DNA from: an uncultured Anaerolineales bacterium | Lineage (GTDB): Bacteria > Chloroflexota > Anaerolineae > B4-G1 | Length of the DNA stretch: 64,000 nucleotides | NCBI GenBank assembly: GCA_964551295.1 | Contig: CAZKDJ010000003.1 | Location: forward strand, 510 to 64,509 | Reading direction: 5' to 3' | Shown here: positions 1 to 64,000 of the stretch, in pieces | Layout: each line of letters opens with the position of its first letter | Position numbering within the stretch: the first letter of the stretch is position 1 | Translations under genes and position numbers: made by a program | Notes under the pieces: model-generated | The model's input: the letters and a program-made list of their open reading frames with translations, nothing else | Database searches by the model: none | Told to the model about the DNA's origin: nothing

Positions 1-225
1 GCGGGCGTACTGGACGGGATAGGGGTCGTTCAGGCCGTATTCCTCGATGATGTGCTGGCGCAATGCTTCTGGATTACGCGACTTGCCCCCGCGTGGCTCG
101 TATAGACTGACCCGCGCCTCAATCGGTGCCAGCATCACGATGCCGTATAGCACGACGGTGATGACCAGAAGTGTGAGGGGTACCGCCAGCAAGCGGCGGA
201 TGATGAACTTGAGCATAGGTGGCAT
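1..225 (-). CDS. ABC transporter permease (OppB/DppB family), N-terminal part; the gene continues past the window edge
   Basis: Reverse-strand translation from the ATG at 225 gives MPPMLKFIIRRLLAVPLTLLVITVVLYGIVMLAPIEARVSLYEPRGG..., a typical N-terminus of peptide/nickel ABC permeases. The ORF is open to position 1. Confidence 0.7.
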   Translation of the reverse strand, partial: MPPMLKFIIRRLLAVPLTLLVITVVLYGIVMLAPIEARVSLYEPRGGKSRNPEALRQHIIEEYGLNDPYPVQYAR

Positions 226-266
226 ACGGGTGTACTCCCGGGGTCGGTGTGACAGGGTGCGGCTCT

Positions 267-1460
267 CTAGGGCACTGACCGGCCCACTTTCTCGCATTGA
301 TCGATCTGGACTGACGATGTCCCGTGGAAACGGCAGACCATCTCGAAGCCAGTGTCAAATCGGGCCGACATAAAGACCCAACCTCCCTGCTGCCCCGCCC
401 TGGTTGCCTGGTAGCTTTCACTGAGCTGATCGTTATGGCTCCTCAGCCAGCTTATGACGTCGTCCTCAACGCTCAGGGAGCGCATGGGATCATCGATCCA
501 GCGACGCTCGCCGGTGAGGCTTGCGTGGATCAGGTCGTCCATCCAGCCGGCGTACTTTTTGGAGATGTCGGTGCAGATGAGGACCCTGTGTTCCGGCGAG
601 AGAAACATACCCACCTCTGTCGTCTCGCAGCGCAGGACGAAGCCGTCTTCAAACACTGCATCTACCTGGGTGGAGGTGTAACCACCTATGTCCCGATAGC
701 CCGCCAGGTGAATCAGATAGTTCTGCGACAAGTCATTGTAAAAGGTGTCGATGGCGAAATAGTTCAGGCCGCGTTGTCTGAACGCCTCCTCATCCGCTCC
801 AGAGAGTGCGAGCGCGACCGACTCGCTCACCCGTTGCTGGGGAACCCGCACGCGCTGATAGACCAGGTCCTCGGCGAGCGTCGCCAGGGGGATGACCAAG
901 GGGATGCATACGAGCAGGACAGTCCACGATTGAAGACTCATCCTGCCCTGTGGGGTGGCGCGGTCCCAGGCCCACTGTACGGCCAGGCTTTCGAAAAAGC
1001 CCACTGCGATTCCTATCCCGCCTCCTATGAGGAGCAAAAGCTCGGTCCTTGTCTGGGCCGATTCTCCGTAGGGGAACACCAGCAACCCCCACAGACGTCG
1101 ATCCGCAAGCCACGCGGTCACGTTTCCGCCATCGAAGGGTATGCGTCCTGTCAACCAACCCAGCAGCGCGCCTGCGACTGCCCATAGCGCGATATAGACC
1201 GCCGTCGAGGAGAACAAGCTCGCCAGCCAACTGACCAAGCCGGCGATGATCACAACTATCGGGAGACCGAGGAGCAGCTTGGCCCACGCCATATTCGCCC
1301 TGGCCGAAGCCAGCAGCGCGGCATCGCGTCCCCACACGATCAGGGCAAAGCTCAGGCCAAAGACGAGGCCGTATGCTGCCCCGGCGGACCGAGTGAGTTT
1401 GCTCGCCTCTGCCTCACGGCGTCGATCTGTCTCAGAATCAGAAAGGGGTCTGTCGCTCAT
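267..1460 (-). CDS. hypothetical polytopic membrane protein with a soluble C-terminal domain
   Basis: 397-aa ORF. The N-terminal half has several hydrophobic helices; codon third-position GC is typical of the host. It lies directly upstream of the permease on the same strand. No recognisable family. Confidence 0.5.
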   Translation of the reverse strand: MSDRPLSDSETDRRREAEASKLTRSAGAAYGLVFGLSFALIVWGRDAALLASARANMAWAKLLLGLPIVVIIAGLVSWLASLFSSTAVYIALWAVAGALLGWLTGRIPFDGGNVTAWLADRRLWGLLVFPYGESAQTRTELLLLIGGGIGIAVGFFESLAVQWAWDRATPQGRMSLQSWTVLLVCIPLVIPLATLAEDLVYQRVRVPQQRVSESVALALSGADEEAFRQRGLNYFAIDTFYNDLSQNYLIHLAGYRDIGGYTSTQVDAVFEDGFVLRCETTEVGMFLSPEHRVLICTDISKKYAGWMDDLIHASLTGERRWIDDPMRSLSVEDDVISWLRSHNDQLSESYQATRAGQQGGWVFMSARFDTGFEMVCRFHGTSSVQIDQCEKVGRSVP

Positions 1461-1613
1461 CGTCTGTCATTAGGAATTCTATCGAGGTTGGAGTGATTGT
1501 TCTATATTACCACAGGATGGGTGGGCGGCCAAATCGTGCCGGGAAAGGGGTGCGCTTGTGGTTTGAGGCAAAGGCAATCTCGCCACGCAAGATGAAGAGA
1601 TAGGTACACTCCA

Positions 1614-1642
1614 GTTGACGGGTTTGACCGTAGATTGTAGAA
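1614..1642 (+). promoter_or_regulatory. sigma70-like promoter TTGACG-17-TAGAAT upstream of the SBP gene
   Basis: TTGACGggtttgaccgtagattgTAGAAT read directly; about 200 nt upstream of the ATG at 1854. Confidence 0.4.
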
Positions 1643-1853
1643 TTGGCGAACTCGCGGCGCAAGAGTTCCGTGTCGGGAGAGCGAACGCTGGGTGCTCACC
1701 GGCATTCGAGAGCTATGATTGGGGCACTATGCCTCCTGGCTGGTAGAGTAGGCTCATCCAGAGGTTGCCCTCCGGCCCGTGTGGTGTTATACTCGATTTC
1801 TAAGGAGGACGCCTTCTGAAGGAGGATGCCCTCCATAAGGAGGATACAGATAG

Positions 1854-3776
1854 ATGTTGCACCAACGGCAAACCATCTTTTCTGTCTTGGCAGTGGCCAC
1901 GTTGTTGCTTGCCGCCTGTACTCCCCAGATCGTGACAGTCCAGGTGACGGTGCCGCCGGAGACGGTGGTGGTTACTACGACGCCGACTCGCTCGCCTCGT
2001 CCCACACCACTGGGACCCAAGATGGTCACCATCTGTGTGGTCGGCGAGCCAGATACCCTCTACCTGTATGGCGACTCACAGATAGAGGCCACGCAACACG
2101 TCATGGAGGCGCTCTACGATGGCCCCATTGACTACCGGGATTACGTTTACCATCCGGTGATTCTCCAAAGGTTGCCCAGTCTGGAAAACGGAGATGCCAT
2201 CATCCGTACCGCGAGCGTACGAACGGGCAGCACGGTGGTCAACGCTGCAGGAGAGGTCGTGAGCCTGGTCGAGGGGATGCTCGTCCATCCGGCCGGTTGC
2301 CGCACGGAAGAGTGCGCGGTCGAGTTTGACGGTGAGCCGTTGCAGATGGACAAGATGGAGGTTAGGTTCTTGCTCCGGGAAGACGTCACCTGGTCCGATG
2401 GCGAGCCGCTCACGGCGGACGATTCCGCATTTGCCTTCGAGGTGGCCTCCGATGCCGCCACGCCCGGCCGCCGCTATCTGGTGGAGCGCACGGGCCAGTA
2501 CTATGCGCAGGGCGACTGGCGCGTCAAATGGATCGGTCTGCCTGGCTTTATCCCCCCCACATATTTCATGAACTTTTTCGTCCCGCTTCCGCGTCACCAG
2601 TTGGACGGGCGCTCCCCGGCTTCCTTGTTGCGGACCGAGGAGACGCGACGCGCTCCCTTGGGTTGGGGGCCATTCGTGGTCGACGAGTGGGTAACGGGAG
2701 AGTACATCGCGCTTTCGCGTAACCCGCATTACTTTCGGGCGAGCGATGGGCTGCCGTACTTGGATGGGGTCCTGTTCCGCTTCGCCTCCAGCGGACCCGA
2801 GATGCTATCGTACATCCTTTCGGGTGAGTGCGACGTCGGCACCCGCGACGCCGAGTTTGAATCGCTCCTGCCGACGTTGGCCCAGGTGGAGGAAGAGGGT
2901 CTGTTGCGCATGGTCACCACGCCCAGCGATAGCTGGGAGCAGATCGACTTTGGCATCTCTTCAGTCTCCAGCTACCGGCGTCCCGACTTTTTCGGTGACG
3001 TGCGCGTGCGGCAGGCCGTTGCCCAGTGCATCGATCGCTGGGCCATTGTGGATGAAGTCACATATGGCCGCAGCGTCGTGCCCGATGGTTACCTGCCGCC
3101 GATGCACCCCCTCTACGCCGTCGACGACCTGGCGTACTGGGATTATGATCCCCTGGCCGGGCAGGCGCTCTTGGAGGAGGTAGGCTGGTTCGATGAGGAC
3201 GGGGATGGCGTGCGTGAAGCCAGGGGCATATCCGAGATCCGCAACGGCACGCCGTTCGAGGTGACGCTGCTGGTGACTGCAGATAGCGTGGCCTCGACAC
3301 AAGTAGCCCCCATCGTCAAAACCAATTTGGCGGACTGTGGCATTCGCGTTACCGTGGAGCCTACGCCTGCGTGGAGGCTTTTTGCCGACGGCCCCGAAGG
3401 CTCGTTCTTTGGCCGCCAGTTCGACCTGGTCGAAACGAGACGGCAGTTCAACCTGTTCCCGGAATGTGAGTACTATGTATCCTCCGAGATTCCCGACAAG
3501 GGACAATGGTACGGAAAGAATGCCAGCGGTTACGCCAGTGAGGATTACGATGCCGCCTGCCAGGCGGCGCTCCAGGCGCTGCCCGGCACCTCCGAATATG
3601 AAACCTACCACAGACAGACGCAAACCACCTTTTCTGAGGATCTCCCCGCCATTCCGCTGTTTATGTGGCTACGGGTCGCCCTGGTGCGGCCGAACGTGTT
3701 GAACTTTACGCTGGACGCCACCTCACCGAGCGAGTTGTGGAACATCGAGATACTCGACGTCGAATTGGCAGAGTAG
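1854..3776 (+). CDS. ABC transporter substrate-binding lipoprotein, family 5 (peptide/nickel, DppA/OppA-like)
   Basis: 640 aa. Lipoprotein signal MLHQRQTIFSVLAVATLLLAAC followed by a Thr/Pro-rich linker, then a family-5 SBP fold. The AAGGAGGA RBS lies 9 nt upstream of the ATG. Confidence 0.9.
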   Translation: MLHQRQTIFSVLAVATLLLAACTPQIVTVQVTVPPETVVVTTTPTRSPRPTPLGPKMVTICVVGEPDTLYLYGDSQIEATQHVMEALYDGPIDYRDYVYHPVILQRLPSLENGDAIIRTASVRTGSTVVNAAGEVVSLVEGMLVHPAGCRTEECAVEFDGEPLQMDKMEVRFLLREDVTWSDGEPLTADDSAFAFEVASDAATPGRRYLVERTGQYYAQGDWRVKWIGLPGFIPPTYFMNFFVPLPRHQLDGRSPASLLRTEETRRAPLGWGPFVVDEWVTGEYIALSRNPHYFRASDGLPYLDGVLFRFASSGPEMLSYILSGECDVGTRDAEFESLLPTLAQVEEEGLLRMVTTPSDSWEQIDFGISSVSSYRRPDFFGDVRVRQAVAQCIDRWAIVDEVTYGRSVVPDGYLPPMHPLYAVDDLAYWDYDPLAGQALLEEVGWFDEDGDGVREARGISEIRNGTPFEVTLLVTADSVASTQVAPIVKTNLADCGIRVTVEPTPAWRLFADGPEGSFFGRQFDLVETRRQFNLFPECEYYVSSEIPDKGQWYGKNASGYASEDYDAACQAALQALPGTSEYETYHRQTQTTFSEDLPAIPLFMWLRVALVRPNVLNFTLDATSPSELWNIEILDVELAE

Positions 3777-3808
3777 GTGTTCTGTGGGGGTATGATCAGT
3801 CACGTTAC

Positions 3809-4594
3809 ATGAGGAACATGCACGATTACGATCCGGCACGGCAAGCAGGGCGAGGTCCGCTAGCCCAGACTTTTATCTGGGGAGGGCTTTCGCTGCTCCT
3901 CATTGGTGGTTTCTTGCTTCATCCCTATGTAGGCTCCCGCCTGGCTGCTCCTCTTCCCACCCCGACAGGTGTATCGCGCACTTGGGTTCCCACAGCTACC
4001 CGTGCGCCGCTCACTCATACTCCCACACTCACATCAACGCCCACACCCACATCTCAATTCACGTCTACGATCGTTTCCGCGCCCATCCCAACTTCTACTC
4101 CCATACCCATCATTCCAGATCGTATCGTCATTCCGGTCATCGACCTGAATGCACCCGTGGTGCCGGTCTCTTGGACGGTGGTCGAGGTGGATGGACAAGA
4201 GCAGCCGATGTGGGATCTGCCGGACACGCGCGCCGCCGGCTGGCACGTGACCTCGGCGTCGTTAGGTGTGCCCGGCAACACCGTGCTCAACGGTCACAAT
4301 ACCAACAACGGCGAGATCTTTCGCGATCTCTACAAGCTGGAGACCGGTGACGTGATCGTTCTCTACGCGGACAGGACGGCCTATACCTACGCCGTCACGC
4401 AGACGCTGATCCTGCCCGAGGCAGGCCAACCCTTGGAGGTACGCATCGAGAACGCGCATTACATTGAACCTACGGAAGACGAGCGGCTCACGCTGGTCAC
4501 TTGCCATCCCTATGGCAGTCTGCGCAATCGGTTGATCGTCATTGCGCGTCCGGTCGAACGTTCGACACCGATGGGTCCCTATCCTGAGAGGTGA
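3809..4594 (+). CDS. sortase (class E-like transpeptidase)
   Basis: Membrane anchor, a Thr/Pro-rich linker, a catalytic His in VLNGHNT and the TLVTCHPYG (TLxTC) active-site motif. Start chosen at ATG 3809 (MRNMHDY...) because the upstream part of the ORF overlaps the SBP gene. Confidence 0.75.
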   Translation: MRNMHDYDPARQAGRGPLAQTFIWGGLSLLLIGGFLLHPYVGSRLAAPLPTPTGVSRTWVPTATRAPLTHTPTLTSTPTPTSQFTSTIVSAPIPTSTPIPIIPDRIVIPVIDLNAPVVPVSWTVVEVDGQEQPMWDLPDTRAAGWHVTSASLGVPGNTVLNGHNTNNGEIFRDLYKLETGDVIVLYADRTAYTYAVTQTLILPEAGQPLEVRIENAHYIEPTEDERLTLVTCHPYGSLRNRLIVIARPVERSTPMGPYPER

Positions 4595-5127
4595 AAATGA
4601 CCAGAAACGATTCTTTATTGGATGTCCCTTTGGTCTCCCGCGTGCGCCGCAACCACGCCCTGGAGCACGCGACGATGAACGTTCTCGGCGAGCGGCACAA
4701 AGCGCACAGGTTGGTGGGGCGTTCCTCAGTCGGGGGATTCTACATATACGGCGATGTGTCCGCCGGGGACGTGATCGCCGCCGCTCAGGAGGGGTTGCGA
4801 CGGCTAAAGGCCGGGCGGCGGGAGATGGCCATCCATCCCACCTGTGGCACCAACATGGCCGCCGCCGGGATACTTGCCGGGGTGGGCGCCTTTCTGGCCT
4901 TGGGAGGCCTATCGAGGAACCACCCCAAGAATCTTTCCCAGAGTCTCATCCGTCTGCCGCTGGCTTGCGCTGCGGCGATGGTGGGGATTTTCTTGGCACA
5001 ACCGTTGGGACCGTTGCTCCAGGCCCGCGTGACCACGCAGGCCGACGTCGGCGATATGCGCATCGTCGACGTCGCGCGAGAGCGGCGGGCCGGCGTTCTC
5101 GTTCACCACGTCCACACGGGCGGATGA
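4591..5127 (+). CDS. hypothetical conserved protein (NHALEH / HPTCGTN motifs, hydrophobic C-terminal half)
   Basis: 178-aa ORF with an ATGA overlap onto the sortase stop; coding-like composition. Family not recognised. Confidence 0.5.
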   Translation: MKMTRNDSLLDVPLVSRVRRNHALEHATMNVLGERHKAHRLVGRSSVGGFYIYGDVSAGDVIAAAQEGLRRLKAGRREMAIHPTCGTNMAAAGILAGVGAFLALGGLSRNHPKNLSQSLIRLPLACAAAMVGIFLAQPLGPLLQARVTTQADVGDMRIVDVARERRAGVLVHHVHTGG

Positions 5128-5181
5128 GTACATCCGCAAGATGAGTACATCATCCGTCAGATGAGCACGCCCGAGGGGTAG

Positions 5182-6165
5182 ATGGCTGGATCCGCACCGA
5201 CTTTTTACGTCTTTCATGGTAGCGACGAGTTCACCCGCGCTGAGACGCTGGCCGAATTCAGGGGCCGCCTCGGCCCGGCCGATACAGCGGACCTGAACAC
5301 CACGTACCTCGACGGGCGAAAGGCCTCGCTGGCTGAACTGCATCACGCCTGTGACGCCATTCCCTTCCTGGCTGAAAAGAGGCTCGTCATCGTCGAGGGC
5401 CTGCTGGCGCGAGCTGCCAAGCAAGAAAAGCTCCTTGACGAGTTAGCCGAGTATCTCCTTCGATTGCCAGAGACGACCCGCTTGGTGTTCGTCGAAGAGG
5501 ATCCGCTGCCGGACAATCACCCTATTCTTCGACTGGCGAAACAGGACGCGCACGGGTACGCCAAGCGATTCGACCCGCCGGACGCAAAAGCGCTGCCTCA
5601 CTGGATTGCAGAGCGTGTCGACAAGCACGGCGGCGAGATCGAGCCTCGGGCGGCGGCGCAGCTCGCCGCCGCCGTCGGTGCGGACCTGCGGCTGCTCGAC
5701 CAGGAGATGGTCAAGCTGGTGACCTACGTCAACGCGGAGCGGCCTATCACGACGGCGGACGTGGACGAGGTCGTGCCCTATGCCCAGGCTGCCGTCATCT
5801 TCGACTTGGTGGATGCCCTCGGCCGGCGCGATGGCCGTACCGCCGCCCAGACGCTCCACCGTCTGCTGGACGCGGGCGAGCATCCACTGGGCCTGCTGGC
5901 GATGATCGTGCGCCAGTTCCGGCTCTTGATCCAGGTCAAGGAACTGAAGGTGGAGGGAGCCGATTCGCGGGCCATCGCCAAGGAGCTGGGTATCCATCCC
6001 TTCCCCGCGCGCAAGCTTCACAATCAGGCCACCTACTTTACTCCCGTCCAACTGGAGGCGGTGTACCGCCACCTGCTTGAAACCGACGTGGACATCAAGA
6101 GCGGGGAGATCGAGGCGGAGGTAGCGCTCGACCTGTTGGTGGCGGGGTTGGCGGCGACCGAGTAA
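5182..6165 (+). CDS. holA: DNA polymerase III subunit delta
   Basis: 327 aa. The N-terminus YVFHGSDEF..., the central region and C-terminal helices match HolA architecture. Confidence 0.85.
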   Translation: MAGSAPTFYVFHGSDEFTRAETLAEFRGRLGPADTADLNTTYLDGRKASLAELHHACDAIPFLAEKRLVIVEGLLARAAKQEKLLDELAEYLLRLPETTRLVFVEEDPLPDNHPILRLAKQDAHGYAKRFDPPDAKALPHWIAERVDKHGGEIEPRAAAQLAAAVGADLRLLDQEMVKLVTYVNAERPITTADVDEVVPYAQAAVIFDLVDALGRRDGRTAAQTLHRLLDAGEHPLGLLAMIVRQFRLLIQVKELKVEGADSRAIAKELGIHPFPARKLHNQATYFTPVQLEAVYRHLLETDVDIKSGEIEAEVALDLLVAGLAATE

Positions 6166-6172
6166 CGAAAAA

Positions 6173-6199
6173 CGCCGGGGATGTCCCCGGCGCTTTTTT
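6173..6199 (+). terminator. rho-independent terminator after holA
   Basis: Hairpin cgccggggATGTccccggcg followed by cTTTTTTc. Confidence 0.8.
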
Positions 6200-6220
6200 C
6201 GCTCAGTATGGAACGTTTCC

Positions 6221-6475
6221 TCAGCGCGCAGCTTTTCCTAGGCGGCGTTTCCCCTCTCGCCCCAGCCAAAAGTGATGCCGCAGTACAGAGTTGGATGCCA
6301 TCACACGCACCCCACCCACTTCTTTGACTTTGCCATTGTCCTTTAGAATCGAGGGGTGAACGTAGCAGGCATCGGGTGGCGCGCCGAATTTCTTTCGGTA
6401 CCTGCGCGCCGCCTGGCCCACTTTATCGGCCAGATCGCGCCCTGAATCATCGTACCACAACAGACCCTCTTCCAT
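6221..6475 (-). CDS. small basic hypothetical protein (84 aa), last gene of the LexA-box operon
   Basis: ATG at 6475 lies 2 nt after the stop of the upstream 99-aa gene (TAAcgATG); product MEEGLLWYDDSGRDLADKVGQAARRYRKKFGAPPDACYVHPSILKDNGKVKEVGGVRVMASNSVLRHHFWLGREGKRRLGKAAR. The longer 144-aa reading is rejected because it overlaps the 99-aa gene. Confidence 0.4.
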   Translation of the reverse strand: MEEGLLWYDDSGRDLADKVGQAARRYRKKFGAPPDACYVHPSILKDNGKVKEVGGVRVMASNSVLRHHFWLGREGKRRLGKAAR

Positions 6476-6477
6476 CG

Positions 6478-6777
6478 TTACGCTACCTGCCGCTGCATGT
6501 GCCAGGTGTTGTATCGCACATCCTGGTACACCTCGAACGTGCCCTCGGGGCAGCGCACGCGGAAGCAGTGTCGTTCCACCCGGTTGCCCCTGTTGCGTCG
6601 CGAGACCGTCCAACAGCGCTCGACGGCGCTGACGCGGTAGCGATGCCCGCGCCACACAAAGAGCTTGGGAAAGTAGCCGTGTCGTCGCTCCCGCATGTCG
6701 ATAGACTCGCGACGTCTGCAGCGCTTACCATCGCGTTTTGCCCGCGACTTTCGCCCTAGGCTAATAATAGCGCTCAT
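6478..6777 (-). CDS. small Arg-rich hypothetical protein (99 aa; RHGYFPKLFVWRGHRYRV motif)
   Basis: GGGAGG RBS 9 nt upstream of the ATG at 6777; high codon third-position GC; the start overlaps the stop of the upstream membrane-protein gene, suggesting translational coupling. Confidence 0.5.
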   Translation of the reverse strand: MSAIISLGRKSRAKRDGKRCRRRESIDMRERRHGYFPKLFVWRGHRYRVSAVERCWTVSRRNRGNRVERHCFRVRCPEGTFEVYQDVRYNTWHMQRQVA

Positions 6778-7207
6778 CTGACCTTACCTCCCTATTTTCC
6801 GGTGTTCCTCCAACCACGGTGAATTGTCGCTGAGTCGGCGGCGCCAACGAGGGCGGATACCCGCCGTTCCAGTTGAAGGGCTGCTGCTGCGTGTTGGGTG
6901 GCGCGACCACGATCACCGGTGGATAGGCCCCTTGCTGCTGCGGGTACATCTGCGATTGTCGCGAGTTGTCCCAGTCCGTTGCCGGCTTGTCCCGTCGACG
7001 GGCGATGGCCAGGATGAGCAGGCTGGTTGGGATGGCTGCCCCCACGCCACACACCGCTCCGGCCAGCACCGCCAGCGCCTCGTCACTCAGTCGGTTGCCG
7101 ACGATCACCGCCAGTGTCACTGCGAACGCCAGCGCCACCAGTCCTAGAGCCGCCTTTGGGCTATGGGATTCAGCCGTCCCGCGATCGTCTGATTGTGCCA
7201 TTCGCAT
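6761..7207 (-). CDS. small membrane protein (2 TM helices followed by a Pro/Gln-rich tail)
   Basis: 148 aa. GGAGG RBS. The ATG at 7207 is 4 nt after the FtsK-like stop (TAGacaATG). Two hydrophobic helices (LGLVALAFAVTLAVIV; AVLAGAVCGVGAAIPTSLLILAI), then a Q/P/G-rich C-terminus. Confidence 0.55.
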   Translation of the reverse strand: MRMAQSDDRGTAESHSPKAALGLVALAFAVTLAVIVGNRLSDEALAVLAGAVCGVGAAIPTSLLILAIARRRDKPATDWDNSRQSQMYPQQQGAYPPVIVVAPPNTQQQPFNWNGGYPPSLAPPTQRQFTVVGGTPENREVRSDERYY

Positions 7208-7210
7208 TGT

Positions 7211-8359
7211 CTACATGCCTCCTCTGAATGCCTCGGCCAGTCGTGCCAGCGGCCGCGTCCACGATACCGAGGGCGTCACTGCCTCGTTCTGTGCCAGATA
7301 GGCCACTACCTCGCGGATCTCTTCCGGTGAAACGTGTGCTGCCTGGAAGCGCATCACCCGTCCCTCGGCTATGGCCACAAAGTCTCCTCGACCCATCAAC
7401 CGCTCCGCCCCCGTGCCACTCCAGCCGGTGGCCGTGCGGGCGTCGTTGGCGCAGGTCACGCGCCCCACCAGGCGCACCGGGAAATTCGCCTTGATCAGTG
7501 GGCCCAGCACCTTTGCCGATGGCTTTTGTGTGGCGGCGATGATGTGGATGCCGGCCTCGCGCCCGCGCTGAGTCAGTCGGGTGAGCGCCCACTCTATCTC
7601 TTTGCCCCCCACCATCAGCAAATCCGCCAACTCGTCGATGACTACCACGATGCGGACTATTCCAGTCCGTGGGACTGTTTCACCCTGACTGCCCTGCCTC
7701 TCCATCAAGTGTACCAGGCTTTGAAGCGCCTCTGCCGCTTCATCCGCTTCTCGAATGACGTCGCGCGCCAGATGCGGCAATCCCTGGAAAACGCCAAAGG
7801 CATATCCCTTGGGATCGATCAGCATCAGCCGCAGCCCGCCGACCAGCTCCCTTGTCTGAAATGGCGATGGCGCAGGGTTGGCCATTGCCAGGCTGAGGAT
7901 CATGGTCTGCATCAGAACCGTCTTGCCCGACCCAGTGGTGCCGGCCACCAGGATGTGGGCCACGTCTGGAGAGGACAGCCGAATCAGGAGTGGGGCACCA
8001 TCCTCGCCCAAGCCCAACATGGCGGTCACAGGGGGGATATTGCCGTCTTCCTCATCCAGTTGGCGATAGAGAGGCAGCAACTGCACGGGCATGGGGTCGT
8101 TGCGCGGTACCTCGACGTCCACAGCCGCTCCCCGCCGCGACACCCTGCAATTGGGGGCATCAAGTGCGGCGGCCAATTCCTCACTCAACCCTTTGATTTT
8201 GGAGATTTTTGTTCCTAGCATAGGCAACACCTGAAAGCGAATCCAGCGTGGCGTCACGGTACCGCCGGTCACTCGCGCCGGTATTTTGTGTAGGGACAGG
8301 ACCGCTTCGATCCTGTCGGACTGAAACTCTAATCGCTCGCGCATTGTTGTTTGCTCCAA
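7211..8359 (-). CDS. FtsK/SpoIIIE-family DNA translocase ATPase, motor alpha+beta domains only (no membrane domain, no gamma domain)
   Basis: 382 aa. FtsK alpha-domain-like N-terminus, Walker A VAGTTGSGKT, Walker B VVVIDELADL, and an R-finger region ATQKPS; the protein ends about 40 aa after the motor domain. Confidence 0.85.
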   Translation of the reverse strand: MEQTTMRERLEFQSDRIEAVLSLHKIPARVTGGTVTPRWIRFQVLPMLGTKISKIKGLSEELAAALDAPNCRVSRRGAAVDVEVPRNDPMPVQLLPLYRQLDEEDGNIPPVTAMLGLGEDGAPLLIRLSSPDVAHILVAGTTGSGKTVLMQTMILSLAMANPAPSPFQTRELVGGLRLMLIDPKGYAFGVFQGLPHLARDVIREADEAAEALQSLVHLMERQGSQGETVPRTGIVRIVVVIDELADLLMVGGKEIEWALTRLTQRGREAGIHIIAATQKPSAKVLGPLIKANFPVRLVGRVTCANDARTATGWSGTGAERLMGRGDFVAIAEGRVMRFQAAHVSPEEIREVVAYLAQNEAVTPSVSWTRPLARLAEAFRGGM

Positions 8360-8520
8360 TGATCACCCACGTTGCACACGCCCGCCCTGGTGCCCGAATT
8401 ATGTGGACATAGAATTCTCCAATGAGCTGGTCAAGGTTATCCAATCAACAGCATGCTGCCGCGCCCAGAAACCAGCGCTTTAGAACAAAAGTGCTATACA
8501 ATGGCAGTCACATCATAACA

Positions 8521-8532
8521 GAACATCTGTTC
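8521..8532. promoter_or_regulatory. LexA (Cheo-type) box GAACATCTGTTC (extended AGAACATCTGTTCT) upstream of the FtsK-like operon
   Basis: Perfect GAAC-N4-GTTC palindrome, 162 bp upstream of the ATG at 8359. A one-mismatch second site GAACAAAAGTGC sits at 8483-8494. Confidence 0.65.
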
Positions 8533-8704
8533 TAGGTCAAGCAGGAGGTCGATCATTTTATCCCAAATCGATTTGGGATAATTTGGGATAAGTGGCATCA
8601 GGATCTGATTAGCACCGGGATTTTGGGATGGCGGGTGCTTCAGGAGGCAACAAAAGAGGCCCAGTTGAGCAACTGGGCCTCTGAGACACGCCGTTGGCCG
8701 CTGG

Positions 8705-9349
8705 TCACTGCAACTGGCGGACGACCATCATCACCTTGCCCTGCACCTCCACCTGACGGGGATTTACATAAATCGGCTTCATCGTGGGATTGGCCGGTTG
8801 CAGGCGCACCTGTGTTCCTTCATCGTAGAATCGCTTGAGCGTCACTTCCTCGCGATCCTTCAGCCACACGGCTGCCATCTCGCCGTTCTCCACTTTCTGC
8901 TGGTAGCGCATGACCACGATATCGCCGTCGTTGATCAGCGCGTCGATCATCGAGTCTCCCTGCACCTGCAAGGCGTACAGTCCCTTGGGGTCTCCCAGGA
9001 TGTCGCGGGTCAACTCGACCGTCTCGTCGCCCATCAGCGCAAAGTCGCTGCCGGGCACTGGGAGCGGTTCGCCGGCCACGATGCGCCCCAGCAGCGGTAC
9101 GCTGACCACGGCCCGCGGCATCGCCTGACGGCCCATGGCGACCAGCTTCAACCCGCGCGACACTTCCCTGTCGCGGCTGATGTAGCCCTTTTCCTCCAAC
9201 CGCTTCAGGTTGTAGCTCACGACAGAGGTGGAGCTGATCCCCGCCGCGGCACCGATCTCGCGGATGGAGGGTGGGTAGCCATTCTCCTCGATGTACTCAT
9301 TGAGGAACTCGACGATTCTCCTCTGTCTTTCCGAAAGATGCTCTGCCAT
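8705..9349 (-). CDS. lexA: LexA repressor
   Basis: 214 aa. N-terminal wHTH (RQRRIVEFLNEYIEENGYPPSIREI), a linker, and an S24 peptidase domain with GDSM Ser and downstream Lys. Confidence 0.95.
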   Translation of the reverse strand: MAEHLSERQRRIVEFLNEYIEENGYPPSIREIGAAAGISSTSVVSYNLKRLEEKGYISRDREVSRGLKLVAMGRQAMPRAVVSVPLLGRIVAGEPLPVPGSDFALMGDETVELTRDILGDPKGLYALQVQGDSMIDALINDGDIVVMRYQQKVENGEMAAVWLKDREEVTLKRFYDEGTQVRLQPANPTMKPIYVNPRQVEVQGKVMMVVRQLQ

Positions 9350-9376
9350 TTTCTTCCTCCTTCTATAAGCGAGCCT

Positions 9377-10183
9377 TTAACTTTCCAATGGCTGGCAGGT
9401 TGGGCAGATGTAGCTGCTCGTGCTGCCGGTCTTGATCTTTTCCACGGTTGTGCCACAGGCCGGGCATGGCTTCCCTTCCCGATAGGCAACCAGGAAGAAG
9501 CTTTCGTCCCATTTACCTTTTTCGTCGTGCAGGTTGCGTTCCCACGCGCTGCCGCCCTGATCGATGCTTTCCTGCAGCGTCTCCTGGAGCGCTTCCCACA
9601 ACCGAGCTGTCTGCTCGTCACTCAACGTGTTGATCGACCGCAGCGGATGGATTCCCGCTTTGAACAGCGGATCTTGGACGTACACGTTGCCAATGCCAGC
9701 GACGCGCTTCTGATTGAGCAGGAACGTCTTGACCGCGCCACGCCGCCCGCGCAACAGGGCTCGGAACTCGTCCAACGTCAAGTCGAGTGCATTGGGACCC
9801 AGCTGGCTCGTCATCTTGTGCGCGGCCAAATCGGCGGCGTAATGCGCGTAGCCGAACCACCAGAAGTTAATCGCCAGACAGGCGCCATCCGCTAGGTCAA
9901 AGATCAGTCGATACTTTTCCGGTAGATTGCCCCGGTCGGTCAGTAGAATCTCGCCGCCCATCCCCAGGCCGAGCAGCAGCCACCCCTGAGTCGTCTCGAC
10001 CTGCAGCCACTTGCCCCGGGGGATGACGGCGCGAACCTCGGCGCCGGTAAGTGCGGCCTGGAACTCGGCCAGCGGCACGTTCAGACATTTGGGCTGCAGC
10101 ACTTCGATGGCGCTGATCGTCCTGCCGACCAGTTCCTTCTGCATGTCGCGGGCAAAGATCGTGATTTCAGGCAGTTCTGGCAT
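9377..10183 (-). CDS. mutM: formamidopyrimidine-DNA glycosylase (Fpg/MutM)
   Basis: Begins MPELPEITIF (Pro2/Glu3 catalytic N-terminus), with a C-terminal zinc finger CPACGTTVEKIKTGSTSSYICPTCQ. The ORF-track start at 10312 is rejected; the true ATG is 10183. Confidence 0.9.
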   Translation of the reverse strand: MPELPEITIFARDMQKELVGRTISAIEVLQPKCLNVPLAEFQAALTGAEVRAVIPRGKWLQVETTQGWLLLGLGMGGEILLTDRGNLPEKYRLIFDLADGACLAINFWWFGYAHYAADLAAHKMTSQLGPNALDLTLDEFRALLRGRRGAVKTFLLNQKRVAGIGNVYVQDPLFKAGIHPLRSINTLSDEQTARLWEALQETLQESIDQGGSAWERNLHDEKGKWDESFFLVAYREGKPCPACGTTVEKIKTGSTSSYICPTCQPLES

Positions 10184-10214
10184 AGTTTTTTCGTTGGTTG
10201 ACCGAGATGACTCT

Positions 10215-10243
10215 ATTATACAAGAACAAATGTTCTGCGTCAA
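10215..10243 (-). promoter_or_regulatory. SOS promoter of the fpg-lexA operon: TTGACG-17-TATAAT with the LexA box GAACATTTGTTC filling the spacer
   Basis: Minus-strand reading: cTTGACGcagaacatttgttcttgTATAATagagtc...ATG(fpg). The box occupies plus-strand coordinates 10224-10235 (AGAACAAATGTTCT on the plus strand). Confidence 0.75.
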
Positions 10244-10322
10244 GGCCCAAAAAGCGCGTTTGGCACGGCGCGCAGGGTGTGCTAGAATAAGTGGGGGGGG
10301 TGTCCTTTCCAAGGAGGGGGAT

Positions 10323-13300
10323 TTGAAGCGCTGTCCCGAGTGTGGATTTCCTTATCCAGAGGACGAGCCGCGTTGCTACGTCTGCGGCGCTGACCTTACG
10401 CATCTTGAAGACGCGCCGGTTGCCGCGGAGGATGCTCAAGTTCGGCGTGATTTGGCCGCTGCCCAGGAAGCTGTGCGCCACCTACGTCGGTATGTTCCCC
10501 CTGTCGTCGCCGAGGGGATCCTGCAGGATCAGGAACGGCTGCGTGATGAGCGTCGCGAGATAACTGTCTTATTTGCCGATACGGTCAACTTTTCTAGGCT
10601 TGCGGCGTCGCTGGACGCCGAGTCGGTCTTTAATTTGATCAACGACCTGCTGAGCCGTTTGATGGCCTGCGTCCACCGGTACGATGGCACGGTGGACAAG
10701 TTTACCGGCGACGGCCTGATGGCCGTGTTCGGGGCCCCCATTGCCCACGAGAACGACATGGAGTTGGCCGTTCGTGCTGCGCTGGATATGCAGCGATCGG
10801 CGGCCGAGTTCGAGCCTGTCGCCCGCGCCCAACTGGGCGCTCCCCTACGGATTCGCATCGGCATCCACTGTGGGCTGGTCGTCGCCGGCATCCTCGGCAC
10901 CGAGGAGCAGGCGGCCTACACCGTCATCGGAGAGACGGTTAACCTGGCGGCACGGCTGGAGTCGTTGGCTCGCCCCGGCAGCGTCCTGGTTAGCTCCCGC
11001 GTCTACCAGCAGACGCAGGGGCTGTTCAACTTCCAGGCGATGGGCATGACCCAGATCAAGGGGGTCGCCGAGCCGATGGCTGTCTACGAAGCGATAGGCA
11101 CTCGCTCCGAGCCATTGCCGACGCGTGGGGTGGTAGGTGTCACGGCCATTCTCTTGGGACGCGACGCCGAGTTGGAGCAATTGTATACCTTGACGACGGA
11201 TTTTTTAGATGCTCGCCAAGGCCGCTTGGTGACGATCCGAGGGGAGGCCGGGCTGGGCAAGTCGCGGCTGGTCTCTGAATGGCTCTCGACGATCCCTTCC
11301 GATAGGGTTGTGATCTGGCAGGGACGTGGGTTGCCCTACGCGCAGGGAGTTGGGTATGGCATCTTTCGTTCTCTGCTGCGGGATGTGAGCTTGAGCTATC
11401 CTCCGGAGGCCGAATGGGACGCCCACGTGTCGCCTGAATTGAGGCCCTTCTTGCGGCAGCTGGTGGAGGGATTTGATCCGGGCGAGAGAGCCACTTCGCA
11501 TCGCTTGGAGCCGGAACGCGTCAAACAGTTGACGGTGCTGGCTTTGCGTGAATGGGTGTTGGGTGAGGCGCACCGGCAACCGGTGATGTTGGTTCTCGAG
11601 GATTTCCATTGGGTAGACGATCTCTCGCGCGATGCGTTGCAGTCGCTGATCAGCGTTATCCACGAAGCCCCCGTGCTGGTGTGTGTCACGGCCCGGCCTC
11701 AACCGGAGAGACCTTTTTCTCTCACGGTTTCGCCGTTGGAAGAGCATCCGAAGGCGCCCGCGCACCTGCCCCTGGAATTAAACCCCCTCTCGCCGGAGGA
11801 CAGCCGGGCGCTGCTTGAGCACCTGGTCGATTTGAGTGACATGCCTGAACGTCTCGTCAACACCATCCTCACCCGCGCCGAGGGCAATCCGTTTTACATT
11901 GAAGAGTTTGTGCGCATGTTGATCGAGAAGGGTGTGTTGAGTCTAGGGGATGGCCAGTGGCAAGTATCCTCGACTGTGGAGTGGCAGACGCTGGAAGTTT
12001 CCGCCACTTTGCGCGGGTTGATGATGGCGCGTGTCGATCGCTTGCCGGAGAGCCTGCGGCAGGCTCTCCGGGATGCGGCGGTCATTGGCGTGCAGTTTGA
12101 CGCCCGTTTGCTGGGAGAGGTCGAGCGTCGCCTCCACGGCACTGGCAGCGTGGTACCGTTCTTGGAACGGCTCGCGGCGTTGGGGATGTTGGTGGAGCGG
12201 CCCCAGGCCGGTGAGCGGGTGTATGCATTTCGTCATCTCCTGACGCAGGAGACGATCTATAACAGCCTGCTGCGTAGCCAGCGTCCCACGTTGCATCGAA
12301 CGGTGGCTGAGTGCATCGAGTATCTTTACGCCGAGGACTTGCGCAATCACGCCGAGGTGCTGGCGCTGCATTACGACCGCGCGTTTGTGCGTACCAAGGC
12401 GATGCGCTATGCGCTGCTGGCGGGCGAGCGCGCCTGCGAGCGTTTCGCCAATCGTGAGGCTATCGAATACTACAGCCGGGCGTTGCAAATATCGCAGCAC
12501 TTGGGCGGCTATGGCGCCGAGCGGTGGCAGGCGGCTATCGGGCTGGGCGAGGTGCTCCAGCACGTCGGCGAGTACGATGAGGCGATCGCCTGTTATCAGG
12601 CCGCGCTGGAGGAATGGTCCGATGCCCCGCCCCAGTCCCGTGCCTGGGCGATGCTTCGATTGGGGCAGGTGTGGGATAGGCAAGGCGAACTGGAGGAGGC
12701 CGAGGGCTGGCTGAGACAAGCATTGGCTCAGCTTAGCCAGGCCAGCATCAAGCTCCCCGAGTTGCGAGCCCAGATTTACTCGGAGTTGGGTTGGCTGAGC
12801 CTGCGCCGGGGCAACATGGCCTCTGCGCGCGATTGGCTGGGACAGGGACTTGACCTGGTTGGTACTATGGGGCACTATGAAGTATTGTCGTCCATCTTTG
12901 ATCGTCTGGGGGCCGTGCACTATCAGTGCAGCGAGTGGAAGCAGGCATCCGAGTGTGTCGAACGCGCTCTGCAGCATCGTAGCCGGCTGGGCGATATCGT
13001 CGGCTACGCCGGCTCACTCAACGGCCTGGCCCGCATCAAATGGGCCAGCGGCGACTGGGATGGCGCGCTGGCCGATTACGAGCGCGCGGTCGCGATATAC
13101 GAGCGCATCGGTGAGGTAGAGGGGCTGGCGCAGGCCTATACCAATTTGGGGGTGCTGTATACTGACCGGGGCCAGTGGGACAAGGCGGAGGAGAACCTAG
13201 AGAAAAGCTTCGATATCGCCCAACGGATTGCCTATCCATATGATCTGGCGCGGGCTCATATGAACCTGGGGAAACTCTACATGATGCAGGAGCGGTGGGA

Positions 13301-13796
13301 TGAGTGCGGCCAGCACCTGAATGCTGCTATTCCCCTGTACATGGAAATCGGCGGACGCGCCGAGATAGATCTGAGCGAGGCCTATTGTCTGCGGAGCACC
13401 CTGCATCTGGAGCAGGGCCAGACCGAAGAAGCCTGGCAGTGGGCCGATCGCTGTAGTGATTTGCTGCGCCTGGCGACCGGGGCCCACGAGGGCGACTTGC
13501 TCGAATGGGGGCGGTACGAGCGGCTGATGGGACGTATCTCCTTGCTGGGGGGCGACTTGTCGACCGCTGATCGTCACTTGAGGCGCAGTGACGTCATCTT
13601 TCAGGGCCGAGGGGCCAAGTTGGAGACTGGCCGGACAGCTTACTGGAGCGGTCTGCTGTCGTTGGCCCAGCACGAGCCGGAGAAGGCCTCCCAAGAATTG
13701 AACAAGGCCCAGCAGATATTTGAGCAACTAGGGGCAGTTGCCGACCTGAAGCGTGCGGAGCAGCAGTTGGCGCAGATTGGTCTTTCCCAAAGCTAA
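10323..13796 (+). CDS. signal-transduction protein: N-terminal zinc ribbon, class III adenylate/guanylate cyclase domain, AAA/STAND ATPase and TPR repeats
   Basis: CPECGFPYPEDEPRCYVCG zinc ribbon; cyclase core (VLFADTVNFSRL...FTGDGLMAVFGAP); P-loop GEAGLGKS; a long TPR array. Start inferred at TTG 10323, 5 nt after AAGGAGG; the ORF-track start at 10011 overlaps the fpg promoter and is rejected. Confidence 0.8.
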   Translation: MKRCPECGFPYPEDEPRCYVCGADLTHLEDAPVAAEDAQVRRDLAAAQEAVRHLRRYVPPVVAEGILQDQERLRDERREITVLFADTVNFSRLAASLDAESVFNLINDLLSRLMACVHRYDGTVDKFTGDGLMAVFGAPIAHENDMELAVRAALDMQRSAAEFEPVARAQLGAPLRIRIGIHCGLVVAGILGTEEQAAYTVIGETVNLAARLESLARPGSVLVSSRVYQQTQGLFNFQAMGMTQIKGVAEPMAVYEAIGTRSEPLPTRGVVGVTAILLGRDAELEQLYTLTTDFLDARQGRLVTIRGEAGLGKSRLVSEWLSTIPSDRVVIWQGRGLPYAQGVGYGIFRSLLRDVSLSYPPEAEWDAHVSPELRPFLRQLVEGFDPGERATSHRLEPERVKQLTVLALREWVLGEAHRQPVMLVLEDFHWVDDLSRDALQSLISVIHEAPVLVCVTARPQPERPFSLTVSPLEEHPKAPAHLPLELNPLSPEDSRALLEHLVDLSDMPERLVNTILTRAEGNPFYIEEFVRMLIEKGVLSLGDGQWQVSSTVEWQTLEVSATLRGLMMARVDRLPESLRQALRDAAVIGVQFDARLLGEVERRLHGTGSVVPFLERLAALGMLVERPQAGERVYAFRHLLTQETIYNSLLRSQRPTLHRTVAECIEYLYAEDLRNHAEVLALHYDRAFVRTKAMRYALLAGERACERFANREAIEYYSRALQISQHLGGYGAERWQAAIGLGEVLQHVGEYDEAIACYQAALEEWSDAPPQSRAWAMLRLGQVWDRQGELEEAEGWLRQALAQLSQASIKLPELRAQIYSELGWLSLRRGNMASARDWLGQGLDLVGTMGHYEVLSSIFDRLGAVHYQCSEWKQASECVERALQHRSRLGDIVGYAGSLNGLARIKWASGDWDGALADYERAVAIYERIGEVEGLAQAYTNLGVLYTDRGQWDKAEENLEKSFDIAQRIAYPYDLARAHMNLGKLYMMQERWDECGQHLNAAIPLYMEIGGRAEIDLSEAYCLRSTLHLEQGQTEEAWQWADRCSDLLRLATGAHEGDLLEWGRYERLMGRISLLGGDLSTADRHLRRSDVIFQGRGAKLETGRTAYWSGLLSLAQHEPEKASQELNKAQQIFEQLGAVADLKRAEQQLAQIGLSQS

Positions 13797-13802
13797 GGGC
13801 GG

Positions 13803-14348
13803 TTATATGTTCGGTGGCCGATTGACCGCCCGCTCCAGCATTTCCAGGAGTATCGGTGGCATGGCGTCTCGATTCTCTGGGGTCACTGTGAGGACAGTCG
13901 TTGCGCTGTAGGGCAACCGCAGCTGCGCCTTGACCACCAATTCAGGGCGGACGACGACGAGGGCCAGCGCAGAATCTCTACTTTGCAACACATCGAACGC
14001 TCTTGTCCATCCGCTCCCCTGTTCTAGCTCCAGCGGACCCAGTTCATCCACCACGAGCAGTTGGCAAGGCGTGGCGTGCGTGAGGGCCATGTTTCCCCAG
14101 CCCAAGGTACCGGGGTCAAAGCGGAAGCGTCCCTGAACAATGGCTGGTTTCGCGTCGGGAGGGAGGGTCAGCCGCCGCGTTTCCCCACTGCCCACGTCGA
14201 GCACATCCAGTTCGCCGTCGGGTTGGGTCAGAGTGATGATACCGCCACAAGTGTATTCTTTGGCCTGGGCCAGTGTGATGGCTTCACGGCTGGCGGTGGT
14301 CTTGCCCACCTCGCGTGCTCCCGTCAGAATGATGATGCTAGTCGGCAT
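13803..14348 (-). CDS. P-loop NTPase (THEP1/COG1618-like)
   Basis: 181 aa; IILTGAREVGKTT Walker A, LLVVDELGP Walker B. Confidence 0.6.
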   Translation of the reverse strand: MPTSIIILTGAREVGKTTASREAITLAQAKEYTCGGIITLTQPDGELDVLDVGSGETRRLTLPPDAKPAIVQGRFRFDPGTLGWGNMALTHATPCQLLVVDELGPLELEQGSGWTRAFDVLQSRDSALALVVVRPELVVKAQLRLPYSATTVLTVTPENRDAMPPILLEMLERAVNRPPNI

Positions 14349-16413
14349 CGGCGTCTTTGTATCCCGGGATCGGCCCGAAGGATGCCTCGATCTGCTCCGG
14401 CTCGTAGATCTCCAGCATGCACTCCCACCAACCTAGACCGCCGGTCTTTTGGAACTCCCACCACCAGATATCGAGCCAGGAGTAGCGCCAGCGCCACAGG
14501 GAGGCTAGACGCTGCCATCCATAGTCGCTGGCCAGACTCGTGAAATCCACATAGTAACCGGAGGGGATGCGCTCTTTGATCGCCCCTCCCTCTACCAGAG
14601 CGCTGCCGCCTTGCTCGCGGGCGTGCAGATCCCACACGCCTTCGCGCAGGGGCTCGCCCATGCTCCCATCCTGCTCGGCGGCGCGGATGAAAACACGCCA
14701 GTAGGTGGCGCTACCGATGTCCTCTCGTACCAGCTCGATCTGCGGTGTGTCTGCATCGTATGGACGCTGATCCAGCCCGATTGCCCTGCCGCAGACGTGC
14801 CAGTTCATGCGCGAGTGGCCTGAGGGCGGCGTGTACGTCATCGGCAGCCACGCGCTTTCCAGGCTGCCCAAATAATCCCACCCCGTCTCTTGGATGACGC
14901 GTTGGCGCAGCGCGCCAAAGCTGTCGTTCACCCGATTGGAGACCAGGAACGTCTCTTGTGCTTCATTTTCCTCTGCTACGACTGTTACTGCTGTCTCTTC
15001 TTCGCCCTCTTCATCTTCCTCACCTTCCTCTACCACCACCTTTTTCTCGAAGGTGCTGTCGCTGATGTCCTGGAGGGGGACAAGCCGGTAAGGTGGCCCG
15101 GAATCCGGCGGCGGCTGCACTACCTCTATGTAGAGGGAGGGAGAATCCGCCGGTACGGCTTCTTGAGCACGGGCGATGACGCGCGGGGAGAGTGCCAAAT
15201 CGGCCCACGCCAGGTCGTCCATGCGCCCGTCGATGCTGTACACTTCCTGGGAAATCGCCCAGCCGGTCATGCCGGCGGCGATGATGTGGCTGCGCCCTTC
15301 CCGATCGTGGGCGATATAGATCAGGCTCTGGCCATCGGGCGCCCAGGCAGGGGAAGCGCCGGCGCCGAACAGCTCGGTTTGCGCCTGACCGACCTCCATC
15401 GCGTCCCAATCGAAGGTGGTGATCTGTATGGAGGGGTTGCCGCGTGGCCCGCTGACGTAGGCCAGTTGCGTGCCGTCGGGCGACCAATTGGCATAGTCCT
15501 CGTCTACGTCAGGGCTGTTGGTGACGGCGATGGTCTCGCTCGTCTCGATGAGGTGCAGGTAAATGTCTTTGCTGCCATCGCGGAAGGAGGTGAAAGCAAT
15601 AGCCCGGCTATCGGGTGACCAGGATGGCTCGTAATCGGGAGCGTGGCTGGTGGTGATGAGCCGCATCTCACCTCCGGAGGTACTCATGATGTAGATGTCG
15701 AGGTTGCCCCGCCGGTCTGATTCGAAGGCGATATATTTGCCGTCGGGCGACCAACTGGGGTTGCCGTCAAAACCGGGGGCTTGGGTCAGGCGGATCAGCG
15801 CGCCGCTGACCAGATCGAGAAGGTAGCTGTCCCAGTTGTCGCTGCGGTTCGAGGTGAAGGCGACGTATTGACCATCAGGGGACCAGGCCGGATCCCGGTC
15901 GTCCGCCAGATCGTGAGTCAGTTGTACCAGTTGCCGATCGGCGTGGTTGATGGCATAGATATCGGTGTTGCTGCTGCGGCGCAGGGTGAAAGCGATAGCG
16001 CCGCCACTGCCAAAGGGTGTGGGTACGAGCGTGGGGGTAGGGGGAGGGTTGGGCGTTGGCGTGACGACGACGATCTCGGGCGAGCTCTTGATCGGCGGCG
16101 CCGTGGTCGCCCGGTAGAGCGCGTACCCCAAAAGTCCCAGGATAGCCGCGTTGCCCACGATCAGCAGGACGAGCATCTGCAGCCCGCGTGGCTGTATCGT
16201 GACTGGCTTGCAGACCTCGTTGGGCTTGACCAACCAGCGTCGGGCAAAGACGAGGCGCTTCCAAAGCCAGACGAAAGGGCTGGTAAGTAGTCGGAGGATG
16301 TTTCTTGCACGGTCGCGCAAGCGACCCTGTTGCTCCTCTGTCGGCTCTGGCTCGAGTTCGCCCAACTCCTCGAGTTCTTCGAGCTGCCCTGCTCTCAGCA
16401 CGTTGTCGGCCAT
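14338..16413 (-). CDS. TolB-like beta-propeller (PD40 repeat) membrane-anchored protein with a C-terminal Trp-rich domain
   Basis: N-terminal TM helix, Pro-rich linker, repeated WSPDG PD40 motifs, an acidic linker, and a C-terminal domain of unknown function. Start set at MADNVL (16413) because the upstream part of the ORF runs into a tandem repeat. Confidence 0.7.
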   Translation of the reverse strand: MADNVLRAGQLEELEELGELEPEPTEEQQGRLRDRARNILRLLTSPFVWLWKRLVFARRWLVKPNEVCKPVTIQPRGLQMLVLLIVGNAAILGLLGYALYRATTAPPIKSSPEIVVVTPTPNPPPTPTLVPTPFGSGGAIAFTLRRSSNTDIYAINHADRQLVQLTHDLADDRDPAWSPDGQYVAFTSNRSDNWDSYLLDLVSGALIRLTQAPGFDGNPSWSPDGKYIAFESDRRGNLDIYIMSTSGGEMRLITTSHAPDYEPSWSPDSRAIAFTSFRDGSKDIYLHLIETSETIAVTNSPDVDEDYANWSPDGTQLAYVSGPRGNPSIQITTFDWDAMEVGQAQTELFGAGASPAWAPDGQSLIYIAHDREGRSHIIAAGMTGWAISQEVYSIDGRMDDLAWADLALSPRVIARAQEAVPADSPSLYIEVVQPPPDSGPPYRLVPLQDISDSTFEKKVVVEEGEEDEEGEEETAVTVVAEENEAQETFLVSNRVNDSFGALRQRVIQETGWDYLGSLESAWLPMTYTPPSGHSRMNWHVCGRAIGLDQRPYDADTPQIELVREDIGSATYWRVFIRAAEQDGSMGEPLREGVWDLHAREQGGSALVEGGAIKERIPSGYYVDFTSLASDYGWQRLASLWRWRYSWLDIWWWEFQKTGGLGWWECMLEIYEPEQIEASFGPIPGYKDADAD

Positions 16414-16435
16414 CGAAGTCAAGTATACGACGCCT

Positions 16436-16483
16436 CGCTTGCTTGTCAAGCCGCTTGCTTGTCAAGCCGCTTGCTTGTCAAGC
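16436..16483. repeat. perfect 3 x 16-bp tandem repeat (cgcttgcttgtcaagc)3, each unit itself a small hairpin (gcttg/caagc)
   Basis: Read directly, in the divergent intergenic region between the TolB-like gene and the PSRP gene. Confidence 0.9.
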
Positions 16484-16528
16484 CGATGGCGATGGGCTAT
16501 ACTTGGACGGCATAGCGGAGGATCGAAC

Positions 16529-17320
16529 ATGAATCGCGTATTTGTGGTATCCGATGGTACGGGTGAGACGGCCGAGCGGGTCCTGAAAGCGGCGCTGGCG
16601 CAATTCGAGGGAGCGGCGGTCAAGATCGAGCGCCGGTCGGAGGTGCGCACCGAGGAGCAGGTGCGCCAGGTCGTGCATGAGGCCGCTCAAGCCGGCGGCT
16701 TTGTCGTCCATACGTTGGTCTCTGACGAGTTGCGCGACGAGATGGTGCGCGAGGGACGGCTGCAGAACGTCGAGACCATCGACCTGATGGGGCCGCTGCT
16801 GGCGCGACTTTCTCAGAAGTTTGCCGTCTCCCCATCCGAAAAGCCCGGTCTCTTTCGTCAATTGAACGAGGAGTACTTTCGGCGCATCGAGACGATGGAG
16901 TTTGCCTTCCATCACGACGATGGGCGGCGGGCCCACGAGCTCTCTCAGGCCGAGATCGTGCTGGTGGGCGTTTCACGCACGTTCAAGACCCCGCTGAGCA
17001 TCTATCTGGCGTTCCGGGGCTGGTTCGTCGCCAACGTGCCCATCGTGCCGGGGATCGCTCCGCCGCCGGAGCTATTTGCGCTGCCGCCAGGCCGCGTGAT
17101 CGGACTTACGATTGACCCGGTGAGGCTGGCGGAACTGCGGCGCGTGCGGGAGCAGCGTTTGGGCGGGGCTACGGGCGACTATGCTGATCTCGAATCCGTG
17201 CGCCGCGAGGTGGCATACGCGCTGCACCTCTTTCGCGAGCAGCGATGGCCCGTCGTCGAGGTGACCGACAAGCCCATTGAGGAAAGCGCCTCCGAGATTC
17301 TGGCGCTGGTGAGGAAATAG
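16529..17320 (+). CDS. PEP synthase / pyruvate-phosphate dikinase regulatory protein (bifunctional kinase-pyrophosphorylase, DUF299)
   Basis: MNRVFVVSDGTGETAE N-terminus and a GVSRTFKTP P-loop; GGAGGA RBS. The ORF-track N-terminal extension from 16151 is rejected. Confidence 0.85.
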   Translation: MNRVFVVSDGTGETAERVLKAALAQFEGAAVKIERRSEVRTEEQVRQVVHEAAQAGGFVVHTLVSDELRDEMVREGRLQNVETIDLMGPLLARLSQKFAVSPSEKPGLFRQLNEEYFRRIETMEFAFHHDDGRRAHELSQAEIVLVGVSRTFKTPLSIYLAFRGWFVANVPIVPGIAPPPELFALPPGRVIGLTIDPVRLAELRRVREQRLGGATGDYADLESVRREVAYALHLFREQRWPVVEVTDKPIEESASEILALVRK

Positions 17321-17324
17321 ATCA

Positions 17325-19976
17325 ATGCCCAAAGTGACTCCCGTGCGAAAACAGTATCTGCAGATCAAGGCCCAGCACCGGGATGCGATCGTCTTTTTCC
17401 GGCTGGGTGACTTTTACGAGACTTTTGACGAGGACGCCGAGATCGCCGCGCGCGAGCTGGACCTTGTCCTGACCTCGCGCCCGGTGGCCAAGAACCAGCG
17501 CGTGCCGATGGCGGGCGTGCCCCACCACGCCGTCGAGGGCTACGTCGCCCGCCTGATCGAGAAGGGCTACCGCGTGGCCATCGCTGAACAGGTGGGCGAG
17601 GTCACCGGCAAGGGGCTGGTGGCCCGCGAGGTGACGCGCGTGGTGACGCCCGGCACTGTCATCGAGCCGGCGCTGCTGGACGAGAAGCGGCCCAACTACC
17701 TGGCGGCGGTCGTGGTCGAAGAAGGGCGCGCCGGCCTGGCCTACACCGACATCACCACCGGCGAGTTCGCCACGGCCCAATTGGACGCAGACGCGGTGGC
17801 GCAGGAATTGGCGCGCCTACAGCCTCGTGAGTGTCTGATCCCCAAGGGGCAGGAAGCAGGGGGCAAGAAGCAAGAAACAGGTCGAGAATCTCCAATCTCC
17901 AATCTCCAATCCCTGGGCGCACACATCACGCCGCTTCAATCCTACCGCTTCGAACTCGGCGCTGCTCGCCAGGTACTCCTGGATCACTTTGAAGTGGCCA
18001 CGCTTGATGGCTTTGGCTGCGCGGGCAAGCCGCTGGCCATCCGGGCCGCCGGTGCCGTGCTCCACTACCTGCGCGAGACGCAGAAGGGGGCGCTGGCGCA
18101 GGTGGTCAGCCTCAGCACCTACACCACCGAGCGCTTTATGGTCCTCGACGCGGCCACGCGTCGCAATCTCGAGCTGGTCGAAACGATCCGTGAGCGCGCG
18201 AACGCAGGGCGTTCGAAGACTCGCGGTTCGCTCCTGGGCGTACTCGACCTGACGCTAACGCCGATGGGCGGGCGGTTGCTGCGGTCACGCCTGGCTCAGC
18301 CCTTGCTCGACCGGGGGGCGCTGGAGGCGCGCCTGGACGAGGTGCAGGCGTTCTACGACGACACCATCCTCCGTGGCCGCGTGCGCGAGATTCTCAAGGG
18401 GCTGCCCGATCTGGAGCGGCTGACCAATCGCGCTGTGGCAGGTATTGCGACGCCGCGTGACCTGGTGGGCATCAGGCGGGCACTGGAGGCTGCGCCGGAG
18501 TTGATAGAGGTGTTGAGACAAGGGGACAAGGAGACGAAGAGAGAAGGGGATGAAGCGACAATCATCCAATCTCCAATCTCCAATCTCCAATCCCTCGACC
18601 CCTGCGAGGACGTCGCTTCACTTATCGCCTCCGCCATCGCCGACGAACCCTCGGCCAGCGTCTCTGCCGGGGACGTCATCCGGAGCGGTTTCTCCGATGA
18701 GCTCGATGCCATTCTCACGGCGGCGCGGGACGCCAAGGCGTACATCGCCAACCTGGAGAAGGAGGAGCGCGAGCACACCGGTATCAAGAGCCTCAAGGTG
18801 GGTTACAATAAGGTGTTTGGCTATTACATCGAGGTCACCAAGGCGAACGTCGCTGCCGTGCCCGAATCGTACATCCGCAAGCAGACGCTGGTCAACGCCG
18901 AGCGCTACATCACGCCGGAGCTGAAGGAGTACGAGGCGCTGATCCTCAACGCCGAGGAGCGGCAGGTCGAGGTCGAGACGCGGCTGTTCAAGGAGATTTG
19001 CGGGCGGGTGGCGGCGCGGGGTGGTGCGCTGCTCAAGACCGCGCGGGCGCTGGCAAGGCTGGACGTGGCGTCGGCGCTGGCCGAGGTGGCCATCCGCAAC
19101 CGCTACGTGCGGCCCGAGCTGGCTGAAGACGACGTGCTGGAGATCGTCGATGGGCGGCACCCCGTCGTCGAAAAGGCGCTGTGCGACGAACCCTTCACCC
19201 CCAACGACCTGCACCTCAACGGCGACGAGCGCATCCTGGTCATCACCGGTCCGAACATGGCCGGCAAGTCGGTCTACCTGCGGCAGAACGCCTTGATCGT
19301 GCTGATGGCGCAGATGGGCAGCTTTGTGCCTGCCGACAGCGCGCGCATTGGCATTGTCGACCGTATCTTTACCCGCATCGGCGCGCAGGACGAGGTTGCC
19401 GCGGGCCAGTCGACGTTCATGGTCGAGATGGTCGAGGCGGCCAACATCCTCAACCACGCCACGCCGCGCAGCCTGCTCATCCTCGACGAGATCGGACGCG
19501 GCACCAGCACCTACGATGGGCTATCCATTGCCTGGGCCATGGTCGAGTACCTGCACAATCATCCCCAGCGGCGGTCGCGCACGCTGTTTGCCACCCACTA
19601 CCACGAACTGACCGAGCTGGCCGACCGACTGCCAACGGTGCGTAATTACAGCCTGGGGGTAATTGAGGAGGGAGATCACGTCGTCTTCTTGCACAAGGTC
19701 GAGCCCGGTGGGGCCGACCGCTCCTACGGCATCCACGTGGCGCAGATGGCGGGCGTGCCCAAGCCCGTCATCCACCGGGCGGAGGAGATGCTGGAGCAGT
19801 TGGAGAGCGGCGCGTTCCGCCCCGGCACCCCTGCACCGGAGCCGCGCCAGCCGGCGCTTTTCGCCACCGAGCACCCGGCGGTGGAGGAATTGTGCGCGTT
19901 GGACGTCTCGCAGATGACGCCGCTGGATGCGATCAACACGCTGTACGAGTTGCAGCGCAAGGCGCGGGAGGAATGA
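17325..19976 (+). CDS. mutS: DNA mismatch repair protein MutS
   Basis: 883 aa. Mismatch-binding N-terminus (FFRLGDFYETF), ABC ATPase with Walker A GPNMAGKS, and a C-terminal HTH. Contains two inserted SPISNLQSL peptides encoded by heptamer repeats. Confidence 0.95.
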   Translation: MPKVTPVRKQYLQIKAQHRDAIVFFRLGDFYETFDEDAEIAARELDLVLTSRPVAKNQRVPMAGVPHHAVEGYVARLIEKGYRVAIAEQVGEVTGKGLVAREVTRVVTPGTVIEPALLDEKRPNYLAAVVVEEGRAGLAYTDITTGEFATAQLDADAVAQELARLQPRECLIPKGQEAGGKKQETGRESPISNLQSLGAHITPLQSYRFELGAARQVLLDHFEVATLDGFGCAGKPLAIRAAGAVLHYLRETQKGALAQVVSLSTYTTERFMVLDAATRRNLELVETIRERANAGRSKTRGSLLGVLDLTLTPMGGRLLRSRLAQPLLDRGALEARLDEVQAFYDDTILRGRVREILKGLPDLERLTNRAVAGIATPRDLVGIRRALEAAPELIEVLRQGDKETKREGDEATIIQSPISNLQSLDPCEDVASLIASAIADEPSASVSAGDVIRSGFSDELDAILTAARDAKAYIANLEKEEREHTGIKSLKVGYNKVFGYYIEVTKANVAAVPESYIRKQTLVNAERYITPELKEYEALILNAEERQVEVETRLFKEICGRVAARGGALLKTARALARLDVASALAEVAIRNRYVRPELAEDDVLEIVDGRHPVVEKALCDEPFTPNDLHLNGDERILVITGPNMAGKSVYLRQNALIVLMAQMGSFVPADSARIGIVDRIFTRIGAQDEVAAGQSTFMVEMVEAANILNHATPRSLLILDEIGRGTSTYDGLSIAWAMVEYLHNHPQRRSRTLFATHYHELTELADRLPTVRNYSLGVIEEGDHVVFLHKVEPGGADRSYGIHVAQMAGVPKPVIHRAEEMLEQLESGAFRPGTPAPEPRQPALFATEHPAVEELCALDVSQMTPLDAINTLYELQRKAREE
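17887..17914 (+). repeat. in-frame heptanucleotide tandem repeat (aatctcc)3 + aatccct inside mutS, copy 1
   Basis: Read directly; encodes SPISNLQSL. Confidence 0.9.
18568..18595 (+). repeat. identical 28-bp heptamer-repeat tract inside mutS, copy 2 (681 bp downstream of copy 1, same phase)
   Basis: Read directly; the two 28-bp tracts are identical. Confidence 0.9.
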
Positions 19977-19986
19977 ATTGCTCCAA

Positions 19987-20045
19987 GGGGACGACAGTCC
20001 CCGTCTTGGCGATTTGAGTCGTGGCTGATGCGGACTATCGTCCGC
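19987..20045. repeat. REP-like hairpin doublet, upstream copy (GGGGACgacaGTCCCC ... GCGGACtatcGTCCGC)
   Basis: Two GC-rich palindromes about 27 nt apart; the same arrangement recurs downstream of the RAYT gene. Confidence 0.7.
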
Positions 20046-20121
20046 TTGGAGCGTTCGGTGGAAAGGGGGAGTAACGCTGACCAACTGGCGTCCAGACTTT
20101 GATCCGTCCCATCTGTACTTT

Positions 20122-20634
20122 GTGACGACCACCGCTGTCGACCACGCCCACATCTTTCGGCGGGACGTAGTCAAGCGCATCCTCGTCGACGGTCTGTATC
20201 ACCTGCACGTTGTGGACGGCATAGATCTGTATGCCTTCGTCGTTATGCCCAACCACGTTCACTTCATCGTTCGCTGCCGGGAGGATGATCCGCTGAAGGA
20301 CGTGATCCGGGATTTCAAGGCCAACACGGCGCGCCTCGTTGTGCGCCAGTATCAAGTTGAGGGCAACGAACAGGCGCTCGATTTTCTGGCCGCTGCCGTG
20401 AAGCGCCCGCAGAAGCAGCACTTCAAAGTGTGGGAGGATGGGTATCTTGCCAAGGATGTGTTCTCGCTAGACTTTTTGCGGCAAAAGATGGCGTACATCC
20501 ACAACAACCCAATTCAGCCGCAGTGGCAGTTGGTTGACCAAGCAGAGGAGTACGTCTGGTCGAGCACACGATTCTACTTGTTGGAAGAGCCGGCGCTGAT
20601 CCCGTTGAGTGATGCGCGGGAGCTGTTAGCATGA
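20122..20634 (+). mobile_element. REP-associated tyrosine transposase (RAYT; IS200/IS605-like TnpA_REP)
   Basis: HuH motif PNHVHFIV and a conserved Tyr region. The frame is open back to 20029 with no ATG, so the true N-terminus (LTNWRPDFDPSHLYFVTT) probably starts at a non-ATG codon around 20077. Confidence 0.8.
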
Positions 20635-20642
20635 GTGCTCTC

Positions 20643-20685
20643 GATGGACGACAGTCCATCGAAGCTGGCGCGGACTGTCGTCCGC
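20643..20685. repeat. REP-like hairpin doublet, downstream copy (GATGGACgacaGTCCATC ... GCGGACtgtcGTCCGC)
   Basis: Direct copy of the upstream doublet, including the trailing TT(G/C)GAGCG. Confidence 0.7.
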
Positions 20686-20699
20686 TTCGAGCGTGAATA

Positions 20700-20918
20700 C
20701 TATATCGCCTTCGCCGCCACCTTGGCGGCCCACAGGAAGAGCAGGCCCACGGGCAGAATCAGCAGCCCGATCCCCAGCACGGGGATCAGGGCCACGCCCA
20801 GCAGCGAGAGCACCACGCCCACCAGCCCTAGCGCGATTGCCAGCACGACGATCACCAACACGAACGGCAGTTTGATCAGCCAACCCAACGCTTCACACAT
20901 TTCGGGAGCTCCTTTCAA
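20700..20918 (-). CDS. small hypothetical 2-TM membrane protein
   Basis: 72-aa ORF, highly hydrophobic; no homology recognised. Confidence 0.3.
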   Translation of the reverse strand: MKGAPEMCEALGWLIKLPFVLVIVVLAIALGLVGVVLSLLGVALIPVLGIGLLILPVGLLFLWAAKVAAKAI

Positions 20919-20974
20919 TTGATCTCGCCTTCAATACGCTGGAGCCCTACCTTGGGTTGCACCCAACAATATTC

Positions 20975-21003
20975 TTGCCAAGCGTGCCGCGGGATGGTAT
21001 AAT
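20975..21003 (+). promoter_or_regulatory. sigma70 promoter TTGCCA-17-TATAAT driving tRNA-Ser
   Basis: Read directly; the -10 ends 11 nt before the tRNA 5' end. Confidence 0.7.
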
Positions 21004-21014
21004 CCGCGACGCTC

Positions 21015-21104
<90 letters not shown>

Positions 21105-21161
21105 GATTGGGGGAAAAATGACGCTAAAACGCTCATTTTTCCCCTTTCTCTCGCAAACCCT

Positions 21162-21190
21162 TTGCACTTTTTGCTCTCACCTAGTATAAT
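21162..21190 (+). promoter_or_regulatory. sigma70 promoter TTGCAC-17-TATAAT for the DUF1232 gene
   Basis: Read directly. Confidence 0.55.
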
Positions 21191-21231
21191 GCCGCCCAAG
21201 CTCGATTTTCTACCGGGAGAATCGCTTGACA

Positions 21232-21624
21232 ATGGGTATCCTTGAGAGATGGAAACAACGCGTGAAGCAACTCAAGACAGAGACCTATGCCATCTATCTG
21301 GCCTATAAGGACCCCCGGGTCCCCTGGTACGCCAAGCTACTTATCGCCTTCGTCGTCGCCCACACCTTCAGCCCTATCGACCTGATCCCCGATTTCATCC
21401 CTGTCCTCGGATACCTGGACGACCTGGTCGTGACGCCGCTGGGCATCGCGCTGGCCATCAGAATGATCCCCCCGGTCGTCCTGGCCGAGTGCCGGGAAAG
21501 ATCTCAGGCAGCTATGGGACAGGACAAGCCGACAAGCCGTCTAGCTGCCGTCGTCGTCATCGCCATCTGGCTCCTCACCGCAGCCATGGTGATCGTCGTT
21601 GTGTGGCGGATTATCAGGGATTGA
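21232..21624 (+). CDS. DUF1232 (YkvA-like) membrane protein
   Basis: Family signature YKDPRVPWYAKLLIAFVVAHTFSPIDLIPDFIPVLGYLDD. A TTG at 21226 is a possible alternative start. Confidence 0.7.
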   Translation: MGILERWKQRVKQLKTETYAIYLAYKDPRVPWYAKLLIAFVVAHTFSPIDLIPDFIPVLGYLDDLVVTPLGIALAIRMIPPVVLAECRERSQAAMGQDKPTSRLAAVVVIAIWLLTAAMVIVVVWRIIRD

Positions 21625-21641
21625 GCCTTATCTTTTCCGGC

Positions 21642-22613
21642 CTACCGAATCCGCAGCGGCGCGACGACGCCATCCTCGAACCCGCAGGCGCGGTAAAAGT
21701 CGCGGGCGGATGGGTCGCCACGGGAGGTATCGACCAAGAGGTGGGTCGCGCCGCGCCGGTCGGCGCGGCGCACCGCCGCCTCCACCAGCGCCGCGCCGAT
21801 GCCCTGCCGACGGTAGGTCGGGTCCACCGCCAGGTCGCCGATTAGCGCCCGCAGGCCGGAGAGGGCGGGGACGAAGGAGAGGGCCAGGAAGCCCACCACT
21901 TTTTCCTCGACCTCCGCGACCAGCACCTCCAGCCCCAATCTCTCCCGCATGCGCTGGGCTGCGGCCTGTAGCCCCTCCGGGTTCGTGCCGGCGTTGGCGG
22001 GGATCAAGGGCAAGAGCGCCAGCACACGCGCCTCATCCTCCGGGAGAGCATCGCGGATGAGGATGCCGGGCGGTTGGCTTTGCGGCGATTGGCTCTGCAC
22101 CCAGCGGGCCAGCACCTCGCGATGAGTGCGGAAGGCCACGTCCTGCGGCAATCGGTCGGGGGAAAAGATCGCCACGTCCTGGGCGTCGTCACCGGCGTGC
22201 AAGCTTCCGCCCACGGGCCGGGCGCGGTAAAAGATGATGATGCCGCTTTGCACGGGGCCTTCGGGGAAGGAATAGACGCCGAACAGTTCCTCCAGCTTGA
22301 TATCGAGGCCGGTCTCCTCCTGGCACTCGCGCACCGCGGCCTGCTCGACGCTCTCGTCCTCCTCGATGAATCCGGCGGGGAGCGCCCATCGGCCCACAAA
22401 GGGCGGCTGTCCGCGTTGGATCAGCACCAGCCCGCCCTCCATTTCTACCAGCGCGCCGACGCCGGGCACGGGGTTGCGGAACAGGACAAAGTTGCAGGCG
22501 GGGCACACCTCGCGCGGCCGCCCGCCGATCTCGGCTTTTTCCATCGCCGTTCCGCAGCGGGGGCAAAAGGTCGGTTGGACTCGGAGAGTCCACTGGTGCT
22601 CGTCCATGCTCAC
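21642..22613 (-). CDS. three-domain fusion: zinc ribbon, NUDIX hydrolase and GNAT N-acetyltransferase
   Basis: CPRCG...CPAC zinc ribbon; NUDIX box (GGFIEEDESVEQAAVRECQEETG); C-terminal GNAT (RRQGIGAALVEAA). Confidence 0.75.
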   Translation of the reverse strand: MSMDEHQWTLRVQPTFCPRCGTAMEKAEIGGRPREVCPACNFVLFRNPVPGVGALVEMEGGLVLIQRGQPPFVGRWALPAGFIEEDESVEQAAVRECQEETGLDIKLEELFGVYSFPEGPVQSGIIIFYRARPVGGSLHAGDDAQDVAIFSPDRLPQDVAFRTHREVLARWVQSQSPQSQPPGILIRDALPEDEARVLALLPLIPANAGTNPEGLQAAAQRMRERLGLEVLVAEVEEKVVGFLALSFVPALSGLRALIGDLAVDPTYRRQGIGAALVEAAVRRADRRGATHLLVDTSRGDPSARDFYRACGFEDGVVAPLRIR

Positions 22614-24118
22614 CCGGGCAGCAATTCGGCTCTCAACTCTGGCGCGTAGGTCTCGATGATTTGGGGAGTGATGGCGTTAGTCTGGATGATGTCGGCGTAG
22701 AGCTGGGCGCTCTGGCGCGGCTTGCGAGATTTGTTCTTCAGGCTCAGGGAAAACAGCCCAAAGCGCAGCGACCAGCCTTCGGCCCACTCAAAGTTGTCCA
22801 CCAGCGTCCAGTGATAGTAGCCCTTCACCGGATAGCACATCTGTATCGCGTGCCACATCTCGTGCAGGTGGGTCAGAAGATAGCGTGGCCGCTGGTCGTC
22901 GTCATCGTCCGGGATGCCATTTTCTGTGACGTAGATGGGCAGGCCCAGGCGGTCGAGGCGCTTGATGCAGCGGAATAAGCCGTGGGGATAGAACTCGCCA
23001 TAGTCGCCGTCGAGCATCTCGGCATCGGGGGCGTGCAGGCGGCGGGTGTAGAGGGACTCGCGCTGCGTGCGGTCGAAGGCGACCAGCTCGCGGGTGTAGT
23101 AGTTGAGGCCGATCCAGTCAAGGGTGCCGCGCAGCCTCCAAGCCGGGCCAAAGCCCAGGGGCAACACCCAGCGGCCCTTGTCCAGCGCGGTGAGAATGGC
23201 CTGGTTGAAGGCCCTGTCCGCCACACTTGCGGCGCGCCGGTCGAGTTGCGAGTTGGGGGTGGCCGGGTCGAGGATGCGCATATTGTGGGCCAGACCAACA
23301 CGAGCGCTAGGCTGAACGTCGTGGATCTCCCGGTAGGCGTCGGCGTGCGCCAGGAGCATGTGGCGCATGACGAGAAAAGCTGTCTTTTGGTCCGATTTGC
23401 CGGGTGGCCAGACGCCATCGACGTAACCCAGGTAGCCATAGACGTTGGGTTCGTTGATCGTGCACCACAGGTCGCAGTACTCGCCCAGCGCCTCGACAAC
23501 GCGCCGGGCAAAGCGGGCAAAGCGGTCGACTGTCTCCGGGTTTTCCCATCCGCCCTCGTCGACCAGCCAGAGCGGGTTGGTAAAGTGGTGCAGCGTGACC
23601 ATCGGCTCGATGGCGCGCGCGCGCAGGCCCTGGAGCATCTCGGCGTACCGCGCCAGGGCGGCCTCGTCGAACTCGCCGGGACGGGGCTCGATGCGCGACC
23701 ACTCGACGGAGAGGCGCATGGCGTTGAGGTCCAGCTTGGCGGCGCGGTCGAAATCGGCCTCGGCGTTTCCCCACCAGTTGCACGCCTTCTTGGATTGGTG
23801 ACTGTCTTGGATATGGCCCTCCTCCTGCTCCCAGGCCCACCAGTCGTTGTTGGTATTGTCGCCCTCGACCTGATGAGCGGCGGTGGCGACCCCCCACTTG
23901 AAATCGTCTGGAAAGTGGAACGTGGCTTCGGGCTGAGAAGGGCTAGCCGGTGCAGTAGCCGGGACAGCGGGAGGAATAGATTCAGGTGCGACTTGTGTGG
24001 ACTCGGGTTCTTTATCTGCTGGCTTGGGAGATGGTTCCTCCTCGATCCAGCTCATGTCCATATCCGCGAACGGATCGTGACCTATTTTTTTGCCGGACGA
24101 ACGTCGTTTCTTAGCCAT
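22610..24118 (-). CDS. GH1 beta-glucosidase with an approximately 90-aa Pro/Ala-rich N-terminal extension
   Basis: TAAHQVEGD N-terminus, the acid/base NEP and the nucleophile ITENG (VTENGIPD). Confidence 0.85.
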   Translation of the reverse strand: MAKKRRSSGKKIGHDPFADMDMSWIEEEPSPKPADKEPESTQVAPESIPPAVPATAPASPSQPEATFHFPDDFKWGVATAAHQVEGDNTNNDWWAWEQEEGHIQDSHQSKKACNWWGNAEADFDRAAKLDLNAMRLSVEWSRIEPRPGEFDEAALARYAEMLQGLRARAIEPMVTLHHFTNPLWLVDEGGWENPETVDRFARFARRVVEALGEYCDLWCTINEPNVYGYLGYVDGVWPPGKSDQKTAFLVMRHMLLAHADAYREIHDVQPSARVGLAHNMRILDPATPNSQLDRRAASVADRAFNQAILTALDKGRWVLPLGFGPAWRLRGTLDWIGLNYYTRELVAFDRTQRESLYTRRLHAPDAEMLDGDYGEFYPHGLFRCIKRLDRLGLPIYVTENGIPDDDDDQRPRYLLTHLHEMWHAIQMCYPVKGYYHWTLVDNFEWAEGWSLRFGLFSLSLKNKSRKPRQSAQLYADIIQTNAITPQIIETYAPELRAELLPG

Positions 24119-24866
24119 CGTGGAGAACCCTTTCTACCAGATGCGCATAGTCGGTTGCCCCGGTGCTGCGGGGGGAGTGCTCGTAGATGCTCATGTGGTG
24201 GCTGGGAGACTCGGATATCTTGACGCTGGAGCGGATTGGATCGGTCACTCGGTCGGCAAAGTATCGCTTCAAGATCTCGACGATCTCCCGATCCTGTTGC
24301 ACTCGATCGGAGTAAAAGGTAGGCACGATCAAGTAGAGCTGGACGCGACTCTCTGACATCTGCCGGAAGGTCTTGAGCGTCTCGACCACCTGTCGCAGCC
24401 CCATCAGTCCCAAGTAGTTGACAGAGACCGGTACAATGAGTTCGCGGATATACAGCAGACCGCTTTCACTCAGCAGGCTGACCGAGGGTGAAAAGTCGAG
24501 CAAGATATAGTCGTACTCGTTGTCGAGACTGCGCATCTTGTTGCCCAGTGTGCGGCGGATGATCCGTTCGTCGCCGATGCGCCACAGCTTGCCCTCAGCG
24601 CGCAGCAGGCTGCGGTCGCTGGCGATGAGGTCGAGGTTTTTGCGGGCCTGAACGACGCAAGCCTGCGGCCTCACCTGGCCCAACAGGAGTTGGGAGAGAG
24701 AGTAGGTATAGTTCACCCCCAGGTGCGTCGCCAGGCTTCCCTGGGCGTCCAGATCGACGCACAGGACGTGCTCACCGTGCAAGGCCAGGCCGGTGGCCAG
24801 GTTCACCACCGTGGTCGTCTTGCCCGTGCCGCCTTTGTAATTCAGGACGCCGATGACCCTGCTCAT
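24111..24866 (-). CDS. ParA/MinD-family P-loop ATPase (orphan; no parB nearby)
   Basis: Deviant Walker A KGGTGKTT. Overlaps the GH1 start by 8 nt. Confidence 0.8.
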   Translation of the reverse strand: MSRVIGVLNYKGGTGKTTTVVNLATGLALHGEHVLCVDLDAQGSLATHLGVNYTYSLSQLLLGQVRPQACVVQARKNLDLIASDRSLLRAEGKLWRIGDERIIRRTLGNKMRSLDNEYDYILLDFSPSVSLLSESGLLYIRELIVPVSVNYLGLMGLRQVVETLKTFRQMSESRVQLYLIVPTFYSDRVQQDREIVEILKRYFADRVTDPIRSSVKISESPSHHMSIYEHSPRSTGATDYAHLVERVLHDG

Positions 24867-24906
24867 CTCACGCTTTCCTGTTCTTGCCGAGTAGGTGTTG
24901 TATGCC

Positions 24907-25584
24907 TCATGGGAAGAGCCGCCGCGCCTTGATCTCTGCCACGGCGTCGTCGCGGAAGCGGTATAGCTTGGCGGGACGGCCTTCGCCGGTACGGTACTCG
25001 CCCGTCTCCTCGATCACGTCGGCGCTGAGGATCTTGCGGCGAAAGTTGCGTTTGTCCAGCCCTTCCCCCAGGATGATCTCGTAGGCGGACTGGATCTCGC
25101 TGAGGGTAAAGGTCTCGGGCAGTAGCTCAAAGCCCACGGCGGTATACTCCAGCTTGTAGCGCAGCCGTTGGAGGGCGTACGAGAGAATGTCGGCGTGATC
25201 GAAGGCGAGTGGGGGTAGGTCGTATACCGACCACCAGCGGGCGTCGGAGGCGTCGTGGCCGGCGTGAGGCTGCACGGCGTCGGTGGGCACCAGGGCAAAG
25301 TAGGCCACGGTGATCACGCGCCCGCGCGGATCGCGACCGACGTCTCCAAAGGTGTAAAGCTGCTCCAGATAGACGTCGCGGACGCCGGTCTCTTCCTCTA
25401 GTTCGCGCATCGCTGCGCCCTCGAGCGATTCGGCTATGCGGACGAAACCGCCGGGGATGGCCCACATGTTCTCGAACGGGGGGTGCCCGCGCTGGATGAG
25501 GAGTACCTGCAGATCGCCGCCATTCAGCGTAAAGATGATTACGTCTACAGTCACAGACGGGCGCGGATAGTCTTCCAACGGCAT
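24907..25584 (-). CDS. NrtR-like regulator: NUDIX domain fused to a C-terminal winged-helix domain
   Basis: NUDIX box GGFVRIAESLEGAAMRELEEETG; the C-terminal segment resembles the NrtR DNA-binding domain. Start chosen at MPLEDY. Confidence 0.6.
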   Translation of the reverse strand: MPLEDYPRPSVTVDVIIFTLNGGDLQVLLIQRGHPPFENMWAIPGGFVRIAESLEGAAMRELEEETGVRDVYLEQLYTFGDVGRDPRGRVITVAYFALVPTDAVQPHAGHDASDARWWSVYDLPPLAFDHADILSYALQRLRYKLEYTAVGFELLPETFTLSEIQSAYEIILGEGLDKRNFRRKILSADVIEETGEYRTGEGRPAKLYRFRDDAVAEIKARRLFP

Positions 25585-25809
25585 AGGGTTTTCTCCAGTT
25601 GGTGTCATTCGCACACAAATTATAGTGGTATTGTGGGATGCTGTCAATGGTGAACTAGGAGTGCATAGGGAAGACTACAAGTTGTCATAAACTGCGTTCA
25701 TCTTCAACGACGAAAATGTAGGGTGGATTGGCAATCCGCCTTACCGCCGCCATTTATTTTGGTAGCAAGCGAGGCCGAGAACCAGGGCCGCAGACATTCG
25801 AGTTGCGCG

Positions 25810-28800
25810 TCATTGGGTTCTCCTATCGACAAAGACGGGGATATGGGCGGTGAAGGTGCTCCCTCTGTCTACCTCGCTCTCCACAGTCACGCGCCCGCCA
25901 TATGCCTCGACGATTTCCCTGACCAGCGCCAGTCCCAGTCCCACACCGCCATGTCGCCGCCGGGCGGAGCCGTCCACCTGATAGAAACGATCAAAGATGC
26001 GCTCTAGCTTGTCTACCGGGATGCCGATACCGGTGTCGCTCACCGCTAGAGCGACCGTTTCGCCGTCCCGGCGCAGGCTAACGGTGATCGTCCCTCCGGC
26101 GGGTGTGAACTTGACTGCGTTGCCAATTAGGTTGTCCAGCACCCGTCGCATGTAGGTGGGATCGCCGCTCACAGGGGGCAGGTCGAGCTCGATCTCTGCT
26201 TCCAGAGCCAGTTCGGCCTGCTCGACCTCTACCTGAAAGTCCTCCACGGCGTTCTGAGCCATCTCATCCAACGGTATGGGCTGTGCTTCGGGAGGGCTGA
26301 CCTCAGCTTCCAGGATGAGCGTGATATCCTTGACCAAATCGCTCAACATGCGGGCGCGGCGGGCGATGATGGCCACCGGTTTCTTTTGATCGGCTGGGAC
26401 CTCGCCTATCTCGCCTGCGTCCAGCATCTCGGCGTATCCACGAATGAGTGCCAGCGGCGAGCGAAGTTCGTGGGATACATTCTGGATAAAGGCGTCCTTG
26501 AGGTGATCCATCTCTTCTAGTTGGGTAAAGGCCGCCGCAAGCTCTTCAGCGCGCTGTCGGGTCTCTCTGAAGAGGTGCGCGTTCTCCAGTACCAGCCCCA
26601 ATTGGCGAGCCACCGCTTCCAGAAGGCGAGATTCGTCGGCTTGCCAGGTGCGGTTTTCGCGGCAGCTACCAAAGCCCAACGCACCGTAGAATCGCCCACT
26701 GCTCTGCACCGGTATAAAAAGCACCAACTTTGTCGCCAGCGAGTCATAAAATTCACGCGTGGCTTCCAAGCGGGGATCCGTAGCTACATCGGAGACAGCG
26801 AAGGATTGGTTATCCAAAAGTGCAGCCAGCTCGGGTGGTGCGACGTCAAAGGAGCCGTTCAAGGCAATGACCGACCCGACGCCCGGCGCGATCCATTCGT
26901 GGGTGATCTCCCACGTGTGAGCGCTTGGGTCGATAGAGATGAAGGCGATACGATCGGCTTGTATCAGTTGGTGTAGGCCCTCCAGAGCGCTTTCGACTGG
27001 CGCGTCTGTGTCAAGCGCCGTGCCCGGTCTTAGGGCGATGCTGTTGAGAAGCGTCAGTTCCTGTACGCGGCGTTGGGTCTCCTGGTAGAGTCGAGCATTG
27101 CGCAGGCCAATGGCCACTGTGCTGGCTACCGCTTCCAACAACGATCGGTCTTCTTGGTCAAAGTCGGCCAGCCGCTCGCTCTCGAGGATTATCGTTCCAA
27201 CGACTGCGTCTTCCTCAAGAATGGGCACACACAGTGCTGATTGAGCCGGAATCTCGGTCGGGTTGACGAAATAGGGATCGATGCTCACGTCGGGCGCGAG
27301 ATGCGGCTCGCCTGTTCTGGCGACGTAGCCTGCGATTCCCTGATCGATTTTCAGGCGATAGAGGCCGGGCACTGCTTTTTCGTTGAGCGCGATCGTCTCA
27401 CTGCTGCGACCGCGCAGGATCAGCGTTTGCCCCTTGTCATCCAATGTAAACAGCCCGACCCGCGGGTAGTTATAATGGCGGAAAATGCTCTCGGCTACGG
27501 CCTGCAGCAGGGCGTCGGCGTCGAACGTTGTGGCAGCGATGCGTGCCACGTCCACCAGCAGGGCCAATCTCTGAGACTGTTGTTGTTCGGCCTGAAACAG
27601 CCGGGCATTTTCGAGGGCGATGGCTACCTGGTTGGCAAAGGCGGCCAGCAGAAACAACTGTCCGCCGAAAGCGTTGGTACGCAGGCTGTGCAGGTAAAGC
27701 ACGCCCAACAGGCGATCTTTGACCATCAGGGGCAGGCCGGCGATTGATTTAATGTTAGCTTGCACGAGAAGGGGGTTGGCTTTGGGCGGCGCCCCTTCTC
27801 CGAGGGAGGGGTATACTGTGCCATCCGCGTCAATCTCGTCGATGATCACCGCCCGGCGCAAGCGAACGATCCAACTGGTGAAGCCATCGTCCCGGATGCG
27901 GTACTCGAGTGCTTGCACACCCGGCAAGTCCTCGGCGCTTTGACTCGTTTGCCCGGTTTCGTCCACCAACACGACGCCGGTGTAGTCTGTGTCCACGACC
28001 TCGTTGGCCAGAGAGACGATCTCGGCCAGTACTTGGTCGGGTTCCAAGGAGGCCGTCACGGCCTGGGAGGCTTGGCTCAAGGCGGCCAGTTGCTCAAGCC
28101 TGTGTTTCAAGGCTTTCTCTACCCGCTCTCGCTCGGTCTCGACCTGCTTGCGCTCGGAGATTTCTTGCTCCAGCTCCGCGGTGCGCTCCTTGACCTGCAT
28201 CTCTACTTCAGTGTACGCTTTTTCCAGCGCAGTGTCTGCCTCTGCCTGCGCCTCCAGGAGCAACACGTTCTGCAAGGCACTGCTGATTTGCGCCTGCAAC
28301 ACGTCACAGGCTTCTTCCTGCGACGGCTTTGCTTCGAACAGGGCAAACCCTAGCTGGTGGTCGTGAAGATACAGTGGTTCGAGCACCAGGCAGTGACGTT
28401 GCTCTGAAGAAAGCAGGCCATCGGGTATCAATTGGCAAGAGGAGAAAAGCCGTCCTCCGGGCTCAAGATCGACGCGCTTTCCTCCATCGAGTGCCAGGAC
28501 CAATCTGGATTGGTCGAGGGGCTTTTCTGGATTCTCGAACAATGAAATGTAGCAGTTCAGGATGCCCGTCTTGGGTATTTCCCGCGTGGCCACGTCCAAA
28601 AGCTCGGCCAAGTCAAAATCGGTGGCCAGCGCAAAGTCGAGTCTTTGTAGTTCCCGAGCTCGCCTGGCTGCCAGGACAGCCCGGTGCCTCTCCTGTCGGC
28701 GGGCGATGTCGCCGACGAGCAGCCGTGCCTGGTTCAAGATGGCTTCGGCAAGGGACGCGCCATCACAATCTAGATGGGGCAGCGTGTGGCGACGCAGTAA

Positions 28801-29979
28801 CGAGAGGACGTCCTGCCAAGCGAACACGTCAGCATCGGATGTCACTGCTTGACGTAGGATATCCTCCAGGGTGGTGAGGAAGGTGTCACTTTCCTCCTTC
28901 TCCACTTGGGTGGTGAATGCGTCCAATAGCCGCTTTGCCCATTCACCGTCGGCAGGCGCGTCGATGGAGTGGGTCAATGCGGGCAGGATACTCTCCCGTT
29001 GTGTGGAAAGGGAGTCCTGCCCATCGCTTTTCTCTGGCGAATGATGCAATACCGGAGCGGCAGCGGCTCGTATCGTAACTGCTAATGGGCAGCCGCACGA
29101 CTGACGTACAATGAGGTCCAGCGGCAGGACTGTGCACTCTGGTACGTCGCGACCGTCGATCCGCGCCAGAAGCATCTCGGTGGCCTTGACGCCTAGCTTG
29201 TAGAACGGGTTCTGTACGGTTGTTAGAGCTGGTATCGTGTACTTGGATGTGTCTATGTCATCAAAACCGACAAGGGCCACGTCATCCGGCACGCGTATTC
29301 CTCGCGCCTGCAACACCTCCAGCGCGCCGAGAGCCATAGAGTCATTGGCCGCTACTAGTGCCTCAAATCCCTTTCCTGGCAGTAGCTTGCGCTGATCGAG
29401 CAGCAAACGAACAGCTTCTGCCCCGACGTGAGGGGTAAAGTCGCCAGCTACGACGAGGTTCGGGTCAAAGGGAATGTCGTATTCACTTAGGACTTGGGTG
29501 TAGGCGTGGTATCGTTGTTCCGCTTCCTGGTGAGTTTCAGGCCCGCGAATGAAGGCGACGCGCCGGTAACCGTGGGTTTCGATCAGGTGAACGAGGGCAC
29601 TGCGCATACCCTGCACGTTGTCCAGCAGGATACTGGGAATACCGGGCAGAGCCCGCGCGATACTGACCAGCGGAATCGGGCTGTACTTTTGGTAGAGCGC
29701 TTTGAATTCTTGGGGAGAGATGTGGGCGGCTAACGCCTCGCTTCTCAAAATCAACCCATCGAGCTTTTCTGCAGTGATAAGATCGAAAATAACGTTGTGC
29801 TGTCTGAACTGGTGCGGGGCGCGTAGCTGGCCTGTTGGGAAGCAGATCAAATTGACATCATGCTTGCAGGCGGTATCATAGATCCCGGGCCACGTGGTTC
29901 GATGGCCCGGCCCGATCCAGTGAGTCAGGTAGCCGATGTTCAAACGCTTTTGCGTCTTTTTTCGCCTAGCTCTACTCAT
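25810..29979 (-). CDS. multidomain sensor histidine kinase: LacI-type periplasmic-binding-like (PBP1) domain, multiple GAF domains, HisKA and HATPase_c
   Basis: PBP1 sugar-binding-like N-terminus; H-box SHELRSPLALIRGY; N/G-box ATP lid (NLIGNAVKFT, DTGIGIP, GGVGLGLALV). Start at ATG 29979 with a GGAG RBS. Confidence 0.8.
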   Translation of the reverse strand: MSRARRKKTQKRLNIGYLTHWIGPGHRTTWPGIYDTACKHDVNLICFPTGQLRAPHQFRQHNVIFDLITAEKLDGLILRSEALAAHISPQEFKALYQKYSPIPLVSIARALPGIPSILLDNVQGMRSALVHLIETHGYRRVAFIRGPETHQEAEQRYHAYTQVLSEYDIPFDPNLVVAGDFTPHVGAEAVRLLLDQRKLLPGKGFEALVAANDSMALGALEVLQARGIRVPDDVALVGFDDIDTSKYTIPALTTVQNPFYKLGVKATEMLLARIDGRDVPECTVLPLDLIVRQSCGCPLAVTIRAAAAPVLHHSPEKSDGQDSLSTQRESILPALTHSIDAPADGEWAKRLLDAFTTQVEKEESDTFLTTLEDILRQAVTSDADVFAWQDVLSLLRRHTLPHLDCDGASLAEAILNQARLLVGDIARRQERHRAVLAARRARELQRLDFALATDFDLAELLDVATREIPKTGILNCYISLFENPEKPLDQSRLVLALDGGKRVDLEPGGRLFSSCQLIPDGLLSSEQRHCLVLEPLYLHDHQLGFALFEAKPSQEEACDVLQAQISSALQNVLLLEAQAEADTALEKAYTEVEMQVKERTAELEQEISERKQVETERERVEKALKHRLEQLAALSQASQAVTASLEPDQVLAEIVSLANEVVDTDYTGVVLVDETGQTSQSAEDLPGVQALEYRIRDDGFTSWIVRLRRAVIIDEIDADGTVYPSLGEGAPPKANPLLVQANIKSIAGLPLMVKDRLLGVLYLHSLRTNAFGGQLFLLAAFANQVAIALENARLFQAEQQQSQRLALLVDVARIAATTFDADALLQAVAESIFRHYNYPRVGLFTLDDKGQTLILRGRSSETIALNEKAVPGLYRLKIDQGIAGYVARTGEPHLAPDVSIDPYFVNPTEIPAQSALCVPILEEDAVVGTIILESERLADFDQEDRSLLEAVASTVAIGLRNARLYQETQRRVQELTLLNSIALRPGTALDTDAPVESALEGLHQLIQADRIAFISIDPSAHTWEITHEWIAPGVGSVIALNGSFDVAPPELAALLDNQSFAVSDVATDPRLEATREFYDSLATKLVLFIPVQSSGRFYGALGFGSCRENRTWQADESRLLEAVARQLGLVLENAHLFRETRQRAEELAAAFTQLEEMDHLKDAFIQNVSHELRSPLALIRGYAEMLDAGEIGEVPADQKKPVAIIARRARMLSDLVKDITLILEAEVSPPEAQPIPLDEMAQNAVEDFQVEVEQAELALEAEIELDLPPVSGDPTYMRRVLDNLIGNAVKFTPAGGTITVSLRRDGETVALAVSDTGIGIPVDKLERIFDRFYQVDGSARRRHGGVGLGLALVREIVEAYGGRVTVESEVDRGSTFTAHIPVFVDRRTQ

Positions 29980-30202
29980 CTGATTCGCATCTCCAGCCAC
30001 CGTCTGGATCGTATTATAATCCAACATTGGAGAATTGCCCAAAGACCCAGATTCTTGCCAACGCAGTTTTTCCGGGTACAATAGGGCCGCGTTCAAAACC
30101 AAGTTCGCAGTTTATGGGCCGAATTGCTTCGGTTATACAATTGAACATGCCAGTTATTGAACGCTTCTCAAACCTGCGACCATACAATGAAAGGAATCTT
30201 CA

Positions 30203-32200
30203 ATGAGCGCTGAACTCGATCAACTGTGTGTCAATACAATCCGCACGCTGGCGATGGACGGTGTGCAAAAGGCCAAATCCGGCCACCCCGGCATGCCGAT
30301 GGGCATGGCGGATGCAGCCTACGTGTTGTGGACGCGTTTCCTCAAGCATAATCCGGCCAACCCCGATTGGCCCAACCGCGACCGGTTCGTCCTTTCGGCC
30401 GGTCACGGGTCGATGTTGCTCTACAGCTTGTTGCACCTCATCGGCTACGACCTGCCGCTGGAGGAGCTAAAGAGCTTTCGCCAATGGGGCAGCCTTACCC
30501 CCGGTCATCCGGAGTACGACTTGGCTCACGGTGTGGAGACCACCACCGGACCGTTAGGCCAGGGTTTCGCCACCGGCGTTGGCATGGCCATCGCCCAGGC
30601 GTTTCTGGCCGCTACCTTCAACAAGCCCGACGTGGCCATCTTTGATCACTTTGTCTATGCTATCTGCTCCGATGGCGACCTGATGGAGGGGGTGAGCCAC
30701 GAGGCGGCCAGTTTGGCCGGTCACCTGGGGTTGGGCAAGATCATCTATCTCTACGACGACAACGAGATCTCTATCGAGGGCTCGACTGATCTCACCTTCA
30801 CCGAGGATGTCCCCGCCCGCTTCCGCGCCTATGGCTGGCACGTGCAGGAGGTGGACGGGCACGACCGGGATCAGATCGACGCGGCCATCCGCGTCGCGCA
30901 ATTGGAGACGGAGCGACCCTCGCTCATCGTCTGCCACACCCACATCGGTTACGGCAGCCCCAACAAGCAGGATACGGCGGCCTCTCACGGCGCGCCGTTG
31001 GGGGAGGAGGAGGTGCAGTTGACCAAGGAGGAATTGGACTGGTCGTACAAGCGGCCTTTCACGGTGCCCAAGCAGGCACTAGAGGTGTTCCGCCAGGCCG
31101 TCGATGCGGGCAAGCAGGCGCAGGCCGAGTGGGACAAGACCTTCGAGCAGTACGAGAAGGCGTATCCCGAGGAGGCGGCGCTCCTGGAGGCGCTATGGGC
31201 GGGCGATCTGCCCGAGGGCTGGACAGACGCACTGCCCACCTTCACCCCCGACGATGGGCCGTTGGCGACGCGCAAGGCCTCCGGCGCAGTGCTGAACGCC
31301 ATCGCCTCCAAACTGCCCACGCTCATCGGCGGCTCGGCCGACCTGGCCCCCTCCACCAACACGCTGCTCAAGGGGTACGGCGATTTCCAGAAAGAGACTC
31401 CCGCCGGGCGCAACCTGCGCTTTGGCGTGCGCGAGCATGCGATGGGATCGATTCTCAACGGGATGGCGCTATATGGCGGACTGCTGCCTTACGGCGCCAC
31501 CTTTTTCGTCTTTTCCGATTACATGCGTCCGGCGGTGCGGTTGGCGGCGCTGATGGAGCAGCCCGTCATCTACGTCTGGACGCACGACTCGGTGTGGATC
31601 GGGGAGGACGGCCCCACTCACCAGCCGATCGAGCACCTGGCGGCGGTGCGCGCGATCCCCAACCTGGTCGTCATCCGCCCAGCCGACGCCAACGAGACCG
31701 CCGCCGCCTGGCGCGTGGCTCTGGAGCGGCGCGAAGGCCCGACGGCGCTGGTCCTCACGCGCCAGAGCCTGCCGATTTTCGTCGAGACCAAGCGCAACTA
31801 TGCCGACACGGTCGCCCGTGGCGCGTACGTGCTGGTCGATAGCTCCGGCGTCCCCAGCTTGATCCTCATCGCCACCGGCTCCGAGGTGAGCGTGGCGTTG
31901 GGCGCGCGCGACCTGCTGGCCGAGAAGGGCATCGCGGTACGCGTGGTCAGCATGCCCAGTTGGGAGCTGTTCGAGGCGCAGTCCGACGAGTACAAAGCGT
32001 CGGTGCTACCGCCGCAGGTGACGGCGCGGCTGGCCATCGAGGCCGGCGTGTCGCTGGGCTGGCACAAGTACGTCGGCCCCGAGGGCGACGTGATGTGCCT
32101 GGATCACTTTGGCGCTTCGGCTCCCTACAAGGTGCTGATGGAAGAGTGGGGCTTTACACCCGAGGCGGTGGCCAAGCGCGCGCTAAAGCTGCTAGAGTAA
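30203..32200 (+). CDS. tkt: transketolase
   Basis: 665 aa with canonical Tkt motifs ([19 protein letters not shown]). Confidence 0.95.
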
Positions 32201-32272
32201 CGCGTCGCTTCGCGGAACCCCGGGCCGCTCGGCGGCGTCTATAGGGCAGTACAGATTCGCAGGAGGTGTCCC

Positions 32273-32944
32273 GTGTCCCCTACCAGGCGAGAGTTCATCA
32301 AGCGTGTGGGTATTGCCCTGGGTTCGCTGATGGCGGCCCGTTGTGCCTGCGTTACCTTGATCGAAGGCGGCAGTGGCCTGGGCGGCACGCCCCGCGAACG
32401 ACTGCGCAGGAGCTGGCAGCGTTTTGGCTGGCTGGAGGAACAGGCCAGCGACTGGAGCGACTATGAGAAAGGGGCTCGGGCGCTCGAACAGCTCAGAGCC
32501 GAGCATCGCGCTGCCCTCGACGAGTTGGTGGCCGCCGGCGAACTGGAGGCGGACGTGGCTGACTATGTGCAGGTCGCCTTTGACGAGGCGGCCTTTCACG
32601 TCTGGCGGGCCAACTGTGGCATGACGTGCTACGAGGCCGTGGCGAGGCCGGAATATACGCCGTATGCCAGCGGCCAACTGGTGCAGCAGGCCGAACTCCT
32701 GGCCGGCCTGGCCGACGACGCCACGGTCGATCGGGAGACGGTGGCGCGGGCCCAGGCCGCCGTCGAGCGGGATGTCGCGTTCCTAGGCCTTTTTGACGAG
32801 GAAGAACAGGCGCTGTACGACGCGTTGATCGAGGCCGCCGGCGACAGCTACGATTATCCTCCTTTGGATGAGGTCGATCTGGAGATCACCTCCGGGGCAA
32901 CCGAGGCGGCGCGGTTTTTGGTGGAGCTTTTGTTGGAAGAGTAA
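32273..32944 (+). CDS. Tat-signal acidic hypothetical protein (223 aa, 4 Cys)
   Basis: Twin-arginine motif TRREFIKRVGIALGSLMAA. Acidic and Ala/Glu-rich. Only a 3-nt gap to the radical-SAM gene. Confidence 0.6.
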   Translation: MSPTRREFIKRVGIALGSLMAARCACVTLIEGGSGLGGTPRERLRRSWQRFGWLEEQASDWSDYEKGARALEQLRAEHRAALDELVAAGELEADVADYVQVAFDEAAFHVWRANCGMTCYEAVARPEYTPYASGQLVQQAELLAGLADDATVDRETVARAQAAVERDVAFLGLFDEEEQALYDALIEAAGDSYDYPPLDEVDLEITSGATEAARFLVELLLEE

Positions 32945-32946
32945 GA

Positions 32947-34149
32947 GTGACCAGCTCCCGTCCTCGCCTGCAAACCCTCATCTTTGAAGTCACCCAGCGC
33001 TGCAACCACGCCTGCCTACACTGCTACAACGTGTGGCACGGGCCGGAGCGGCTGGGGAATGGCGATTCTGCGGCCCAGTCGCGCGAGGCTGAAGGCCTCG
33101 CGCTGAAAGGGCAAAGCCCTAGCGGGCTGTCAATAACAAGGCCCAAGCCTGCTGCAGCAGGCTTGGATTCCATCGCCGGGCGAAGCGGCGACCACGCCAA
33201 CGTCTACCCCCGTGGCGAACTCGACACCGCCCAAACTCTGGCCCTACTGAGCAAGGCACTCGATGAGGTCGACTGCAACCACGTCACCCTCACCGGCGGC
33301 GAGCCGCTGCTCCGCGAGGACCTGGGCCAGATCCTCGACCTGCTGCGCGAACGCGGCGTGCGCGTTACCCTGATCAGCAACGGGCGCTTGCTCGATGAGC
33401 CTACCGTGGTCGAGCTGCTCGATCAGGGGGTGGGGCTGTTTGAGCTGCCACTGTTGGGCCGCCGCCGCGAGGTGCACGACCGCCTCTCTGGCGCTCCCGG
33501 CGCTTTCGACGCCACCTTGGCGGCGATGGCCCACATCCGCACTCACTGGGGGCGGTTCGTGGCCGTTTTCGTCGCCACGCGGCTGAACCTGGACGACCTG
33601 TACGAGACGATCAAGCTGGCCTTTGCCTTTGGCTCGCGGGGGATGATGCTCAACCGCTTCAACCCCGGCGGGCGCGGGCAGGCGCACCTCAGGGAGCTAT
33701 TGCCCTCGGCCGACGAGATGAACGCAGCGCTAGAGATCGCCAACGCGGCCTCGGAGGAGTTCGACTTTCCCATCTCCTGCTCCATCGCCATGCCGCCCTG
33801 TCTGACCAATCACCGCAAATACCCCAATCTCAACTTTGGCTTCTGTGCCGCCGGCACTGAGCGCGCCTACTACACCCTCGATCCCCTAGGCAAAGTGCGC
33901 CCCTGCAACCACACGCCCACGGTGCTGGGCAATCTGCTGGAGGAGCCTTTCACCGATATCATTGCTCCCGAGCGGCTGGCCCCCTTTGTCGAGGCCGTGC
34001 CAGCGTTCTGTGAGCCCTGCGTTTTACGCGATACCTGCCAGGGTGGGTGCAAGGCCGCCGCCGAGGTCTGTTATGGCTCGCTGACTGCGGAGGAGCCGTT
34101 TCTGCATTGTAACCTTGCCCAGGCCAAGCCGTTGGCTCGGTGGGATTAG
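32947..34149 (+). CDS. radical SAM / SPASM-domain enzyme (protein or peptide-modifying maturase family)
   Basis: CNHACLHC cluster motif; a C-terminal Cys-rich SPASM region (CAAGTERAY...CNH...CEPCVLRDTCQGGC); an unusual approximately 60-aa low-complexity insert after the cluster loop. Confidence 0.8.
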   Translation: MTSSRPRLQTLIFEVTQRCNHACLHCYNVWHGPERLGNGDSAAQSREAEGLALKGQSPSGLSITRPKPAAAGLDSIAGRSGDHANVYPRGELDTAQTLALLSKALDEVDCNHVTLTGGEPLLREDLGQILDLLRERGVRVTLISNGRLLDEPTVVELLDQGVGLFELPLLGRRREVHDRLSGAPGAFDATLAAMAHIRTHWGRFVAVFVATRLNLDDLYETIKLAFAFGSRGMMLNRFNPGGRGQAHLRELLPSADEMNAALEIANAASEEFDFPISCSIAMPPCLTNHRKYPNLNFGFCAAGTERAYYTLDPLGKVRPCNHTPTVLGNLLEEPFTDIIAPERLAPFVEAVPAFCEPCVLRDTCQGGCKAAAEVCYGSLTAEEPFLHCNLAQAKPLARWD

Positions 34150-35121
34150 GTCGCGTTCAGGGCGTGCAGGTCAGCCTGCGGGGGCGGGCGAAACCAACCC
34201 GAGTCATGTTGCTGGTGGCATCCACGGCGGTATGCGCTTGGCGAGGCCCCGGTGTGTTTCCGAAACGTCCGCCTGAAATGAGAATCGTCGTTGAAGCCAA
34301 CACGCTGTCGAACCTCGGTGATGGGCAGCCCCGTGTCTCGCAGCATCGCGGCGGCCAAATTGACGCGGAGCTGGATCAGGTAGGCGATGACGGGCATGCC
34401 GGTGACCTTGTGGAACCGCTCTGACAACGTGGTGCGGTTGGTGTGAAATTCCCTGGTCAGCTTGGCAATCGTGATCTTTTCCTGATAATGCGTGTGCAAG
34501 TACAAGATGATGGGATCGACCTCGTCGTCAGGAGCGCGCAGGGAGATGGAAGGGACGTTTTTGCTCGACCATATCGGGCGTATACTGGAAGCGGCTCAAT
34601 AACAGCAGTAATTCCAGCAGATAAGACACGCTGCGGCACGACCAGTGCACGTCTTCCTGCTGGGTGATCTGGTGACTGATGGCGTTGAGCAGCGACGATA
34701 TGCGCAGGTGGACGGCGGGGCCGATGCTGAGATATCCATCATACGCTGTGTCCCGTCTCAGGAACGGTCGCAGCCAGTACAGGTCCCGCTGCCTCATGGG
34801 CGGAAGGCTCTTGATAGCGCAGCGGATGTTCTCGAAGGTGAAATTGTGGTTGGCCAGGTGGGGGTGAAAGTAGAGGGATTGGGCTTGTAGCTCCATGCTC
34901 TGCTCCAGCACGGGATGCTCCCTTTCATTCAGACAAAAGATTGCGGGAGCAATAAAGGATTTGCGGCGCTCGGAGAAGCGCAAAATGCCGGTTCCCCGCT
35001 CGATCAGCACCAGGCGGAAACGGGGGCATGTGTTGAGATCGGGGTCAAAACCCTCGTGGGGATTGTGCCAGATGGGCACGCTGTAAACCGGTTTCCACTT
35101 GCTGATTGCGCTTAATTCCAT
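34146..35121 (-). pseudogene. AraC-family transcriptional regulator, frameshifted: ligand-binding domain 35121-34528, HTH domain 34505-34146
   Basis: Two adjacent ORFs in different frames encode an AraC N-terminal cupin-like domain and the C-terminal AraC HTH (IAKLTREFHTNRTTLSERFHKVTGMP...GFNDDSHFRRTFRKHTGASPSAY). Confidence 0.55.
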
Positions 35122-35271
35122 CTACCCCTCCCACCTTGAGATGGCGGCCCATCAGCACAAAAACGCCATAGGCCTCGGTCAACGTCCGAGGCCTATTATA
35201 TGCGCCGTCCGCAGAAGATCAAGGAGGCGGAAGATACACAAAAACAGCGCGATGGAAAACAACGCGATTGG

Positions 35272-35754
35272 CTATTGTGATAGTGATTGGTGAATCTCGT
35301 CCAACGTGGCCTGGGCCTGGTCGGCTGCCTGTGCGTAACTGCCCCCTCGCCAACTGGCAAACATATCTGTCAGTTTGTCACAGGCGTATTCCTCACAGTA
35401 AGCGCAGTTGGCGATTCCCCGTTCCACGTTGCAGTTGCGGACAGCGCAGTTCATAGCGCCCTGGCGCAACGTGCCATCTTTTGTCAAGCAGCCATCACAC
35501 GTCCTCCCATAGTGCGGACATTCCGGGCAGGCATCGTATCCACAGTAAGCGATGTAGGCGGCCATTGTCTCCTCCTCCGTTGGTGCAGCGGTCGGCATTG
35601 TGGTAGGTGGTGCGTCTGTCGGCGTGGGCGTTGCTTGCTGGCCGGAAGAGCACGCAGCCAGCAGACCCGCTGCCGCCATCGTGAGGAACTCACGCCGGCA
35701 GATTTGGCGCGAGCGCGTACAAGATTTGTGACATCTGATCTGGTCTTTTTTCAT
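35272..35754 (-). CDS. Tat/lipoprotein-signal Cys-rich protein (DUF3795-like C-terminal domain)
   Basis: GAGGAGAGG RBS; N-terminus KSCTRSRQICRREFLTMAAAGLLAACSS; C-terminal CPECPHYGRTCDGC...CAVRNC...CAYCEEYAC. Confidence 0.6.
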   Translation of the reverse strand: MKKDQIRCHKSCTRSRQICRREFLTMAAAGLLAACSSGQQATPTPTDAPPTTMPTAAPTEEETMAAYIAYCGYDACPECPHYGRTCDGCLTKDGTLRQGAMNCAVRNCNVERGIANCAYCEEYACDKLTDMFASWRGGSYAQAADQAQATLDEIHQSLSQ

Positions 35755-35835
35755 CGTTTCCTCTCCTCATTGCATTATTGGTAGAATGTATTAAGGATTT
35801 GCTGGCCGCCCGACTTTTTCGACCAGCGAATCCAA

Positions 35836-37035
35836 CTAGGCCACCATATCTGGATTCTCTGGCAGCGGCTTGGGTGACTTGGCCGCCTGGGTGATAAAAG
35901 ATTCGACGAGCGCGGCGATCTGTCTCGGCCCTCCCCTGGCCTCGCTGGTACTGACCACGACCATGTCCAAATCCGGCATCACGTAACATTGAGACGCAGG
36001 CGATTGAGCGGCATAAGCACCAAAACTGTGAATCCACCATTGGTAGCCAAAACCCAGACCACACATGGTTTTTGTGTATCTCTCATACGATGCGGTTACC
36101 CATTTCTCAGGAACGACCTGTTGTTCGTCCCAGATGCCGCTGTTCGAATACAAGAGCCCAAACTTGGCCAGATCTCGTGGCGTCAATTGAAGTGCCGTAG
36201 ACCCAGGGATGTCAGCAGAATCGGATTCCCAAACCACGTCAGAGATACCAAGTGGTCCAAAAAGATGCTCCTGGGCAAAAGACAAGATGTCTGTCCCCGT
36301 GGTTGCCTGTAGAATGGCGACTAGAAACTGCGGGTCTGGGCGAGCCCAGTGGAAAGTGCTTCCTGGATTCCCCATCAAGCGGGCATCGAGTGCCCGCTGA
36401 ATCCAGTCTGTGCTACCATCCCGTGTCCTCCCCAGGCCAGAAGTATTCGTCAAAAGATGCGCCAGCGTTATCGTGTCTTTGCTCGGGTCGCCATCGGCGG
36501 GGGTTTGTTCAGGGAAAAGGTCCAGAAGGCGCTGATCCACACCAGAGACGTAGCCTTCCTCGATGGCGATGCCCATCAGCGCGGAAGTAATGCTTCTGGT
36601 CGCGCAACCGAGCCGCCACTTGGTGTTTCTCTCAGCCGGATGAAAATGCGCCTCCAGCACGATGTAATTGTTGCGGGTGACCAGGAGGCTTTGGATGCCA
36701 GGAAACATTTGGTTCTGTTCCAAGACAAACTCGAGCATGCGCACCAGCAACTCGGAATCCACCCCTTGTTCCTCTGGGGTGGAGATCCGCCATTCATCGG
36801 TGGGCCAGTACGCCGATGGCGTAGGCTGAGGTGTAACTGTCGGTTCACTGGTCGGCGTAGGGGACGGTTGTAAGCGTGAGCGACATCCCACCAACATGCT
36901 CGCCGCTAATGCCATCTTGAGGAAATCACGCCGGCAGATTTTCGCCGCACAAGGTGTATCGCAGCAGTTATTTTCCTGTCCGCAGGCTTCTTCTCCCGGG
37001 CACGAGTTAATACATCCATCGTATGCTTCTGGCAT
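35836..37035 (-). CDS. beta-lactamase-fold serine-hydrolase family protein with a Cys-rich Tat-type signal. The SxxK catalytic motif is not evident, so it may be non-catalytic.
   Basis: AGGAG RBS 6 nt upstream of ATG 37035. N-terminus MPEAYDGCINSCPGEEACGQENNCCDTPCAAKICRRDFLKMALAASMLVGC; the remainder is class-C beta-lactamase / esterase-like. Confidence 0.7.
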   Translation of the reverse strand: MPEAYDGCINSCPGEEACGQENNCCDTPCAAKICRRDFLKMALAASMLVGCRSRLQPSPTPTSEPTVTPQPTPSAYWPTDEWRISTPEEQGVDSELLVRMLEFVLEQNQMFPGIQSLLVTRNNYIVLEAHFHPAERNTKWRLGCATRSITSALMGIAIEEGYVSGVDQRLLDLFPEQTPADGDPSKDTITLAHLLTNTSGLGRTRDGSTDWIQRALDARLMGNPGSTFHWARPDPQFLVAILQATTGTDILSFAQEHLFGPLGISDVVWESDSADIPGSTALQLTPRDLAKFGLLYSNSGIWDEQQVVPEKWVTASYERYTKTMCGLGFGYQWWIHSFGAYAAQSPASQCYVMPDLDMVVVSTSEARGGPRQIAALVESFITQAAKSPKPLPENPDMVA

Positions 37036-37060
37036 AGGTTTCTCCTTTCGATTACAAAGG

Positions 37061-37315
37061 TTATCTCGGTATGGAACGTCTACTCCACCAACGCCTCGGC
37101 GATGAGCCAGCCGAATCGCCGGGAGGTGTCTGTCCCAGATATTCACCCGTCAACACAACTTGGGTCGCTGCGCCCGGCGCGGTAGTAGGGAATGCTGTAG
37201 CCAATGACTCGGCAAGGGTTGGTGAAACAGTGGCGGGTGACGGCGTTGCCGTAGGGGCACACCCGGCGATCGAGAGCATCAGTGTTAGCAAAGCAAGTGT
37301 GTTCAAAGGTTTCAT
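37061..37315 (-). CDS. small putative lipoprotein (84 aa)
   Basis: Lipoprotein signal MKPLNTLALLTLMLSIAGC. Lower codon third-position GC than neighbours, so this is uncertain. Confidence 0.4.
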   Translation of the reverse strand: MKPLNTLALLTLMLSIAGCAPTATPSPATVSPTLAESLATAFPTTAPGAATQVVLTGEYLGQTPPGDSAGSSPRRWWSRRSIPR

Positions 37316-37503
37316 TTTATACTGCCCTCGCGACAGGCGATCAAAGTATTAGAATCCAACACAGTATACATTATGATGGATGGATTGTGGATAGCGAGTT
37401 GACAGGAAAACCGGGGGAATCGTCAAGCGTGCTCGAAATTTGCTGCAAAGGCGAATCTCTGTGCCCATTGCGTTCTTTGTGTCTTTGCGGTAAGATTGAG
37501 CGG

Positions 37504-38295
37504 ATGGCAGACGAAGGTTCACTCTCCCTGACGTACACGGGTTACTACGACGACGAGTGCCGTTCGGTGCGCGGCGTCGTGCCGGTCGAAGAAGAGATCG
37601 CACTGCACGTCAACGGCCGGCCGCTCGTGCGCCTGATGTGCACGCCGGTCCTGTTGGAGGAGCTGGCGCTGGGATTCCTGTTCAGCGAAGGGCTGATCGA
37701 AGGGATGAGCGACGTAGAGGAAGTGAAGATACTGGCGCTGCGCGATGGTCGGCGCTGGCTCGACGTGTGGCTGGGCTACGAGATCGAGCCGCCCAAGCTG
37801 CGCGCCATCACCTCCGGCTGCTCCGGCGGCACGACCTTTGAGAGCGCGGGCAGCCCGGTCGAGTCCGACCTGCGCGTCACGCCGCAGCAGGTGACGCACC
37901 TGGTAGCGGAGATGTCGCGTCGCGCCGAGCTTTACCACCGGGCAGGCGGTCTCCACGTGGCGGCGCTTGCGGAAGGGGATGGCCTGATTTGTGTGGCGGA
38001 GGACATCGGTCGCCACAACGCCGTCGACAAGGTGGCAGGCCACTGCCTGCGGCAGGGCCTGCCAATGGCGGATCGCGTGCTGCTCTCCAGCGGGCGTATC
38101 AGCTCCGAGGTGGTGAACAAAACTGCGCGGATGCAGGTGCCCGTCCTCATCTCCCGCACCTCCCCGACCTCCCTCGCCGTCCAACTGGCGCGGGCATGGC
38201 ACGTCACGCTGATCGGCTACACGCGGCGGCTCAGCTTTCGCGTCTACACCGACGAGTGGCGGCTCCTTGCGCCCGAGTGTTTCCCTGGGGATTAG
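37504..38295 (+). CDS. fdhD: formate dehydrogenase accessory sulfurtransferase FdhD
   Basis: EDIGRHNAVDK motif and the FdhD fold. The ORF-track extension from 37282 is rejected. Confidence 0.85.
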   Translation: MADEGSLSLTYTGYYDDECRSVRGVVPVEEEIALHVNGRPLVRLMCTPVLLEELALGFLFSEGLIEGMSDVEEVKILALRDGRRWLDVWLGYEIEPPKLRAITSGCSGGTTFESAGSPVESDLRVTPQQVTHLVAEMSRRAELYHRAGGLHVAALAEGDGLICVAEDIGRHNAVDKVAGHCLRQGLPMADRVLLSSGRISSEVVNKTARMQVPVLISRTSPTSLAVQLARAWHVTLIGYTRRLSFRVYTDEWRLLAPECFPGD

Positions 38296-38329
38296 CGCTG
38301 GCCCTGTAGGCCAGAAAATGTAGGTCACG

Positions 38330-38385
38330 CTATCAGTGACGGCACCCTCAGCGTCACGCTGGTAGCGTGACCTACGGGTCTTTTC
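38330..38385 (+). terminator. strong hairpin (GTAGGTCACGCT...AGCGTGACCTAC with a nested inner hairpin) followed by gggtctttt; probably the terminator of fdhD
   Basis: Read directly. Confidence 0.55.
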
Positions 38386-38396
38386 AGAGTGGGGAC

Positions 38397-38425
38397 TTGC
38401 CAGTCGCCATTCCATCGTGTAGAAT
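38397..38425 (+). promoter_or_regulatory. sigma70 promoter TTGCCA-17-TAGAAT for xpt-guaA
   Basis: Read directly; the ATG at 38458 is preceded by a gggggaaggaag RBS. Confidence 0.6.
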
Positions 38426-38457
38426 GGTGGAAATCTAGGGGGAAGGAAGAGATTATA

Positions 38458-39027
38458 ATGGACGAGCTTAAACGACGCATCCTGGCCGAAGGGCAGAATT
38501 TGGGTCAGGGTATTCTTAAGGTAGATAGTTTCCTCAACCACCAAGTCGATACGCACCTCATATTCAGGATTGGGCAGGAACTGGCCAGCCGCTTTGCCGA
38601 CGCCGGCGCGACGAAGGTTATGACCGCCGAGATTTCTGGCATCGCCCCGGCACTGGCGACGGCGCATGCGCTCGATGTGCCCGTCGTATACGCCCGCAAG
38701 ACGCGACCGGTCACCATGACGGGACCAGTCTTTGTCGAGGTCGCCCCCTCGCACACCAAGGGGGCGGATGCGTTCCTGATGGTGGCAGCCGAGTTCCTTG
38801 GGCCTGGGGATCGCGTGCTGGTGATCGACGATTTCCTAGCCTCGGGGTCGACGATCGACGCGCTGGTGCGACTGGTCGATCACGCCGGGGCGACGCTGGC
38901 GGGCATCGGCGCGGTGATCGAGAAGCGATTTGAACAAGGGCGCGAGGCGTTTGAGCACCTCAACGTGCCCATCGTGTCGCTGGCCGTCGTCGCCGACATG
39001 TCGGCAGGCAAGATCGTGTTGGAGTGA
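38458..39027 (+). CDS. xpt: xanthine phosphoribosyltransferase
   Basis: [31 protein letters not shown] and a PRPP-binding [13 protein letters not shown] motif. Confidence 0.9.
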
Positions 39028-40607
39028 CATTGAAGGACGCAATAGCCATTCTGGACTTTGGCTCGCAGTACACCCAATTGATCGCCCGCCGCGTGCGGGA
39101 AGCGCACGTCTACTGCGAGCTTTTTCCTTGGGATGCCCCAGCCGAGGACGTGCTGGCTTTGGCGCCACGGGGCTTTATCCTCTCCGGCGGTCCTGCCAGC
39201 GTCTATGCCTCCGACGCGCCCCACTTGCCCGCGTACGTGCTGGAGCGGGGTCTGCCTGTGCTGGGCATCTGCTACGGCATGCAGTTGCTGGCCTACCACC
39301 TGGGTGGCCACGTGGCCCGCGCCGAAAAGCGCGAGTACGGCCCGGCCGAGGTCGAGTTCGTCGGTCCGGAAGATCCCCTGCTTGGAAATCTCAAATCTCG
39401 AGCGCTCTCCGGTTGCCACTCAAATCTCAGCGTGTGGATGTCCCACGGTGACTCTATCGCAACCCCGCCGTCCGGCTTTGAGGTGCTGGCCCGCAGCGCC
39501 AACTCCCCTGTAGCGGCGATGGGTGACCTGGCGCGGGGATTCTACGGCCTCCAGTTTCACCCCGAGGTCGTGCACACTCAGCATGGCGACGAGATCCTGC
39601 GCAGCTTTGCCGTTGACGTCTGCGGCTGCGCGCCCGACTGGACGCCGGCCGCCTTCATCGAGCAGGCGGTGGCCGCGATCGGCGAGCAGGTGGGGGCCGG
39701 TCGCGTGGTGTGCGGGCTCAGCGGCGGGGTCGATTCCGCCGTGGCGGCGACGCTCGTGCACCGCGCCGTGGGCGATCAACTGACCTGCATCTTTGTCAAC
39801 CACGGGCTGCTACGCCGGGGCGAGCAGGAGCAGGTCGTGCGCGCCTTCCGCGACCGGGGGATGCACCTGGTGCCGGTGGATGCGACGGAAGAGTTCCTCG
39901 GCGCCCTCGCCGGCGTCACGGACCCCGAGCAGAAGCGGCGCATTATCGGCGAGCGGTTTGTCCGCATCTTTGAGCAGCAGGCGGCAAAACTGGATGACGG
40001 CGCAAGTCGCGTGCGGTTTCTGGCCCAGGGCACACTCTACCCCGACGTGATCGAAAGCGCGGCCACCGGGCGAGATGGTGCGGCTGTTATTAAGCATCAT
40101 CATAACGTGGGAGGATTGCCTAAGGACATGCAGTTTGAGTTGGTCGAACCGGTGAGAAATTTGTTCAAGGACGAGGTTCGACAGATTGGTAAAGTTCTGG
40201 GTCTGCCTCACGAGTTGATCGGGCGACACCCTTTCCCTGGCCCCGGACTAGCGGTGCGGATACCAGGCGAGATTACGTGGGAACGACTAGAGACGTTGCG
40301 AGACGCTGATGCGATCTTTCTCCAGGAGCTTGCGTCATCGGGTTGGTATGATCAAGTAGGACAAGCATTTGCCGTTTTGTTGCCTGAAGCCCTTTCGACA
40401 GGAGTGGCTGGGGATGAAAGCAGGTTCGGACAAACGATTGTGCTTAGAGCGGTCGAAACTGACGATTTCATGACCGCTTCGCCAGCTTTATTGCCCTACA
40501 CTCTACTAACCAAGGTGAGCACGCGTATTCTCAATGAAGTCGATGGTATCACGCGAGTAGTTTATGATCTTTCTACAAAGCCCCCCGCGACTATTGAGTG
40601 GCTTTAG
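39024..40607 (+). CDS. guaA: GMP synthase (glutamine-hydrolysing)
   Basis: GATase with catalytic Cys in GICYGMQ, and an ATP-PPase domain with SGGVDSAV; the C-terminus ...PPATIEWL is intact. Confidence 0.95.
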
Positions 40608-41746
40608 GCAAGATCGCCGTTAGGCTGCAAAAAGGCATCCCAAATTGCCCGTTTGCGTGACAGGCAGGGCAAAACTCTGGAGTAGTACAGCCAAGGCAGT
40701 AAACGAAGGGATTTGCTCTTGCAATAGGAAAGCGCGGTAAACCTCTTGGTTGGGTAGTTGTAAAGGTGCCCCGCAATACCTGCCAACCGCTCCACAGTTT
40801 CTTGCAGCCACTCAATGAACGATGGGCTTGCAGAACCAATGATAACCACAAGGGCAGAAGATATGCAGCCATCGCCGTCAATACATCCCCGCAGGAAATC
40901 CCGGAAAAACTTATCTGGGATCTTTAGAGAGCTCATTGTTTTGCTCTTGGCAGGTGTAAGCCCTATGCTTTCTAAAAATGCACGGTAACTTGACAATGGC
41001 ACATTGTCAAGGTAATCTGAATCAGAGATGCGAACCTCGTAAGACCGAGTGCCCTGATACACGGGTGCCGAGGTCTGTAAGCAGTATTGATAGGCTTGAA
41101 TCAATTCGGTGTCCTTGGAAGTGAAGCTGACCAAGTTGGGATTTCTAGTAGACAGACATTCGTCAGCAGCGATTAATCCCACGGCATAGGCCAATTTTGG
41201 AGACCATTGTTGAAGTACTTTTCGTGGAACCAAGCACGTTGAAACGCTGCGTGGCCGTGCTTTGATTCCGTATTTTGCCATTTTGTCACCGATTGTCCGA
41301 CGGCTACAGCCGGTTCGTTTGGCAATCTCCTCCTGTGAGAGACCCTCTTGCCAATATAGACGCTCTAGCACTTCGCGGGAAATCTCAATCCTGTAGTAGT
41401 CACCCACATTTCGCCGAGCGATGTGATATTCTTGCATTCTATTGTCGATGGTGTTTTCATTGCACCCGAATTGGGCTGCTATCTCTTGCAGCGTCAATCG
41501 CTCGACGCAGTACAATTGCTCTAATTGTGCTTTGGATATGTCAACGCGCCCAACAGCACAAGGGTGACATAACCCCGTAAAGTTCTTCCGGTAAGTAGTG
41601 CTGGTGCATACCTCACGTATCTTTTTGCACTTGCCGCAGTAGACAGTTACACGCTTGCGGCCTTTGTCATCCGTGAATCTCTTTGACCAGAAAATGACTG
41701 AACCATTTGACAGGCGTTTGTCTTTTTTGAACGTGCTTTCTGTCAT
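40604..41746 (-). mobile_element. free-standing LAGLIDADG homing endonuclease with an N-terminal zinc ribbon and two sigma-r4-like HTH domains, in a low-GC islet
   Basis: LAGLIDADG motifs LAYAVGLIAADEC and FLRGCIDGDGCI. The local sequence is visibly AT-richer than the flanking genes. Confidence 0.8.
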
Positions 41747-41863
41747 CAGGTTACCTCCTGGTTTTCCTTAATTCTAGTTTACACCATAATCTAGTATTTG
41801 TCAATGTATTGCAATTGACAACCTCCATATTATCGGGTATCATTGCCCTGGGGGAAAGGTGCA

Positions 41864-42073
41864 ATGGTTGAAATCAGTCGCGTCCTGAATATCAGGCCCA
41901 CGGGACAAGTCCAACTCAACATCTCGGTGCGTGCCGAAATTGCCCAGGAGGTGGCCGACGCACTCGCCAGCCTGATGCGTTTGGAGGAGAACCTTGGGCG
42001 CAGCAAATCGGAGATCATCTGTGAAGCCATTATCGTTTACGCCGAGGCCAAACGAGCCTCGGGCCACGGTTAG
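41864..42073 (+). CDS. small hypothetical protein (possibly RHH-like)
   Basis: 70 aa starting at MVEISRV; preceded by an AT-rich region containing the inverted repeat TTGTCAA-N10-TTGACAA. Confidence 0.35.
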   Translation: MVEISRVLNIRPTGQVQLNISVRAEIAQEVADALASLMRLEENLGRSKSEIICEAIIVYAEAKRASGHG

Positions 42074-42087
42074 GAGGAAGTAGCGAG

Positions 42088-43059
42088 ATGGAACTGGGCT
42101 ACATTCTGCGCCGCGCGTGGCGTATCACCTCGGAACACAGGCGGCTGTGGGTTTTCGGCGGCCTGGTGAGCCTGGCGCTGATCGGCACGCGCCTGGGCGT
42201 GAGCGGCAGCCAATGGGAATTAGCTGCGCAGGAACTGCCGCCGGAGGTGCAGCAGCCTCTCACCACTTTCCTGGACGGCTCTCGTTCTACTACGGCGGCG
42301 GTGGTCTTGGTGGTGCTGGGGTTCGTCGGTGGCGTGGGCCTGGCGTTGCTGGGCAGCCTGGGGCGTGCGGGCCTGGTGCACCAGACGCGGGCTGCTGAGG
42401 CGTACGGCATCATCGTACTGAGGGGTGGCTGGCTGGCGGCCAAGCGCCACTTGTGGCGGGTGTTCATCATCCGTGTGCTCCTCGGATTGCCGGTGGGTGT
42501 GGTGGCGCTGCTCGGTCTGCTGCCAGGGATCGTGGCCCGGCTCTATTCTCTCAACCAGGAGGATTCCGGGATCGCGCTGCTGGGCGGAATTACCGAAGGG
42601 CTGCTGTGCATTACCTGCCTTGCACCTGCCGCGTGCGTGTCGGCGGTGCTCTCCATCCCGATTGGCGTGATGCAGCGGCTCGCCGTCCGGGCCTGCGTGC
42701 TGGAGAAGCTGGACGTACGCGTGAGCATCGCCCGTGCCTGGAACGTGCTGCGGGAGCACCTGGGTAGACTGGCGTTGATATGGTTGGCCCTTTTGGGCAT
42801 TGGCGTTGCCGTTGTGCTCGTGATCCTCGTGCCCTTTGCGCTGCTGTGGGTGCTGCTTTGGGCGGCGGCTAGACTGACGGTCGTTTACTCGTCGCTGCTG
42901 TCGCTTGGGCTGACGTTGGCCGTTGGGCTGCTGATGTGGCTGGCGGGCGTGGTCGGCGGCGGTGTGGCGGAGACCTTTTTCTCTGCTGCCTGGACGTTGG
43001 CCTATCGTGACCTGACCGGGATGGGGCGCACGGGGGCGGAGGCGGCCCTTGTCGCGTGA
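42088..43059 (+). CDS. hypothetical polytopic membrane protein
   Basis: 323 aa with at least 6 predicted TM helices; no homology recognised. Confidence 0.6.
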   Translation: MELGYILRRAWRITSEHRRLWVFGGLVSLALIGTRLGVSGSQWELAAQELPPEVQQPLTTFLDGSRSTTAAVVLVVLGFVGGVGLALLGSLGRAGLVHQTRAAEAYGIIVLRGGWLAAKRHLWRVFIIRVLLGLPVGVVALLGLLPGIVARLYSLNQEDSGIALLGGITEGLLCITCLAPAACVSAVLSIPIGVMQRLAVRACVLEKLDVRVSIARAWNVLREHLGRLALIWLALLGIGVAVVLVILVPFALLWVLLWAAARLTVVYSSLLSLGLTLAVGLLMWLAGVVGGGVAETFFSAAWTLAYRDLTGMGRTGAEAALVA

Positions 43060-43135
43060 GCCGTTTTTGCGCAGGTGCGAGGATAGCAGTATAATTTGAT
43101 GGCTGGTTTTCTTGATTGTGCCATAGCATCTGAAT

Positions 43136-45451
43136 ATGAACGTGTCCAAATCTAGCGAGTCTCAAACCAATCCTGCCGTCGGCACGCTGCGTGTCGTCGG
43201 TGGCGTGCGTCGAGATGCCGCACCCTGTGCGGTGGTGTTGACCCCGCCACCTCGGGCGGCGCGGGAGCGGGGAGGAGAGCAGCTTTTCGTCCTGCTCGAC
43301 CTGACCGGGCCGGCAGCGCTGCACCTGTATCGGGAGATGCGGGAGGTGGTGGCGCAGGAGTATTGGTTTGCCAGCGGCAGCGTCACTGCGGCCATGCGCC
43401 GGGCGGCCGCTGCGGCTAACCGGCACCTGTTCCAGTTTAACCTGCGGGCCACTTCGTCCAGGCGCTGCTATGGTGGTCTCGTGATGGCCGTGCTGCACGG
43501 CGAGGATATTTTCGTCCTCCACGCCGGCCCAGGTCGAACCTGCGTCCTGCACAGGAACCAGGTTGATTGCTTTCCCCGGGGCGAGCAGTTGCCTCATTTG
43601 GGCATGGGGGTGGTCGCCGACGTGCGCCTGTATCACGCCTTCGCGGCCCTCGGCGACACGCTGCTGCTGGCCTCGCCCTCTCTGGCGCAGGCGGCGGGCG
43701 ACGACGCGCTGGCCCGCGTGCTACCGCGGGCCAATCTGCACGGGGTGCTGACAGGATTGGAGCAGGTGGGGGCCGGGATTGACTTTACCGCGTTGGTGGC
43801 ACGTTTAGCCCCGCCGCCCGTCACCCCTTCAGTCGAGGCGCCTCGGCCTGCGGCTGTGTCGCGGGAAGCGGTGTCTCCCACGCCGCGGCGGCCGGAAAAA
43901 CCGGTCGCTCGCAAGGCCCCTTGGCAATCCATCAGCGCGCGGGTAACGGAGGGGTTGCAGAGCACGCATCCCCTGGAACGGCGTCCGCTCGCGCCGCGCG
44001 AGGTGCCGCCCCCTGCGTACAAGCCGAAACCGGTGCGCGAGCCACCCCGTGAGGCCGGACCTGGGCTGGGGGAGCGTGTGTTGGATGGCGCGCGTGTTGC
44101 GGGCAGCAAGCTGGGTGCGGGGGTGAAGAACGGCGCGCGCGCTGCAGGGCGCGGGATCGCTGCCGCCGGCGCGGCGTTGGTCGACGGGATCAAGGCGCTG
44201 TTCTGGCGCATGCTTCCGGGAGCCGACCGGCGCGCGCGGCAGCAGAAACACCCGCCGCGCTCCGTTCCCAAGGAAAACCGCACCGTGATGATGGCCATCG
44301 CCATCGGTATCCCCGTTCTGGTGGCGATCATCACCCTGCTTGTCTATCACACGCTGGGTGCAAGGGCGCAGTTCGAGGGCGTCAAGGCCCAAGTCGAGCG
44401 GGAGGCGCAGTTGGCGCTGACCAGCAGCGTCATCTCGGAGACGCGCGGGCATTGGGATGCCGTCCTGAAAAAAGCAGAGCGGGCCAACAAGTTGAGTCCT
44501 GGCGACGAGAGGATCGCCGAACTGCAGGAGCAGTCTCGCGCGGCCATTGACAATCTCGACGGCATCGTGCGCCTGGCGTTTGTCGAACTGGCGGATTTTG
44601 GCGCGGGTGATGTGCCACGGCGCATAGTCATTCACCGGCAGGCCGTCTTTGTCCTGGACCCGGCGGCCGGATGGGTGGCCCAGGTGAACTTTGAGCTGAC
44701 CGAAGACGGCATCATCTTGGGCCAGACGCCATCCACGTTGGTCAATACCGGCACGGAGATCGACGGGGGGGCAGTGGGCGACCTGGTGGATTTGGCGTGG
44801 GTCGAGGCCGGCAGCGGCCGGATGGCCAGCGGCCTGGCCATCCTCGAACAGGGCGGCGGCCTGGTCAACTATGATCCGGCCTGGGAGGGCGAGGGTGGGG
44901 AACCGCACCTGACGCGTTCCTTCCTGGACACCACGCCGAAGGCTCCCCGGGCGATCGATTCTTTCGAGGGGCGCCTTTACGTGCTCGATTCTGGTGAGGG
45001 GCAGGGCCAGGTCTGGCGCTACGACCCGCAGGGCGAGATCTATCCCGATCCCCCGGGCCACTATTTTGCCGTCGCCCCGGTCAGGCCGCTGGCGGATGCA
45101 GTCGATATGGCGATCGATGCCAACATCTACGTTCTCCATATCAATGGCACGAGCTACAAATACTTGACCGGCGAGTCCCAGCCCTTCGATACGAGTAGCG
45201 TCCCCGATGGCTTCAGCCAGCCGGTTGCCCTGGCCGTCGATCAGAATGGCAGCAGCGGTCGGGTGTACGTGGCCGATCGGGGTCACCGGCGTGTGGTCGT
45301 GCTGGAGGCCGACGGCGCTTTCCGTGCCCAATTCCGCGCCGACGAGGCATTCAACGCGTTGGAAGCGCTGGCCGTGGACGAGGCGGCGGGACGGGTCTAC
45401 GCGCTCAGCGGCGGGCGGCTCCTCGTGGCACCGCTACCCCTATTGCCGTAA
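43136..45451 (+). CDS. membrane protein with an N-terminal PPM/PP2C-like domain, a TM segment and C-terminal NHL-type beta-propeller repeats
   Basis: PP2C-like segment GGLVMAVLHGEDIFVLHAGPGRTCVLHRN; TM helix VMMAIAIGIPVLVAIITLLV; repeated YVLDSGEGQ / VYVADRGHRRVVVLE NHL-like blades. Confidence 0.6.
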   Translation: MNVSKSSESQTNPAVGTLRVVGGVRRDAAPCAVVLTPPPRAARERGGEQLFVLLDLTGPAALHLYREMREVVAQEYWFASGSVTAAMRRAAAAANRHLFQFNLRATSSRRCYGGLVMAVLHGEDIFVLHAGPGRTCVLHRNQVDCFPRGEQLPHLGMGVVADVRLYHAFAALGDTLLLASPSLAQAAGDDALARVLPRANLHGVLTGLEQVGAGIDFTALVARLAPPPVTPSVEAPRPAAVSREAVSPTPRRPEKPVARKAPWQSISARVTEGLQSTHPLERRPLAPREVPPPAYKPKPVREPPREAGPGLGERVLDGARVAGSKLGAGVKNGARAAGRGIAAAGAALVDGIKALFWRMLPGADRRARQQKHPPRSVPKENRTVMMAIAIGIPVLVAIITLLVYHTLGARAQFEGVKAQVEREAQLALTSSVISETRGHWDAVLKKAERANKLSPGDERIAELQEQSRAAIDNLDGIVRLAFVELADFGAGDVPRRIVIHRQAVFVLDPAAGWVAQVNFELTEDGIILGQTPSTLVNTGTEIDGGAVGDLVDLAWVEAGSGRMASGLAILEQGGGLVNYDPAWEGEGGEPHLTRSFLDTTPKAPRAIDSFEGRLYVLDSGEGQGQVWRYDPQGEIYPDPPGHYFAVAPVRPLADAVDMAIDANIYVLHINGTSYKYLTGESQPFDTSSVPDGFSQPVALAVDQNGSSGRVYVADRGHRRVVVLEADGAFRAQFRADEAFNALEALAVDEAAGRVYALSGGRLLVAPLPLLP

Positions 45452-45631
45452 TCGTGCTATAATGCCTCCCGCTTGTGGAATCACTTGGCAAAAATGGCTC
45501 GGCGTTTTCGGGCCGTTGATACGTGATGCGTGAAACGTGATTCTGAGGTTGATTTTACGCATCATGCATTACGTTTCACCGGTCTGGGCCACCGAGGGCG
45601 GTGGTAGTCTTGTTATCGTGAGGAGGACGTT

Positions 45632-47071
45632 GTGCGACGTGGTTCAAAGCGCATAGGTCGTCGTTCCGGTAGTGTTGCCCAAAAGCTGTCCACGGCTTTT
45701 TTGGTGCTGCTCTTTTTGGCCATTGTCATTGTGGCGGGCTTGCTCGTCCGTGACGTGGTGCGGCGCTCTGTCGCTGCCTCCAATACGTGGCCCGATCTGG
45801 TCACGGAGCCTGACGAACATCGCGAGGTCGTCTACGAGGAGGGAAAGCCTCTGCCACAGTGGAAGGGCACCGATCGGGTCAATATTCTGGTGATGGGCAT
45901 CGACCAGCGCGAGCACGAGGAAGGCCCCTGGCGCACCGATACGATGCTGGTGCTGACAATCGACCCGGTCACGCTGAACGCCGGCATGCTCTCTATCCCC
46001 CGTGACCTGTGGGTGCCGATTGCCGACTATAATGAGCAGGCGCGCATCAACCAGGCGCATTTCTTGGGCGAGGCCTATGACTATCCAGGCGGCGGCCCGG
46101 CGCTGGCGGCCAAGACGGTGCAGTACAACCTGGGCGTCCACATTCATCACTACGCCCGCGTGAACTTTACCGCCTTCGAGGAAGTGGTGGATCACATCGG
46201 CGGCGTCGAGGTGTGTGTGGAGCACGAGATCGACGATCCCCTCTATCCCGATGAGGGGTATGGCTACGACCCACTGCACATTGAGGCGGGCTGTCAGACG
46301 TTCGATGGCAAGACAGCGCTCAAGTACGCCCGCACCCGCCACTCGGGTGGCGGCGATTTCGACCGCGCCCGGCGCCAGCAAAAGCTCCTCCGAGCGTTGT
46401 TCGAAAAGGTCACCCAGCCCGGTGAGTTGCCAAGGCTGGCGACCAAGGCCCCAGGACTGTGGGAAACGCTACAGGGCGCGGTGGTTACCGATCTCAAACT
46501 GGACGAGATCGTCGCCCTGGCAAACCTGGCGAGCGAGGTCGATCCTGACAACATTCGCTTTGGCGTGATCGACGAGAACTATACCATGTTCTGGACCACG
46601 CCCGATGGGCAGGAGGTGCTGGTCCCGCTGCGGGATCGCATCCGCGAATTGCGGGATCAGATCTTTACCAGCGAACCTCCTCCGCTCGCGGAGGAGGAGG
46701 ATTCACAGGCCCGCCTGGAGACCGAGGCGGCCACCATCCAGGTGCTGAATGGGACGACGACGCCCGGGCTGGCCGGGAGCACGCAGCTTTACCTGCGAGA
46801 GCACGGCCTGTCGATAGGGGATGAGGCCATCGGCAATGCCGATCATTCCAGTTACGCGACTTCGAAAATCGTCATCTACACGGGCAAGACATACACGGCC
46901 GAGTACATCGCCCGGGTCCTCGGCCTGCCGTCGACGGCTGTGGTGCACGAGCCCAATCCCGGCGCCGAGTACGACGTCGCCGTCATCCTGGGGAGCGATT
47001 ATCAAGCGCCCGAGTCTCCCGAATCGACTGAATCGCCCGAGTCGACCGCGTCACCCGAGACGACCGAGTAG
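45632..47071 (+). CDS. LytR-CpsA-Psr (LCP) family cell-wall glycopolymer transferase
   Basis: TM anchor, an LCP catalytic domain (RTDTMLVLTIDP...SIPRDLWV), a LytR_C-like domain, and a (ESPEST) repeat tail. Confidence 0.85.
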   Translation: MRRGSKRIGRRSGSVAQKLSTAFLVLLFLAIVIVAGLLVRDVVRRSVAASNTWPDLVTEPDEHREVVYEEGKPLPQWKGTDRVNILVMGIDQREHEEGPWRTDTMLVLTIDPVTLNAGMLSIPRDLWVPIADYNEQARINQAHFLGEAYDYPGGGPALAAKTVQYNLGVHIHHYARVNFTAFEEVVDHIGGVEVCVEHEIDDPLYPDEGYGYDPLHIEAGCQTFDGKTALKYARTRHSGGGDFDRARRQQKLLRALFEKVTQPGELPRLATKAPGLWETLQGAVVTDLKLDEIVALANLASEVDPDNIRFGVIDENYTMFWTTPDGQEVLVPLRDRIRELRDQIFTSEPPPLAEEEDSQARLETEAATIQVLNGTTTPGLAGSTQLYLREHGLSIGDEAIGNADHSSYATSKIVIYTGKTYTAEYIARVLGLPSTAVVHEPNPGAEYDVAVILGSDYQAPESPESTESPESTASPETTE

Positions 47072-47081
47072 GGGGTAGCCG

Positions 47082-48224
47082 CTGGCTATCTACCTGGATG
47101 TCTCCGCTGCGGTCCACCGCCGCGCCGGGCTGGGGCGATATGCCGAAAGCCTCACCCGGGCCCTCGTTTCTGCCGATCCCAAGCGGGCTGACCAAGGTCG
47201 GTATGCTCTGTTCTACAACCGGGAGCGCGGCATAGAGCCGCTGGCAGGCTTGGAGTGCTTGCCGGCCCGTACCGTGGCCCTGGGGTACAAGCCCTGGCGC
47301 ATGCTGGTTTGGCTGGGACAACTGGTCCGCGTTGGCTTCGACCGGCTTCTTCCGGGAGCCGAGCTCTTCCACGCCACCGAGCATCTCCTCTTGCCGCTGC
47401 GGTCGATTCCCAACGTCCTCACCATCCACGACCTCATTTTTCGCCACCTGCCGCAACACCACAAGCCCCTCAACCGTTGGTACCTGAATCTGACAATGCC
47501 CCTCTACTGCCGCCGCGCCAACCACATCATCGCCATATCCGAGCACAGCAAGCGTGATGTGATCTCGGCCTACGGCATCGCTGAGGAAAAGATCACGGTG
47601 GTCTATGAGGCCGCTGCCCCTGGCTTTTGCCCGCAGCCTCCGCAGGCGGTGGCCGCCATCCGCGCGCGCTACGGTCTGCCGGAGCGCTATTTGCTCTTTG
47701 TCGGCACCATCGAGCCGCGCAAGAACCTGACTCGCCTGCTGGCGGCCTTCGAGACCGTCTACGGTGATGGGTTGGTCGACGGCTTGGTCGTCGTGGGCCG
47801 GCGCGGCTGGCTGTATGGCGACTTTTTCGCCCGATTGGAGGAATCGCCGGTACGGGAAGCTGTCCTCCTCCCCGGTTACGTACCCGATGACGATCTGCCC
47901 GCTGTTTACGCCGGCGCACAGGCGCTGATCCTGCCCAGCGTTTACGAGGGCTTTGGACTGCCGGTGCTGGAGGCGATGGCCTGTGGGACGCCCGCCGTAG
48001 TTTCCAGCGCATCCAGCATCCCGGAAATTGGCGGCGATGCGGCGCTGTATTTCGACCCCTTGGAGGTAGAGGCGGCGGTCGACGCGATGCGCCGCCTTTT
48101 GGGCGATGATAGCTTGCGGGAAGAGATGCGGGAGCGTGGACTGGCTCAGGCGGCGCGGTTCTCGTGGCAGCGGGCTGCGGCCGAGACACGGGCCGTGTAT
48201 GATGCGGTGATGAAAGACGCATAA
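47082..48224 (+). CDS. glycosyltransferase family 4 (GT-B)
   Basis: EGFGLPVLEAMACGTPAV EX7E motif. The conserved N-terminus (IYLDVSAAVHRRAGLGRY) lies upstream of the first ATG (47250), so a non-canonical start near 47082 is inferred and the coordinate is uncertain. Confidence 0.7.
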   Translation: MAIYLDVSAAVHRRAGLGRYAESLTRALVSADPKRADQGRYALFYNRERGIEPLAGLECLPARTVALGYKPWRMLVWLGQLVRVGFDRLLPGAELFHATEHLLLPLRSIPNVLTIHDLIFRHLPQHHKPLNRWYLNLTMPLYCRRANHIIAISEHSKRDVISAYGIAEEKITVVYEAAAPGFCPQPPQAVAAIRARYGLPERYLLFVGTIEPRKNLTRLLAAFETVYGDGLVDGLVVVGRRGWLYGDFFARLEESPVREAVLLPGYVPDDDLPAVYAGAQALILPSVYEGFGLPVLEAMACGTPAVVSSASSIPEIGGDAALYFDPLEVEAAVDAMRRLLGDDSLREEMRERGLAQAARFSWQRAAAETRAVYDAVMKDA

Positions 48225-48352
48225 CGTATGCCCGCGCAGTTTCGGACGCTGTCCGAAACTGCCAATAGATTCGAGCGAAGCTCGAATCTATCTTGACTTT
48301 TGCACTGCCTGCGGTAAGATATGCCGCGAACGGGTTTTTAGGAGATATCCCT

Positions 48353-49330
48353 ATGAGAATCCTGGTTACAGGTGGCGCTGGTTTTGTCGGTTCTAATCTG
48401 GTGGACGTGTTGATGGCGCAGGAACACGAGGTCACCGTCATCGACAATCTATCTGTGGGCAAGATCAGCAGTATCGAGCACCACCTGGCAAGCGACCGCT
48501 TCCGCTTTGTCAACGACTCGATCCTCAACCTGACCACGCTGGAGCGGCTCGTCCGCCAGGCCGACCTGATCTACCACCTGGCGGCGGTGGTCGGGCCAAA
48601 GTACGTGGTCGAGGACCCGCTGGGCACGATCGTCACCAACGTGCGCGGCACAGAGAACGTGCTGGAGTTGGCTTTCAAGTACTGGGTGCGGTGCGTCGTG
48701 GCCTCCAGCTCCGAGGTGTATGGCAAGTCCACCGCAGTTCCCCTGAGCGAGGACGACGACCGGTTGCTTGGTTCCACGACGGTGAGCCGCTGGTCCTACT
48801 CCGATGCCAAGGCGATTGACGAGTATTTCGCATTTGCCTATGCCAAGAAAGGCCTGCCGGTCACTGCCGTGCGCTACTTTAACGCCTATGGGCCCAGTCT
48901 CGATCCCAGGGGGTACGGGAGCGTCGTCGCCAAGTTCATCACCCAGGCGCTGCACGGGGAACCTCTGACGATCTACGACGATGGCACCCAGACGCGCTGT
49001 TTCACCTACGTAGCGGATACGGTAGAGGGAACGATTCGGGCGGCGACCGTTCGCGAGGCGGTCGGTCGGGTGTTTAACATCGGTTCCAACCGGGAGACCA
49101 GCATCAACGAGCTGGCACAGTTGATTCAGCGGCTGACCGGTTCGGCGTCCGAAATCGTGCACCTGCCCTACGAGACCGCCTACGACGTGGCCTTTGAGGA
49201 GACCCGCCGTCGCGTGCCGGACATCACCCGCGCTCGAGAGGTGCTGGGGTTCGAGGCGCGCACGTCCCTCGAGGAGGGATTGCCGCAGACACTGGCGTGG
49301 TTCCAAAAGACGTCGGAGGAACAGCAGTAG
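48353..49330 (+). CDS. NAD-dependent nucleotide-sugar epimerase/dehydratase (SDR family)
   Basis: GGAGFVGSNLV Rossmann motif and a YxxxK catalytic dyad; AGGAGA RBS. Confidence 0.85.
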   Translation: MRILVTGGAGFVGSNLVDVLMAQEHEVTVIDNLSVGKISSIEHHLASDRFRFVNDSILNLTTLERLVRQADLIYHLAAVVGPKYVVEDPLGTIVTNVRGTENVLELAFKYWVRCVVASSSEVYGKSTAVPLSEDDDRLLGSTTVSRWSYSDAKAIDEYFAFAYAKKGLPVTAVRYFNAYGPSLDPRGYGSVVAKFITQALHGEPLTIYDDGTQTRCFTYVADTVEGTIRAATVREAVGRVFNIGSNRETSINELAQLIQRLTGSASEIVHLPYETAYDVAFEETRRRVPDITRAREVLGFEARTSLEEGLPQTLAWFQKTSEEQQ

Positions 49331-49366
49331 ATGGCGATGGCCGAATGTTTATGAGAGGGTCAAGCG

Positions 49367-52300
49367 ATGAATTCAACTAAGCTTGGTGCATTTTGTGACA
49401 AGGTTCTGGAAATCTGCTGGCTCCTGGCAGTGATCGTGACGCCGCTCTTTTTCAACGTGAATTCGAACAACGTCTTTGAGCGGGACAAGTGGACTACCCT
49501 GCGAACGATTGCGTTGGTGATGGTCGCCGCTTGGTTGGTCAGGATCGTGGAGGAGTGTGTCAGCAATGGAAAGCCGGGGCTGCGTATCACCTGGCGAACG
49601 CCCCTTGTGCTCCCCATCCTGGTGACCATCGCAATCTATCTGGTCAGCACCGTGTTCTCGATTACCCCTTACGTCAGCGTCTTTGGCGGCTATCAGCGGC
49701 TGCGGGGCACCTTCTCCACCCTGTCCTGCGTCGTCATCGCCCTCATCGTCCTGGATCGTTTGCAGACCCGGGAGCAGGTGGATCGGTTCATCACGGTCAT
49801 GATCCTGAACAGCCTGCCGATTGCGCTGTACGGCTTTATCCAGCACAACGGGTTGGATCCCCTGCCGTGGGGTGGAGATGTGACCGGCCGCATCGCTTCC
49901 AATATGGGCAATCCCATCTTTGTCGCCGCCTATATGATCATGGCCGCGATTCCCACGTTGGCGCGCCTGGTGGAGGGCTTCCAGGCGATCCTGACCCACG
50001 AGGATACCGGAGCGGCGGATGTACTACGTGCCGCTGCTTATATTTTCCTGTTCCTGGTTCAGGTGATTTCGATTCTCTATAGTCAAAGCCGTGGGCCTTT
50101 GATGGGCCTCGTGGCCGGGGTCGGTGTGTGGGTGTTTTTGGGGTTACTGTCCCTTCAGCGTAGTGCCCAAAGGGAGCGCCCTTTCCGACCCGTCGAACTC
50201 TGGGGCGATTTGGGGAGCGGGCTGTCGTTCGGGCTCGCCAGCGTGGTTGCGGCAGGTGTAGGCTTTGGACTCTTTTACTACATCGGCAAGGGAATAGACG
50301 CCTTGTGGCTTGGCCGGTTTGCCGAGTTGTCTGGGTGGGCCGGGGTCGTCGGAGGCGGGTTGGCTTTCCTTGCCGTGTGGATGGGGTTCATCATCAACCG
50401 GCGCGGCTGGCGCTGGCTGTGGGCCGGTGTACTGCTGCTGGCGGTCCTTTTCGTCGTCTTTTTCCTGCTGATTAACCTGGTTGATCCAATCCACGACTGG
50501 AGCAAGCAGTTGCCCTGGCTGGGCCGGCTGGGTGACGTGCTGCACAATTCGGGCGGCACCACCGGCAAGGTGCGCGCGTACATCTGGGAGGGGGCGCTTG
50601 AGATGGTCTTGCCGCACGAGCCCATCGAGTTCCCCCCGACGGAGGAAAATCCCGCCTGGCGCCCGGACCCTGTGGGCGGGATATCCGTGATCGGGCCATA
50701 CCTACGGGCATTGGTGGGGCATGGACCCGAGTCCATGTACGTGGCCTACAATCCTTTCTATCCGCCAAGGTTGGGCCACGTCGAGTCACGCACCGCTACT
50801 CCTGATCGCTCGCACAATGAGACGCTGGACATGCTGGTCATCACTGGCCTGCTGGGTCTGGTTGCCTACTTGTGGGTGTTTGGCGCCATCTTTTACTTTG
50901 GCCTGCGTTGGATGGGATTTGTGCCCGACGACTGGCGTCGTATTCTTTTCTTCGCGCTACTTTTGGGTATGGCCGTAGTCGCCGTGATTGTATCCGGGGT
51001 TATTTTAGGTCCCCACTTCTTTGGCCTGGCTATCCCGGTCGGTATGATAGGGGGGGTGTTCATCTATCTCATTGTCTATGGCTTCTCCCTGTATTGGGAG
51101 CCTGAGGCGACGCCCAGCCTCCATCCTCACTTTGGTCTGCTCAGTGGGATCGTGGCCGCCGTGGTGGCGCATTTCATCGAGGTCAACTTTGGTATCGCCA
51201 TCGCTTCCACGCGCACCATACTGTGGACCCTGACGGGGATGCTCGTGGTGATTGGGATGAATCAGATACGCGATCGTGCTATGGAGTCACAGGGGGCGGA
51301 AAACAACGGAGAAAAAAGAAGCAAGAGACGAAAGAAGCGCAGAAAGCGTCGCGTCGCCAGGCGATCGCTGCCGGACTGGGTGGGACCTACTCTGGCAGTG
51401 GGCGCCATCGGTGGCTTTATCCTGGGCACGCTGGCTTTTGACTTTGTCAGTACTAACCCGAATCCAGAGCCGTATAACATCAACGTCTGGGCGATTGTCT
51501 GGCGCGCTTTGACCCTCCGTCCTTACCATGACCAGGCTGTCTCGTACGGCGTGTTTATGATCTTTGCTTTCACCTGGGTGATGAGCGCGGTCGTCTTTAT
51601 CGCCCAGATGGCCAAGCGCGGCGCGTTCCGCAAGCGCGAGTGGGACTGGGCATGGGCAGCGGGCGTGTACTTGGTCGTCTCTCTGGTGATAGGTATTGGA
51701 TTTGCGCTGGTGATGGCCAATCGCCACGTCCTGCTGATCTACTACCAGAGCCAGCTTCACGCGAGAGCCCAGGATCAGACCATGCCGCTGACTCAGGAGG
51801 AGTACCTGGCCGGCGTGGCTGGTTTTGCCGACAGGATCGCGGGTCATATGACCACCTATTATGGCTTTATCGTCTTTGTCCTGATTGCCGGGGGAGTTAG
51901 CCTTTACCTTGGCATGCGGCGACATCCCCAGCAAACCGCCCACGTGTGGGGCGTGGTCACGCTCTGCGTCCTGGTACTCCTGGTCGGTTACATTGCCGTC
52001 GCAACCAACCTACGGCCCATCCAGGCCGACATGATCTATAAAGTGGCTCTGTCCTACGAGAGGGAGAGCTTGCCCGAGACTCTGAAGCTTTACGAACGGG
52101 CCATCGAGCTGGCTCCCAACGAGGATTTCTACTATTTCGAGATGGGACGGGTGTATCTCATGAACTCCCTTTCGCAGGAGATGGGGGCTGATCCGGCCAA
52201 GGCACTCGAGGCGATAGACGCGTTCAACAACGCCCAGCGCATCGCCCCGCTTAATACTGATCACGCCAAGGGCCTGGCCAAGTCTTATCACGTGTGGGCC

Positions 52301-53038
52301 AAGATCGCTGCGGCTTCTGGTGATATGCAGGCGTATGAGGAGCGACTTGAGCAGGCAGAGCACCATTACGACATCGCCACTTCACTCAGCCCCCATAATG
52401 CATTCCTGCGAAACGAGTGGGTCAAGTTCTATCTGGAAGAGGGCAATTTTGAGCGCGCGCGCGAGGTGATCTCCGATTCGCTGGAGATCGACGCCGAGTA
52501 CGATGAGACGTGGCTCCTGCTCGGCGAGCTTCACAGGCTACAGGGGAACCTGGCTGAGGCCGCCGAGGCTTACGAGCGGGCAGTCGAGATCAGACCTCGC
52601 CAGGTGAACATCTGGCAGCTTTTGAACGAAATCTACCTCCGGCTTGAGCGTCCCGCCGACGCCGCCAGGACCTGGGTTGGTCTGGGCGATATGTATGTAA
52701 ATCAAGATGATTTCACCGATGCCATCGAGGCGTACAACCAGGCCCGGGCGCTCGATTCTGACCTGCCCGAGGCGTGGGCCGGCCTTGGAGATGCTTACGC
52801 GGGTATGAACTTGCTCCCCGAGGCAGTCGAGGCCTACGAGCAGGCTTTGGCCCTTGAGGCCACCGATGCGTGGGCGGTTCACCGCGCGCTGGCCGATACC
52901 TACAATCGGATGGGGCAGAGCGGTCCTGCGGTCTCTCATGCCCGGGAGGCGCTGGAATTGGCACCCGAGGAGGAGCAAGCCGACCTGCAGGCGTGGTTGG
53001 CCGAGCTGCAAGCGTCGGCGGAGGGAGTGCTCCCATGA
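49367..53038 (+). CDS. O-antigen ligase (Wzy_C)-family polytopic membrane protein fused to a long C-terminal TPR domain
   Basis: About 12 TM helices, Wzy_C signature RSHNETLDMLVITGLLGL, a polybasic linker (KRSKRRKKRRKRR) and 8 or more TPR repeats. Confidence 0.8.
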   Translation: MNSTKLGAFCDKVLEICWLLAVIVTPLFFNVNSNNVFERDKWTTLRTIALVMVAAWLVRIVEECVSNGKPGLRITWRTPLVLPILVTIAIYLVSTVFSITPYVSVFGGYQRLRGTFSTLSCVVIALIVLDRLQTREQVDRFITVMILNSLPIALYGFIQHNGLDPLPWGGDVTGRIASNMGNPIFVAAYMIMAAIPTLARLVEGFQAILTHEDTGAADVLRAAAYIFLFLVQVISILYSQSRGPLMGLVAGVGVWVFLGLLSLQRSAQRERPFRPVELWGDLGSGLSFGLASVVAAGVGFGLFYYIGKGIDALWLGRFAELSGWAGVVGGGLAFLAVWMGFIINRRGWRWLWAGVLLLAVLFVVFFLLINLVDPIHDWSKQLPWLGRLGDVLHNSGGTTGKVRAYIWEGALEMVLPHEPIEFPPTEENPAWRPDPVGGISVIGPYLRALVGHGPESMYVAYNPFYPPRLGHVESRTATPDRSHNETLDMLVITGLLGLVAYLWVFGAIFYFGLRWMGFVPDDWRRILFFALLLGMAVVAVIVSGVILGPHFFGLAIPVGMIGGVFIYLIVYGFSLYWEPEATPSLHPHFGLLSGIVAAVVAHFIEVNFGIAIASTRTILWTLTGMLVVIGMNQIRDRAMESQGAENNGEKRSKRRKKRRKRRVARRSLPDWVGPTLAVGAIGGFILGTLAFDFVSTNPNPEPYNINVWAIVWRALTLRPYHDQAVSYGVFMIFAFTWVMSAVVFIAQMAKRGAFRKREWDWAWAAGVYLVVSLVIGIGFALVMANRHVLLIYYQSQLHARAQDQTMPLTQEEYLAGVAGFADRIAGHMTTYYGFIVFVLIAGGVSLYLGMRRHPQQTAHVWGVVTLCVLVLLVGYIAVATNLRPIQADMIYKVALSYERESLPETLKLYERAIELAPNEDFYYFEMGRVYLMNSLSQEMGADPAKALEAIDAFNNAQRIAPLNTDHAKGLAKSYHVWAKIAAASGDMQAYEERLEQAEHHYDIATSLSPHNAFLRNEWVKFYLEEGNFERAREVISDSLEIDAEYDETWLLLGELHRLQGNLAEAAEAYERAVEIRPRQVNIWQLLNEIYLRLERPADAARTWVGLGDMYVNQDDFTDAIEAYNQARALDSDLPEAWAGLGDAYAGMNLLPEAVEAYEQALALEATDAWAVHRALADTYNRMGQSGPAVSHAREALELAPEEEQADLQAWLAELQASAEGVLP

Positions 53039-54087
53039 CCGTCTACCTGCTCGTTTTCGCCGGGGCGCTGGTGCTGGCCGTCGCCGCCACGCCCGCTGCG
53101 CGCTGGTTGGCGCCAAGGGCGGGTTTCATCGACCATCCCGACGCCCGTCGCGTCCACAAGCACCCCGTCCCCCGCATGGGCGGGGCTGCTATTTATTTGG
53201 CCGTCATCGTCGCCGCTGTGGTCCTGGGCGAATGGCGAAACTTTAACGAGTTTGGCGCCATCCTCATCGGCGCGACCGCGATGTCGTTCATGGGCCTGGT
53301 CGACGACCGCTGGGGCTTGCGGTGGATGATCAAACTGCTGGCCCAAGTTCTGGCTGCGCTGTTGCTTTACGCTAACGATATCTATGTAGGCGTGTTCAAT
53401 CATCCGGTGCTGAATCTGGCGGTGACGGTGGGGTGGGTGTTCTACGTCACCAATGCGATCAACTATCTCGACAACATGGATGGGCTGTCCAGCGGGATCG
53501 CCGCGATTGCGGCGGCTTTTTTTGCCCTGATGTGCTCCTTCAGCGGGCAGTACCTGGTTGGTGCGCTTTCCATCGCCGTGTTGGCGGCCTGCTTGGGATT
53601 CCTGTTCTACAATCTCAACCCGGCCAGCATCTTTATGGGGGACTCGGGCTCGCAGTTCCTGGGCTTTACGCTGGCTGCCATCGGCATCAAGCTACGCTTT
53701 TCGGATAATTCAGACTTTGTTACCTGGATGGTGCCGGTGCTGGTGTTGGGATTGCCGATCTTTGACGTGACGCTGGTTACTCTTTCGCGCCTGAGACGGC
53801 GAATCAGCCCGGCCACCGCCGGACTCGATCACACGTCCCATCGCCTGGCCGCGGCAGGAATGACCCACCGCGAGGCGGTTTTGACGCTGTACGTCACCGC
53901 GTTTATCTTGGGTTTGCTGGCTACCTTTATCACTCAGGCTTCTGTCACCGAGGGCTACGTCGCGGGGGGGCTCGTCGTCTTGGCCGGGGTGTACGCTTTC
54001 TGGCGACTGGAACGCCCGCCGTTTTTCAAGGCTCAAAGTCCAAAACCCAAACCTCAGGCTTTGCAGCCAAACCAGCCCGCCAACTAA
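53035..54087 (+). CDS. polyprenyl-phosphate N-acetylhexosamine-1-phosphate transferase (WecA/TagO, GT4 MraY-like)
   Basis: VDDRWGL and NAINYLDNMDGL motifs; ATGA overlap with the upstream gene. Confidence 0.85.
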   Translation: MTVYLLVFAGALVLAVAATPAARWLAPRAGFIDHPDARRVHKHPVPRMGGAAIYLAVIVAAVVLGEWRNFNEFGAILIGATAMSFMGLVDDRWGLRWMIKLLAQVLAALLLYANDIYVGVFNHPVLNLAVTVGWVFYVTNAINYLDNMDGLSSGIAAIAAAFFALMCSFSGQYLVGALSIAVLAACLGFLFYNLNPASIFMGDSGSQFLGFTLAAIGIKLRFSDNSDFVTWMVPVLVLGLPIFDVTLVTLSRLRRRISPATAGLDHTSHRLAAAGMTHREAVLTLYVTAFILGLLATFITQASVTEGYVAGGLVVLAGVYAFWRLERPPFFKAQSPKPKPQALQPNQPAN

Positions 54088-54118
54088 CCAACCAACAAAC
54101 CAAACCTAAGGAGTCCTC

Positions 54119-55462
54119 ATGGCCACTTTGCAAGACAAGATCACGGATCTCTCCGCCCATGTCGCCGTCGTCGGCCTGGGCTACGTCGGCCTGCCCCTGG
54201 CGACGGGATTTGCCAAGGCCGGCTTTCGCACCACGGGCATTGACGTGAGTGAGGAAAAGGTGGATGCCATCAACGCCGGCCGGAGCTACATCCCCGACGT
54301 TCTCGACGAGGATATCGCCCCCCACGTTCGGGCAGACCGGCTGGCGGCCACGTTGGACTATGACGCGGTGAACGAGATGGACGCGGTGTTCATCTGCGTC
54401 CCCACGCCCTACGATGCCCAGCGCGCGCCCGACCTCTCCTTCATCGAGGCGGCCAGCGAGTCGATTCGACCGCGCCTGCACGCGGGCCAATTGATCGTGC
54501 TGCAGAGCACGACCTATCCCGGCACCACGGAGGAGGTCGTCCGGCCAATCCTGGAGGAGAGCGGACTCGAGGCGGGTGTGGATTTCCACCTGGCGTTCTC
54601 CCCGGAGCGTATCGATCCCGGCAACACGCAGTGGTCGGCCTACAACACGCCCAAGGTCGTGGGCGGTCTGACGCCGGCGTGTACCCAGTTGGCCACAGAG
54701 TTGCTGTGCCAGATGGGCGCTTCGGTGCACCCGGTCTCTTCCACCCGCGCTGCCGAGCTGACCAAGCTGCTGGAGAACACCTTCCGCGCCGTCAACATCG
54801 CCCTGGTCAACGAGCTGGCCCTGCTCTCGGAGCGCATGGGGATTGACTTTTGGGAGGTGGTCGAGGCGGCCAAGACCAAGCCGTTTGGGTTTATGCCGTT
54901 CTATCCGGGGCCCGGGGTGGGCGGGCATTGCATCCCCATTGACCCCTATTACCTATCGTGGAAGGCACGCGAGTATGACTACTATACCGAGTTCATTGAG
55001 CTGGCCGGCGAGGTCAACCAGGCGATGACGTATCACGTCGTGGATCTGGCCAGCCACGCGCTTTCTCAGCAGGGCAAGCCGCTAAACGGGGCGCGCGTGC
55101 TGGTGCTGGGAGTGGCTTTCAAGCGTGACATCGACGACGCGCGCAATTCCCCCGCCGAGCGCGTGATCGAGCTGCTGCTGAGCCGGGGCGCGCAGGTTGC
55201 CTATCACGACCCCTACGTGCCGCGCTTCCGGGTCGGGGGGGACGTGTTTCATCGCGAAAAAGTCAACCTCGAGTCGGTAGAGCTGACCGAAGAAGCGCTC
55301 GCCGCCGCCGATTGCGTCATCATCGTCACCGACCACCGCAGCGTGGACTATGAACGCGTGGTGAAACACGCCCGGTTGATCGTGGACACGCGCAACACCA
55401 CCGCCGGTGTGACCGGCTACGAGGAAAAGATCGTGCGCCTGGGCGCGCCGCTCTCCAGCTAG
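54119..55462 (+). CDS. UDP-sugar (UDP-ManNAc/UDP-Glc) 6-dehydrogenase family
   Basis: N-terminal Rossmann VVGLGYVGLP; catalytic Cys in GGHCIP. Confidence 0.9.
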   Translation: MATLQDKITDLSAHVAVVGLGYVGLPLATGFAKAGFRTTGIDVSEEKVDAINAGRSYIPDVLDEDIAPHVRADRLAATLDYDAVNEMDAVFICVPTPYDAQRAPDLSFIEAASESIRPRLHAGQLIVLQSTTYPGTTEEVVRPILEESGLEAGVDFHLAFSPERIDPGNTQWSAYNTPKVVGGLTPACTQLATELLCQMGASVHPVSSTRAAELTKLLENTFRAVNIALVNELALLSERMGIDFWEVVEAAKTKPFGFMPFYPGPGVGGHCIPIDPYYLSWKAREYDYYTEFIELAGEVNQAMTYHVVDLASHALSQQGKPLNGARVLVLGVAFKRDIDDARNSPAERVIELLLSRGAQVAYHDPYVPRFRVGGDVFHREKVNLESVELTEEALAAADCVIIVTDHRSVDYERVVKHARLIVDTRNTTAGVTGYEEKIVRLGAPLSS

Positions 55463-55463
55463 G

Positions 55464-56069
55464 ATGCCAGAGGAATCTTTGACTGACGGCCAAGCGGCCG
55501 CTACCGAGGTACCCCCGCCGCCGCCGACCCGGCGACTAAGGGTCGTCCAGACCTTGACCGTCGTCACAGCCGTCGTCGCGCTGGCCGCTGCCTACTATTT
55601 CAAGGATCACATCCAGGAGCTAAAGCCGTACGGTTACGCCGCCGTCTTTCTGGCGGGGTTGATCAGCAATGCCACCGTGATCCTGCCGGTACCCGGGTTA
55701 GCCATCACCGCGGTGATGGCCGGCATCCTCAATCCGTGGATCGTGGGCCTGGTCGGCGGCGCGGCGCAGGCCCTGGGTGAGTTGACCGGTTACATGGCCG
55801 GATACAGCAGCCAGACCTGGGTGGATGAAAATCTCACCTACGATCGCTTGGCCAGGTGGATGCAGCGGCGTGGCCTGCTGACGATCGCCGTGTTGGCCGC
55901 CATACCCAACCCTGCCTTCGACGTGGCCGGCATCGCCGCCGGCGCGTTGCGCTTGCCGGTATGGAAATTTCTGGCCGGCTGTGCCATCGGTGGGGTGATC
56001 AAGAACACCGTCTTTGCCCTGGCCGGCTACTATGGGATCGGGGCGCTGTCCAATCTGTTCGGCGGTTGA
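55464..56069 (+). CDS. DedA/VTT-domain membrane protein
   Basis: YAAVFLAGLISNATVILPVPG VTT signature. Confidence 0.7.
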   Translation: MPEESLTDGQAAATEVPPPPPTRRLRVVQTLTVVTAVVALAAAYYFKDHIQELKPYGYAAVFLAGLISNATVILPVPGLAITAVMAGILNPWIVGLVGGAAQALGELTGYMAGYSSQTWVDENLTYDRLARWMQRRGLLTIAVLAAIPNPAFDVAGIAAGALRLPVWKFLAGCAIGGVIKNTVFALAGYYGIGALSNLFGG

Positions 56070-56151
56070 TGCGACTTCTTTGGGCCGACGAAACACGAAC
56101 GCCACCGATCGCACGATCGGTGGCGTTCGCTTGTTGTACTGAGGGGGCAGC

Positions 56152-59100
56152 CTAGTTGTTGCGCATAATCAGTGGCATGTAGGTATGGTACACTGGCAGC
56201 CAGAAGCGTGCCAAGACAGGATCGTGGTCGCTGGCACGCCTGGACGAGTTGGTAATGTCGGTCACGAACTCGGCGTTGACGTGGACCACGTCAAACTCTG
56301 GTCTGGCAGCGCCGACCAGGCCGTCGCTGACCAGGATCTGATCCAGCACCTGCGAGTTGCCCTCAAAGACGTATGTGTAGCGTTCGGTGATGGGCACCGA
56401 GTACATCAAGTTCGTCAGTGCGTCGGCCGCCAGCACATCGGACACCGCCTCCGAAAAGTGAAAGTCGTTCAGGTCGCCCAAGACGATCACGCTGGCATTT
56501 GGGTCCAGCGCCAGCATGCTGTCCACAAAGTCGTTCGTCATCTGCGCGATCCCGATGCGCTCGGCCTCGGAGGCAAAGACCGGAGGCTGCACGCTGCCAA
56601 AGAGCGGGGCGTCGCCGCTCTTGGAGTTAAAGTGGTTGACGATGACGAACACCTTTTGATCGTTGAAGATGAACTCGGCAGCCAGTGACTTGCGGCTCTC
56701 GGCGACGGCCGGGTTGTTAGGATCGACGCGACCTGGGCTATAGGTTAGCTCAAGCCCGGTCGCTCCGATGACTGGCGTGGTCGCCATGGTGGCCGTCGCC
56801 ACGCCGCGTTGAACCAGCGTCACCCGGTCGGGATTGTAGAGAAAGCCCACCCGGATGTTTGCTCCCGGCGCGCCACCATCATGGTTGTCCTCTGGTGCGA
56901 TGTCTGCGTAGGCGTAGATCGGGCCGCCTGCGTTCTGGACCGCCGTGATCAGCGTGCTGTAGGTCAAGCTGGCGTCGACCGTTCCGTCGTCATCTTCTCC
57001 GTTGTTGTCCTGGATTTCCTGCAGCCCCAGGATGTCCGGTGCTCCCAGGTTGTTGACGATCTGATCGGCCAGTCTTTCGAACTTGTACTGCGTGTCACCT
57101 GGATCGAGGTTGTAGACGTTGAAGGAGGCGACGGTGAGATAGTTCTCCGTGGCGGATAGGGTCGTGGTTTCAGGGGCCAGCCCGCCGGACGTTGCGCTCA
57201 GGGGGTTGGCATTCACCAGGTAAAAGTTGCCGTACGTTTGCACGTCGTCATAGTCTATGGTGCCGGTGATAGGGCCTGTAAGGTGATCTCCCACGTCTAC
57301 GTCAGGTGGGCCGGAGACGCTGGGGTTGGCTACGAGCAGCCGCTCGGGGTTAAAGTCACCTTCACGGATGACGACCCCGGCCATAACGCCGTTCCGCCCT
57401 GCCATGAACGTCACGTGGGCACCACCATCGCCCACGACGGGAATGGCATCATCCTCGGTGGCGCCGACGGCGACGGCGTCGTTGACCCGCACCAGCATAC
57501 CCTCCAGGCTCTCGTAAAAGTCGATACCGTCGGTCTGTGGATCGAAAGTGCCCGCGGTCTCAACGCTGCCGCCGCCGGCGTCGTCATCGATTACCTCCGT
57601 GGGCGGCATACGCCCGCCAACGCCGATGATGATCGGAGTAGGCAGCGCGTTGCCGGTGGACGATATGACTGGCGATCCCTGCAGTTCGATGCGGGTCGTG
57701 GAGAGACCCGCACTGCCGGCATTGTAGAACTCGCTCACCGTGCCCTCGACCAGTACATCGTCGCCCACCGACACGCCGGTCGAGCTGCCAAAGACCAGGA
57801 TGCCCTCGGAAGTGGCCAGGTCACCGTCTTCGTCGGGGTCCTGGATGTAGAAGCCGTTTCCGACGATGAGCGTGATGACGCCGCGCACGTCCTGCACCAG
57901 TTGACCGTTCAGCGGCGAGAGGTGCCTGGCCCCCTGGATGTCGCGGATGCGCAGCGGCCCACTGCTGACGACGGTGCCGACGTACGCCCCGGCGGTGGGG
58001 GTGACAAAGTTGGATGCGACCACCGCGTAATCGTCGTTGAGGATCAACGCTGGGCTAGTGGTGGCCGTGACCGCGAACCTGACGGACACGCTGCTCGCGT
58101 CGGTCACGGACGGCACCGTCCAATTGACCACGCCGCCGTCCTCCGCGCCGCCGCCCAAGGCGTAAGCGAAGGTCGCGTTGGTCGGGACGGTGTCGGTGAC
58201 GGTGAGGTTGTTCAGCGTAAAGCCAAGATCGTTCTGGATGGTCAGCGTATAGGTAAAGCGCTCGCCAGGGGCGACGAGGGAGGGGGCACTCTTGCCAAGT
58301 TCAGGGCTGGTCGCCTTGAGGCGGATGTCTGCGTCGTCACGGGGTTCTAGTTTGTATTCGCTGAATGTGTAGTAGGCGATCCCCCGCATGTAAAAATAGA
58401 AATCGCCGTTGGATGGCTCGTAAGTCATGTCGCCATCCACCATACCTCCGTCATCTGCATGCGCGGGACCACTGCCGTCATCGAACGCCCATTCGCCGTA
58501 TCCCAAATCGTCGTCGGTCACGGTAGCATCCTGGAACTCGACGAGTACGCCTTCCCATTGTTCCGACGTCGCCGGACTGCTGCTGGCAAAGCTAGTGGTC
58601 GAGATAACATCCGGCCCTGGCACCGGATTGCCCGTGCTCAAGACCTCCAAGGTGGCGGTCGCGATGCTGATATCGAACTCGGTCAGACCCCAGTATTCGG
58701 TCACCTCTCCCAACAAGCGCACTTGGGTTCCTCGCGGGAGTGAGATGCTGGGGAAGGCCGACCCTTTCCATACCGGCAGACCGCTCCAGGGACCGCCTGC
58801 GGGGTCTTGGATGACAAAAAGGTTGAGTTGGTCGACGTCGCCCGGCTCGGCAGTCACGGTGCCTGTCACCCACACGATTTGATCCTCTAGCGGAGAGGCG
58901 TCATCGGTCGCAGGATCAGACACCTCTTGGATATCCCTGATCGTCACCAGGGGATAGGCCGTGGTCGTCCATTGATCGGTATTGTTGGTAAGGATGTCGC
59001 CTGCCGTTTCGGTATGGACCTGAACCTCATTCTCTAACACAGTGGCGCCGGTCACGCCAGCGTCCACCGTCGCCGTCAGGTGGAACGTCTGGGTGGTCTG

Positions 59101-60585
59101 AGAAACCACCTCGGCCACGGTCCAGGTAAGGACGCCACTGGCACCGGGCGTGCAGCTAGTGCACGTCCACCCACTGTCGTCGGAGACGTAGGTGGTGCTT
59201 AGGGGCAGTGTATCGGTGAGGACGATGCTAAGCGCCGAGGTGATGCCCGCGTTCTGCACTGTGATGGTATAGGCCAGGCTCCCGCCAGCGGCTGCATAAG
59301 TCGGCCCCTCTTTTTGTACACTCAAATCGGGGGAGTTGACGGTGGAGACCCAGGCAGATTTGTTGTCGCTCGTGGTGGAATCTCCGCTGGTCGTGGTGAT
59401 ACTGGCGGTGTTGGTGAGGATGGCTCCGGAAGAGACGCTTCCCGTGAGCCAGCCGTTGACGCTGAATGACAGCGTCTCGGTCGCGCTGATGATTCCCACG
59501 TGCCACGTCAGTGTGCCCGTCGCGCCCACGGCACACGCCGGGCAGGACAGGCCACTGTCATCGCTCAGGTAGCTCACCCCTGTTGGGAGCGTGTCGCTGA
59601 CGACCACGCCCGAGGCATCGGCTGTACCGGCGTTGGCGCAACTCAGCTCATAGGTCATGGAACTGCCCGGTAGGGCCAGGGTGGGGCCGGACTTTGAGAT
59701 GGACAAGTCGACACATGAGCCGGTCTCGTTGGGGCTTGGCGCGGCCACACACCAGGTTGTGCTCAGGTCCTCGGATGTTTCGTCGTTGCCGCCGGCGCCA
59801 TTGCCGCCGGTCTTGGTTTCGCTGCCCTCTGTCGAATCATTCCGTCGCCACGAGGAGCCAATCGTATGAGAACCCGACGCTATGACGTCCTGGGAACTGA
59901 TCGTTGTATCAGCCAGGTAGGTGCTGGTGACCACGTCGGCGTCCGGGCCGTCGATCGAGATGCCGGTTTTATCTACCGCTTCGGCCTTGTCTCCCCACAC
60001 GACGTAATCGAGATCGGTCACCAGGTCGGTCGTGCCGTCCCAATAGTACAGGATGACTACTTCTCCACTGTTAGACAATCCACTTCCAGTGTGGATCGAG
60101 CTTGTAAAGACCTCGCGCATATCGGGAATCGTGTCAGGAGCAACCTCCTCGTACAGTTCATAGGTGGGCGTGATACCATAGGTGGCGAAAAAGTTATTCG
60201 ATCCGTTCAAGGCGATGGTTTGATGTTCTTTTGGAGCAATAGTCGCGCCGTCGGGAAAGCGGGCGTGAAAGTCGCTGAAGGTGCTTCCTCCAGCGTCTCC
60301 CCCATTGACGATGTTATAGTAGAAGGCACCGCTAGCAGTGGCGTCGGTGAGGTAGACGTCGCTCAAATCGACCGCCGTGTCTCCAGGGTTGTAAATCTCG
60401 ATAAACTCCCCCTCTGTAGGCGTGACAACGATCTCGGTCAAGAGCAACTCCGGGGCTGCTGGGTCTGGGTCGGCATAAACTGGCAAGCCCTCTAGACCCA
60501 CAATTAGTGCGATTGCGGCCAGGGTGCTGGCAAGCAGGGTGGTAATCAACTTGCATTCTTTAGTCATTTCGTGTACTCCTTTCAT
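56152..60585 (-). CDS. large secreted extracellular nuclease: lamin-tail domain, DUF11/Ig-like repeats, C-terminal endonuclease/exonuclease/phosphatase (EEP) domain
   Basis: Signal anchor; LTD (LLLTEIVVTPTEGEFIEIYNPG); repeated DUF11-like segments; an EEP catalytic domain (VASFNVYNL...LGLQE...VIVNHFNSK...GDLND). The start could instead be MTKECKL (60567). Confidence 0.85.
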   Translation of the reverse strand: MKGVHEMTKECKLITTLLASTLAAIALIVGLEGLPVYADPDPAAPELLLTEIVVTPTEGEFIEIYNPGDTAVDLSDVYLTDATASGAFYYNIVNGGDAGGSTFSDFHARFPDGATIAPKEHQTIALNGSNNFFATYGITPTYELYEEVAPDTIPDMREVFTSSIHTGSGLSNSGEVVILYYWDGTTDLVTDLDYVVWGDKAEAVDKTGISIDGPDADVVTSTYLADTTISSQDVIASGSHTIGSSWRRNDSTEGSETKTGGNGAGGNDETSEDLSTTWCVAAPSPNETGSCVDLSISKSGPTLALPGSSMTYELSCANAGTADASGVVVSDTLPTGVSYLSDDSGLSCPACAVGATGTLTWHVGIISATETLSFSVNGWLTGSVSSGAILTNTASITTTSGDSTTSDNKSAWVSTVNSPDLSVQKEGPTYAAAGGSLAYTITVQNAGITSALSIVLTDTLPLSTTYVSDDSGWTCTSCTPGASGVLTWTVAEVVSQTTQTFHLTATVDAGVTGATVLENEVQVHTETAGDILTNNTDQWTTTAYPLVTIRDIQEVSDPATDDASPLEDQIVWVTGTVTAEPGDVDQLNLFVIQDPAGGPWSGLPVWKGSAFPSISLPRGTQVRLLGEVTEYWGLTEFDISIATATLEVLSTGNPVPGPDVISTTSFASSSPATSEQWEGVLVEFQDATVTDDDLGYGEWAFDDGSGPAHADDGGMVDGDMTYEPSNGDFYFYMRGIAYYTFSEYKLEPRDDADIRLKATSPELGKSAPSLVAPGERFTYTLTIQNDLGFTLNNLTVTDTVPTNATFAYALGGGAEDGGVVNWTVPSVTDASSVSVRFAVTATTSPALILNDDYAVVASNFVTPTAGAYVGTVVSSGPLRIRDIQGARHLSPLNGQLVQDVRGVITLIVGNGFYIQDPDEDGDLATSEGILVFGSSTGVSVGDDVLVEGTVSEFYNAGSAGLSTTRIELQGSPVISSTGNALPTPIIIGVGGRMPPTEVIDDDAGGGSVETAGTFDPQTDGIDFYESLEGMLVRVNDAVAVGATEDDAIPVVGDGGAHVTFMAGRNGVMAGVVIREGDFNPERLLVANPSVSGPPDVDVGDHLTGPITGTIDYDDVQTYGNFYLVNANPLSATSGGLAPETTTLSATENYLTVASFNVYNLDPGDTQYKFERLADQIVNNLGAPDILGLQEIQDNNGEDDDGTVDASLTYSTLITAVQNAGGPIYAYADIAPEDNHDGGAPGANIRVGFLYNPDRVTLVQRGVATATMATTPVIGATGLELTYSPGRVDPNNPAVAESRKSLAAEFIFNDQKVFVIVNHFNSKSGDAPLFGSVQPPVFASEAERIGIAQMTNDFVDSMLALDPNASVIVLGDLNDFHFSEAVSDVLAADALTNLMYSVPITERYTYVFEGNSQVLDQILVSDGLVGAARPEFDVVHVNAEFVTDITNSSRRASDHDPVLARFWLPVYHTYMPLIMRNN

Positions 60586-60855
60586 TTGCTTGGTTGTGGT
60601 TCCCGGTACCGTTCAAACGGCTATGGGATGTGTAGCTCACTGGACTGAGTAGGCGCGAGCTTTGTTGCAGCGCTTCAGAGGCATCACCTCCCTTTACACT
60701 GTCACATGGCAGAGTTCACGAGTCAAAATTGCCTTTGAGAGATGTTCTCAACATGTCTCTACGAACAGTGATGTGACCTATGAGGTATGATTGGACTTTT
60801 GAGGACTGGGATATGATAGCACAGGTTCGAGAAATCGAAAAATCGGCGACGATGA

Positions 60856-60885
60856 TTGACGCCTCTGGGGGCACATGGTATAATC
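60856..60885 (+). promoter_or_regulatory. extended -10 promoter TTGACG-N18-TGgTATAAT for the T-box leader
   Basis: Read directly. Confidence 0.6.
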
Positions 60886-60891
60886 TAAACA

Positions 60892-61250
60892 CCGACCGAA
60901 TATGCAAAGACGGCGAGCAGGAGGAGTAGGCGGGATCGGTCCTGGCGAATCGCGTCAACGGATGGAACGGATTTAACGGATGCGAGAAGAGAAAGGGGCC
61001 GCCGGCTGCAAGCCCCGGCAGCACCGACCGCCGAACGTCGCCTGGGAGTCGAGAGGGTCAACGGATACTCAACGGATGGAACGGATTTAGCAGAGTGTCC
61101 GAGAGCCTTCTTCGGGTTCGCCCGTTATAGCGGGGGTCCTTGTTGGAGGACCGCAGAGCGCGGGCGGCACCTACGGTGCCGTATCCGAACCAAGGTGGTA
61201 TCGCGGAAGTTTGCCCCTTTCGTCCTTGGACGAGAGGGGCTTTTTACATA
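60892..61250 (+). ncRNA. T-box riboswitch leader (tRNA-sensing antiterminator) preceding the aminoacyl-tRNA synthetase gene
   Basis: Conserved T-box sequence AACCAAGGTGGTATCGCGG at 61188-61206, immediately followed by an intrinsic terminator (GCCCCTTTCGTCC-TTGG-ACGAGAGGGGC-TTTTT) at 61213-61245. The leader also contains a 21-nt direct repeat. Confidence 0.7.
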
Positions 61251-61275
61251 TCACGAACGGAGGTAAAACCGATGT

Positions 61276-63723
61276 ATGGGGTTAGCAAAACGATATAAGC
61301 CGAACGAGGTGGAACCGCGGCTCCAGGCAGGCTGGCAGGAGGCCGGTGTCTACCACTTTGACCCGCAGGCGCATGGGCCGGTCTATTCGATTGACACGCC
61401 CCCGCCGACCGTCTCGGGCCACCTGCACCTGGGCCACGTCTATTCCTACAGCCACGCCGATTTCATGGCCCGCTTCTGGCGTATGAACGGCTACAACGTC
61501 TTTTATCCTATGGGATACGATGACAACGGCCTGCCCACCGAGCGGCTGGTAGAGCGGCGATTGGGCATCCGGGCAACTGAGGTGGGGCGTGGGGCGTTCA
61601 TCGAAAAGTGCCTCCAGGTGAGTGAGGAGGAGGAACGCGCCTACGAGGCGCTGTGGCAGCGGCTGGGGCTTTCCATCGACTGGCGTTACACCTATCGCAC
61701 CATCGACGACCTCTCACGACGTACGTGCCAGCTTTCCTTTATCGATCTTTACCAAAAGGGGCTCGTCTATCACAAAGAAGCGCCCTCCATCTGGTGTCCT
61801 GAATGTGGCACGGCCATCGCCCAGGCCGAGCTGGCCGATTTGGAGAGGGAGAGCGTGTTCTACACGCTGGCCTTTCAACTGGAGGACGGCGAGACGCTGC
61901 GAATTGCCACCACCAGACCGGAGCTTCTCCCTGCGTGCGTGGCCGTGTTCGTCCATCCTGACGATGCGCGTTTCAAAGCGCTGGTGGGCCAGCGGGTGAC
62001 TGTGCCCCTCTTTGGGCAGCAGGTGGAGGTGCTGGCAGACTCCGGCGCCGACCCCGAGAAGGGCACCGGCGTGGTGATGTGCTGCACCTTTGGCGATACC
62101 GCCGACGTCGAGTGGTGGCACACGCACGATCTGCCTCTCAAGGTCGTCATCGGGCGGGATGGCCGGCTGACCGAGGGCGCGGGCGATTTTGCCGGACTGA
62201 CCACAACCGAGGCGCGGCGGCAGATCGTCCTGGCGCTGGAGGGCAGCGGCCTCGTCCTCGAGCGCCGGCCCATCGCCCAATCGGTGCGCGTCCACGAGCG
62301 GTGCGATACGCCGGTGGAGTACATCGTGACCAAGCAGTGGTTCATCCGCCTGTTGGATGCCAGGGACGCGTTCCTTGAGGCGGGAGAAAAGATCGTCTGG
62401 CACCCGGCGCACATGCAGGCGCGCTACCGTGCCTGGGTGGAGAATCTGCACTGGGACTGGTGCATCTCGCGCCAGCGCACCTTTGGCGTGCCGTTCCCCG
62501 TGTGGACCTGCGACGGTTGCGGCGAGGTGATGCTGGCCGACGAGGCGCAGTTGCCGGTCGATCCGCTGGAGCAGCAGCCGGCACGGCCCTGCGCCTGCGG
62601 TTCCACGTCTTTCATGCCTGATCGGGACGTGATGGACACCTGGGCCACATCATCCCTCTCGCCGCAGATCGTGGGCCGCTGGCTGGCTGACGCGGGGTTG
62701 TATGAAAAGGTGTTTCCGATGTCCCTGCGCCCCCAGGCGCACGAGATCATCCGCACGTGGGCGTTCTACACCATCGTCAAGTCTCACTATCACTTTGGCG
62801 CGCTGCCCTGGAAAGAGGCTGCCATCTCCGGCTGGGGACTGGCGCCGGAGGGTGCGGGCAAGATCAGCAAGAGCCGCGGCGGCGGCCCGATGGCGCCGCA
62901 GGAGATGATCGAGCTGTACTCCGCCGACGCTGCGCGCTACTGGGCCGCCAGCACGGGCTTTGGCAAGGACTCGATCATCAGCGAGGAAAAGATACAGGCC
63001 GGGGCCAAGCTGGTCACCAAGCTGTGGAACGTGGCCCGTTTCAGCGAGCGGTTTGTGGCCGGAGCCGCAGGCTCCGTCGATTATCAAGTACCATCTGAGG
63101 CTCCGCCGCTTTCCCTGGCCGACCGCTGGATTCTTTCCAGGACCCAGCGGCTGGTCGAGTGGGTGACGGCGCTCTTTCGCGATTACGATTTTGCCGCGGC
63201 CAAGAGCGAGACGGAGGCCTTTTTCTGGCAGGTGCTGGCCGATAACTATCTGGAGATGTGCAAGCTGCCGCTCTATGAGGAGAACAGTCCCGGGGCGCGC
63301 TACGCGCTGCGCGCGGCGCTCCTGACCGTGCTCAAGCTCTTTGCGCCGTTTATGCCCTACGTGACCGAAGAGATCTACCAGGGATTGTTTGCGGCGGGCA
63401 GCGGTTCGATCCACCGGGCCAGTTGGCCCGTCGCGGACGAGTCCCTGATCGATGAGCAAGCAGAGGCCGCCGGGGACGTGGTGGTGGAGATAGCCACCGC
63501 GGTGCGCCGCTACAAGACGGAAAACCAACTCCGCATGGGCGCGGAGCTGGCGCGGCTGCAGGTGGCGGTGGAAGATGCGAGTCTACGTCAGACATTGGGT
63601 GAGGCCGTTGTCGATATCAGGAGCGTCACTCGTGCAGAGCGGGTGGAGATCGTCGAGCAGTTCGACGGCGACTTGAAAATTATCCAGGATACGGGTATTA
63701 TCGCTGTAGCCCTGAAAGAATAG
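61276..63723 (+). CDS. valS: valyl-tRNA synthetase, archaeal/actinobacterial-type (class I, editing subfamily)
   Basis: IDTPPPTVSGHLHLGHV HIGH region, YNVFYPMGYDDNGLPTE, DWCISRQR, KISKSRG; 815 aa with no bacterial C-terminal coiled coil. The Val assignment rests on similarity to archaeal-type ValRS; Ile/Leu specificity is not fully excluded. Confidence 0.75.
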   Translation: MGLAKRYKPNEVEPRLQAGWQEAGVYHFDPQAHGPVYSIDTPPPTVSGHLHLGHVYSYSHADFMARFWRMNGYNVFYPMGYDDNGLPTERLVERRLGIRATEVGRGAFIEKCLQVSEEEERAYEALWQRLGLSIDWRYTYRTIDDLSRRTCQLSFIDLYQKGLVYHKEAPSIWCPECGTAIAQAELADLERESVFYTLAFQLEDGETLRIATTRPELLPACVAVFVHPDDARFKALVGQRVTVPLFGQQVEVLADSGADPEKGTGVVMCCTFGDTADVEWWHTHDLPLKVVIGRDGRLTEGAGDFAGLTTTEARRQIVLALEGSGLVLERRPIAQSVRVHERCDTPVEYIVTKQWFIRLLDARDAFLEAGEKIVWHPAHMQARYRAWVENLHWDWCISRQRTFGVPFPVWTCDGCGEVMLADEAQLPVDPLEQQPARPCACGSTSFMPDRDVMDTWATSSLSPQIVGRWLADAGLYEKVFPMSLRPQAHEIIRTWAFYTIVKSHYHFGALPWKEAAISGWGLAPEGAGKISKSRGGGPMAPQEMIELYSADAARYWAASTGFGKDSIISEEKIQAGAKLVTKLWNVARFSERFVAGAAGSVDYQVPSEAPPLSLADRWILSRTQRLVEWVTALFRDYDFAAAKSETEAFFWQVLADNYLEMCKLPLYEENSPGARYALRAALLTVLKLFAPFMPYVTEEIYQGLFAAGSGSIHRASWPVADESLIDEQAEAAGDVVVEIATAVRRYKTENQLRMGAELARLQVAVEDASLRQTLGEAVVDIRSVTRAERVEIVEQFDGDLKIIQDTGIIAVALKE

Positions 63724-63744
63724 AACAACCGAAGGAAGGAAAAG

Positions 63745-64000
63745 ATGACGGATAAGCTAGCCAAAGTATACAACCCCCAGGAACACGAGGAACGCCTCTA
63801 CACGTGGTGGGAGGAGCAGGGTTTCTTCCGCCCGGAGAAGCAGCTCGAACTGGGTCTGGCAACCGAGGACGACCCGTGTTTTTGTATCACTATGCCGCCG
63901 CCTAACGTGACCGGCGTGCTGCACCTGGGGCATGCCATGACCGCCGCGGTCGAGGATCTGATGACGCGCTACTACCGCATGAAGGGGTATCAGGCGCTCT
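63745..64000 (+). CDS. valS: valyl-tRNA synthetase, bacterial-type (5' part; runs off the window)
   Basis: Canonical bacterial ValS N-terminus MTDKLAKVYNPQEHEERLYTWWEEQGFF...CITMPPPNVTGVLHLGHA; an aaggaagg RBS lies 21 nt after the upstream stop. Confidence 0.85.
   Translation, partial: MTDKLAKVYNPQEHEERLYTWWEEQGFFRPEKQLELGLATEDDPCFCITMPPPNVTGVLHLGHAMTAAVEDLMTRYYRMKGYQAL

Follow-up and report, generated by a model that had tools for sequence, protein, structure and literature searches.

The mutS gene of the window (the whole 64,000-nucleotide stretch of DNA that was analysed) carries two identical heptanucleotide tracts, and we consider it probable, at roughly 0.7, that these are passenger copies of a dispersed, STRR-like repeat family (GGAGATT/AATCTCC)—translated along with the host gene and without a dedicated role in MutS. 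The features on which this reading is based are the following.

17325..19976, + strand: mutS coding sequence, 883 aa (ORF list, translation, Pfam MutS_I-V, E. coli MutS match).
17850..17886, + strand: decayed purine-rich heptamer segment of the AAGCAGG type, adjoining the 5' side of the site-1 tract (DNA alignment, TRF row 17846-17872).
17887..17914, + strand: site-1 heptamer tract, (AATCTCC)3+AATCCCT, encoding SPISNLQSL at aa 188-196 (sequence, translation, TRF).
18530..18592 (boundaries +/-3 nt), + strand: site-2 insert of about 63 nt, or 9 heptamer lengths (alignment to the empty sites of relatives L209 and L210).
18568..18595, + strand: site-2 heptamer tract, (AATCTCC)3+AATCCCT, encoding SPISNLQSL at aa 415-423 (sequence, translation, TRF).

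Judged from its sequence, the host appears to be an intact five-domain MutS1 mismatch-repair gene. All of Pfam MutS_I, II, III, IV, and V score above cut-off and stand in order; E. coli MutS matches residues 5-877 with E=2.5e-195, and the translation contains the F-x-E mismatch motif (GDFYETF), Walker A (GPNMAGKS), and LDEIGRGTS (DEIGRGT). A first-pass annotation had described two identical, in-phase 28-nt tracts 681 nt apart, and the sequence, TRF, and four contigs bear this out: AATCTCCAATCTCCAATCTCCAATCCCT is found at 17887-17914 and again at 18568-18595, the same in 28/28 nt, with starts 681 nt (227 codons) apart and both copies in the mutS frame. The identity between the two sites ends exactly at the tract edges—the flanks are unlike—and, for a period of 7, TRF gives copy numbers of 3.6 and 4.7. 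The encoded SPISNLQSL was correctly placed in the connector and lever regions; site 1 lies within MutS_II (connector, aa 124-258), and site 2 within MutS_III (core/lever, aa 277-586), shortly before MutS_IV (aa 455-546). Two further JGI contigs have the same mutS DNA as the window (0/2652 differences), and in a fourth contig MutS differs by one residue, outside the tracts. We rejected an assembly artefact on the grounds that the four contigs agree and that orthologues bear the same tracts.

Within the window the repeat is confined to mutS. With at most one mismatch allowed, the 14-mer (AATCTCC)2 has four overlapping matches, all at the two mutS loci, against 0.05 expected; none of 100 shuffles reached four. 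A lag-7 periodicity scan found no further array of at least 3 units in the 64 kb, and TRF was concordant. The same holds for close relatives: in about 70 kb of their syntenic flanking sequence, all arrays again fall within mutS. The chance of two arrays in one 2.65-kb gene of 64 kb is about 4%, and mutS looks over-represented as an array host in the sampled DNA of the lineage.

The two sites differ in their surroundings. At site 1, alignment with L083 and L087 shows the first 27 nt of the upstream segment (17850-17876) to be an indel; L088 has (AAGCAGG AAGCAGG AAGCAAG)n at this place, encoding KQEAGSR repeats. Folding potential is low here (z = +0.86); as the tract and its upstream arm are built from units of different families, site 1 is not a canonical hairpin. 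The site-2 insert consists of a degenerate purine-rich 5' arm, then a short loop, then the AATCTCC arm, and an imperfect hairpin within 18500-18610 has z-scores of -2.2 (+ strand) and -2.5 (- strand). A search of Rfam over the tracts gave no match; its only hits were sub-threshold ones to mir-278, on a REPIN hairpin at 19980-20052.

Outside the window the unit is common. At least 120 stretches of (AATCTCC)3 occur in species genomes, and 63 of the 80 listed are from Chloroflexota; several genomes supply 3-6 loci each among the matches listed, with up to 6 from one chromosome. AATCTCC arrays beyond mutS are absent from the window's 64 kb and plentiful in related Chloroflexota genomes; it is in those relatives that dispersal was observed, the window's own genome having been sampled over 64 kb only. 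Among 130 AATCTCC arrays, the unit count is 3 in 101, 4 in 21, 5 in 6, 7 in one, and 14 in one. A GGAGATT-type arm lies upstream of 49 arrays (convergent) and downstream of 2 (divergent). The frequent convergent hairpin form, (GGAGATT)n-loop-(AATCTCC)n, has a median loop of 13 nt, and the loops are not conserved—across elements, arm length (2-15 units) and loop length (1-62 nt) both vary from locus to locus, and the loops are unrelated.

Many of these arrays are translated. In a random sample of 20, 10 were inside Pfam-verified proteins and the other 10 at or upstream of gene starts; in 10/10 long ORFs chosen for inspection, Pfam domains flank the array on both sides. Hosts with (AATCTCC)n in frame include PFK, carbamoyl-phosphate synthase, PBP1, RecD2, a UvrD-type helicase, HypF, QueG, and an E2 acyltransferase, among others, and in conserved enzymes the translated arrays usually occupy loops or domain linkers. 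The tracts had been called unusual for a repair gene, a view that this finding does not support, as the same (AATCTCC)n is dispersed in Chloroflexota and lies in frame in many enzymes. A search of 5.8 billion proteins with (SPISNLQ)6 gave 17 weak matches, mostly to short hypothetical ORFs; the query is ill-suited to short in-frame arrays. In the literature searched we did not find AATCTCCAATCTCC in bacteria, nor the term "heptanucleotide repeat" paired with Chloroflexi. The heptameric kind of repeat is already known; that it so often sits in frame within Chloroflexota genes appears not to have been described.

The coding properties of the unit help explain how such arrays persist inside genes: AATCTCC/GGAGATT has no stop codon on either strand, and all reading frames of a 7-nt repeat give one cyclic peptide, here NLQSPIS or GDWRLEI. 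We rejected stop-freedom as a special property of the unit, since the absence of stop codons from both strands is shared by about 50% of all heptamers; it is necessary and unremarkable.

Comparison of orthologues indicates that the two MutS sites are variable loops filled in different ways. The orthologue set comprised 120 MutS at >=72% identity (the best-ranked homologues), among which site 1 ranges from 14 to 56 aa and site 2 from 19 to 87 aa. Alignment to E. coli MutS leaves gaps of 9 and 12 aa at the two insert sites. At the DNA level L209 is without both inserts and L210 without the site-2 insert; relative to these empty sites the window inserts are 42 and 63 nt, in frame and stop-free. 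The inserts are lineage-variable and their sites indel hot-spots; almost every orthologue of the clade bears some insert at both. Five-residue words of heptamer peptides occur in 12-24 of the 120 orthologues, from the units AATCTCC, AAGCAGG, ATGCAGG, CCTGCAT, and CATCCAG, and the DNA of L083-L088 verifies the heptamer units read from the loop peptides. An orthologue at 57% identity (L018) has (CAATCAG)4 at site 2. An AlphaFold model shows residues 177-190 and 403-420 as coil with pLDDT <50; the model is poor overall (mean pLDDT 55), and its support for the loop character of both sites is weak.

Among close relatives, change is by substitution or by whole elements. The orthologous site-1 tract has 4 units in L083, L085, L087, and L210, with point changes; relatives at 82-88% nucleotide identity keep the 4 units and vary by substitution, as in L083, where the tract reads AATCTCC AATACCC AATCTCC AATCTCT and the repeat is interrupted. 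At site 2 an AATCTCC-type tract is also found in L083 and L087, and an ATGCAGG/CCTGCAT hairpin takes its place in L085 and L086. All length differences between orthologues are multiples of 3, in the form of whole elements or swaps of unit family, never +/-7 nt. By hand count, about 18 substitutions fall in the tracts against about 23 expected from gene-wide identities, with no clear signal of extra conservation. A scan of metagenomes for mutS relatives gave matches only at <=65% identity. Both window tracts are perfect and identical, set against the decay in relatives; the tracts may have been homogenised recently, or selection may keep the repeat perfect.

We therefore favor the following account of the mutS tracts as passengers. 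The GGAGATT/AATCTCC family is abundant in Chloroflexota of the Anaerolineae, Ardenticatenia, and Caldilineae groups, typically with 3-4 units, and an array may persist in a gene when it spans a multiple of 3 nt and the loop or linker that receives it tolerates the added residues. Two such permissive places in the MutS of this clade—one a loop of the connector domain, the other in the core/lever region ahead of the clamp—were probably occupied repeatedly by several unit families. At site 2, decay of the partner arm would have left codons for charged residues. We predict that the arrays are translated as short, probably disordered loop insertions, and that over evolutionary time whole elements are gained, lost, or replaced in frame while single bases are substituted; we take the insertions to be neutral. 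Slippage or template switching, favored by the hairpins that the repeats form, is the likely origin of the arrays, or else an insertion process of some kind. Counting against this account are the confinement of arrays to mutS in the window and in the flanks of relatives, the perfection and identity of the two window tracts, and the lack of a canonical hairpin at site 1.

The first-pass annotation had proposed the tracts as a plausible contingency locus, in which slipped-strand mispairing of +/-7 nt frameshifts mutS and produces a reversible mutator subpopulation; in its full form the model would have selection keep the tracts for this role. In its favor, the repeat is a non-triplet unit in an ORF, and gain or loss of one unit at either site is predicted to truncate MutS at 224-530 aa, ahead of the ATPase domain. 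The perfection of both window tracts, the position of mutS as sole array host in the sampled DNA of the lineage, and a reported three-copy precedent in (GCTGGC)3 of Salmonella/E. coli mutL (PMC2955026) also speak for it. The behavior expected of a switch, however, was not seen. Three perfect units are the modal and minimal size of the family, the unit count is the same in all four assemblies, and among these and the close relatives compared we found neither unit-number polymorphism nor a tract much longer than background. Close relatives either lack inserts or interrupt their four-unit tracts by substitution; since such tracts are natural "locked" alleles, repeat perfection is not maintained. 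No frameshifted or +/-7-nt mutS allele was present in the sampled relatives or among the best 120 homologues, below which truncated products would rank. Arrays of the same kind also lie in essential genes of related genomes, and in housekeeping hosts of the PFK type a switch role would be senseless. In H. influenzae, the heptanucleotide tracts described or proposed as phase-variable have 13-38 copies, and for its short SSRs, variation by substitution rather than unit number was judged inconsistent with phase variation (PMC2651432). We judge a selected switch improbable; a rare slippage-driven mutator state in mutS is physically possible and unsupported. The same annotation proposed that exchange between the identical 28-nt tracts would excise an in-frame segment of 681 bp and, with it, 227 aa of the connector and lever. 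A MutS short of these connector and core parts would be defective. The prediction stands in so far as the direct repeats are perfect, 681 nt apart, and the product would be an in-frame protein of 656 aa; furthermore, the fourth unit at site 1 (AATCCCT) matches site 2 and is unlike site 1 of every relative examined, which hints at exchange between the tracts. Against this, a length of 28 nt is at the lower limit for RecA-dependent exchange. The deletion itself has no counterpart—no MutS of about 656 aa occurs among the 120 best homologues, whose lengths are 765-1306—and relatives have non-identical tracts or another element at site 2. As the deletion would be irreversible, it would amount to loss and not a switch, and we hold this outcome to be extremely unlikely.

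Of the remaining alternatives, arrival of the arrays as preformed hairpins by enzyme-driven insertion (in the manner of a MITE, Rickettsia palindromic element, or REPIN, possibly mobilised by the neighboring RAYT) is possible, and on balance rather doubtful. Whole elements are present or absent with clean empty sites, orientation is strict (the 49 convergent versus 2 divergent pairs), one and the same site can hold elements of different families among close relatives, and 146 nt separate mutS from a RAYT-like gene on its downstream side (NCBIfam NF047646, E=2.6e-20). Against this, no conserved unit is being copied, since each locus has its own loop and arm length; no target-site duplications were noted in a non-systematic look, and homologous exchange between populations would explain the mosaic pattern scored along mutS just as well. 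REPIN hairpins flank the RAYT itself, and their REP core GGACGACAGTCC, in 4 copies at 19989-20683, bears no likeness to the heptamer unit, and the gene is missing beside mutS in L083, L087, L088, L209, and L210; we therefore rejected the adjoining RAYT as mobiliser. Retention of the inserts for some benefit, whether they serve MutS as interaction sites or flexible linkers rich in Ser/Pro, or form an mRNA/DNA hairpin that regulates mutS expression, would agree with the near-universal presence of some insert at both sites and with folding at site 2 that is better than in shuffles (the z-scores given above, and z = -4.0 with 0/200 shuffles for the strong hairpin of the alternative L085 element). 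Yet insert sequence, unit family, and length vary freely, L209 does without inserts, and the same peptides recur in unrelated enzymes. The hairpin signal at site 2 likewise falls from -2.2 in the window to -1.15 in L083 and +0.47 in L087; being modest in the window and absent from these two relatives, a conserved RNA/DNA hairpin was rejected, and we regard a selected function as quite improbable. A more speculative proposal, which we rate as a long shot, is that heptamer hairpins do not stem from slippage and that a dedicated process writes them: G-rich 7-nt repeats would be added to the 3' ends on either side of a DNA break before rejoining, by telomerase-like or template-switching repair. 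Such writing would account for the G-rich arm being 5' on both strands and for the short, unique loops, as well as for the recurrence of one architecture in Chloroflexota, Xanthomonas, and cyanobacteria, each with units of its own. Were it true, the translated inserts at about half of the sites would be repair scars inside genes and the two MutS loops recurrent targets, and transient impairment of MutS might aid the spread of the repeat.

Known systems resemble the passenger family in part. Heptameric repeats of the GGGAATC type in Xanthomonas and the STRR-type GGGGA(T/C)T in Nostoc PCC 7120 are dispersed and prefer 4 units; Xanthomonas has 70-75 convergent inverted pairs per genome and Nostoc only a few (PMC4692102, Rehm et al. 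2015). The Chloroflexota family is alike in its tandem 7-nt unit, its many dispersed copies in related genomes, its short modal length of about 3-4 units, and its convergent pairs, and GGAGATT is one base different from the STRR-type GGGGATT. It is unlike these repeats in its host phylum and in its broken G-run, with which we would expect no G-quadruplex; it is also not predominantly intergenic, as both window copies are in frame in mutS and half of the sampled arrays are in proteins. Rickettsia palindromic elements (RPEs; PMC10969869) share the property of a translated palindromic repeat in unrelated conserved proteins at fold-compatible positions, with filled and empty sites, and the mutS insertions are similarly in frame and stop-free. 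RPEs, however, are about 150 bp, fall into families, and have a conserved peptide, whereas the Chloroflexota elements are tandem 7-nt units of variable number with unique loops and include no conserved full-length element.

Systems in which repeats act as switches differ more clearly. The SSR contingency loci of H. influenzae (hmw1A/hmw2A, with (AATTTTG)14 inside an hmw1A ORF; PMC2651432) are also non-triplet tandem repeats in an ORF, with 13-38 units versus 3 in mutS, and mutS is a housekeeping gene rather than one for surface or restriction-modification functions. In Salmonella/E. coli, the (GCTGGC)3 repeat of mutL has been reported as a spontaneous mutability switch (PMC2955026, Chen et al. 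2010). It resembles the mutS tracts in having three short tandem copies in a mismatch-repair gene and in inactivation of the protein by a one-copy change (predicted for mutS). The 6-bp mutL unit, in contrast, gives an in-frame change that alters the ATP lid, and the repeat is perfect across Salmonella, Escherichia, and Shigella (PMC2955026); the mutS tracts are interrupted or absent in close relatives and part of a genome-wide family. REP/REPIN sequences and their RAYTs (PMC3116915) are likewise short, dispersed, and hairpin-forming, and the RAYT-like gene with its REPIN hairpins lies directly 3' of mutS; their core is unrelated to AATCTCC/GGAGATT, REPs are extragenic, and we found no link between RAYT and heptamer.

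These comparisons place the GGAGATT/AATCTCC family close to the STRR and Xanthomonas repeats in form and to the Rickettsia palindromic elements in location. When a repeat occupies many genes of a lineage, its occurrence in mutS as well does not in itself point to a mutator switch. The translated arrays offer a large collection of natural cases in which a peptide insertion is tolerated, and the arrays are strain-typing markers for the Chloroflexota of activated sludge and sediment. Finally, their strict convergent orientation and the repeated use of two MutS loops bear on the question of how dispersed bacterial heptamers arise.

The 28-nt sequence AATCTCCAATCTCCAATCTCCAATCCCT is present twice in the window, and a sequence search places both copies inside the mismatch-repair gene mutS:

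17325-19976 (+): mutS, an ORF of 883 aa with Pfam MutS_I-V and the usual motifs
17887-17914 (+): site-1 tract, reading SPISNLQSL (aa 188-196), in MutS_II
18568-18595 (+): site-2 tract, reading SPISNLQSL (aa 415-423), in MutS_III directly ahead of MutS_IV

E. coli MutS matches the product at E=2.5e-195. The tracts lie 681 nt (227 codons) apart, are perfect and mutually identical, and are given a period of 7 by TRF. With at most one mismatch allowed, the 14-mer (AATCTCC)2 matches the 64-kb window at the two mutS loci only—four matches against 0.05 expected by chance, a count reached in 0 of 100 shuffles—and a lag-7 scan of the same 64 kb found no other array of at least three units. The mutS DNA of two JGI contigs shows 0 differences from the window over 2652 positions, and the MutS protein of a fourth contig carries a single substitution, P173S, outside the tracts; since these contigs agree, the doubled tract is real and reproducible. 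The fourth unit of site 1, AATCCCT, is the site-2 version and is unlike site 1 of every relative examined, a match that hints at exchange between the sites.

When 55 close MutS homologues (75-91% identity) from Anaerolineae/Chloroflexota MAGs were aligned, only two segments were strongly length-variable, and each holds one tract. Among the best 120 homologues, the distance between conserved anchors at site 1 ranges over 14-56 residues and at site 2 over 19-87; the variable peptides at both sites are heptamer arrays in translation. KQEAGSR comes from (AAGCAGG)3, MQDAGSK from approximately (ATGCAGG)n, SCILHLA from (CCTGCAT)n, HPASSIQ from (CATCCAG)3, and SPISNLQ from (TCTCCAA)3, with five-residue words of each cyclic peptide found in 12-24 of the 120 proteins. 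The DNA of relatives bears this coding out: contig L088 has (AAGCAGG AAGCAGG AAGCAAG)n at site 1 and, at site 2, about seven 21-nt units of ATGCAGG type followed by a complementary CCTGC-type arm; L085/L086 have a perfect 15-nt inverted repeat at site 2, AAGATGCAGGATGCA...TGCATCCTGCATCTT (fold z = -4.0); and (CAATCAG)4 stands there in L018, an orthologue of 57% identity. Immediately 5' of this last array, at about 1240-1351 of L018, a 48-nt tandem duplication encodes HPALPIGKPPMEREDT twice, so site 2 draws other repeat kinds too.

Empty sites are also found: by DNA alignment, L209 is without either insert and L210 without that at site 2, the window exceeding L209/L210 by 42 nt at site 1 and 63 nt at site 2. 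Together with the range of lengths, they bear out the lineage variability considered in the first-pass annotation. Alignment to E. coli MutS leaves gaps of 9 and 12 residues at these sites, and an AlphaFold model that is poor overall shows coil of low confidence at residues 177-190 and 403-420. All length differences seen at the sites are multiples of three, as expected of translated inserts. Every combination of site-1 and site-2 states occurs among close relatives; in a sliding-window comparison of mutS, the window scores closest to L085 near site 1; near site 2 it scores closest to L083 or L087, a result to which the different element of L085 contributes in part. Such a mosaic would fit homologous exchange between populations and repeated insertion and loss equally well. 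The hairpin signal at site 2 is of modest strength in the window (z = -2.2), and L083 and L087 have lost it; this speaks against a structural role that is conserved. Elsewhere in these sequences, two MutS orthologues (P0019 and P0120; 1295-1306 aa) carry domains of intein and LAGLIDADG type (PF14890, PF14528) within MutS, and L209 has about 24 G followed directly by about 24 C close to its contig end (17448-17501), probably an assembly or sequencing artefact.

AATCTCC contains no stop codon on either strand and, because 7 and 3 have no common factor, the three frames of an array yield one cyclic 7-residue peptide; an array therefore fits an ORF if the total inserted length is divisible by 3. 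A scan for (AATCTCC)3 that took a single genome from each prokaryotic species gave at least 120 stretches. Chloroflexota account for 63 of the 80 loci among the matches listed (Ardenticatenaceae, Caldilineaceae, Promineifilaceae/Ca. Leptofilum, Anaerolineae), several genomes giving 3-6 loci each; the remaining 17 fall in some Bacteroidota, Verrucomicrobiota (Luteolibacter), Acidobacteriota, and Gemmatimonadota genomes. The 130 recovered arrays have 3 (101 arrays), 4 (21), 5 (6), 7 (1), or 14 (1) perfect units. They are typically found in hairpins of the form (RGAGATT)n - short unique loop - (AATCTCY)n, with a median loop of 13 nt; the GGAGATT-type arm lies 5' of 49 arrays and 3' of only 2, a strict convergent orientation. 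Further heptamer families adjoin the arrays at these loci (L089-L208): CAGTGAA/CAGTAAA, GGTGAGG, CAGTAAT, and ATCTCCC.

Many arrays lie within genes. In ten long array-bearing ORFs picked by eye, Pfam domains flank the array on both sides in all ten; these include class A PBP, phosphofructokinase, DUF2298, an NRPS module, carbamoyl-phosphate synthase large subunit, HemN, molybdopterin oxidoreductase, class I tRNA synthetase (Luteolibacter MAG), and RecD2. A random sample of 20 arrays placed 10 within Pfam-verified proteins (HypF, flavoprotein, DUF2298, PFK, RecD2, E2 acyltransferase, UvrD-type helicase, QueG, asparaginase) and the other 10 at or just 5' of gene starts or in non-coding DNA. Genic arrays encode ...RLEIGDWRL...NLQSPIS..., mostly at interdomain linkers. 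The repeat had been thought unusual for a repair gene; its dispersal in Chloroflexota, inside many other genes, contradicts this.

What survives of the first-pass annotation is an inserted, lineage-variable repeat element at indel hot-spots; no evidence supports its proposal that slippage by one 7-nt unit makes mutS a reversible mutator switch. The physical premise is sound—a change by one unit, up or down, at either site is predicted to frameshift mutS and truncate MutS at 224-530 aa, and pairing a gain at one site with a loss at the other is predicted not to restore it—and in Salmonella/E. coli mutL a 6-bp repeat present in three copies has been proposed as a mutability switch (PMC2955026). 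However, three perfect units are merely the modal size of the AATCTCC family, whereas H. influenzae heptanucleotide tracts called or proposed phase-variable have 13-38 copies (PMC2651432). Tract-bearing relatives (82-88% nucleotide identity) keep four units, but substitutions interrupt the repeat: site 1 reads AATCTCC AATACCC AATCTCC AATCTCT in L083 and AATCCCC AATCCCC GATCTCC AATCGCT in L087, and site 2 of L083 reads GATCTCC AATCTCC GATCTCC AATCCCT. These are natural 'locked' alleles; change by substitution in short H. influenzae SSRs was judged inconsistent with phase variation (PMC2651432). Moreover, the inserts are wholly absent in other close relatives, the unit count is the same in four assemblies, and the array is tolerated within essential genes of related organisms. 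A 681-bp deletion between the tracts, also proposed, is predicted to leave an in-frame product of 656 aa, but no such MutS occurs among the homologues listed, and the deletion would be irreversible. All these comparisons are of assembled sequences, and slippage at a low rate may still occur.

We consider it probable (about 0.7) that the mutS tracts are passengers: copies of a dispersed, STRR-like heptamer repeat that two permissive loops of MutS have retained. Among described repeats, the dispersed heptameric SSRs of Nostoc and Xanthomonas come closest: GGGGA(T/C)T (STRR type) and GGGAATC, respectively, are dispersed with four units preferred, and convergent inverted pairs number 70-75 per Xanthomonas genome (GGGAATC) and only a few in Nostoc (PMC4692102). 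The Chloroflexota AATCTCC arrays share convergent arm pairs with Xanthomonas GGGAATC; a single base separates GGAGATT from the Nostoc unit and breaks the G-run. Rickettsia palindromic elements (PMC10969869) resemble the Chloroflexota heptamer family in placement, but the latter has no conserved full-length element. Our literature search found neither AATCTCC/GGAGATT arrays in bacteria nor heptanucleotide repeats in Chloroflexi.

Other repeats lie near mutS:

16436-16485: perfect 16-nt tandem repeat, (CGCTTGCTTGTCAAGC) x3.1
19980-20052: REPIN-type hairpin (z = -7.7), flanking the RAYT-like gene
20122-20634 (+): REP-associated tyrosine transposase (RAYT)-like gene (NCBIfam NF047646, Pfam Y1_Tnp), 146 nt 3' of mutS
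about 20640-20690: REPIN-type hairpin (z = -4.0), flanking the RAYT-like gene

The REPIN/RAYT system is unrelated to the heptamers. Its gene scores 72.8 bits for NF047646, under the cut-off of 80, and 33 bits for Y1_Tnp; both hairpins are made of GGACGACAGTCC x four, and the gene adjoins mutS in L081 and L085/L086 and is missing there in L083, L087, L088, L209, and L210. The 16-nt repeat lies in the intergenic region between two divergent genes, one for a Tricorn-like protease (-) and one for a kinase/pyrophosphorylase (ATG at 16530); each unit holds the palindrome GCTTGACAAGC, and the array might serve as operator or promoter.

In the window's guaA (ORF 39024-40607), AAATCTC occurs three times at 39386-39440, two of the copies in tandem, just 5' of the conserved WMSHGD motif of GMP synthase; the same loop of GuaA in L177 holds a full RDWRLEIGD...SPISNLQ heptamer element, and the window copies may be what decay has left of an in-frame array. 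Across the window and about 70 kb of mutS flanks in close relatives, all 7-nt-period arrays lie inside mutS—either the lineage is array-poor, with old arrays kept in mutS, or mutS is a favoured host.

Follow-up and report, generated by a model that had tools for sequence, protein, structure and literature searches.

We describe a pair of adjacent genes, encoding a radical-SAM (rSAM)/SPASM enzyme and an acidic protein with a twin-arginine (Tat) signal, which recurs across Chloroflexota and which, at slightly better than even chance in our judgement, forms a two-gene protein-maturation module whose enzyme acts on its partner before Tat export. The pair was analyzed in a 64-kb window (i.e. the whole stretch of DNA under study) from an uncultured Anaerolineales bacterium. 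The partner gene occupies positions 32273-32944 and the enzyme gene positions 32947-34149 of the plus strand; a check of the open reading frames (ORFs) reproduced these boundaries exactly. A Shine-Dalgarno sequence (AGGAGG, 32261-32266, plus strand), read directly off the sequence, lies 6 nt 5′ of the GTG start codon of the partner gene at 32273. The partner stop codon TAA (32942-32944) is followed by GA and then by the GTG start codon of the enzyme gene at 32947, giving a TAA-GA-GTG junction (32942-32949, plus strand) with a 2-nt spacer. An initial annotation of this DNA had described an rSAM/SPASM gene coupled to a gene for a Tat-signal acidic Cys protein; both ORFs and the 2-nt spacer were confirmed, and the junction is consistent with translational coupling. 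Partner and enzyme genes also overlap or abut in relatives (e.g. L005, L006, L014, L031, L035, L040, L049, and L050), and overlap of the partner stop codon with the start codon of the enzyme gene is frequent among related loci.

For comparison, 37 species-representative (GTDB) partner loci were retrieved, 36 of them with downstream DNA. All belonged to Chloroflexota except one contig, which was probably mis-binned. One to three tandem partner genes were found 5′ of an rSAM gene on the same strand in all 36 loci with downstream DNA, and the rSAM gene followed directly after the partner gene(s) in 34 of these. Partner identity across the co-occurring loci went down to 34%. The partner was also present in five out of five look-ups anchored on the enzyme. 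All-vs-all clustering of the flanking ORFs revealed no other widely conserved neighbour, and no protease, exporter, or RRE genes conserved near the pair. As the two genes were never separated across Chloroflexota, they probably represent a new protein-maturation system. The earlier proposal of a maturase with a cognate exported protein thus received strong comparative support (36/36 loci and 5/5 enzyme-anchored look-ups), and the co-occurrence analysis suggested at the time returned a partner that is conserved beside the enzyme gene.

A gene of the FdhD/NarQ family (37504-38295, plus strand; Pfam E=1.5e-68) is possibly a clade-specific accessory. In the window, it is set apart from the enzyme gene by a 3.35-kb block of minus-strand genes. 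It lies directly after the enzyme gene or overlaps it in L001, L003, L004, L011, L014, L049, and L050; about 30 other loci lack it. FdhD and a transketolase were rejected as core components, since they flank the pair in one clade only.

The enzyme (400 aa, without RRE/PqqD domain) belongs to the rSAM superfamily (Pfam Radical_SAM, PF04055: E=1e-17, 65.3 bits vs a cut-off of 29.5) and matches the SPASM domain (PF13186: 23.6 bits vs a cut-off of 21.5). Its CxxxCxxC cluster motif CNHACLHC (33001-33024, plus strand) consists of C19, C23, and C26, and all three Cys are invariant across 65 sequences. The SPASM auxiliary-cluster region (33778-34071, plus strand) was compared with the 7-Cys motif CX9-15GX4C...CX2CX5CX3C...C, which corresponds to two auxiliary [4Fe-4S] clusters. 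The set is complete (C300, C320, C355-x2-C358-x5-C364-x3-C368, and C375) and invariant in the 65 sequences, with a spacing of 19 residues between C300 and C320 that is slightly above the textbook one. C278 and C285, upstream of this set, are additional invariant Cys in the same alignment. Judged by its sequence, the protein is a genuine SPASM enzyme with three clusters. Its AF2 model reached a pLDDT of 88.5 overall and >90 in the core.

An HMM classification, which had been suggested in the initial annotation, showed that no named subfamily fits the enzyme and that it is not an anSME. All of the best NCBIfam matches scored far under their curated cut-offs (AhbD 99.6 vs 500, PqqE 85 vs 381, NirJ 81 vs 515, and MftC 79 vs 265), and identity with any of these four equivalogs was rejected on this basis. 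The nearest structures were those of SkfB (the top structural match), PqqE, SuiB, and anSME, and all of these solved relatives have peptides or proteins as their substrates. The closest solved sequence relative in a profile search against PDB was PqqE (E=1e-12, full length).

The partner, with the N-terminus MSPTRREFIKRVGIALGSLMAARCAC, is a predicted all-helical protein of an unnamed Chloroflexota family. Its earlier description as an Asp/Glu-rich protein of 223 aa with four Cys proved correct: the Cys are at positions 24, 26, 115, and 119, 43 Asp and Glu compare with 20 Lys and Arg, and the pI is 4.35. Residues 1-24 (MSPTRREFIKRVGIALGSLMAARC; 32273-32344, plus strand) constitute the Tat signal, which in the family alignment ends in a near-invariant Arg-Cys. 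As a criterion for such signals we used an N-terminal (S/T)-R-R-x-F-L-K followed by a moderately hydrophobic h-region; the partner starts with S-P-T-R-R-E-F-I-K, continues with VGIALGSLMAA, and is predicted to be exported. T4, R5, R6, and F8 show little or no variation, and the RRxF/L motif was found in 162 of the 172 family members, the other members being truncated. Measured against the lipobox [LVI][ASTVI][GAS]-C at the signal end, the near-invariant C24 is preceded by Arg in 144/162 members, whose signal peptides end in xxRC, and by Gly, Ser, or Ala in only about 17. Neighbouring Tat proteins in the 64-kb window carry the canonical lipoboxes LLAAC and MLVGC.

One search returned 356 homologues of the partner and another about 415 representative clusters; across the family, the proteins are 200-280 aa long and carry a Tat signal. 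Scans of Pfam and NCBIfam gave no match for the partner, and the best match of its profile to PDB sequences was insignificant (E=0.54). A Foldseek search of its AF2 model (all-alpha, pLDDT 61) against PDB yielded nothing better than E=0.2 and, therefore, no fold could be assigned. His78, His109, Cys119, and Tyr120 are invariant in the family alignment. A highly conserved amphipathic helix is located at the C-terminus (...SGATEAARFLVELLLEE; 32891-32941, plus strand), with A212, A213, F215, and L216 invariant and V217-L221 nearly invariant. Two-domain members repeat this helix, with one copy at each domain end. Possibly, it serves as a recognition element.

Conservation in the partner family centres on a single invariant loop motif, [I/M]-T-C-Y-x-P. 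In the protein studied here, the motif reads M-T-C-Y-E-A (residues 117-122; 32621-32638, plus strand; spanned by the sequence ANCGMTCYEAVARPEYTPY), and we propose it as the modification site. T118, C119, and Y120 are invariant in the family alignment, and TCY is present in 160/172 members. About one-third of the members (51/167) repeat the TCY cassette in a Pro/Thr-rich linker behind the signal peptide. Taken together, the invariance of TCY and the linker repeats point to this motif as the site of modification; its duplication in unstructured linkers would be expected of a motif that an enzyme recognises or modifies rather than of one with a structural role. In the AF2 model, the loop lies between helices at a pLDDT <50, a faint hint that it may be exposed at the surface of the partner. 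The initial annotation had pointed to all four Cys in suggesting a cross-link. Of these, C119 is invariant, C26 and C115 are not conserved, and C24 is conserved as part of the Arg-Cys that ends the signal peptide. Beside Cys119, the only conserved acceptor residue is Tyr, so the type of any cross-link is a guess.

Building on the observed gene anatomy, motifs, superfamily-level membership, strict co-occurrence, and motif conservation, we infer that the partner is the substrate of the enzyme, and likewise which residue is modified and by what chemistry. Linkage of the genes does not by itself make the partner a substrate. A cytoplasmic rSAM/SPASM enzyme that has one SAM cluster and two auxiliary clusters but lacks an RRE domain would modify the co-translated partner directly, ahead of Tat export. 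The likeliest target would be the Cys of the invariant, putatively exposed [I/M]-T-C-Y-x-P loop cassette, with abstraction of an H atom at or beside this Cys as the likely chemistry. The product may be a thioether or another cross-link, such as sactisynthases and QhpD make, or may result from an anSME-like oxidation to an aldehyde. The Tat system, which carries folded proteins, would then place the modified acidic helical partner outside the membrane, where it may be tethered via the conserved Cys at the signal end.

It is conceivable, though we would not call it probable, that the partner family comprises previously unrecognised Tat-exported Chloroflexota (lipo)proteins in which the rSAM enzyme converts the TCY loop to a chemically new protein-derived modification, giving an extracytoplasmic catalytic, redox-active, or metal-binding centre. 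Such a modification might be a cross-link derived from Cys-Tyr, a quinone-like cofactor, or an aldehyde. We found no published description of an rSAM and Tat-partner system in the literature on radical SAM/SPASM maturases and Chloroflexi. Few rSAM/SPASM enzymes are known to have full-length proteins and not short peptides as targets of maturation, the main examples being anSME and QhpD; if a new modification is indeed made, the pair would be a protein-scale counterpart of anSME/sulfatase or QhpD/QhpC. With a sharp target motif (T-C-Y-x-P) and a so far unannotated family of about 400 sequence clusters, this tightly coupled candidate enzyme-substrate pair offers enzymologists a way into what may be a new post-translational modification, and microbiologists a lead to an abundant unknown protein, putatively at the cell surface, in Anaerolineae and related Chloroflexota.

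Known systems share some of these features and suggest other readings of the gene pair. Like this enzyme, anSMEs combine rSAM and SPASM in about 350-370 aa without an RRE domain, and the likeness would extend to the target, a Cys near Pro within a short motif of a full-size protein bound for export, a destination that in both cases requires the modification to come first. The common architecture (rSAM and SPASM, about 350 aa, no RRE) and the presence of anSME among the structural matches could indicate an anSME-type or general maturase that serves substrates elsewhere (e.g. sulfatases), with the partner as a mere syntenic neighbour. We regard this reading as highly improbable and already largely refuted. 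The enzyme falls outside the anSME family by HMM, with anSME absent from its best 25 NCBIfam matches, and the PDB profile match to anSME covered the SPASM region only (E=6e-5). The partner is an acidic, predicted all-helical protein of about 200 aa, not a sulfatase, and bears T-C-Y-x-P instead of the anSME target motif C/S-x-P/A-x-R. Unlike many anSMEs, the enzyme is strictly encoded beside its partner, and the pair is kept, with overlapping codons, across loci whose other neighbours all differ. A cofactor pathway appears less remote, though still rather unlikely: the enzyme would make or tailor a small-molecule cofactor (e.g. of the tetrapyrrole type), and the partner would be an apoprotein that receives the cofactor in the cytoplasm and then crosses the membrane in folded form via Tat, with His78, His109, Cys119, and Tyr120 as ligands. 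The best NCBIfam similarities of the enzyme are in fact to AhbD, NirJ, and NirJ2, rSAM/SPASM enzymes of the heme pathway that modify tetrapyrroles, but scores of 80-100 bits against cut-offs of at least 500 identify this as generic SPASM similarity. Cofactor-loaded proteins are typical substrates of Tat, and two invariant His together with Cys-Tyr could serve as ligands; the duplication of TCY in disordered Pro/Thr-rich linkers, however, is hard to square with a ligand site. The gene for FdhD, a cofactor chaperone/sulfurtransferase, follows the enzyme gene in one clade, whereas most loci are without FdhD and conservation extends to no other biosynthetic gene in the vicinity.

Direct modification of the partner, the reading we favour, has precedents that differ from the present pair in several respects. 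Much as proposed here, QhpD is an rSAM/SPASM enzyme that acts on Cys of an acidic extracytoplasmic protein, namely QhpC, the gamma subunit of quinohemoprotein amine dehydrogenase; the initial annotation had drawn this analogy, and a QhpD-like thioether, as suggested there, is among the candidate products. In contrast to that system, with its QhpD HMM, qhpABCEFG gene set, and multiple Cys-to-Asp/Glu thioethers, the enzyme gave no HMM match above cut-off and no QhpD model among its best NCBIfam matches. The loci contain no qhpA, B, E, F, or G genes and no other conserved neighbour, and the partner has its own Tat signal, one invariant Cys only, and no conserved Asp/Glu acceptor pattern. PqqE, to which MftC (with MftA) is related, modifies a Tyr-containing motif of a ribosomal product and is the closest solved relative, but its HMM was matched with only 85 bits vs a cut-off of 381, and the enzyme described here lacks a PqqD/RRE partner. 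Furthermore, PqqA is a peptide of 20-30 aa that yields a released cofactor, compared with a predicted exported protein of 223 aa and, presumably, a modified protein here. The sactipeptide and ranthipeptide synthases SkfB, CteB, and PapB share SPASM/Twitch rSAM chemistry on Cys, and the repeated short target motif resembles the core repeats of RiPPs. RiPP clusters are, however, characterized by a short leader/core precursor, an RRE, and usually a protease or exporter. Here, partners are 200-280 aa long, no short precursor, leader/core organization, RRE, protease, or exporter genes were found, and the motif to be modified lies within a folded domain of a protein bearing a Tat signal.

Comparison with orthologues further revealed an in-frame insert of 141 nt in the enzyme gene (33064-33204, plus strand; 47 aa, residues 40-86), which is hairpin-rich and predicted to be disordered. 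It had been placed directly behind CxxxCxxC with a length of about 60 aa; it is in fact 47 aa long and starts 13 residues past the last cluster Cys. The W30-G90 loop measures 7-16 aa in 64 homologues vs 59 aa here. Alignment showed the insert to be absent from other orthologues, except that the closest one (L004) has a shorter related insert of 78 nt. Both ends are common to the two versions (...TTCTGCGGCCC / CATCGCCGGGCG...), and a 9-bp inverted repeat is located close to the ends of the L004 insert. In the AF2 model, residues 36-71 had a pLDDT <50, compared with >90 elsewhere in the enzyme. Four independent assemblies contain the identical insert, which has the same GC content as the gene (65%) and gave an RNA fold z-score of -3.7.

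Within the insert, a hairpin with a perfect 9-bp stem, GCGCGAGGC-TGAAG-GCCTCGCGC, was located at 33081-33103 (plus strand). The perfect 22-bp palindrome reported previously (CAAGCCTGCTGCAGCAGGCTTG, 33144-33165) is real and extends to a 24-mer (CCAAGCCTGCTGCAGCAGGCTTGG, 33143-33166) encoding P-K-P-A-A-A-G-L; 100 shuffles gave no match at three or fewer mismatches. On the minus strand, the palindrome is followed by CCTTGTTATT and was flagged as terminator-like by a scan. The reading as a functional terminator was set aside, as its sole basis is an antisense consensus match inside a gene. Scanning this region and the entire window against Rfam detected no RNA family at the insert.

The initial annotation had interpreted the insert as a small mobile palindromic element. 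Rickettsia palindromic elements (RPEs) are multi-copy palindromic elements inserted in frame within protein genes, and the insert resembles them in being a hairpin-forming, in-frame sequence (about 100-150 nt in RPEs) that is translated as part of a surface loop and leaves the protein otherwise intact. An RPE-, MITE-, or REP-like origin would also accord with the several perfect hairpins and unusually good fold, a length that is a multiple of three, the restriction to one lineage, and the inverted repeat of the L004 version, and the terminator-like palindrome arm with its T-rich flank would be expected of captured intergenic DNA. Still, we consider such an origin improbable. RPEs form multi-copy families, and mobile elements of this kind should occur as several related copies with defined termini, whereas no second copy of insert or palindrome was found in the 64-kb window (at up to three mismatches and by short-word blastn) or in 455 kb of related loci, which leaves a mobile-element origin unsupported. 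Among JGI metagenome contigs, the exact 22-mer occurred once more, in an unrelated low-GC intergenic terminator hairpin (L048), a single match being about what chance predicts for perfect palindromes. The GC content equal to that of the gene and the position in a loop that already varies between 7 and 16 aa among orthologues also speak against a mobile element. We rather regard the insert as separate from the maturation module: probably, a naturally variable surface loop was expanded in this lineage, most likely by local hairpin-driven events (template-switch or inverted-duplication) and not by insertion of a repeated mobile element. The enzyme would tolerate it because it is disordered; as a point of minor interest, the rSAM core thus accommodates a disordered expansion of 47 aa 13 residues past its cluster loop.

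The gene for the radical-SAM/SPASM enzyme (rSAM; 400 aa, 32947-34149, plus strand) lies directly behind that for an acidic 223-aa Tat-signal protein, termed partner here (32273-32944, plus strand). The partner gene starts with GTG, 6 nt downstream of AGGAGG, and stops with TAA at 32942-32944; a 2-nt spacer separates it from the rSAM gene, which likewise starts with GTG (32947). Both ORF positions of the initial annotation agreed exactly with the ORF listing of the window, and its observation as a whole was confirmed with minor corrections only. Upon translation, the partner N-terminus reads MSPTRREFIKRVGIALGSLMAARCAC. The protein includes four cysteines (positions 24, 26, 115, and 119) and 43 acidic versus 20 basic residues (pI 4.35).

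Scanning one genome per GTDB species, we retrieved 37 loci, 36 of which belong to Chloroflexota MAGs. The sole match outside Chloroflexota, a 2.6-kb contig labeled Halioglobus sp. (L029, JBFZEF010000348.1), is probably mis-binned, since its genes are arranged as in L027, a Chloroflexota contig that originates from the same study. All 36 loci with downstream sequence have one, two, or three tandem partner paralogues ahead of rSAM, encoded on the same strand, and rSAM comes immediately after them in 34 loci. In L016 and L017, 1.3-1.5 kb intervene, a stretch that in L016 contains a further, truncated paralogue. The linkage persists at identities down to 34% for the partner and 52% for rSAM. Look-ups anchored on rSAM likewise found a partner homologue immediately upstream (five out of five), frequently with overlaps of 1-4 nt. 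This co-occurrence strongly backs the initial idea of a maturase and its partner. Three divergent tandem paralogues before a single rSAM were seen in L003 (7303-9470), L019 (5311-7530), L024 (5316-7340), and L032 (6001-8414; local coordinates). In the close relative L004, an inserted ParE-toxin/HTH-antitoxin pair (8876-9501) separates the two genes; thus, both can be retained even where the tight junction is interrupted. When flanking ORFs were clustered all-vs-all, no further gene family turned up in more than seven loci, apparent exceptions being the partner and rSAM themselves as well as shadow ORFs of rSAM. The conserved unit therefore comprises one to three partner genes plus rSAM, and the clustering added neither a protease nor an exporter nor an RRE protein to it.

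No Pfam or NCBIfam family matched the partner, nor did a profile search match its sequence to any solved structure. A large protein collection contained 356 homologues, all unnamed or 'hypothetical' and, where labeled, from Anaerolineae or Chloroflexi in every case. An exhaustive profile search with the partner gave 415 representatives when clustered at 50% identity, with E below 1e-30 for 125 of them. AF2 predicted an all-helical structure, though with low confidence (pLDDT 61), residues 40-115 being the best-defined part; the model gave no fold match. In some relatives (P0241, P0246, P0283, and P0276), two partner domains share a single Tat signal within one fused protein.

Positions invariant across the family fall into three groups: the Tat motif, an Arg-Cys at the signal end, and the stretch H109-Y128. 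The Tat motif RRxF/L is found in 162 of 172 members, the remainder being truncated, and the signal ends in xxRC in 144 of 162. The Arg-Cys (aa 23-24, 32339-32344) almost invariantly follows the Tat h-region family-wide. A canonical lipobox (G, S, or A at -1) is present in a minority of members and Arg at -1 in the majority; the Arg-Cys may represent an unusual lipobox, determine cleavage, or contain a Cys with some other function. The third group has the form H109…N114…T118-C119-Y120…Y128, in which Thr-Cys-Tyr (TCY) occurs in 160 of 172 members. In some second domains of the fused relatives, TCS or ACS replaces TCY. The C-terminal amphipathic helix is also strongly conserved (…AARFLVELLLEE). 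Of the cysteines initially pointed out, C26 and C115 are not conserved across the family.

The TCY loop is located between helices (pLDDT below 50). In 51 of 167 unique members, a group that takes in most divergent species, the cassette Φ-T-C-Y-x-P-Φ…P-T/S is repeated one to two times in a Pro/Thr-rich linker directly after the signal; the window's partner has lost this N-terminal copy. Being invariant in a loop and duplicated within disordered linkers, the cassette shows the pattern expected of a site that an enzyme recognizes or modifies. Mainly on these sequence grounds, we propose Cys119, together with Tyr120, as the putative target of rSAM.

The enzyme carries the cluster motif C19-x3-C23-x2-C26 and a complete SPASM cysteine set, and it scored 65 bits with the Pfam model Radical_SAM and 23.6 bits with SPASM (cut-off 21.5). 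No NCBIfam equivalog cut-off was reached; the best scores relative to the cut-off were obtained for AhbD (99.6/500 bits), PqqE (85/381), NirJ (81/515), and MftC (79/265). Among solved structures, a profile search matched PqqE first and over the full length (E = 1e-12), and the anaerobic sulfatase-maturating enzyme (anSME) over the SPASM region only (E = 6e-5). In Foldseek, the confident AF2 model (pLDDT 88.5) was about equally similar to SkfB, PqqE, SuiB, and anSME. The N-terminus begins ~10 residues ahead of the first β-strand, and neither alignment nor model revealed an RRE/PqqD-like domain. Taken together, scores, structure matches, and the missing RRE/PqqD-like domain identify rSAM as an unclassified three-cluster SPASM enzyme of minimal anSME-like architecture.

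Functionally, the pair resembles QhpD/QhpC as well as anSME and sulfatases; with the latter it shares a minimal rSAM-SPASM enzyme combined with a protein that carries a Cys-containing motif and is exported later. However, HMM scores, motif, and gene set exclude it from both the anSME and QhpD systems, and it is also not a member of the PqqE, AhbD, NirJ, or MftC systems or of RiPP clusters. A literature search found no description of such a system. We classify the pair as a candidate rSAM/SPASM protein maturase system with a new substrate family and a new motif.

On balance, we lean towards rSAM modifying the partner. The tight or overlapping junctions observed across loci suggest translational coupling, by which both proteins would be made together. 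The enzyme would then bind the partner directly, possibly via the conserved C-terminal helix, and abstract an H atom at the cassette Cys or an adjacent position. Either a thioether-type cross-link (cf. sactisynthases, QhpD) or an anSME-type oxidation could then be completed by the auxiliary clusters, each single chemistry being less probable than modification as such. Export of the modified protein would proceed via the Tat pathway, a route open to folded proteins, and the conserved signal-end Cys may tether it. The main rival, that rSAM makes a cofactor which the partner binds, appears rather unlikely: the similarity to AhbD/NirJ and the invariant His residues of the partner lend it some support, but those scores are weak, other pathway genes are missing near the pair, and cassette copies in linkers speak against it.

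The rSAM gene also contains a perfect palindrome, initially reported as 22 bp (33144-33165) but extending over 24 bp (33143-33166); 100 shuffles yielded no approximate match. It lies within an in-frame insert that had been put at about 60 aa. Alignment confirmed extra sequence relative to orthologues, restricted to residues 40-86 (33064-33204, 141 nt); the W30-G90 loop comprises 59 residues, compared with 7-16 in 64 homologues. Assembly error can be dismissed, because the insert is identical in four independent assemblies from different sequencing runs. Other orthologues lack it except the closest one, L004 (81% identity), which has a 78-nt version at the same site. Since both ends are shared whereas the center differs (with its own 9-bp inverted repeat in L004), an ancestral insertion appears to have been remodeled by internal indels. 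The insert DNA forms several perfect hairpins (at 33081-33103 and 33143-33166; fold z = -3.7), and the palindrome with its T-rich flank fits the terminator consensus on the antisense strand. The peptide is of low complexity and predicted to be disordered (pLDDT below 50, rest of the enzyme above 90).

An origin from a mobile palindromic element, as initially suggested, is improbable in view of searches covering the window, 455 kb of related loci, and JGI metagenome contigs. The first two yielded no second copy, and insert and rSAM gene have the same GC content. The exact 22-mer occurred once in the JGI contigs (L048, 1045-1078), where it forms part of a longer hairpin (GAGGATTCAAGCCTGCTGCAGCAGGCTTGAATCCTC) in the intergenic region of two convergent genes; the source is an unrelated organism of low GC content. 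This hairpin looks like a bidirectional terminator, and we take the match as coincidental (chance expectation for perfect palindromes roughly 0.03-0.3 by our own estimate). We thus view the insert as a lineage-specific enlargement of a surface loop that was variable to begin with. The window holds 19 perfect hairpins (stem at least 9 bp, loop up to 8 nt) versus ~3 in Markov shuffles, e.g. at 8558-8581, 8655-8682, 48236-48291, 56096-56129, and 12045-12071 (CCGGAGAGCCTGCGGCAGGCTCTCCGG), the last inside a 1261-aa ORF (10011-13796); none shares sequence with the insert.

In the window's clade, the pair is flanked by transketolase and an FdhD-family gene, the latter sometimes overlapping the rSAM stop in relatives. 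Neither flank occurs in more distant loci, and we therefore regard them as clade synteny, at most a clade-specific accessory. In the window, the FdhD-family gene (37504-38295) is displaced from rSAM by a 3.35-kb minus-strand block (genes at 34146-37146), which looks like a lineage-specific insertion because FdhD directly follows rSAM in relatives. The block encodes an AraC-type regulator and two further proteins, one Cys-rich (DUF3795) and one with a beta-lactamase fold, each of which combines a Tat motif with a canonical lipobox and a PT-rich linker. The regulator is split into two out-of-frame minus-strand ORFs, one with the C-terminal HTH_18 domain (34146-34505, 119 aa) and one with the N-terminal part, without Pfam match (34528-35121, 197 aa). 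The two ORFs are either remnants of a single gene inactivated by a frameshift or genes in their own right; they are called in the same way in an independent assembly (L007). The 3′ end of the regulator overlaps the stop codon of the convergent rSAM gene by 4 nt.

Follow-up and report, generated by a model that had tools for sequence, protein, structure and literature searches.

The closest described counterparts of the locus analysed here are bacteria that keep two synthetases for one amino acid and T-box leaders that control a synthetase gene. Duplicated synthetases with divided roles are found in Bacillus subtilis, in the pairs thrS/thrZ and tyrS/tyrZ. The ThrRS enzymes T1 and T2 of Anabaena also divide their roles (PMC4787780). 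All of these share with the valS pair described below that two intact paralogues are kept under selection and that one is inducible, but they are regulated separately, by a T-box on each gene or by zinc control, unlike valS1-valS2. In Bacillus cereus (lysK/lysS), a T-box acts on a class I (archaeal-type) LysRS and a class II LysRS is also present (PMC2916919). That genome too has two evolutionarily distinct synthetases for a single amino acid, of which the atypical one carries the T-box; however, the B. cereus genes are unlinked and their products belong to different structural classes, whereas our two ValRS are both class Ia, adjacent and apparently co-transcribed, and their pairing is conserved across a phylum-level clade.

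T-boxes have been reported in Chloroflexi too (PMC2494555; TBDB preprint 10.1101/2020.06.17.157016). Like the Val T-boxes of Firmicutes valS genes (RF00230), the leader studied here has a K-turn Stem I, a specifier followed by a purine, an AG bulge and distal loop, Stem II, an F-box region, Stem III and a T-box sequence with a UGGN bulge, in which an antiterminator is opposed to a terminator and the cognate synthetase is controlled. Unlike them, it has a clade-specific hairpin at the side of Stem I, one more hairpin ahead of the T-box sequence and two repeat insertions, and it would control two ValRS genes, not one. The genes, valS1 and valS2, lie at the end of the window, the whole 64,000-nt stretch of Chloroflexota DNA that was analysed, and all features of the locus given below are on the + strand. 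We consider it highly probable that a tRNA-Val T-box attenuator governs a valS1-valS2 operon and that the repeat copies in its leader are tolerated passengers.

A Val-specific T-box leader ahead of valS1

A sigma-70-type promoter lies at 60856-60884, with TTGACG at 60856-60861, a 17-nt spacer, TG at 60876-60877 and TATAAT at 60879-60884. It matches 11 of 12 consensus positions, by which it is predicted to be strong, and its -10 region TGGTATAAT is kept in the relatives L004 and L066. The T-box leader follows at 60904-61245 and comprises Stem I, Stem II, a Stem IIA/B region, Stem III, the extra hairpin, the T-box sequence and the antiterminator/terminator. Both promoter and T-box had been proposed from the sequence alone, and both were confirmed: when the leader was scanned by itself in permissive mode, the RF00230 model aligned over its full length (1-219) to 60904-61230, with a weak score of 48.7 bits (E = 1.4e-9).

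In the cmscan alignment the Stem I core (60918-61048) carries the AGUA of the GA/K-turn motif at 60925-60928, an AGAGA bulge at 60988-60992 and a distal stem-loop at 60995-61016. RNAalifold, run on Stem I of 17 aligned orthologous leaders, found compensatory changes in 11 of the 18 predicted pairs. The AG bulge and distal loop match the model consensus and the block is kept in the 17 leaders; a tRNA-elbow platform is predicted in distal Stem I from the sequence elements present. The 3' side of the specifier loop (61033-61040) reads GAA-C-GUC-G, which places the Val codon GUC at 61037-61039, within the GUN expected for a Val leader, and the next purine at 61040. Regexes for the specifier picked up no more than 15-20 leaders and proposed wrong codons where leaders diverge, so the alignment of the 17 leaders was used instead; in it GAA-N-GTC-R-CC is invariant, and neither GUC nor the purine ever varies.

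The T-box sequence AACCAAGGUGGUAUCGCGGAAG occupies 61188-61209, and its part AAGGUGGUAUCGCGG at 61192-61206 holds the UGGN bulge, a 7-nt UGGUAUC (61196-61202) of which UGGU is complementary to the tRNA 3' end ACCA. According to the cmscan structure line, the antiterminator helix (61192-61227) pairs 61192-61195 with 61224-61227 and 61203-61207 with 61219-61223. Its 3' strand (61219-61227) overlaps the 5' strand (61213-61225) of an intrinsic terminator, which was found where it had been placed, at 61213-61245, as a 12-13 bp stem at 61213-61240 followed by TTTTT at 61241-61245 (fold z = -3.72), and which is kept in L004 and L066. The T-box core TGGTA(C/T)CGCG precedes valS1 in nearly all related loci, and across them the T-box always stands ahead of valS1, the short-type gene.

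These parts suggest the following course of events. Transcription would start about 7-10 nt past the -10 box, and Stem I would show GUC to the anticodon of tRNA-Val(GAC). With uncharged tRNA-Val, the 3' ACCA would pair with the UGGU bulge and stabilise the antiterminator, and RNA polymerase would read into valS1 and, 21 nt further on, valS2; with charged tRNA-Val the terminator would form. The tRNA dependence of this readthrough is inferred from the leader's elements. The repeat copies would occupy two peripheral apical loops, where extra RNA should leave the tRNA-contacting parts undisturbed.

At the Rfam gathering threshold of 93 bits, which is an annotation cut-off and not a structural feature, no T-box was matched in the window. 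Four orthologous leaders exceed this score (96-105 bits) and others reach 60-80 bits. Close relatives without the repeat insertions score 80.3 and 71.6 bits, so that the insertions cut the fit of the window leader to the model by 23-32 bits. Its sub-threshold score is put down to the clade-specific side hairpin, the extra hairpin and the two repeat insertions. That loop insertions push genuine T-boxes under the Rfam threshold is relevant to annotation.

Two ValRS enzymes in a putative operon

The valS1 gene (61276-63723, SD GGAGG at 61259-61263) encodes an 815-aa short-form ValRS of the PRK13208 type, assigned by NCBIfam, Pfam and motifs. Its ORF, confirmed as proposed, includes IDTPPPTVSG and YNVFYPMGYDDNGLPTE, and L066 has a GTG start codon at the same position. 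The protein scored 1046.7 bits with NF009687 (cutoff 738) and 736.5 bits with TIGR00422 (cutoff 612), and Pfam found no PF10458, the C-terminal coiled coil. The sequence-only reading had named two findings that would overturn it, an IleRS or LeuRS identity and inactivated HIGH/KMSKS motifs. Neither was found: under NCBIfam the ValRS score compares with 344 bits for IleRS and 203 for LeuRS, the best PDB match is the ValRS 1GAX, the specifier is a Val codon, and HLGH and KISKS are intact in both genes. The gene had been read as archaeal-type; among its best 120 homologs, every one with a source name comes from Chloroflexota.

The window holds the first 85 codons of valS2 (63745-64000), which then runs off its end; in metagenome contigs with an identical valS1 the complete protein has 952 aa. 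Profile matches and motifs assign it to the bacterial PRK05729 type, as had been proposed, with 1116.6 bits for NF004349 (cutoff 704), 714 bits for PDB 1GAX and the PF10458 (Val_tRNA-synt_C) coiled coil present. Identity between the two proteins, which represent different ValRS subtypes, is about 29%. Next to HLGH and KISKS, valS1 keeps TTRPEL and GTG..D, with a dN/dS of 0.13-0.16, and valS2 keeps TTRPET and GTG..D, with a dN/dS of 0.15-0.17. By these catalytic and editing motifs and dN/dS values both ValRS look functional, and both presumably charge tRNA-Val.

The tandem arrangement held as described, with the valS2 start at 63745 after the valS1 stop at 63723. The 21-nt spacer (63724-63744) carries the SD-like GAAGGAAGGA and is too small for a terminator or promoter; the valS1-valS2 junctions of L004-L007 are likewise short and have an SD. 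A promoter-like TTGAAA-17-TATTAT within valS1 (63673-63701) is probably due to chance, as no relative but the 91%-identical one keeps it, L005-L007 have it in degraded form, and shuffles expect 0.7 such sites per region. In 12 loci where valS1 and valS2 are separated, no T-box was found ahead of valS2. From the short spacer, the lack of a conserved internal promoter and the lack of a T-box of its own before valS2 we infer that both genes are co-transcribed from the promoter at 60856-60884. Neither a tRNA-Val gene nor the GC-rich palindrome of valS2 was found in the 64-kb window.

The regulatory mechanism appears to be a textbook one, and the dual-ValRS operon is conserved, modestly interesting and apparently undescribed: no description of two ValRS of different subtypes side by side was found in the searched literature. 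ValRS is described as one of the most stable and least duplicated aaRS (PMC5388404), and yet a large Chloroflexota clade keeps two of them under equal purifying selection. In this clade one can ask, in a natural setting, why two full-length and editing-competent enzymes are kept for one amino acid; among the possible reasons are that they serve different isoacceptors of tRNA-Val, work in different fidelity regimes or act under different stress conditions.

A dispersed heptamer repeat in the leader

The leader contains an exact 21-nt direct repeat, of which shuffles expect 0.00 pairs. The sequence-only reading was right about its length and the 114-nt spacing, but its coordinates (60954-60974 and 61068-61088) were one base off, the true positions being 60955-60975 and 61069-61089. 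The repeat reaches 26 nt at 92% identity, and each copy consists of three AACGGAT heptamers, starting at 60957, 60966 and 60975 and at 61060, 61071 and 61080, all on the + strand. Elsewhere in the roughly 64 kb AACGGAT occurs five times, on both strands, which is about chance level, and the 64 kb together with the extra sequence of L001 contain only the two leader copies of the repeat.

Folding places copy 1 in the loop of the Stem I side hairpin (60950-60985; stem 60950-60956/60979-60985), which is clade-specific, and copy 2 in the loop of the Stem II distal hairpin (61062-61101; stem about 61062-61070/61093-61101), where the 26-nt version extends to 61094; the region 61050-61112 folds with -23.6 kcal/mol (z -3.65). 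L004 has the same side-hairpin stem with an AACG tetraloop, relative to which the window carries an 18-nt (2 x 9) expansion, and at the Stem II site relatives have a short hairpin instead of copy 2. Copy 1 appears to have arisen when one AACGGAU of the ancestral tetraloop hairpin was expanded by 2 x 9 nt, and copy 2 appears to be that sequence duplicated into the Stem II loop.

The 21-nt element would represent two recent copies of a dispersed repeat of Chloroflexota, built from three A/G-variable AACGGAT heptamers. A genome scan found at least 120 repeat loci, about 24 of them in Chloroflexota, with at least three copies in one MAG. Many Chloroflexota carry the family; filamentous cyanobacteria have it with different flanks, and the core heptamer family is abundant there. 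With spacers of 2-4 nt between its 7-nt units, the repeat has a period of 9-11 nt, and the units are often arranged as three-segment palindromes with three units per arm. A TC prefix marks 17 of 28 Chloroflexota copies (GTC in 11), a flank signature that both window copies share. For the gene context of high-GC loci, GC3-filtered calls were used because raw ORF lists were too noisy. In 589 kb of valS loci, all six heptamer clusters lie in valS1 leaders, in two independent lineages, a slightly unexpected pattern if the passenger were entirely neutral. A full-text literature search for AACGGAT/ATCCGTT returned only primer and oligo noise.

Comparison with described repeats gives partial likenesses. 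Rickettsia RPEs and the REP, REPIN and CGTC-tagged repeats (PMC3733652, PMC3116915) are also short, dispersed, mostly intergenic and often palindromic or in inverted pairs; they vary between close relatives and are plausibly transcribed as RNA hairpins, and many heptamer copies start with (C/T)GTC. The element does not belong to the CGTC-tagged family (PMC3733652), however, in which a single 8-9 bp stem with a 4-5 nt loop bears an unpaired CGTC tag and a CCA tail, whereas here each arm has three heptamer units interrupted by internal loops and, where copies are palindromic, their GTC pairs with GAC; the (C/T)GTC start is the only likeness to the tag. Nor is it a cyanobacterial STRR in the strict sense, as its units are not contiguous; it is STRR-like only. 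Heterocyst-forming cyanobacteria carry STRR heptamer repeats within their gene for RNase P RNA, as PMC2858038 cites from Vioque (1997, NAR 25:3471). By that account they too are short heptamer-based repeats that a structured, functional RNA tolerates in one of its peripheral helices or loops, but the leader repeat lies in another RNA and phylum, has a different unit and shows spacers and three-segment palindromes.

Alternative explanations

That valS1 and valS2 are of different types had been taken as a sign of horizontal acquisition, possibly of a resistance or stress paralogue, and duplicated aaRS do often have such roles (PMC9437257, PMC4787780). If so, one of the two genes would be a recent arrival and not a long-standing partner, which we regard as very improbable in this genome. 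The pairing is old and widespread in Chloroflexota: valS2 lies downstream of valS1 in 35 of the 50 related loci that are informative, which are spread over most of the valS1 tree, the pair was also found in the Ardenticatenaceae assembly GCA_027493995.1, and at least ten contig sizes are common to the valS1 and valS2 homolog lists. This synteny, the constant place of the T-box before valS1 and the GC, GC3 and codon usage of both genes, all native to the genome, argue against recent transfer, as do their equal dN/dS values. In one lineage valS2 is truncated and valS1 persists with its T-box, a state more in line with partly redundant genes than with one specialised for resistance. We know of no natural ValRS inhibitor.

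For the repeat, the earlier suggestion of a duplicated Stem I element or tandem specifier would make the leader a double T-box. Two identical 21-mers within one leader invite that reading, which is nevertheless hardly credible, given that the leader holds just one specifier, one terminator and, at -80, one T-box core, that the copies carry no specifier-loop, K-turn or platform motif, align as insertions against the Rfam model and lie in apical loops, and that the repeat is absent or single-copy in the closest relatives L066 (93% aa identity) and L004 (91%), relatives without the copies still having complete T-boxes. It is unlikely, though less far-fetched, that the triplets are functional, the two loop-displayed copies binding either a multimeric RNA-binding protein or, as another kind of trans factor, an RNA with the ATCCGTT half of palindromic copies elsewhere, and that this adds a second regulatory input or leader stability. 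The exact identity of the exposed copies, the six clusters and the same heptamer triplet in the valS1 leaders of the independent lineage L019/L029 favour it, together with L022, in which both arms changed together to AGCAGAT/ATCTGCT with the hairpin preserved, and with the genomic copies of Chloroflexota, 22 of 24 of which are intergenic, mostly with a start codon no more than 80 nt downstream and seldom between convergent genes. Against it, the element is absent from L066 and, within the L019 clade, from L018 and L038, and L004 has no triplet; its leader position varies by lineage, from Stem I and Stem II loops to between terminator and SD in L019/L029; the insertions lower the model fit; the excess of divergent over convergent spacers (5 vs 1) is not significant; and the genes beside genomic copies are functionally unrelated, which also rules out a valS-specific operator as the main reading. 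We find it decidedly doubtful that the ARCRGAT triplet is a cis-acting RNA/DNA module with a conserved trans factor across Chloroflexota, filamentous cyanobacteria and some Bacteroidota, in which case the loop copies would give the T-box a second, tRNA-independent input, and the L022 change, the 5'-proximal copies and the recurrence in valS1 leaders would reflect function.

Most likely the leader repeat is no part of the switch, which tolerates it as a passenger. The leader then shows two apical loops at which a T-box accommodates an additional 18-26 nt of RNA, which is useful for riboswitch engineering, and the heptamer family, an uncharacterised dispersed repeat, merits cataloguing.

Identity and integrity of the two ValRS genes

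The 815-aa ORF at 61276-63723 on the forward strand (valS1) and the second synthetase ORF, which starts at 63745 after a 21-nt spacer and runs out of the window (valS2), are two tandem ValRS genes, as the sequence-only reading had proposed. valS1 scored 1046.7 bits against the NF009687/PRK13208 ValRS equivalog (curated cut-off 738), with IleRS and LeuRS models far below this (344 and 203 bits), and is neither an IleRS nor a LeuRS. valS2, a complete 952-aa protein in two metagenome contigs whose valS1 is identical, scored 1116.6 bits against NF004349/PRK05729 (cut-off 704). The proteins are about 29% identical and both find their best structural match in T. thermophilus ValRS (1GAX; 714 bits for valS2 and 349 for valS1); valS1 consists of the catalytic and anticodon-binding domains and lacks the C-terminal coiled coil, and valS2 carries Val_tRNA-synt_C. 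The HLGH, KISKS, threonine-rich TTRPE(L/T) and GTG...D editing motifs are kept in both, with no inactivating substitutions in the HIGH and KMSKS signatures. Against orthologs in the related loci L004, L005 and L007, dN/dS was 0.13-0.16 for valS1 and 0.15-0.17 for valS2, and neither gene is a decaying copy.

Beyond the window end, valS2 has a GC-rich palindromic repeat of about 46 nt twice in frame (L001:13129-13207 and L001:14733-14778), with the sequence CCCCCCCTCTrTCCCCCCCGCrGGCGGGGGGGACrAAAGGGGG encoding PPLSPP[QR]AGGTKGG. Orthologs differ in whether they have a copy and in its length, so we consider it an RPE-like in-frame repeat; a window search found no copy of it.

A valine T-box leader upstream of valS1

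A near-consensus promoter detected by a promoter scan (TTGACG-17-TATAAT with an upstream TG; 60856-60884, forward strand) is followed by about 340 nt of structured leader, which ends in a strong intrinsic terminator (61213-61245, forward strand; terminator search and fold). Scanning the window gave no T-box match at the Rfam gathering score, and a permissive scan of the leader gave a full-length match to RF00230 (1-219) at 60904-61230 with 48.7 bits (E 1.4e-9), a low score that is explained by clade features and insertions. Orthologous valS1 leaders reached 96-105 bits in L018, L019, L022 and L029, 80.3 in L004, 71.6 in L066, 62.4 in L007 and 60.2 in L005. The Rfam alignment locates the GA motif AGUA at 60925-60928, the AGAGA bulge at 60988-60992 together with the distal loop, the 3' side of the specifier loop (GAA-C-GUC-G) at 61033-61040, Stem II, the CCGUUA box, Stem III and the T-box sequence AAGGUGGUAUCGCGG, in which UGGUAUC (61196-61202) forms the bulge. 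The antiterminator 3' strand (61219-61227) overlaps the terminator 5' strand (61213-61225).

According to the specifier-loop alignment the specifier is GUC (61037-61039), a Val codon of the expected GUN form. The UGGU of the leader would pair with the ACCA 3' end of the tRNA, which would imply a discriminator A73; bacterial tRNA-Val carries A73. The tRNA search found no tRNA-Val gene in the window, whose sole tRNA is tRNA-Ser(GGA) at 21015-21104. Furthermore, GAA-N-GUC-R-CC is invariant in a Stem I alignment of 17 leaders, where 11 of the 18 predicted pairs show compensatory changes, and in nearly all of 80 related loci valS1 is preceded, at a distance of 67-160 nt, by a T-box core TGGNA(C/T)C(G/A)CG. 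The proposed Val T-box leader before valS1 is thus upheld by the full-length match, the GUC specifier and the invariant GUC-R.

The bulge reads TGGCACC in the L052 and L056 leaders, not TGGTACC, and would pair with a discriminator G rather than A. A 49-aa ORF (60780-60929), annotated as a gene in JGI contigs, runs across the promoter into the beginning of the leader and is probably spurious. Additionally, a short ORF of 8 codons (MYGVSKTI*; 61272-61298) overlaps the valS1 start; its ATG, 4 nt ahead of that start and out of frame with it, is better spaced from the SD GGAGG (61259-61263) and is retained in L004 and L066, the latter having GTG as its valS1 start codon.

Probable operon and age of the pairing

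The two genes probably form one operon, with an intergenic spacer that contains only an SD-like GAAGGAAGGA. As for a promoter of its own for valS2, the one candidate is TTGAAA-17-TATTAT (63673-63701), inside the valS1 3' end and 44 nt before valS2, which is conserved in the nearest relative only and is probably a chance match. Downstream sequence was sufficient in 50 related loci, and in 35 of these a type-2 (PRK05729) ValRS follows valS1, either directly (22-190 nt) or after 0.9-2.9 kb containing unrelated genes; one coherent valS1 sub-clade is among the remaining 15. At least 10 contig sizes are common to the valS1 and valS2 homolog lists, the pair also occurs in a 10.4-Mb contig of Ardenticatenaceae GCA_027493995.1, and every named member of the best 120 valS1 homologs belongs to Chloroflexota (Anaerolineae, Ardenticatenaceae, Ktedonobacterales). 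Both genes agree with their neighbours in GC, GC3 and codon usage. Synteny, the GCA_027493995.1 pair and this native composition show that the pairing is ancestral to a large Chloroflexota clade. The horizontal acquisition that had been suggested does not fit as a recent event, and neither does the resistance paralogue. ValRS is among the most stable synthetases in surveys (PMC5388404), and the literature searched makes no mention of a ValRS pair of this kind.

No T-box core was found within 600 nt of valS2 in loci where the two genes are separated. In GCA_041300525.1 valS1 retains its GUC T-box and the downstream type-2 gene spans residues 1-432 only. The T-box belongs to valS1, with valS2 occasionally uncoupled or lost. 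The truncated gene (L204:9636-10808; 1-432 of 952, then opposite-strand nuo genes), separated from valS1 by a DUF4145 gene, is a probable valS2 remnant. In GCA_027493995.1 a gene for a methyltransferase-like protein of 250 aa precedes valS1-valS2 (L203:5083-8571); the sole T-box is found with its core about 70 nt before this gene and may control all three. On the reverse strand of the window, a divergently oriented gene at 56152-60585 encodes a protein of 1477 aa that combines LTD, CLIPPER-repeat and endonuclease/exonuclease/phosphatase domains with a signal-like segment at the N-terminus and is probably a large nuclease/phosphatase, either secreted or located at the surface.

Repeat insertions in the leader

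Two exact 21-nt copies (60955-60975 and 61069-61089) each comprise three AACGGAT heptamers spaced 9-11 nt, giving six heptamers in about 130 nt against about 0.006 expected locally, and coincide with the two large insertions of the Rfam alignment. Copy 1 occupies the loop of a clade-specific Stem I side hairpin; in L004 the equivalent stem UCGCGUC/GAUGCGG closes an AACG tetraloop, which indicates an 18-nt (2 x 9) expansion in the window, and L066 has an unrelated hairpin tip at this site. Copy 2 lies in the distal hairpin loop of Stem II (stem CGGAUAC/GUGUCCG; fold z = -3.65), where relatives have a short hairpin. With a single specifier and a single T-box core in the leader, the repeat represents neither a duplicated Stem I nor a tandem specifier or tandem T-box. 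The original observation is confirmed and its T-box/ValRS interpretation is supported; horizontal transfer, a resistance role and a duplicated Stem I find no support. The T-box mechanism is already known; modest interest attaches to two new instances, a conserved operon with two ValRS genes and repeat insertions tolerated in loops.

A search for the triple heptamer across 185,579 species genomes returned at least 120 loci. Among the matches listed are many filamentous cyanobacteria (Microcoleus, Calothrix, Stigonema), where 69 of 84 copies have a GGC flank and arrays of GTAACGGAT occur. The others are about 24 Chloroflexota MAGs (Anaerolineae, Thermoflexus, Ardenticatenaceae, Chloroflexia) as well as some Bacteroidota and one Armatimonadota; this cross-phylum breadth is partly ascertainment, because the scan selects AACGGAT and cyanobacteria are rich in varied short tandem repeats. 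Chloroflexota copies among these matches share the extended form (G/C)TC-AACGGAT-TG-AACGGAT-TnT-AACGGAT-TTTT, with a TC prefix in 17 of 28 and GTC in 11, as in both window copies, and in about half of them inverted ATCCGTT units complete a three-segment hairpin. Of 24 such sites, 22 are intergenic; most lie no more than 80 nt from a start codon, and the adjoining genes are functionally unrelated. Three or more copies occur in one MAG. Membership in the strict STRR, which are contiguous whereas these heptamers are spaced, or in the defined CGTC-REP families, which have a single 8-9 bp stem (PMC3733652), is excluded by architecture. The best precedent comes from heterocystous cyanobacteria, whose RNase P RNA gene reportedly tolerates STRR sequence (Vioque, 1997).

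A function of the repeat in valS1 leaders seems to us improbable. In its favour, valS1 leaders of two independent lineages contain all six heptamer clusters that occur in 589 kb of valS loci, and L019 and L029 carry a full palindrome (AACGGAT x3 / ATCCGTT x3) between terminator and SD. At the equivalent post-terminator position in L022 (3906-3968), both arms consist entirely of AGCAGAT/ATCTGCT units, a concerted change that left the hairpin in place. This post-terminator element is absent in L018 and L038 of the same clade. L019, L022 and L029 also have a degenerate half-element of similar style about 60-90 nt upstream of valS2 (about 9250-9336, 9170-9254 and 8250-8334, respectively), made up of AATCTGCT-like units in tandem that end in TGAC (reverse complement of GTCAGCAGATT) directly upstream of the valS2 SD.
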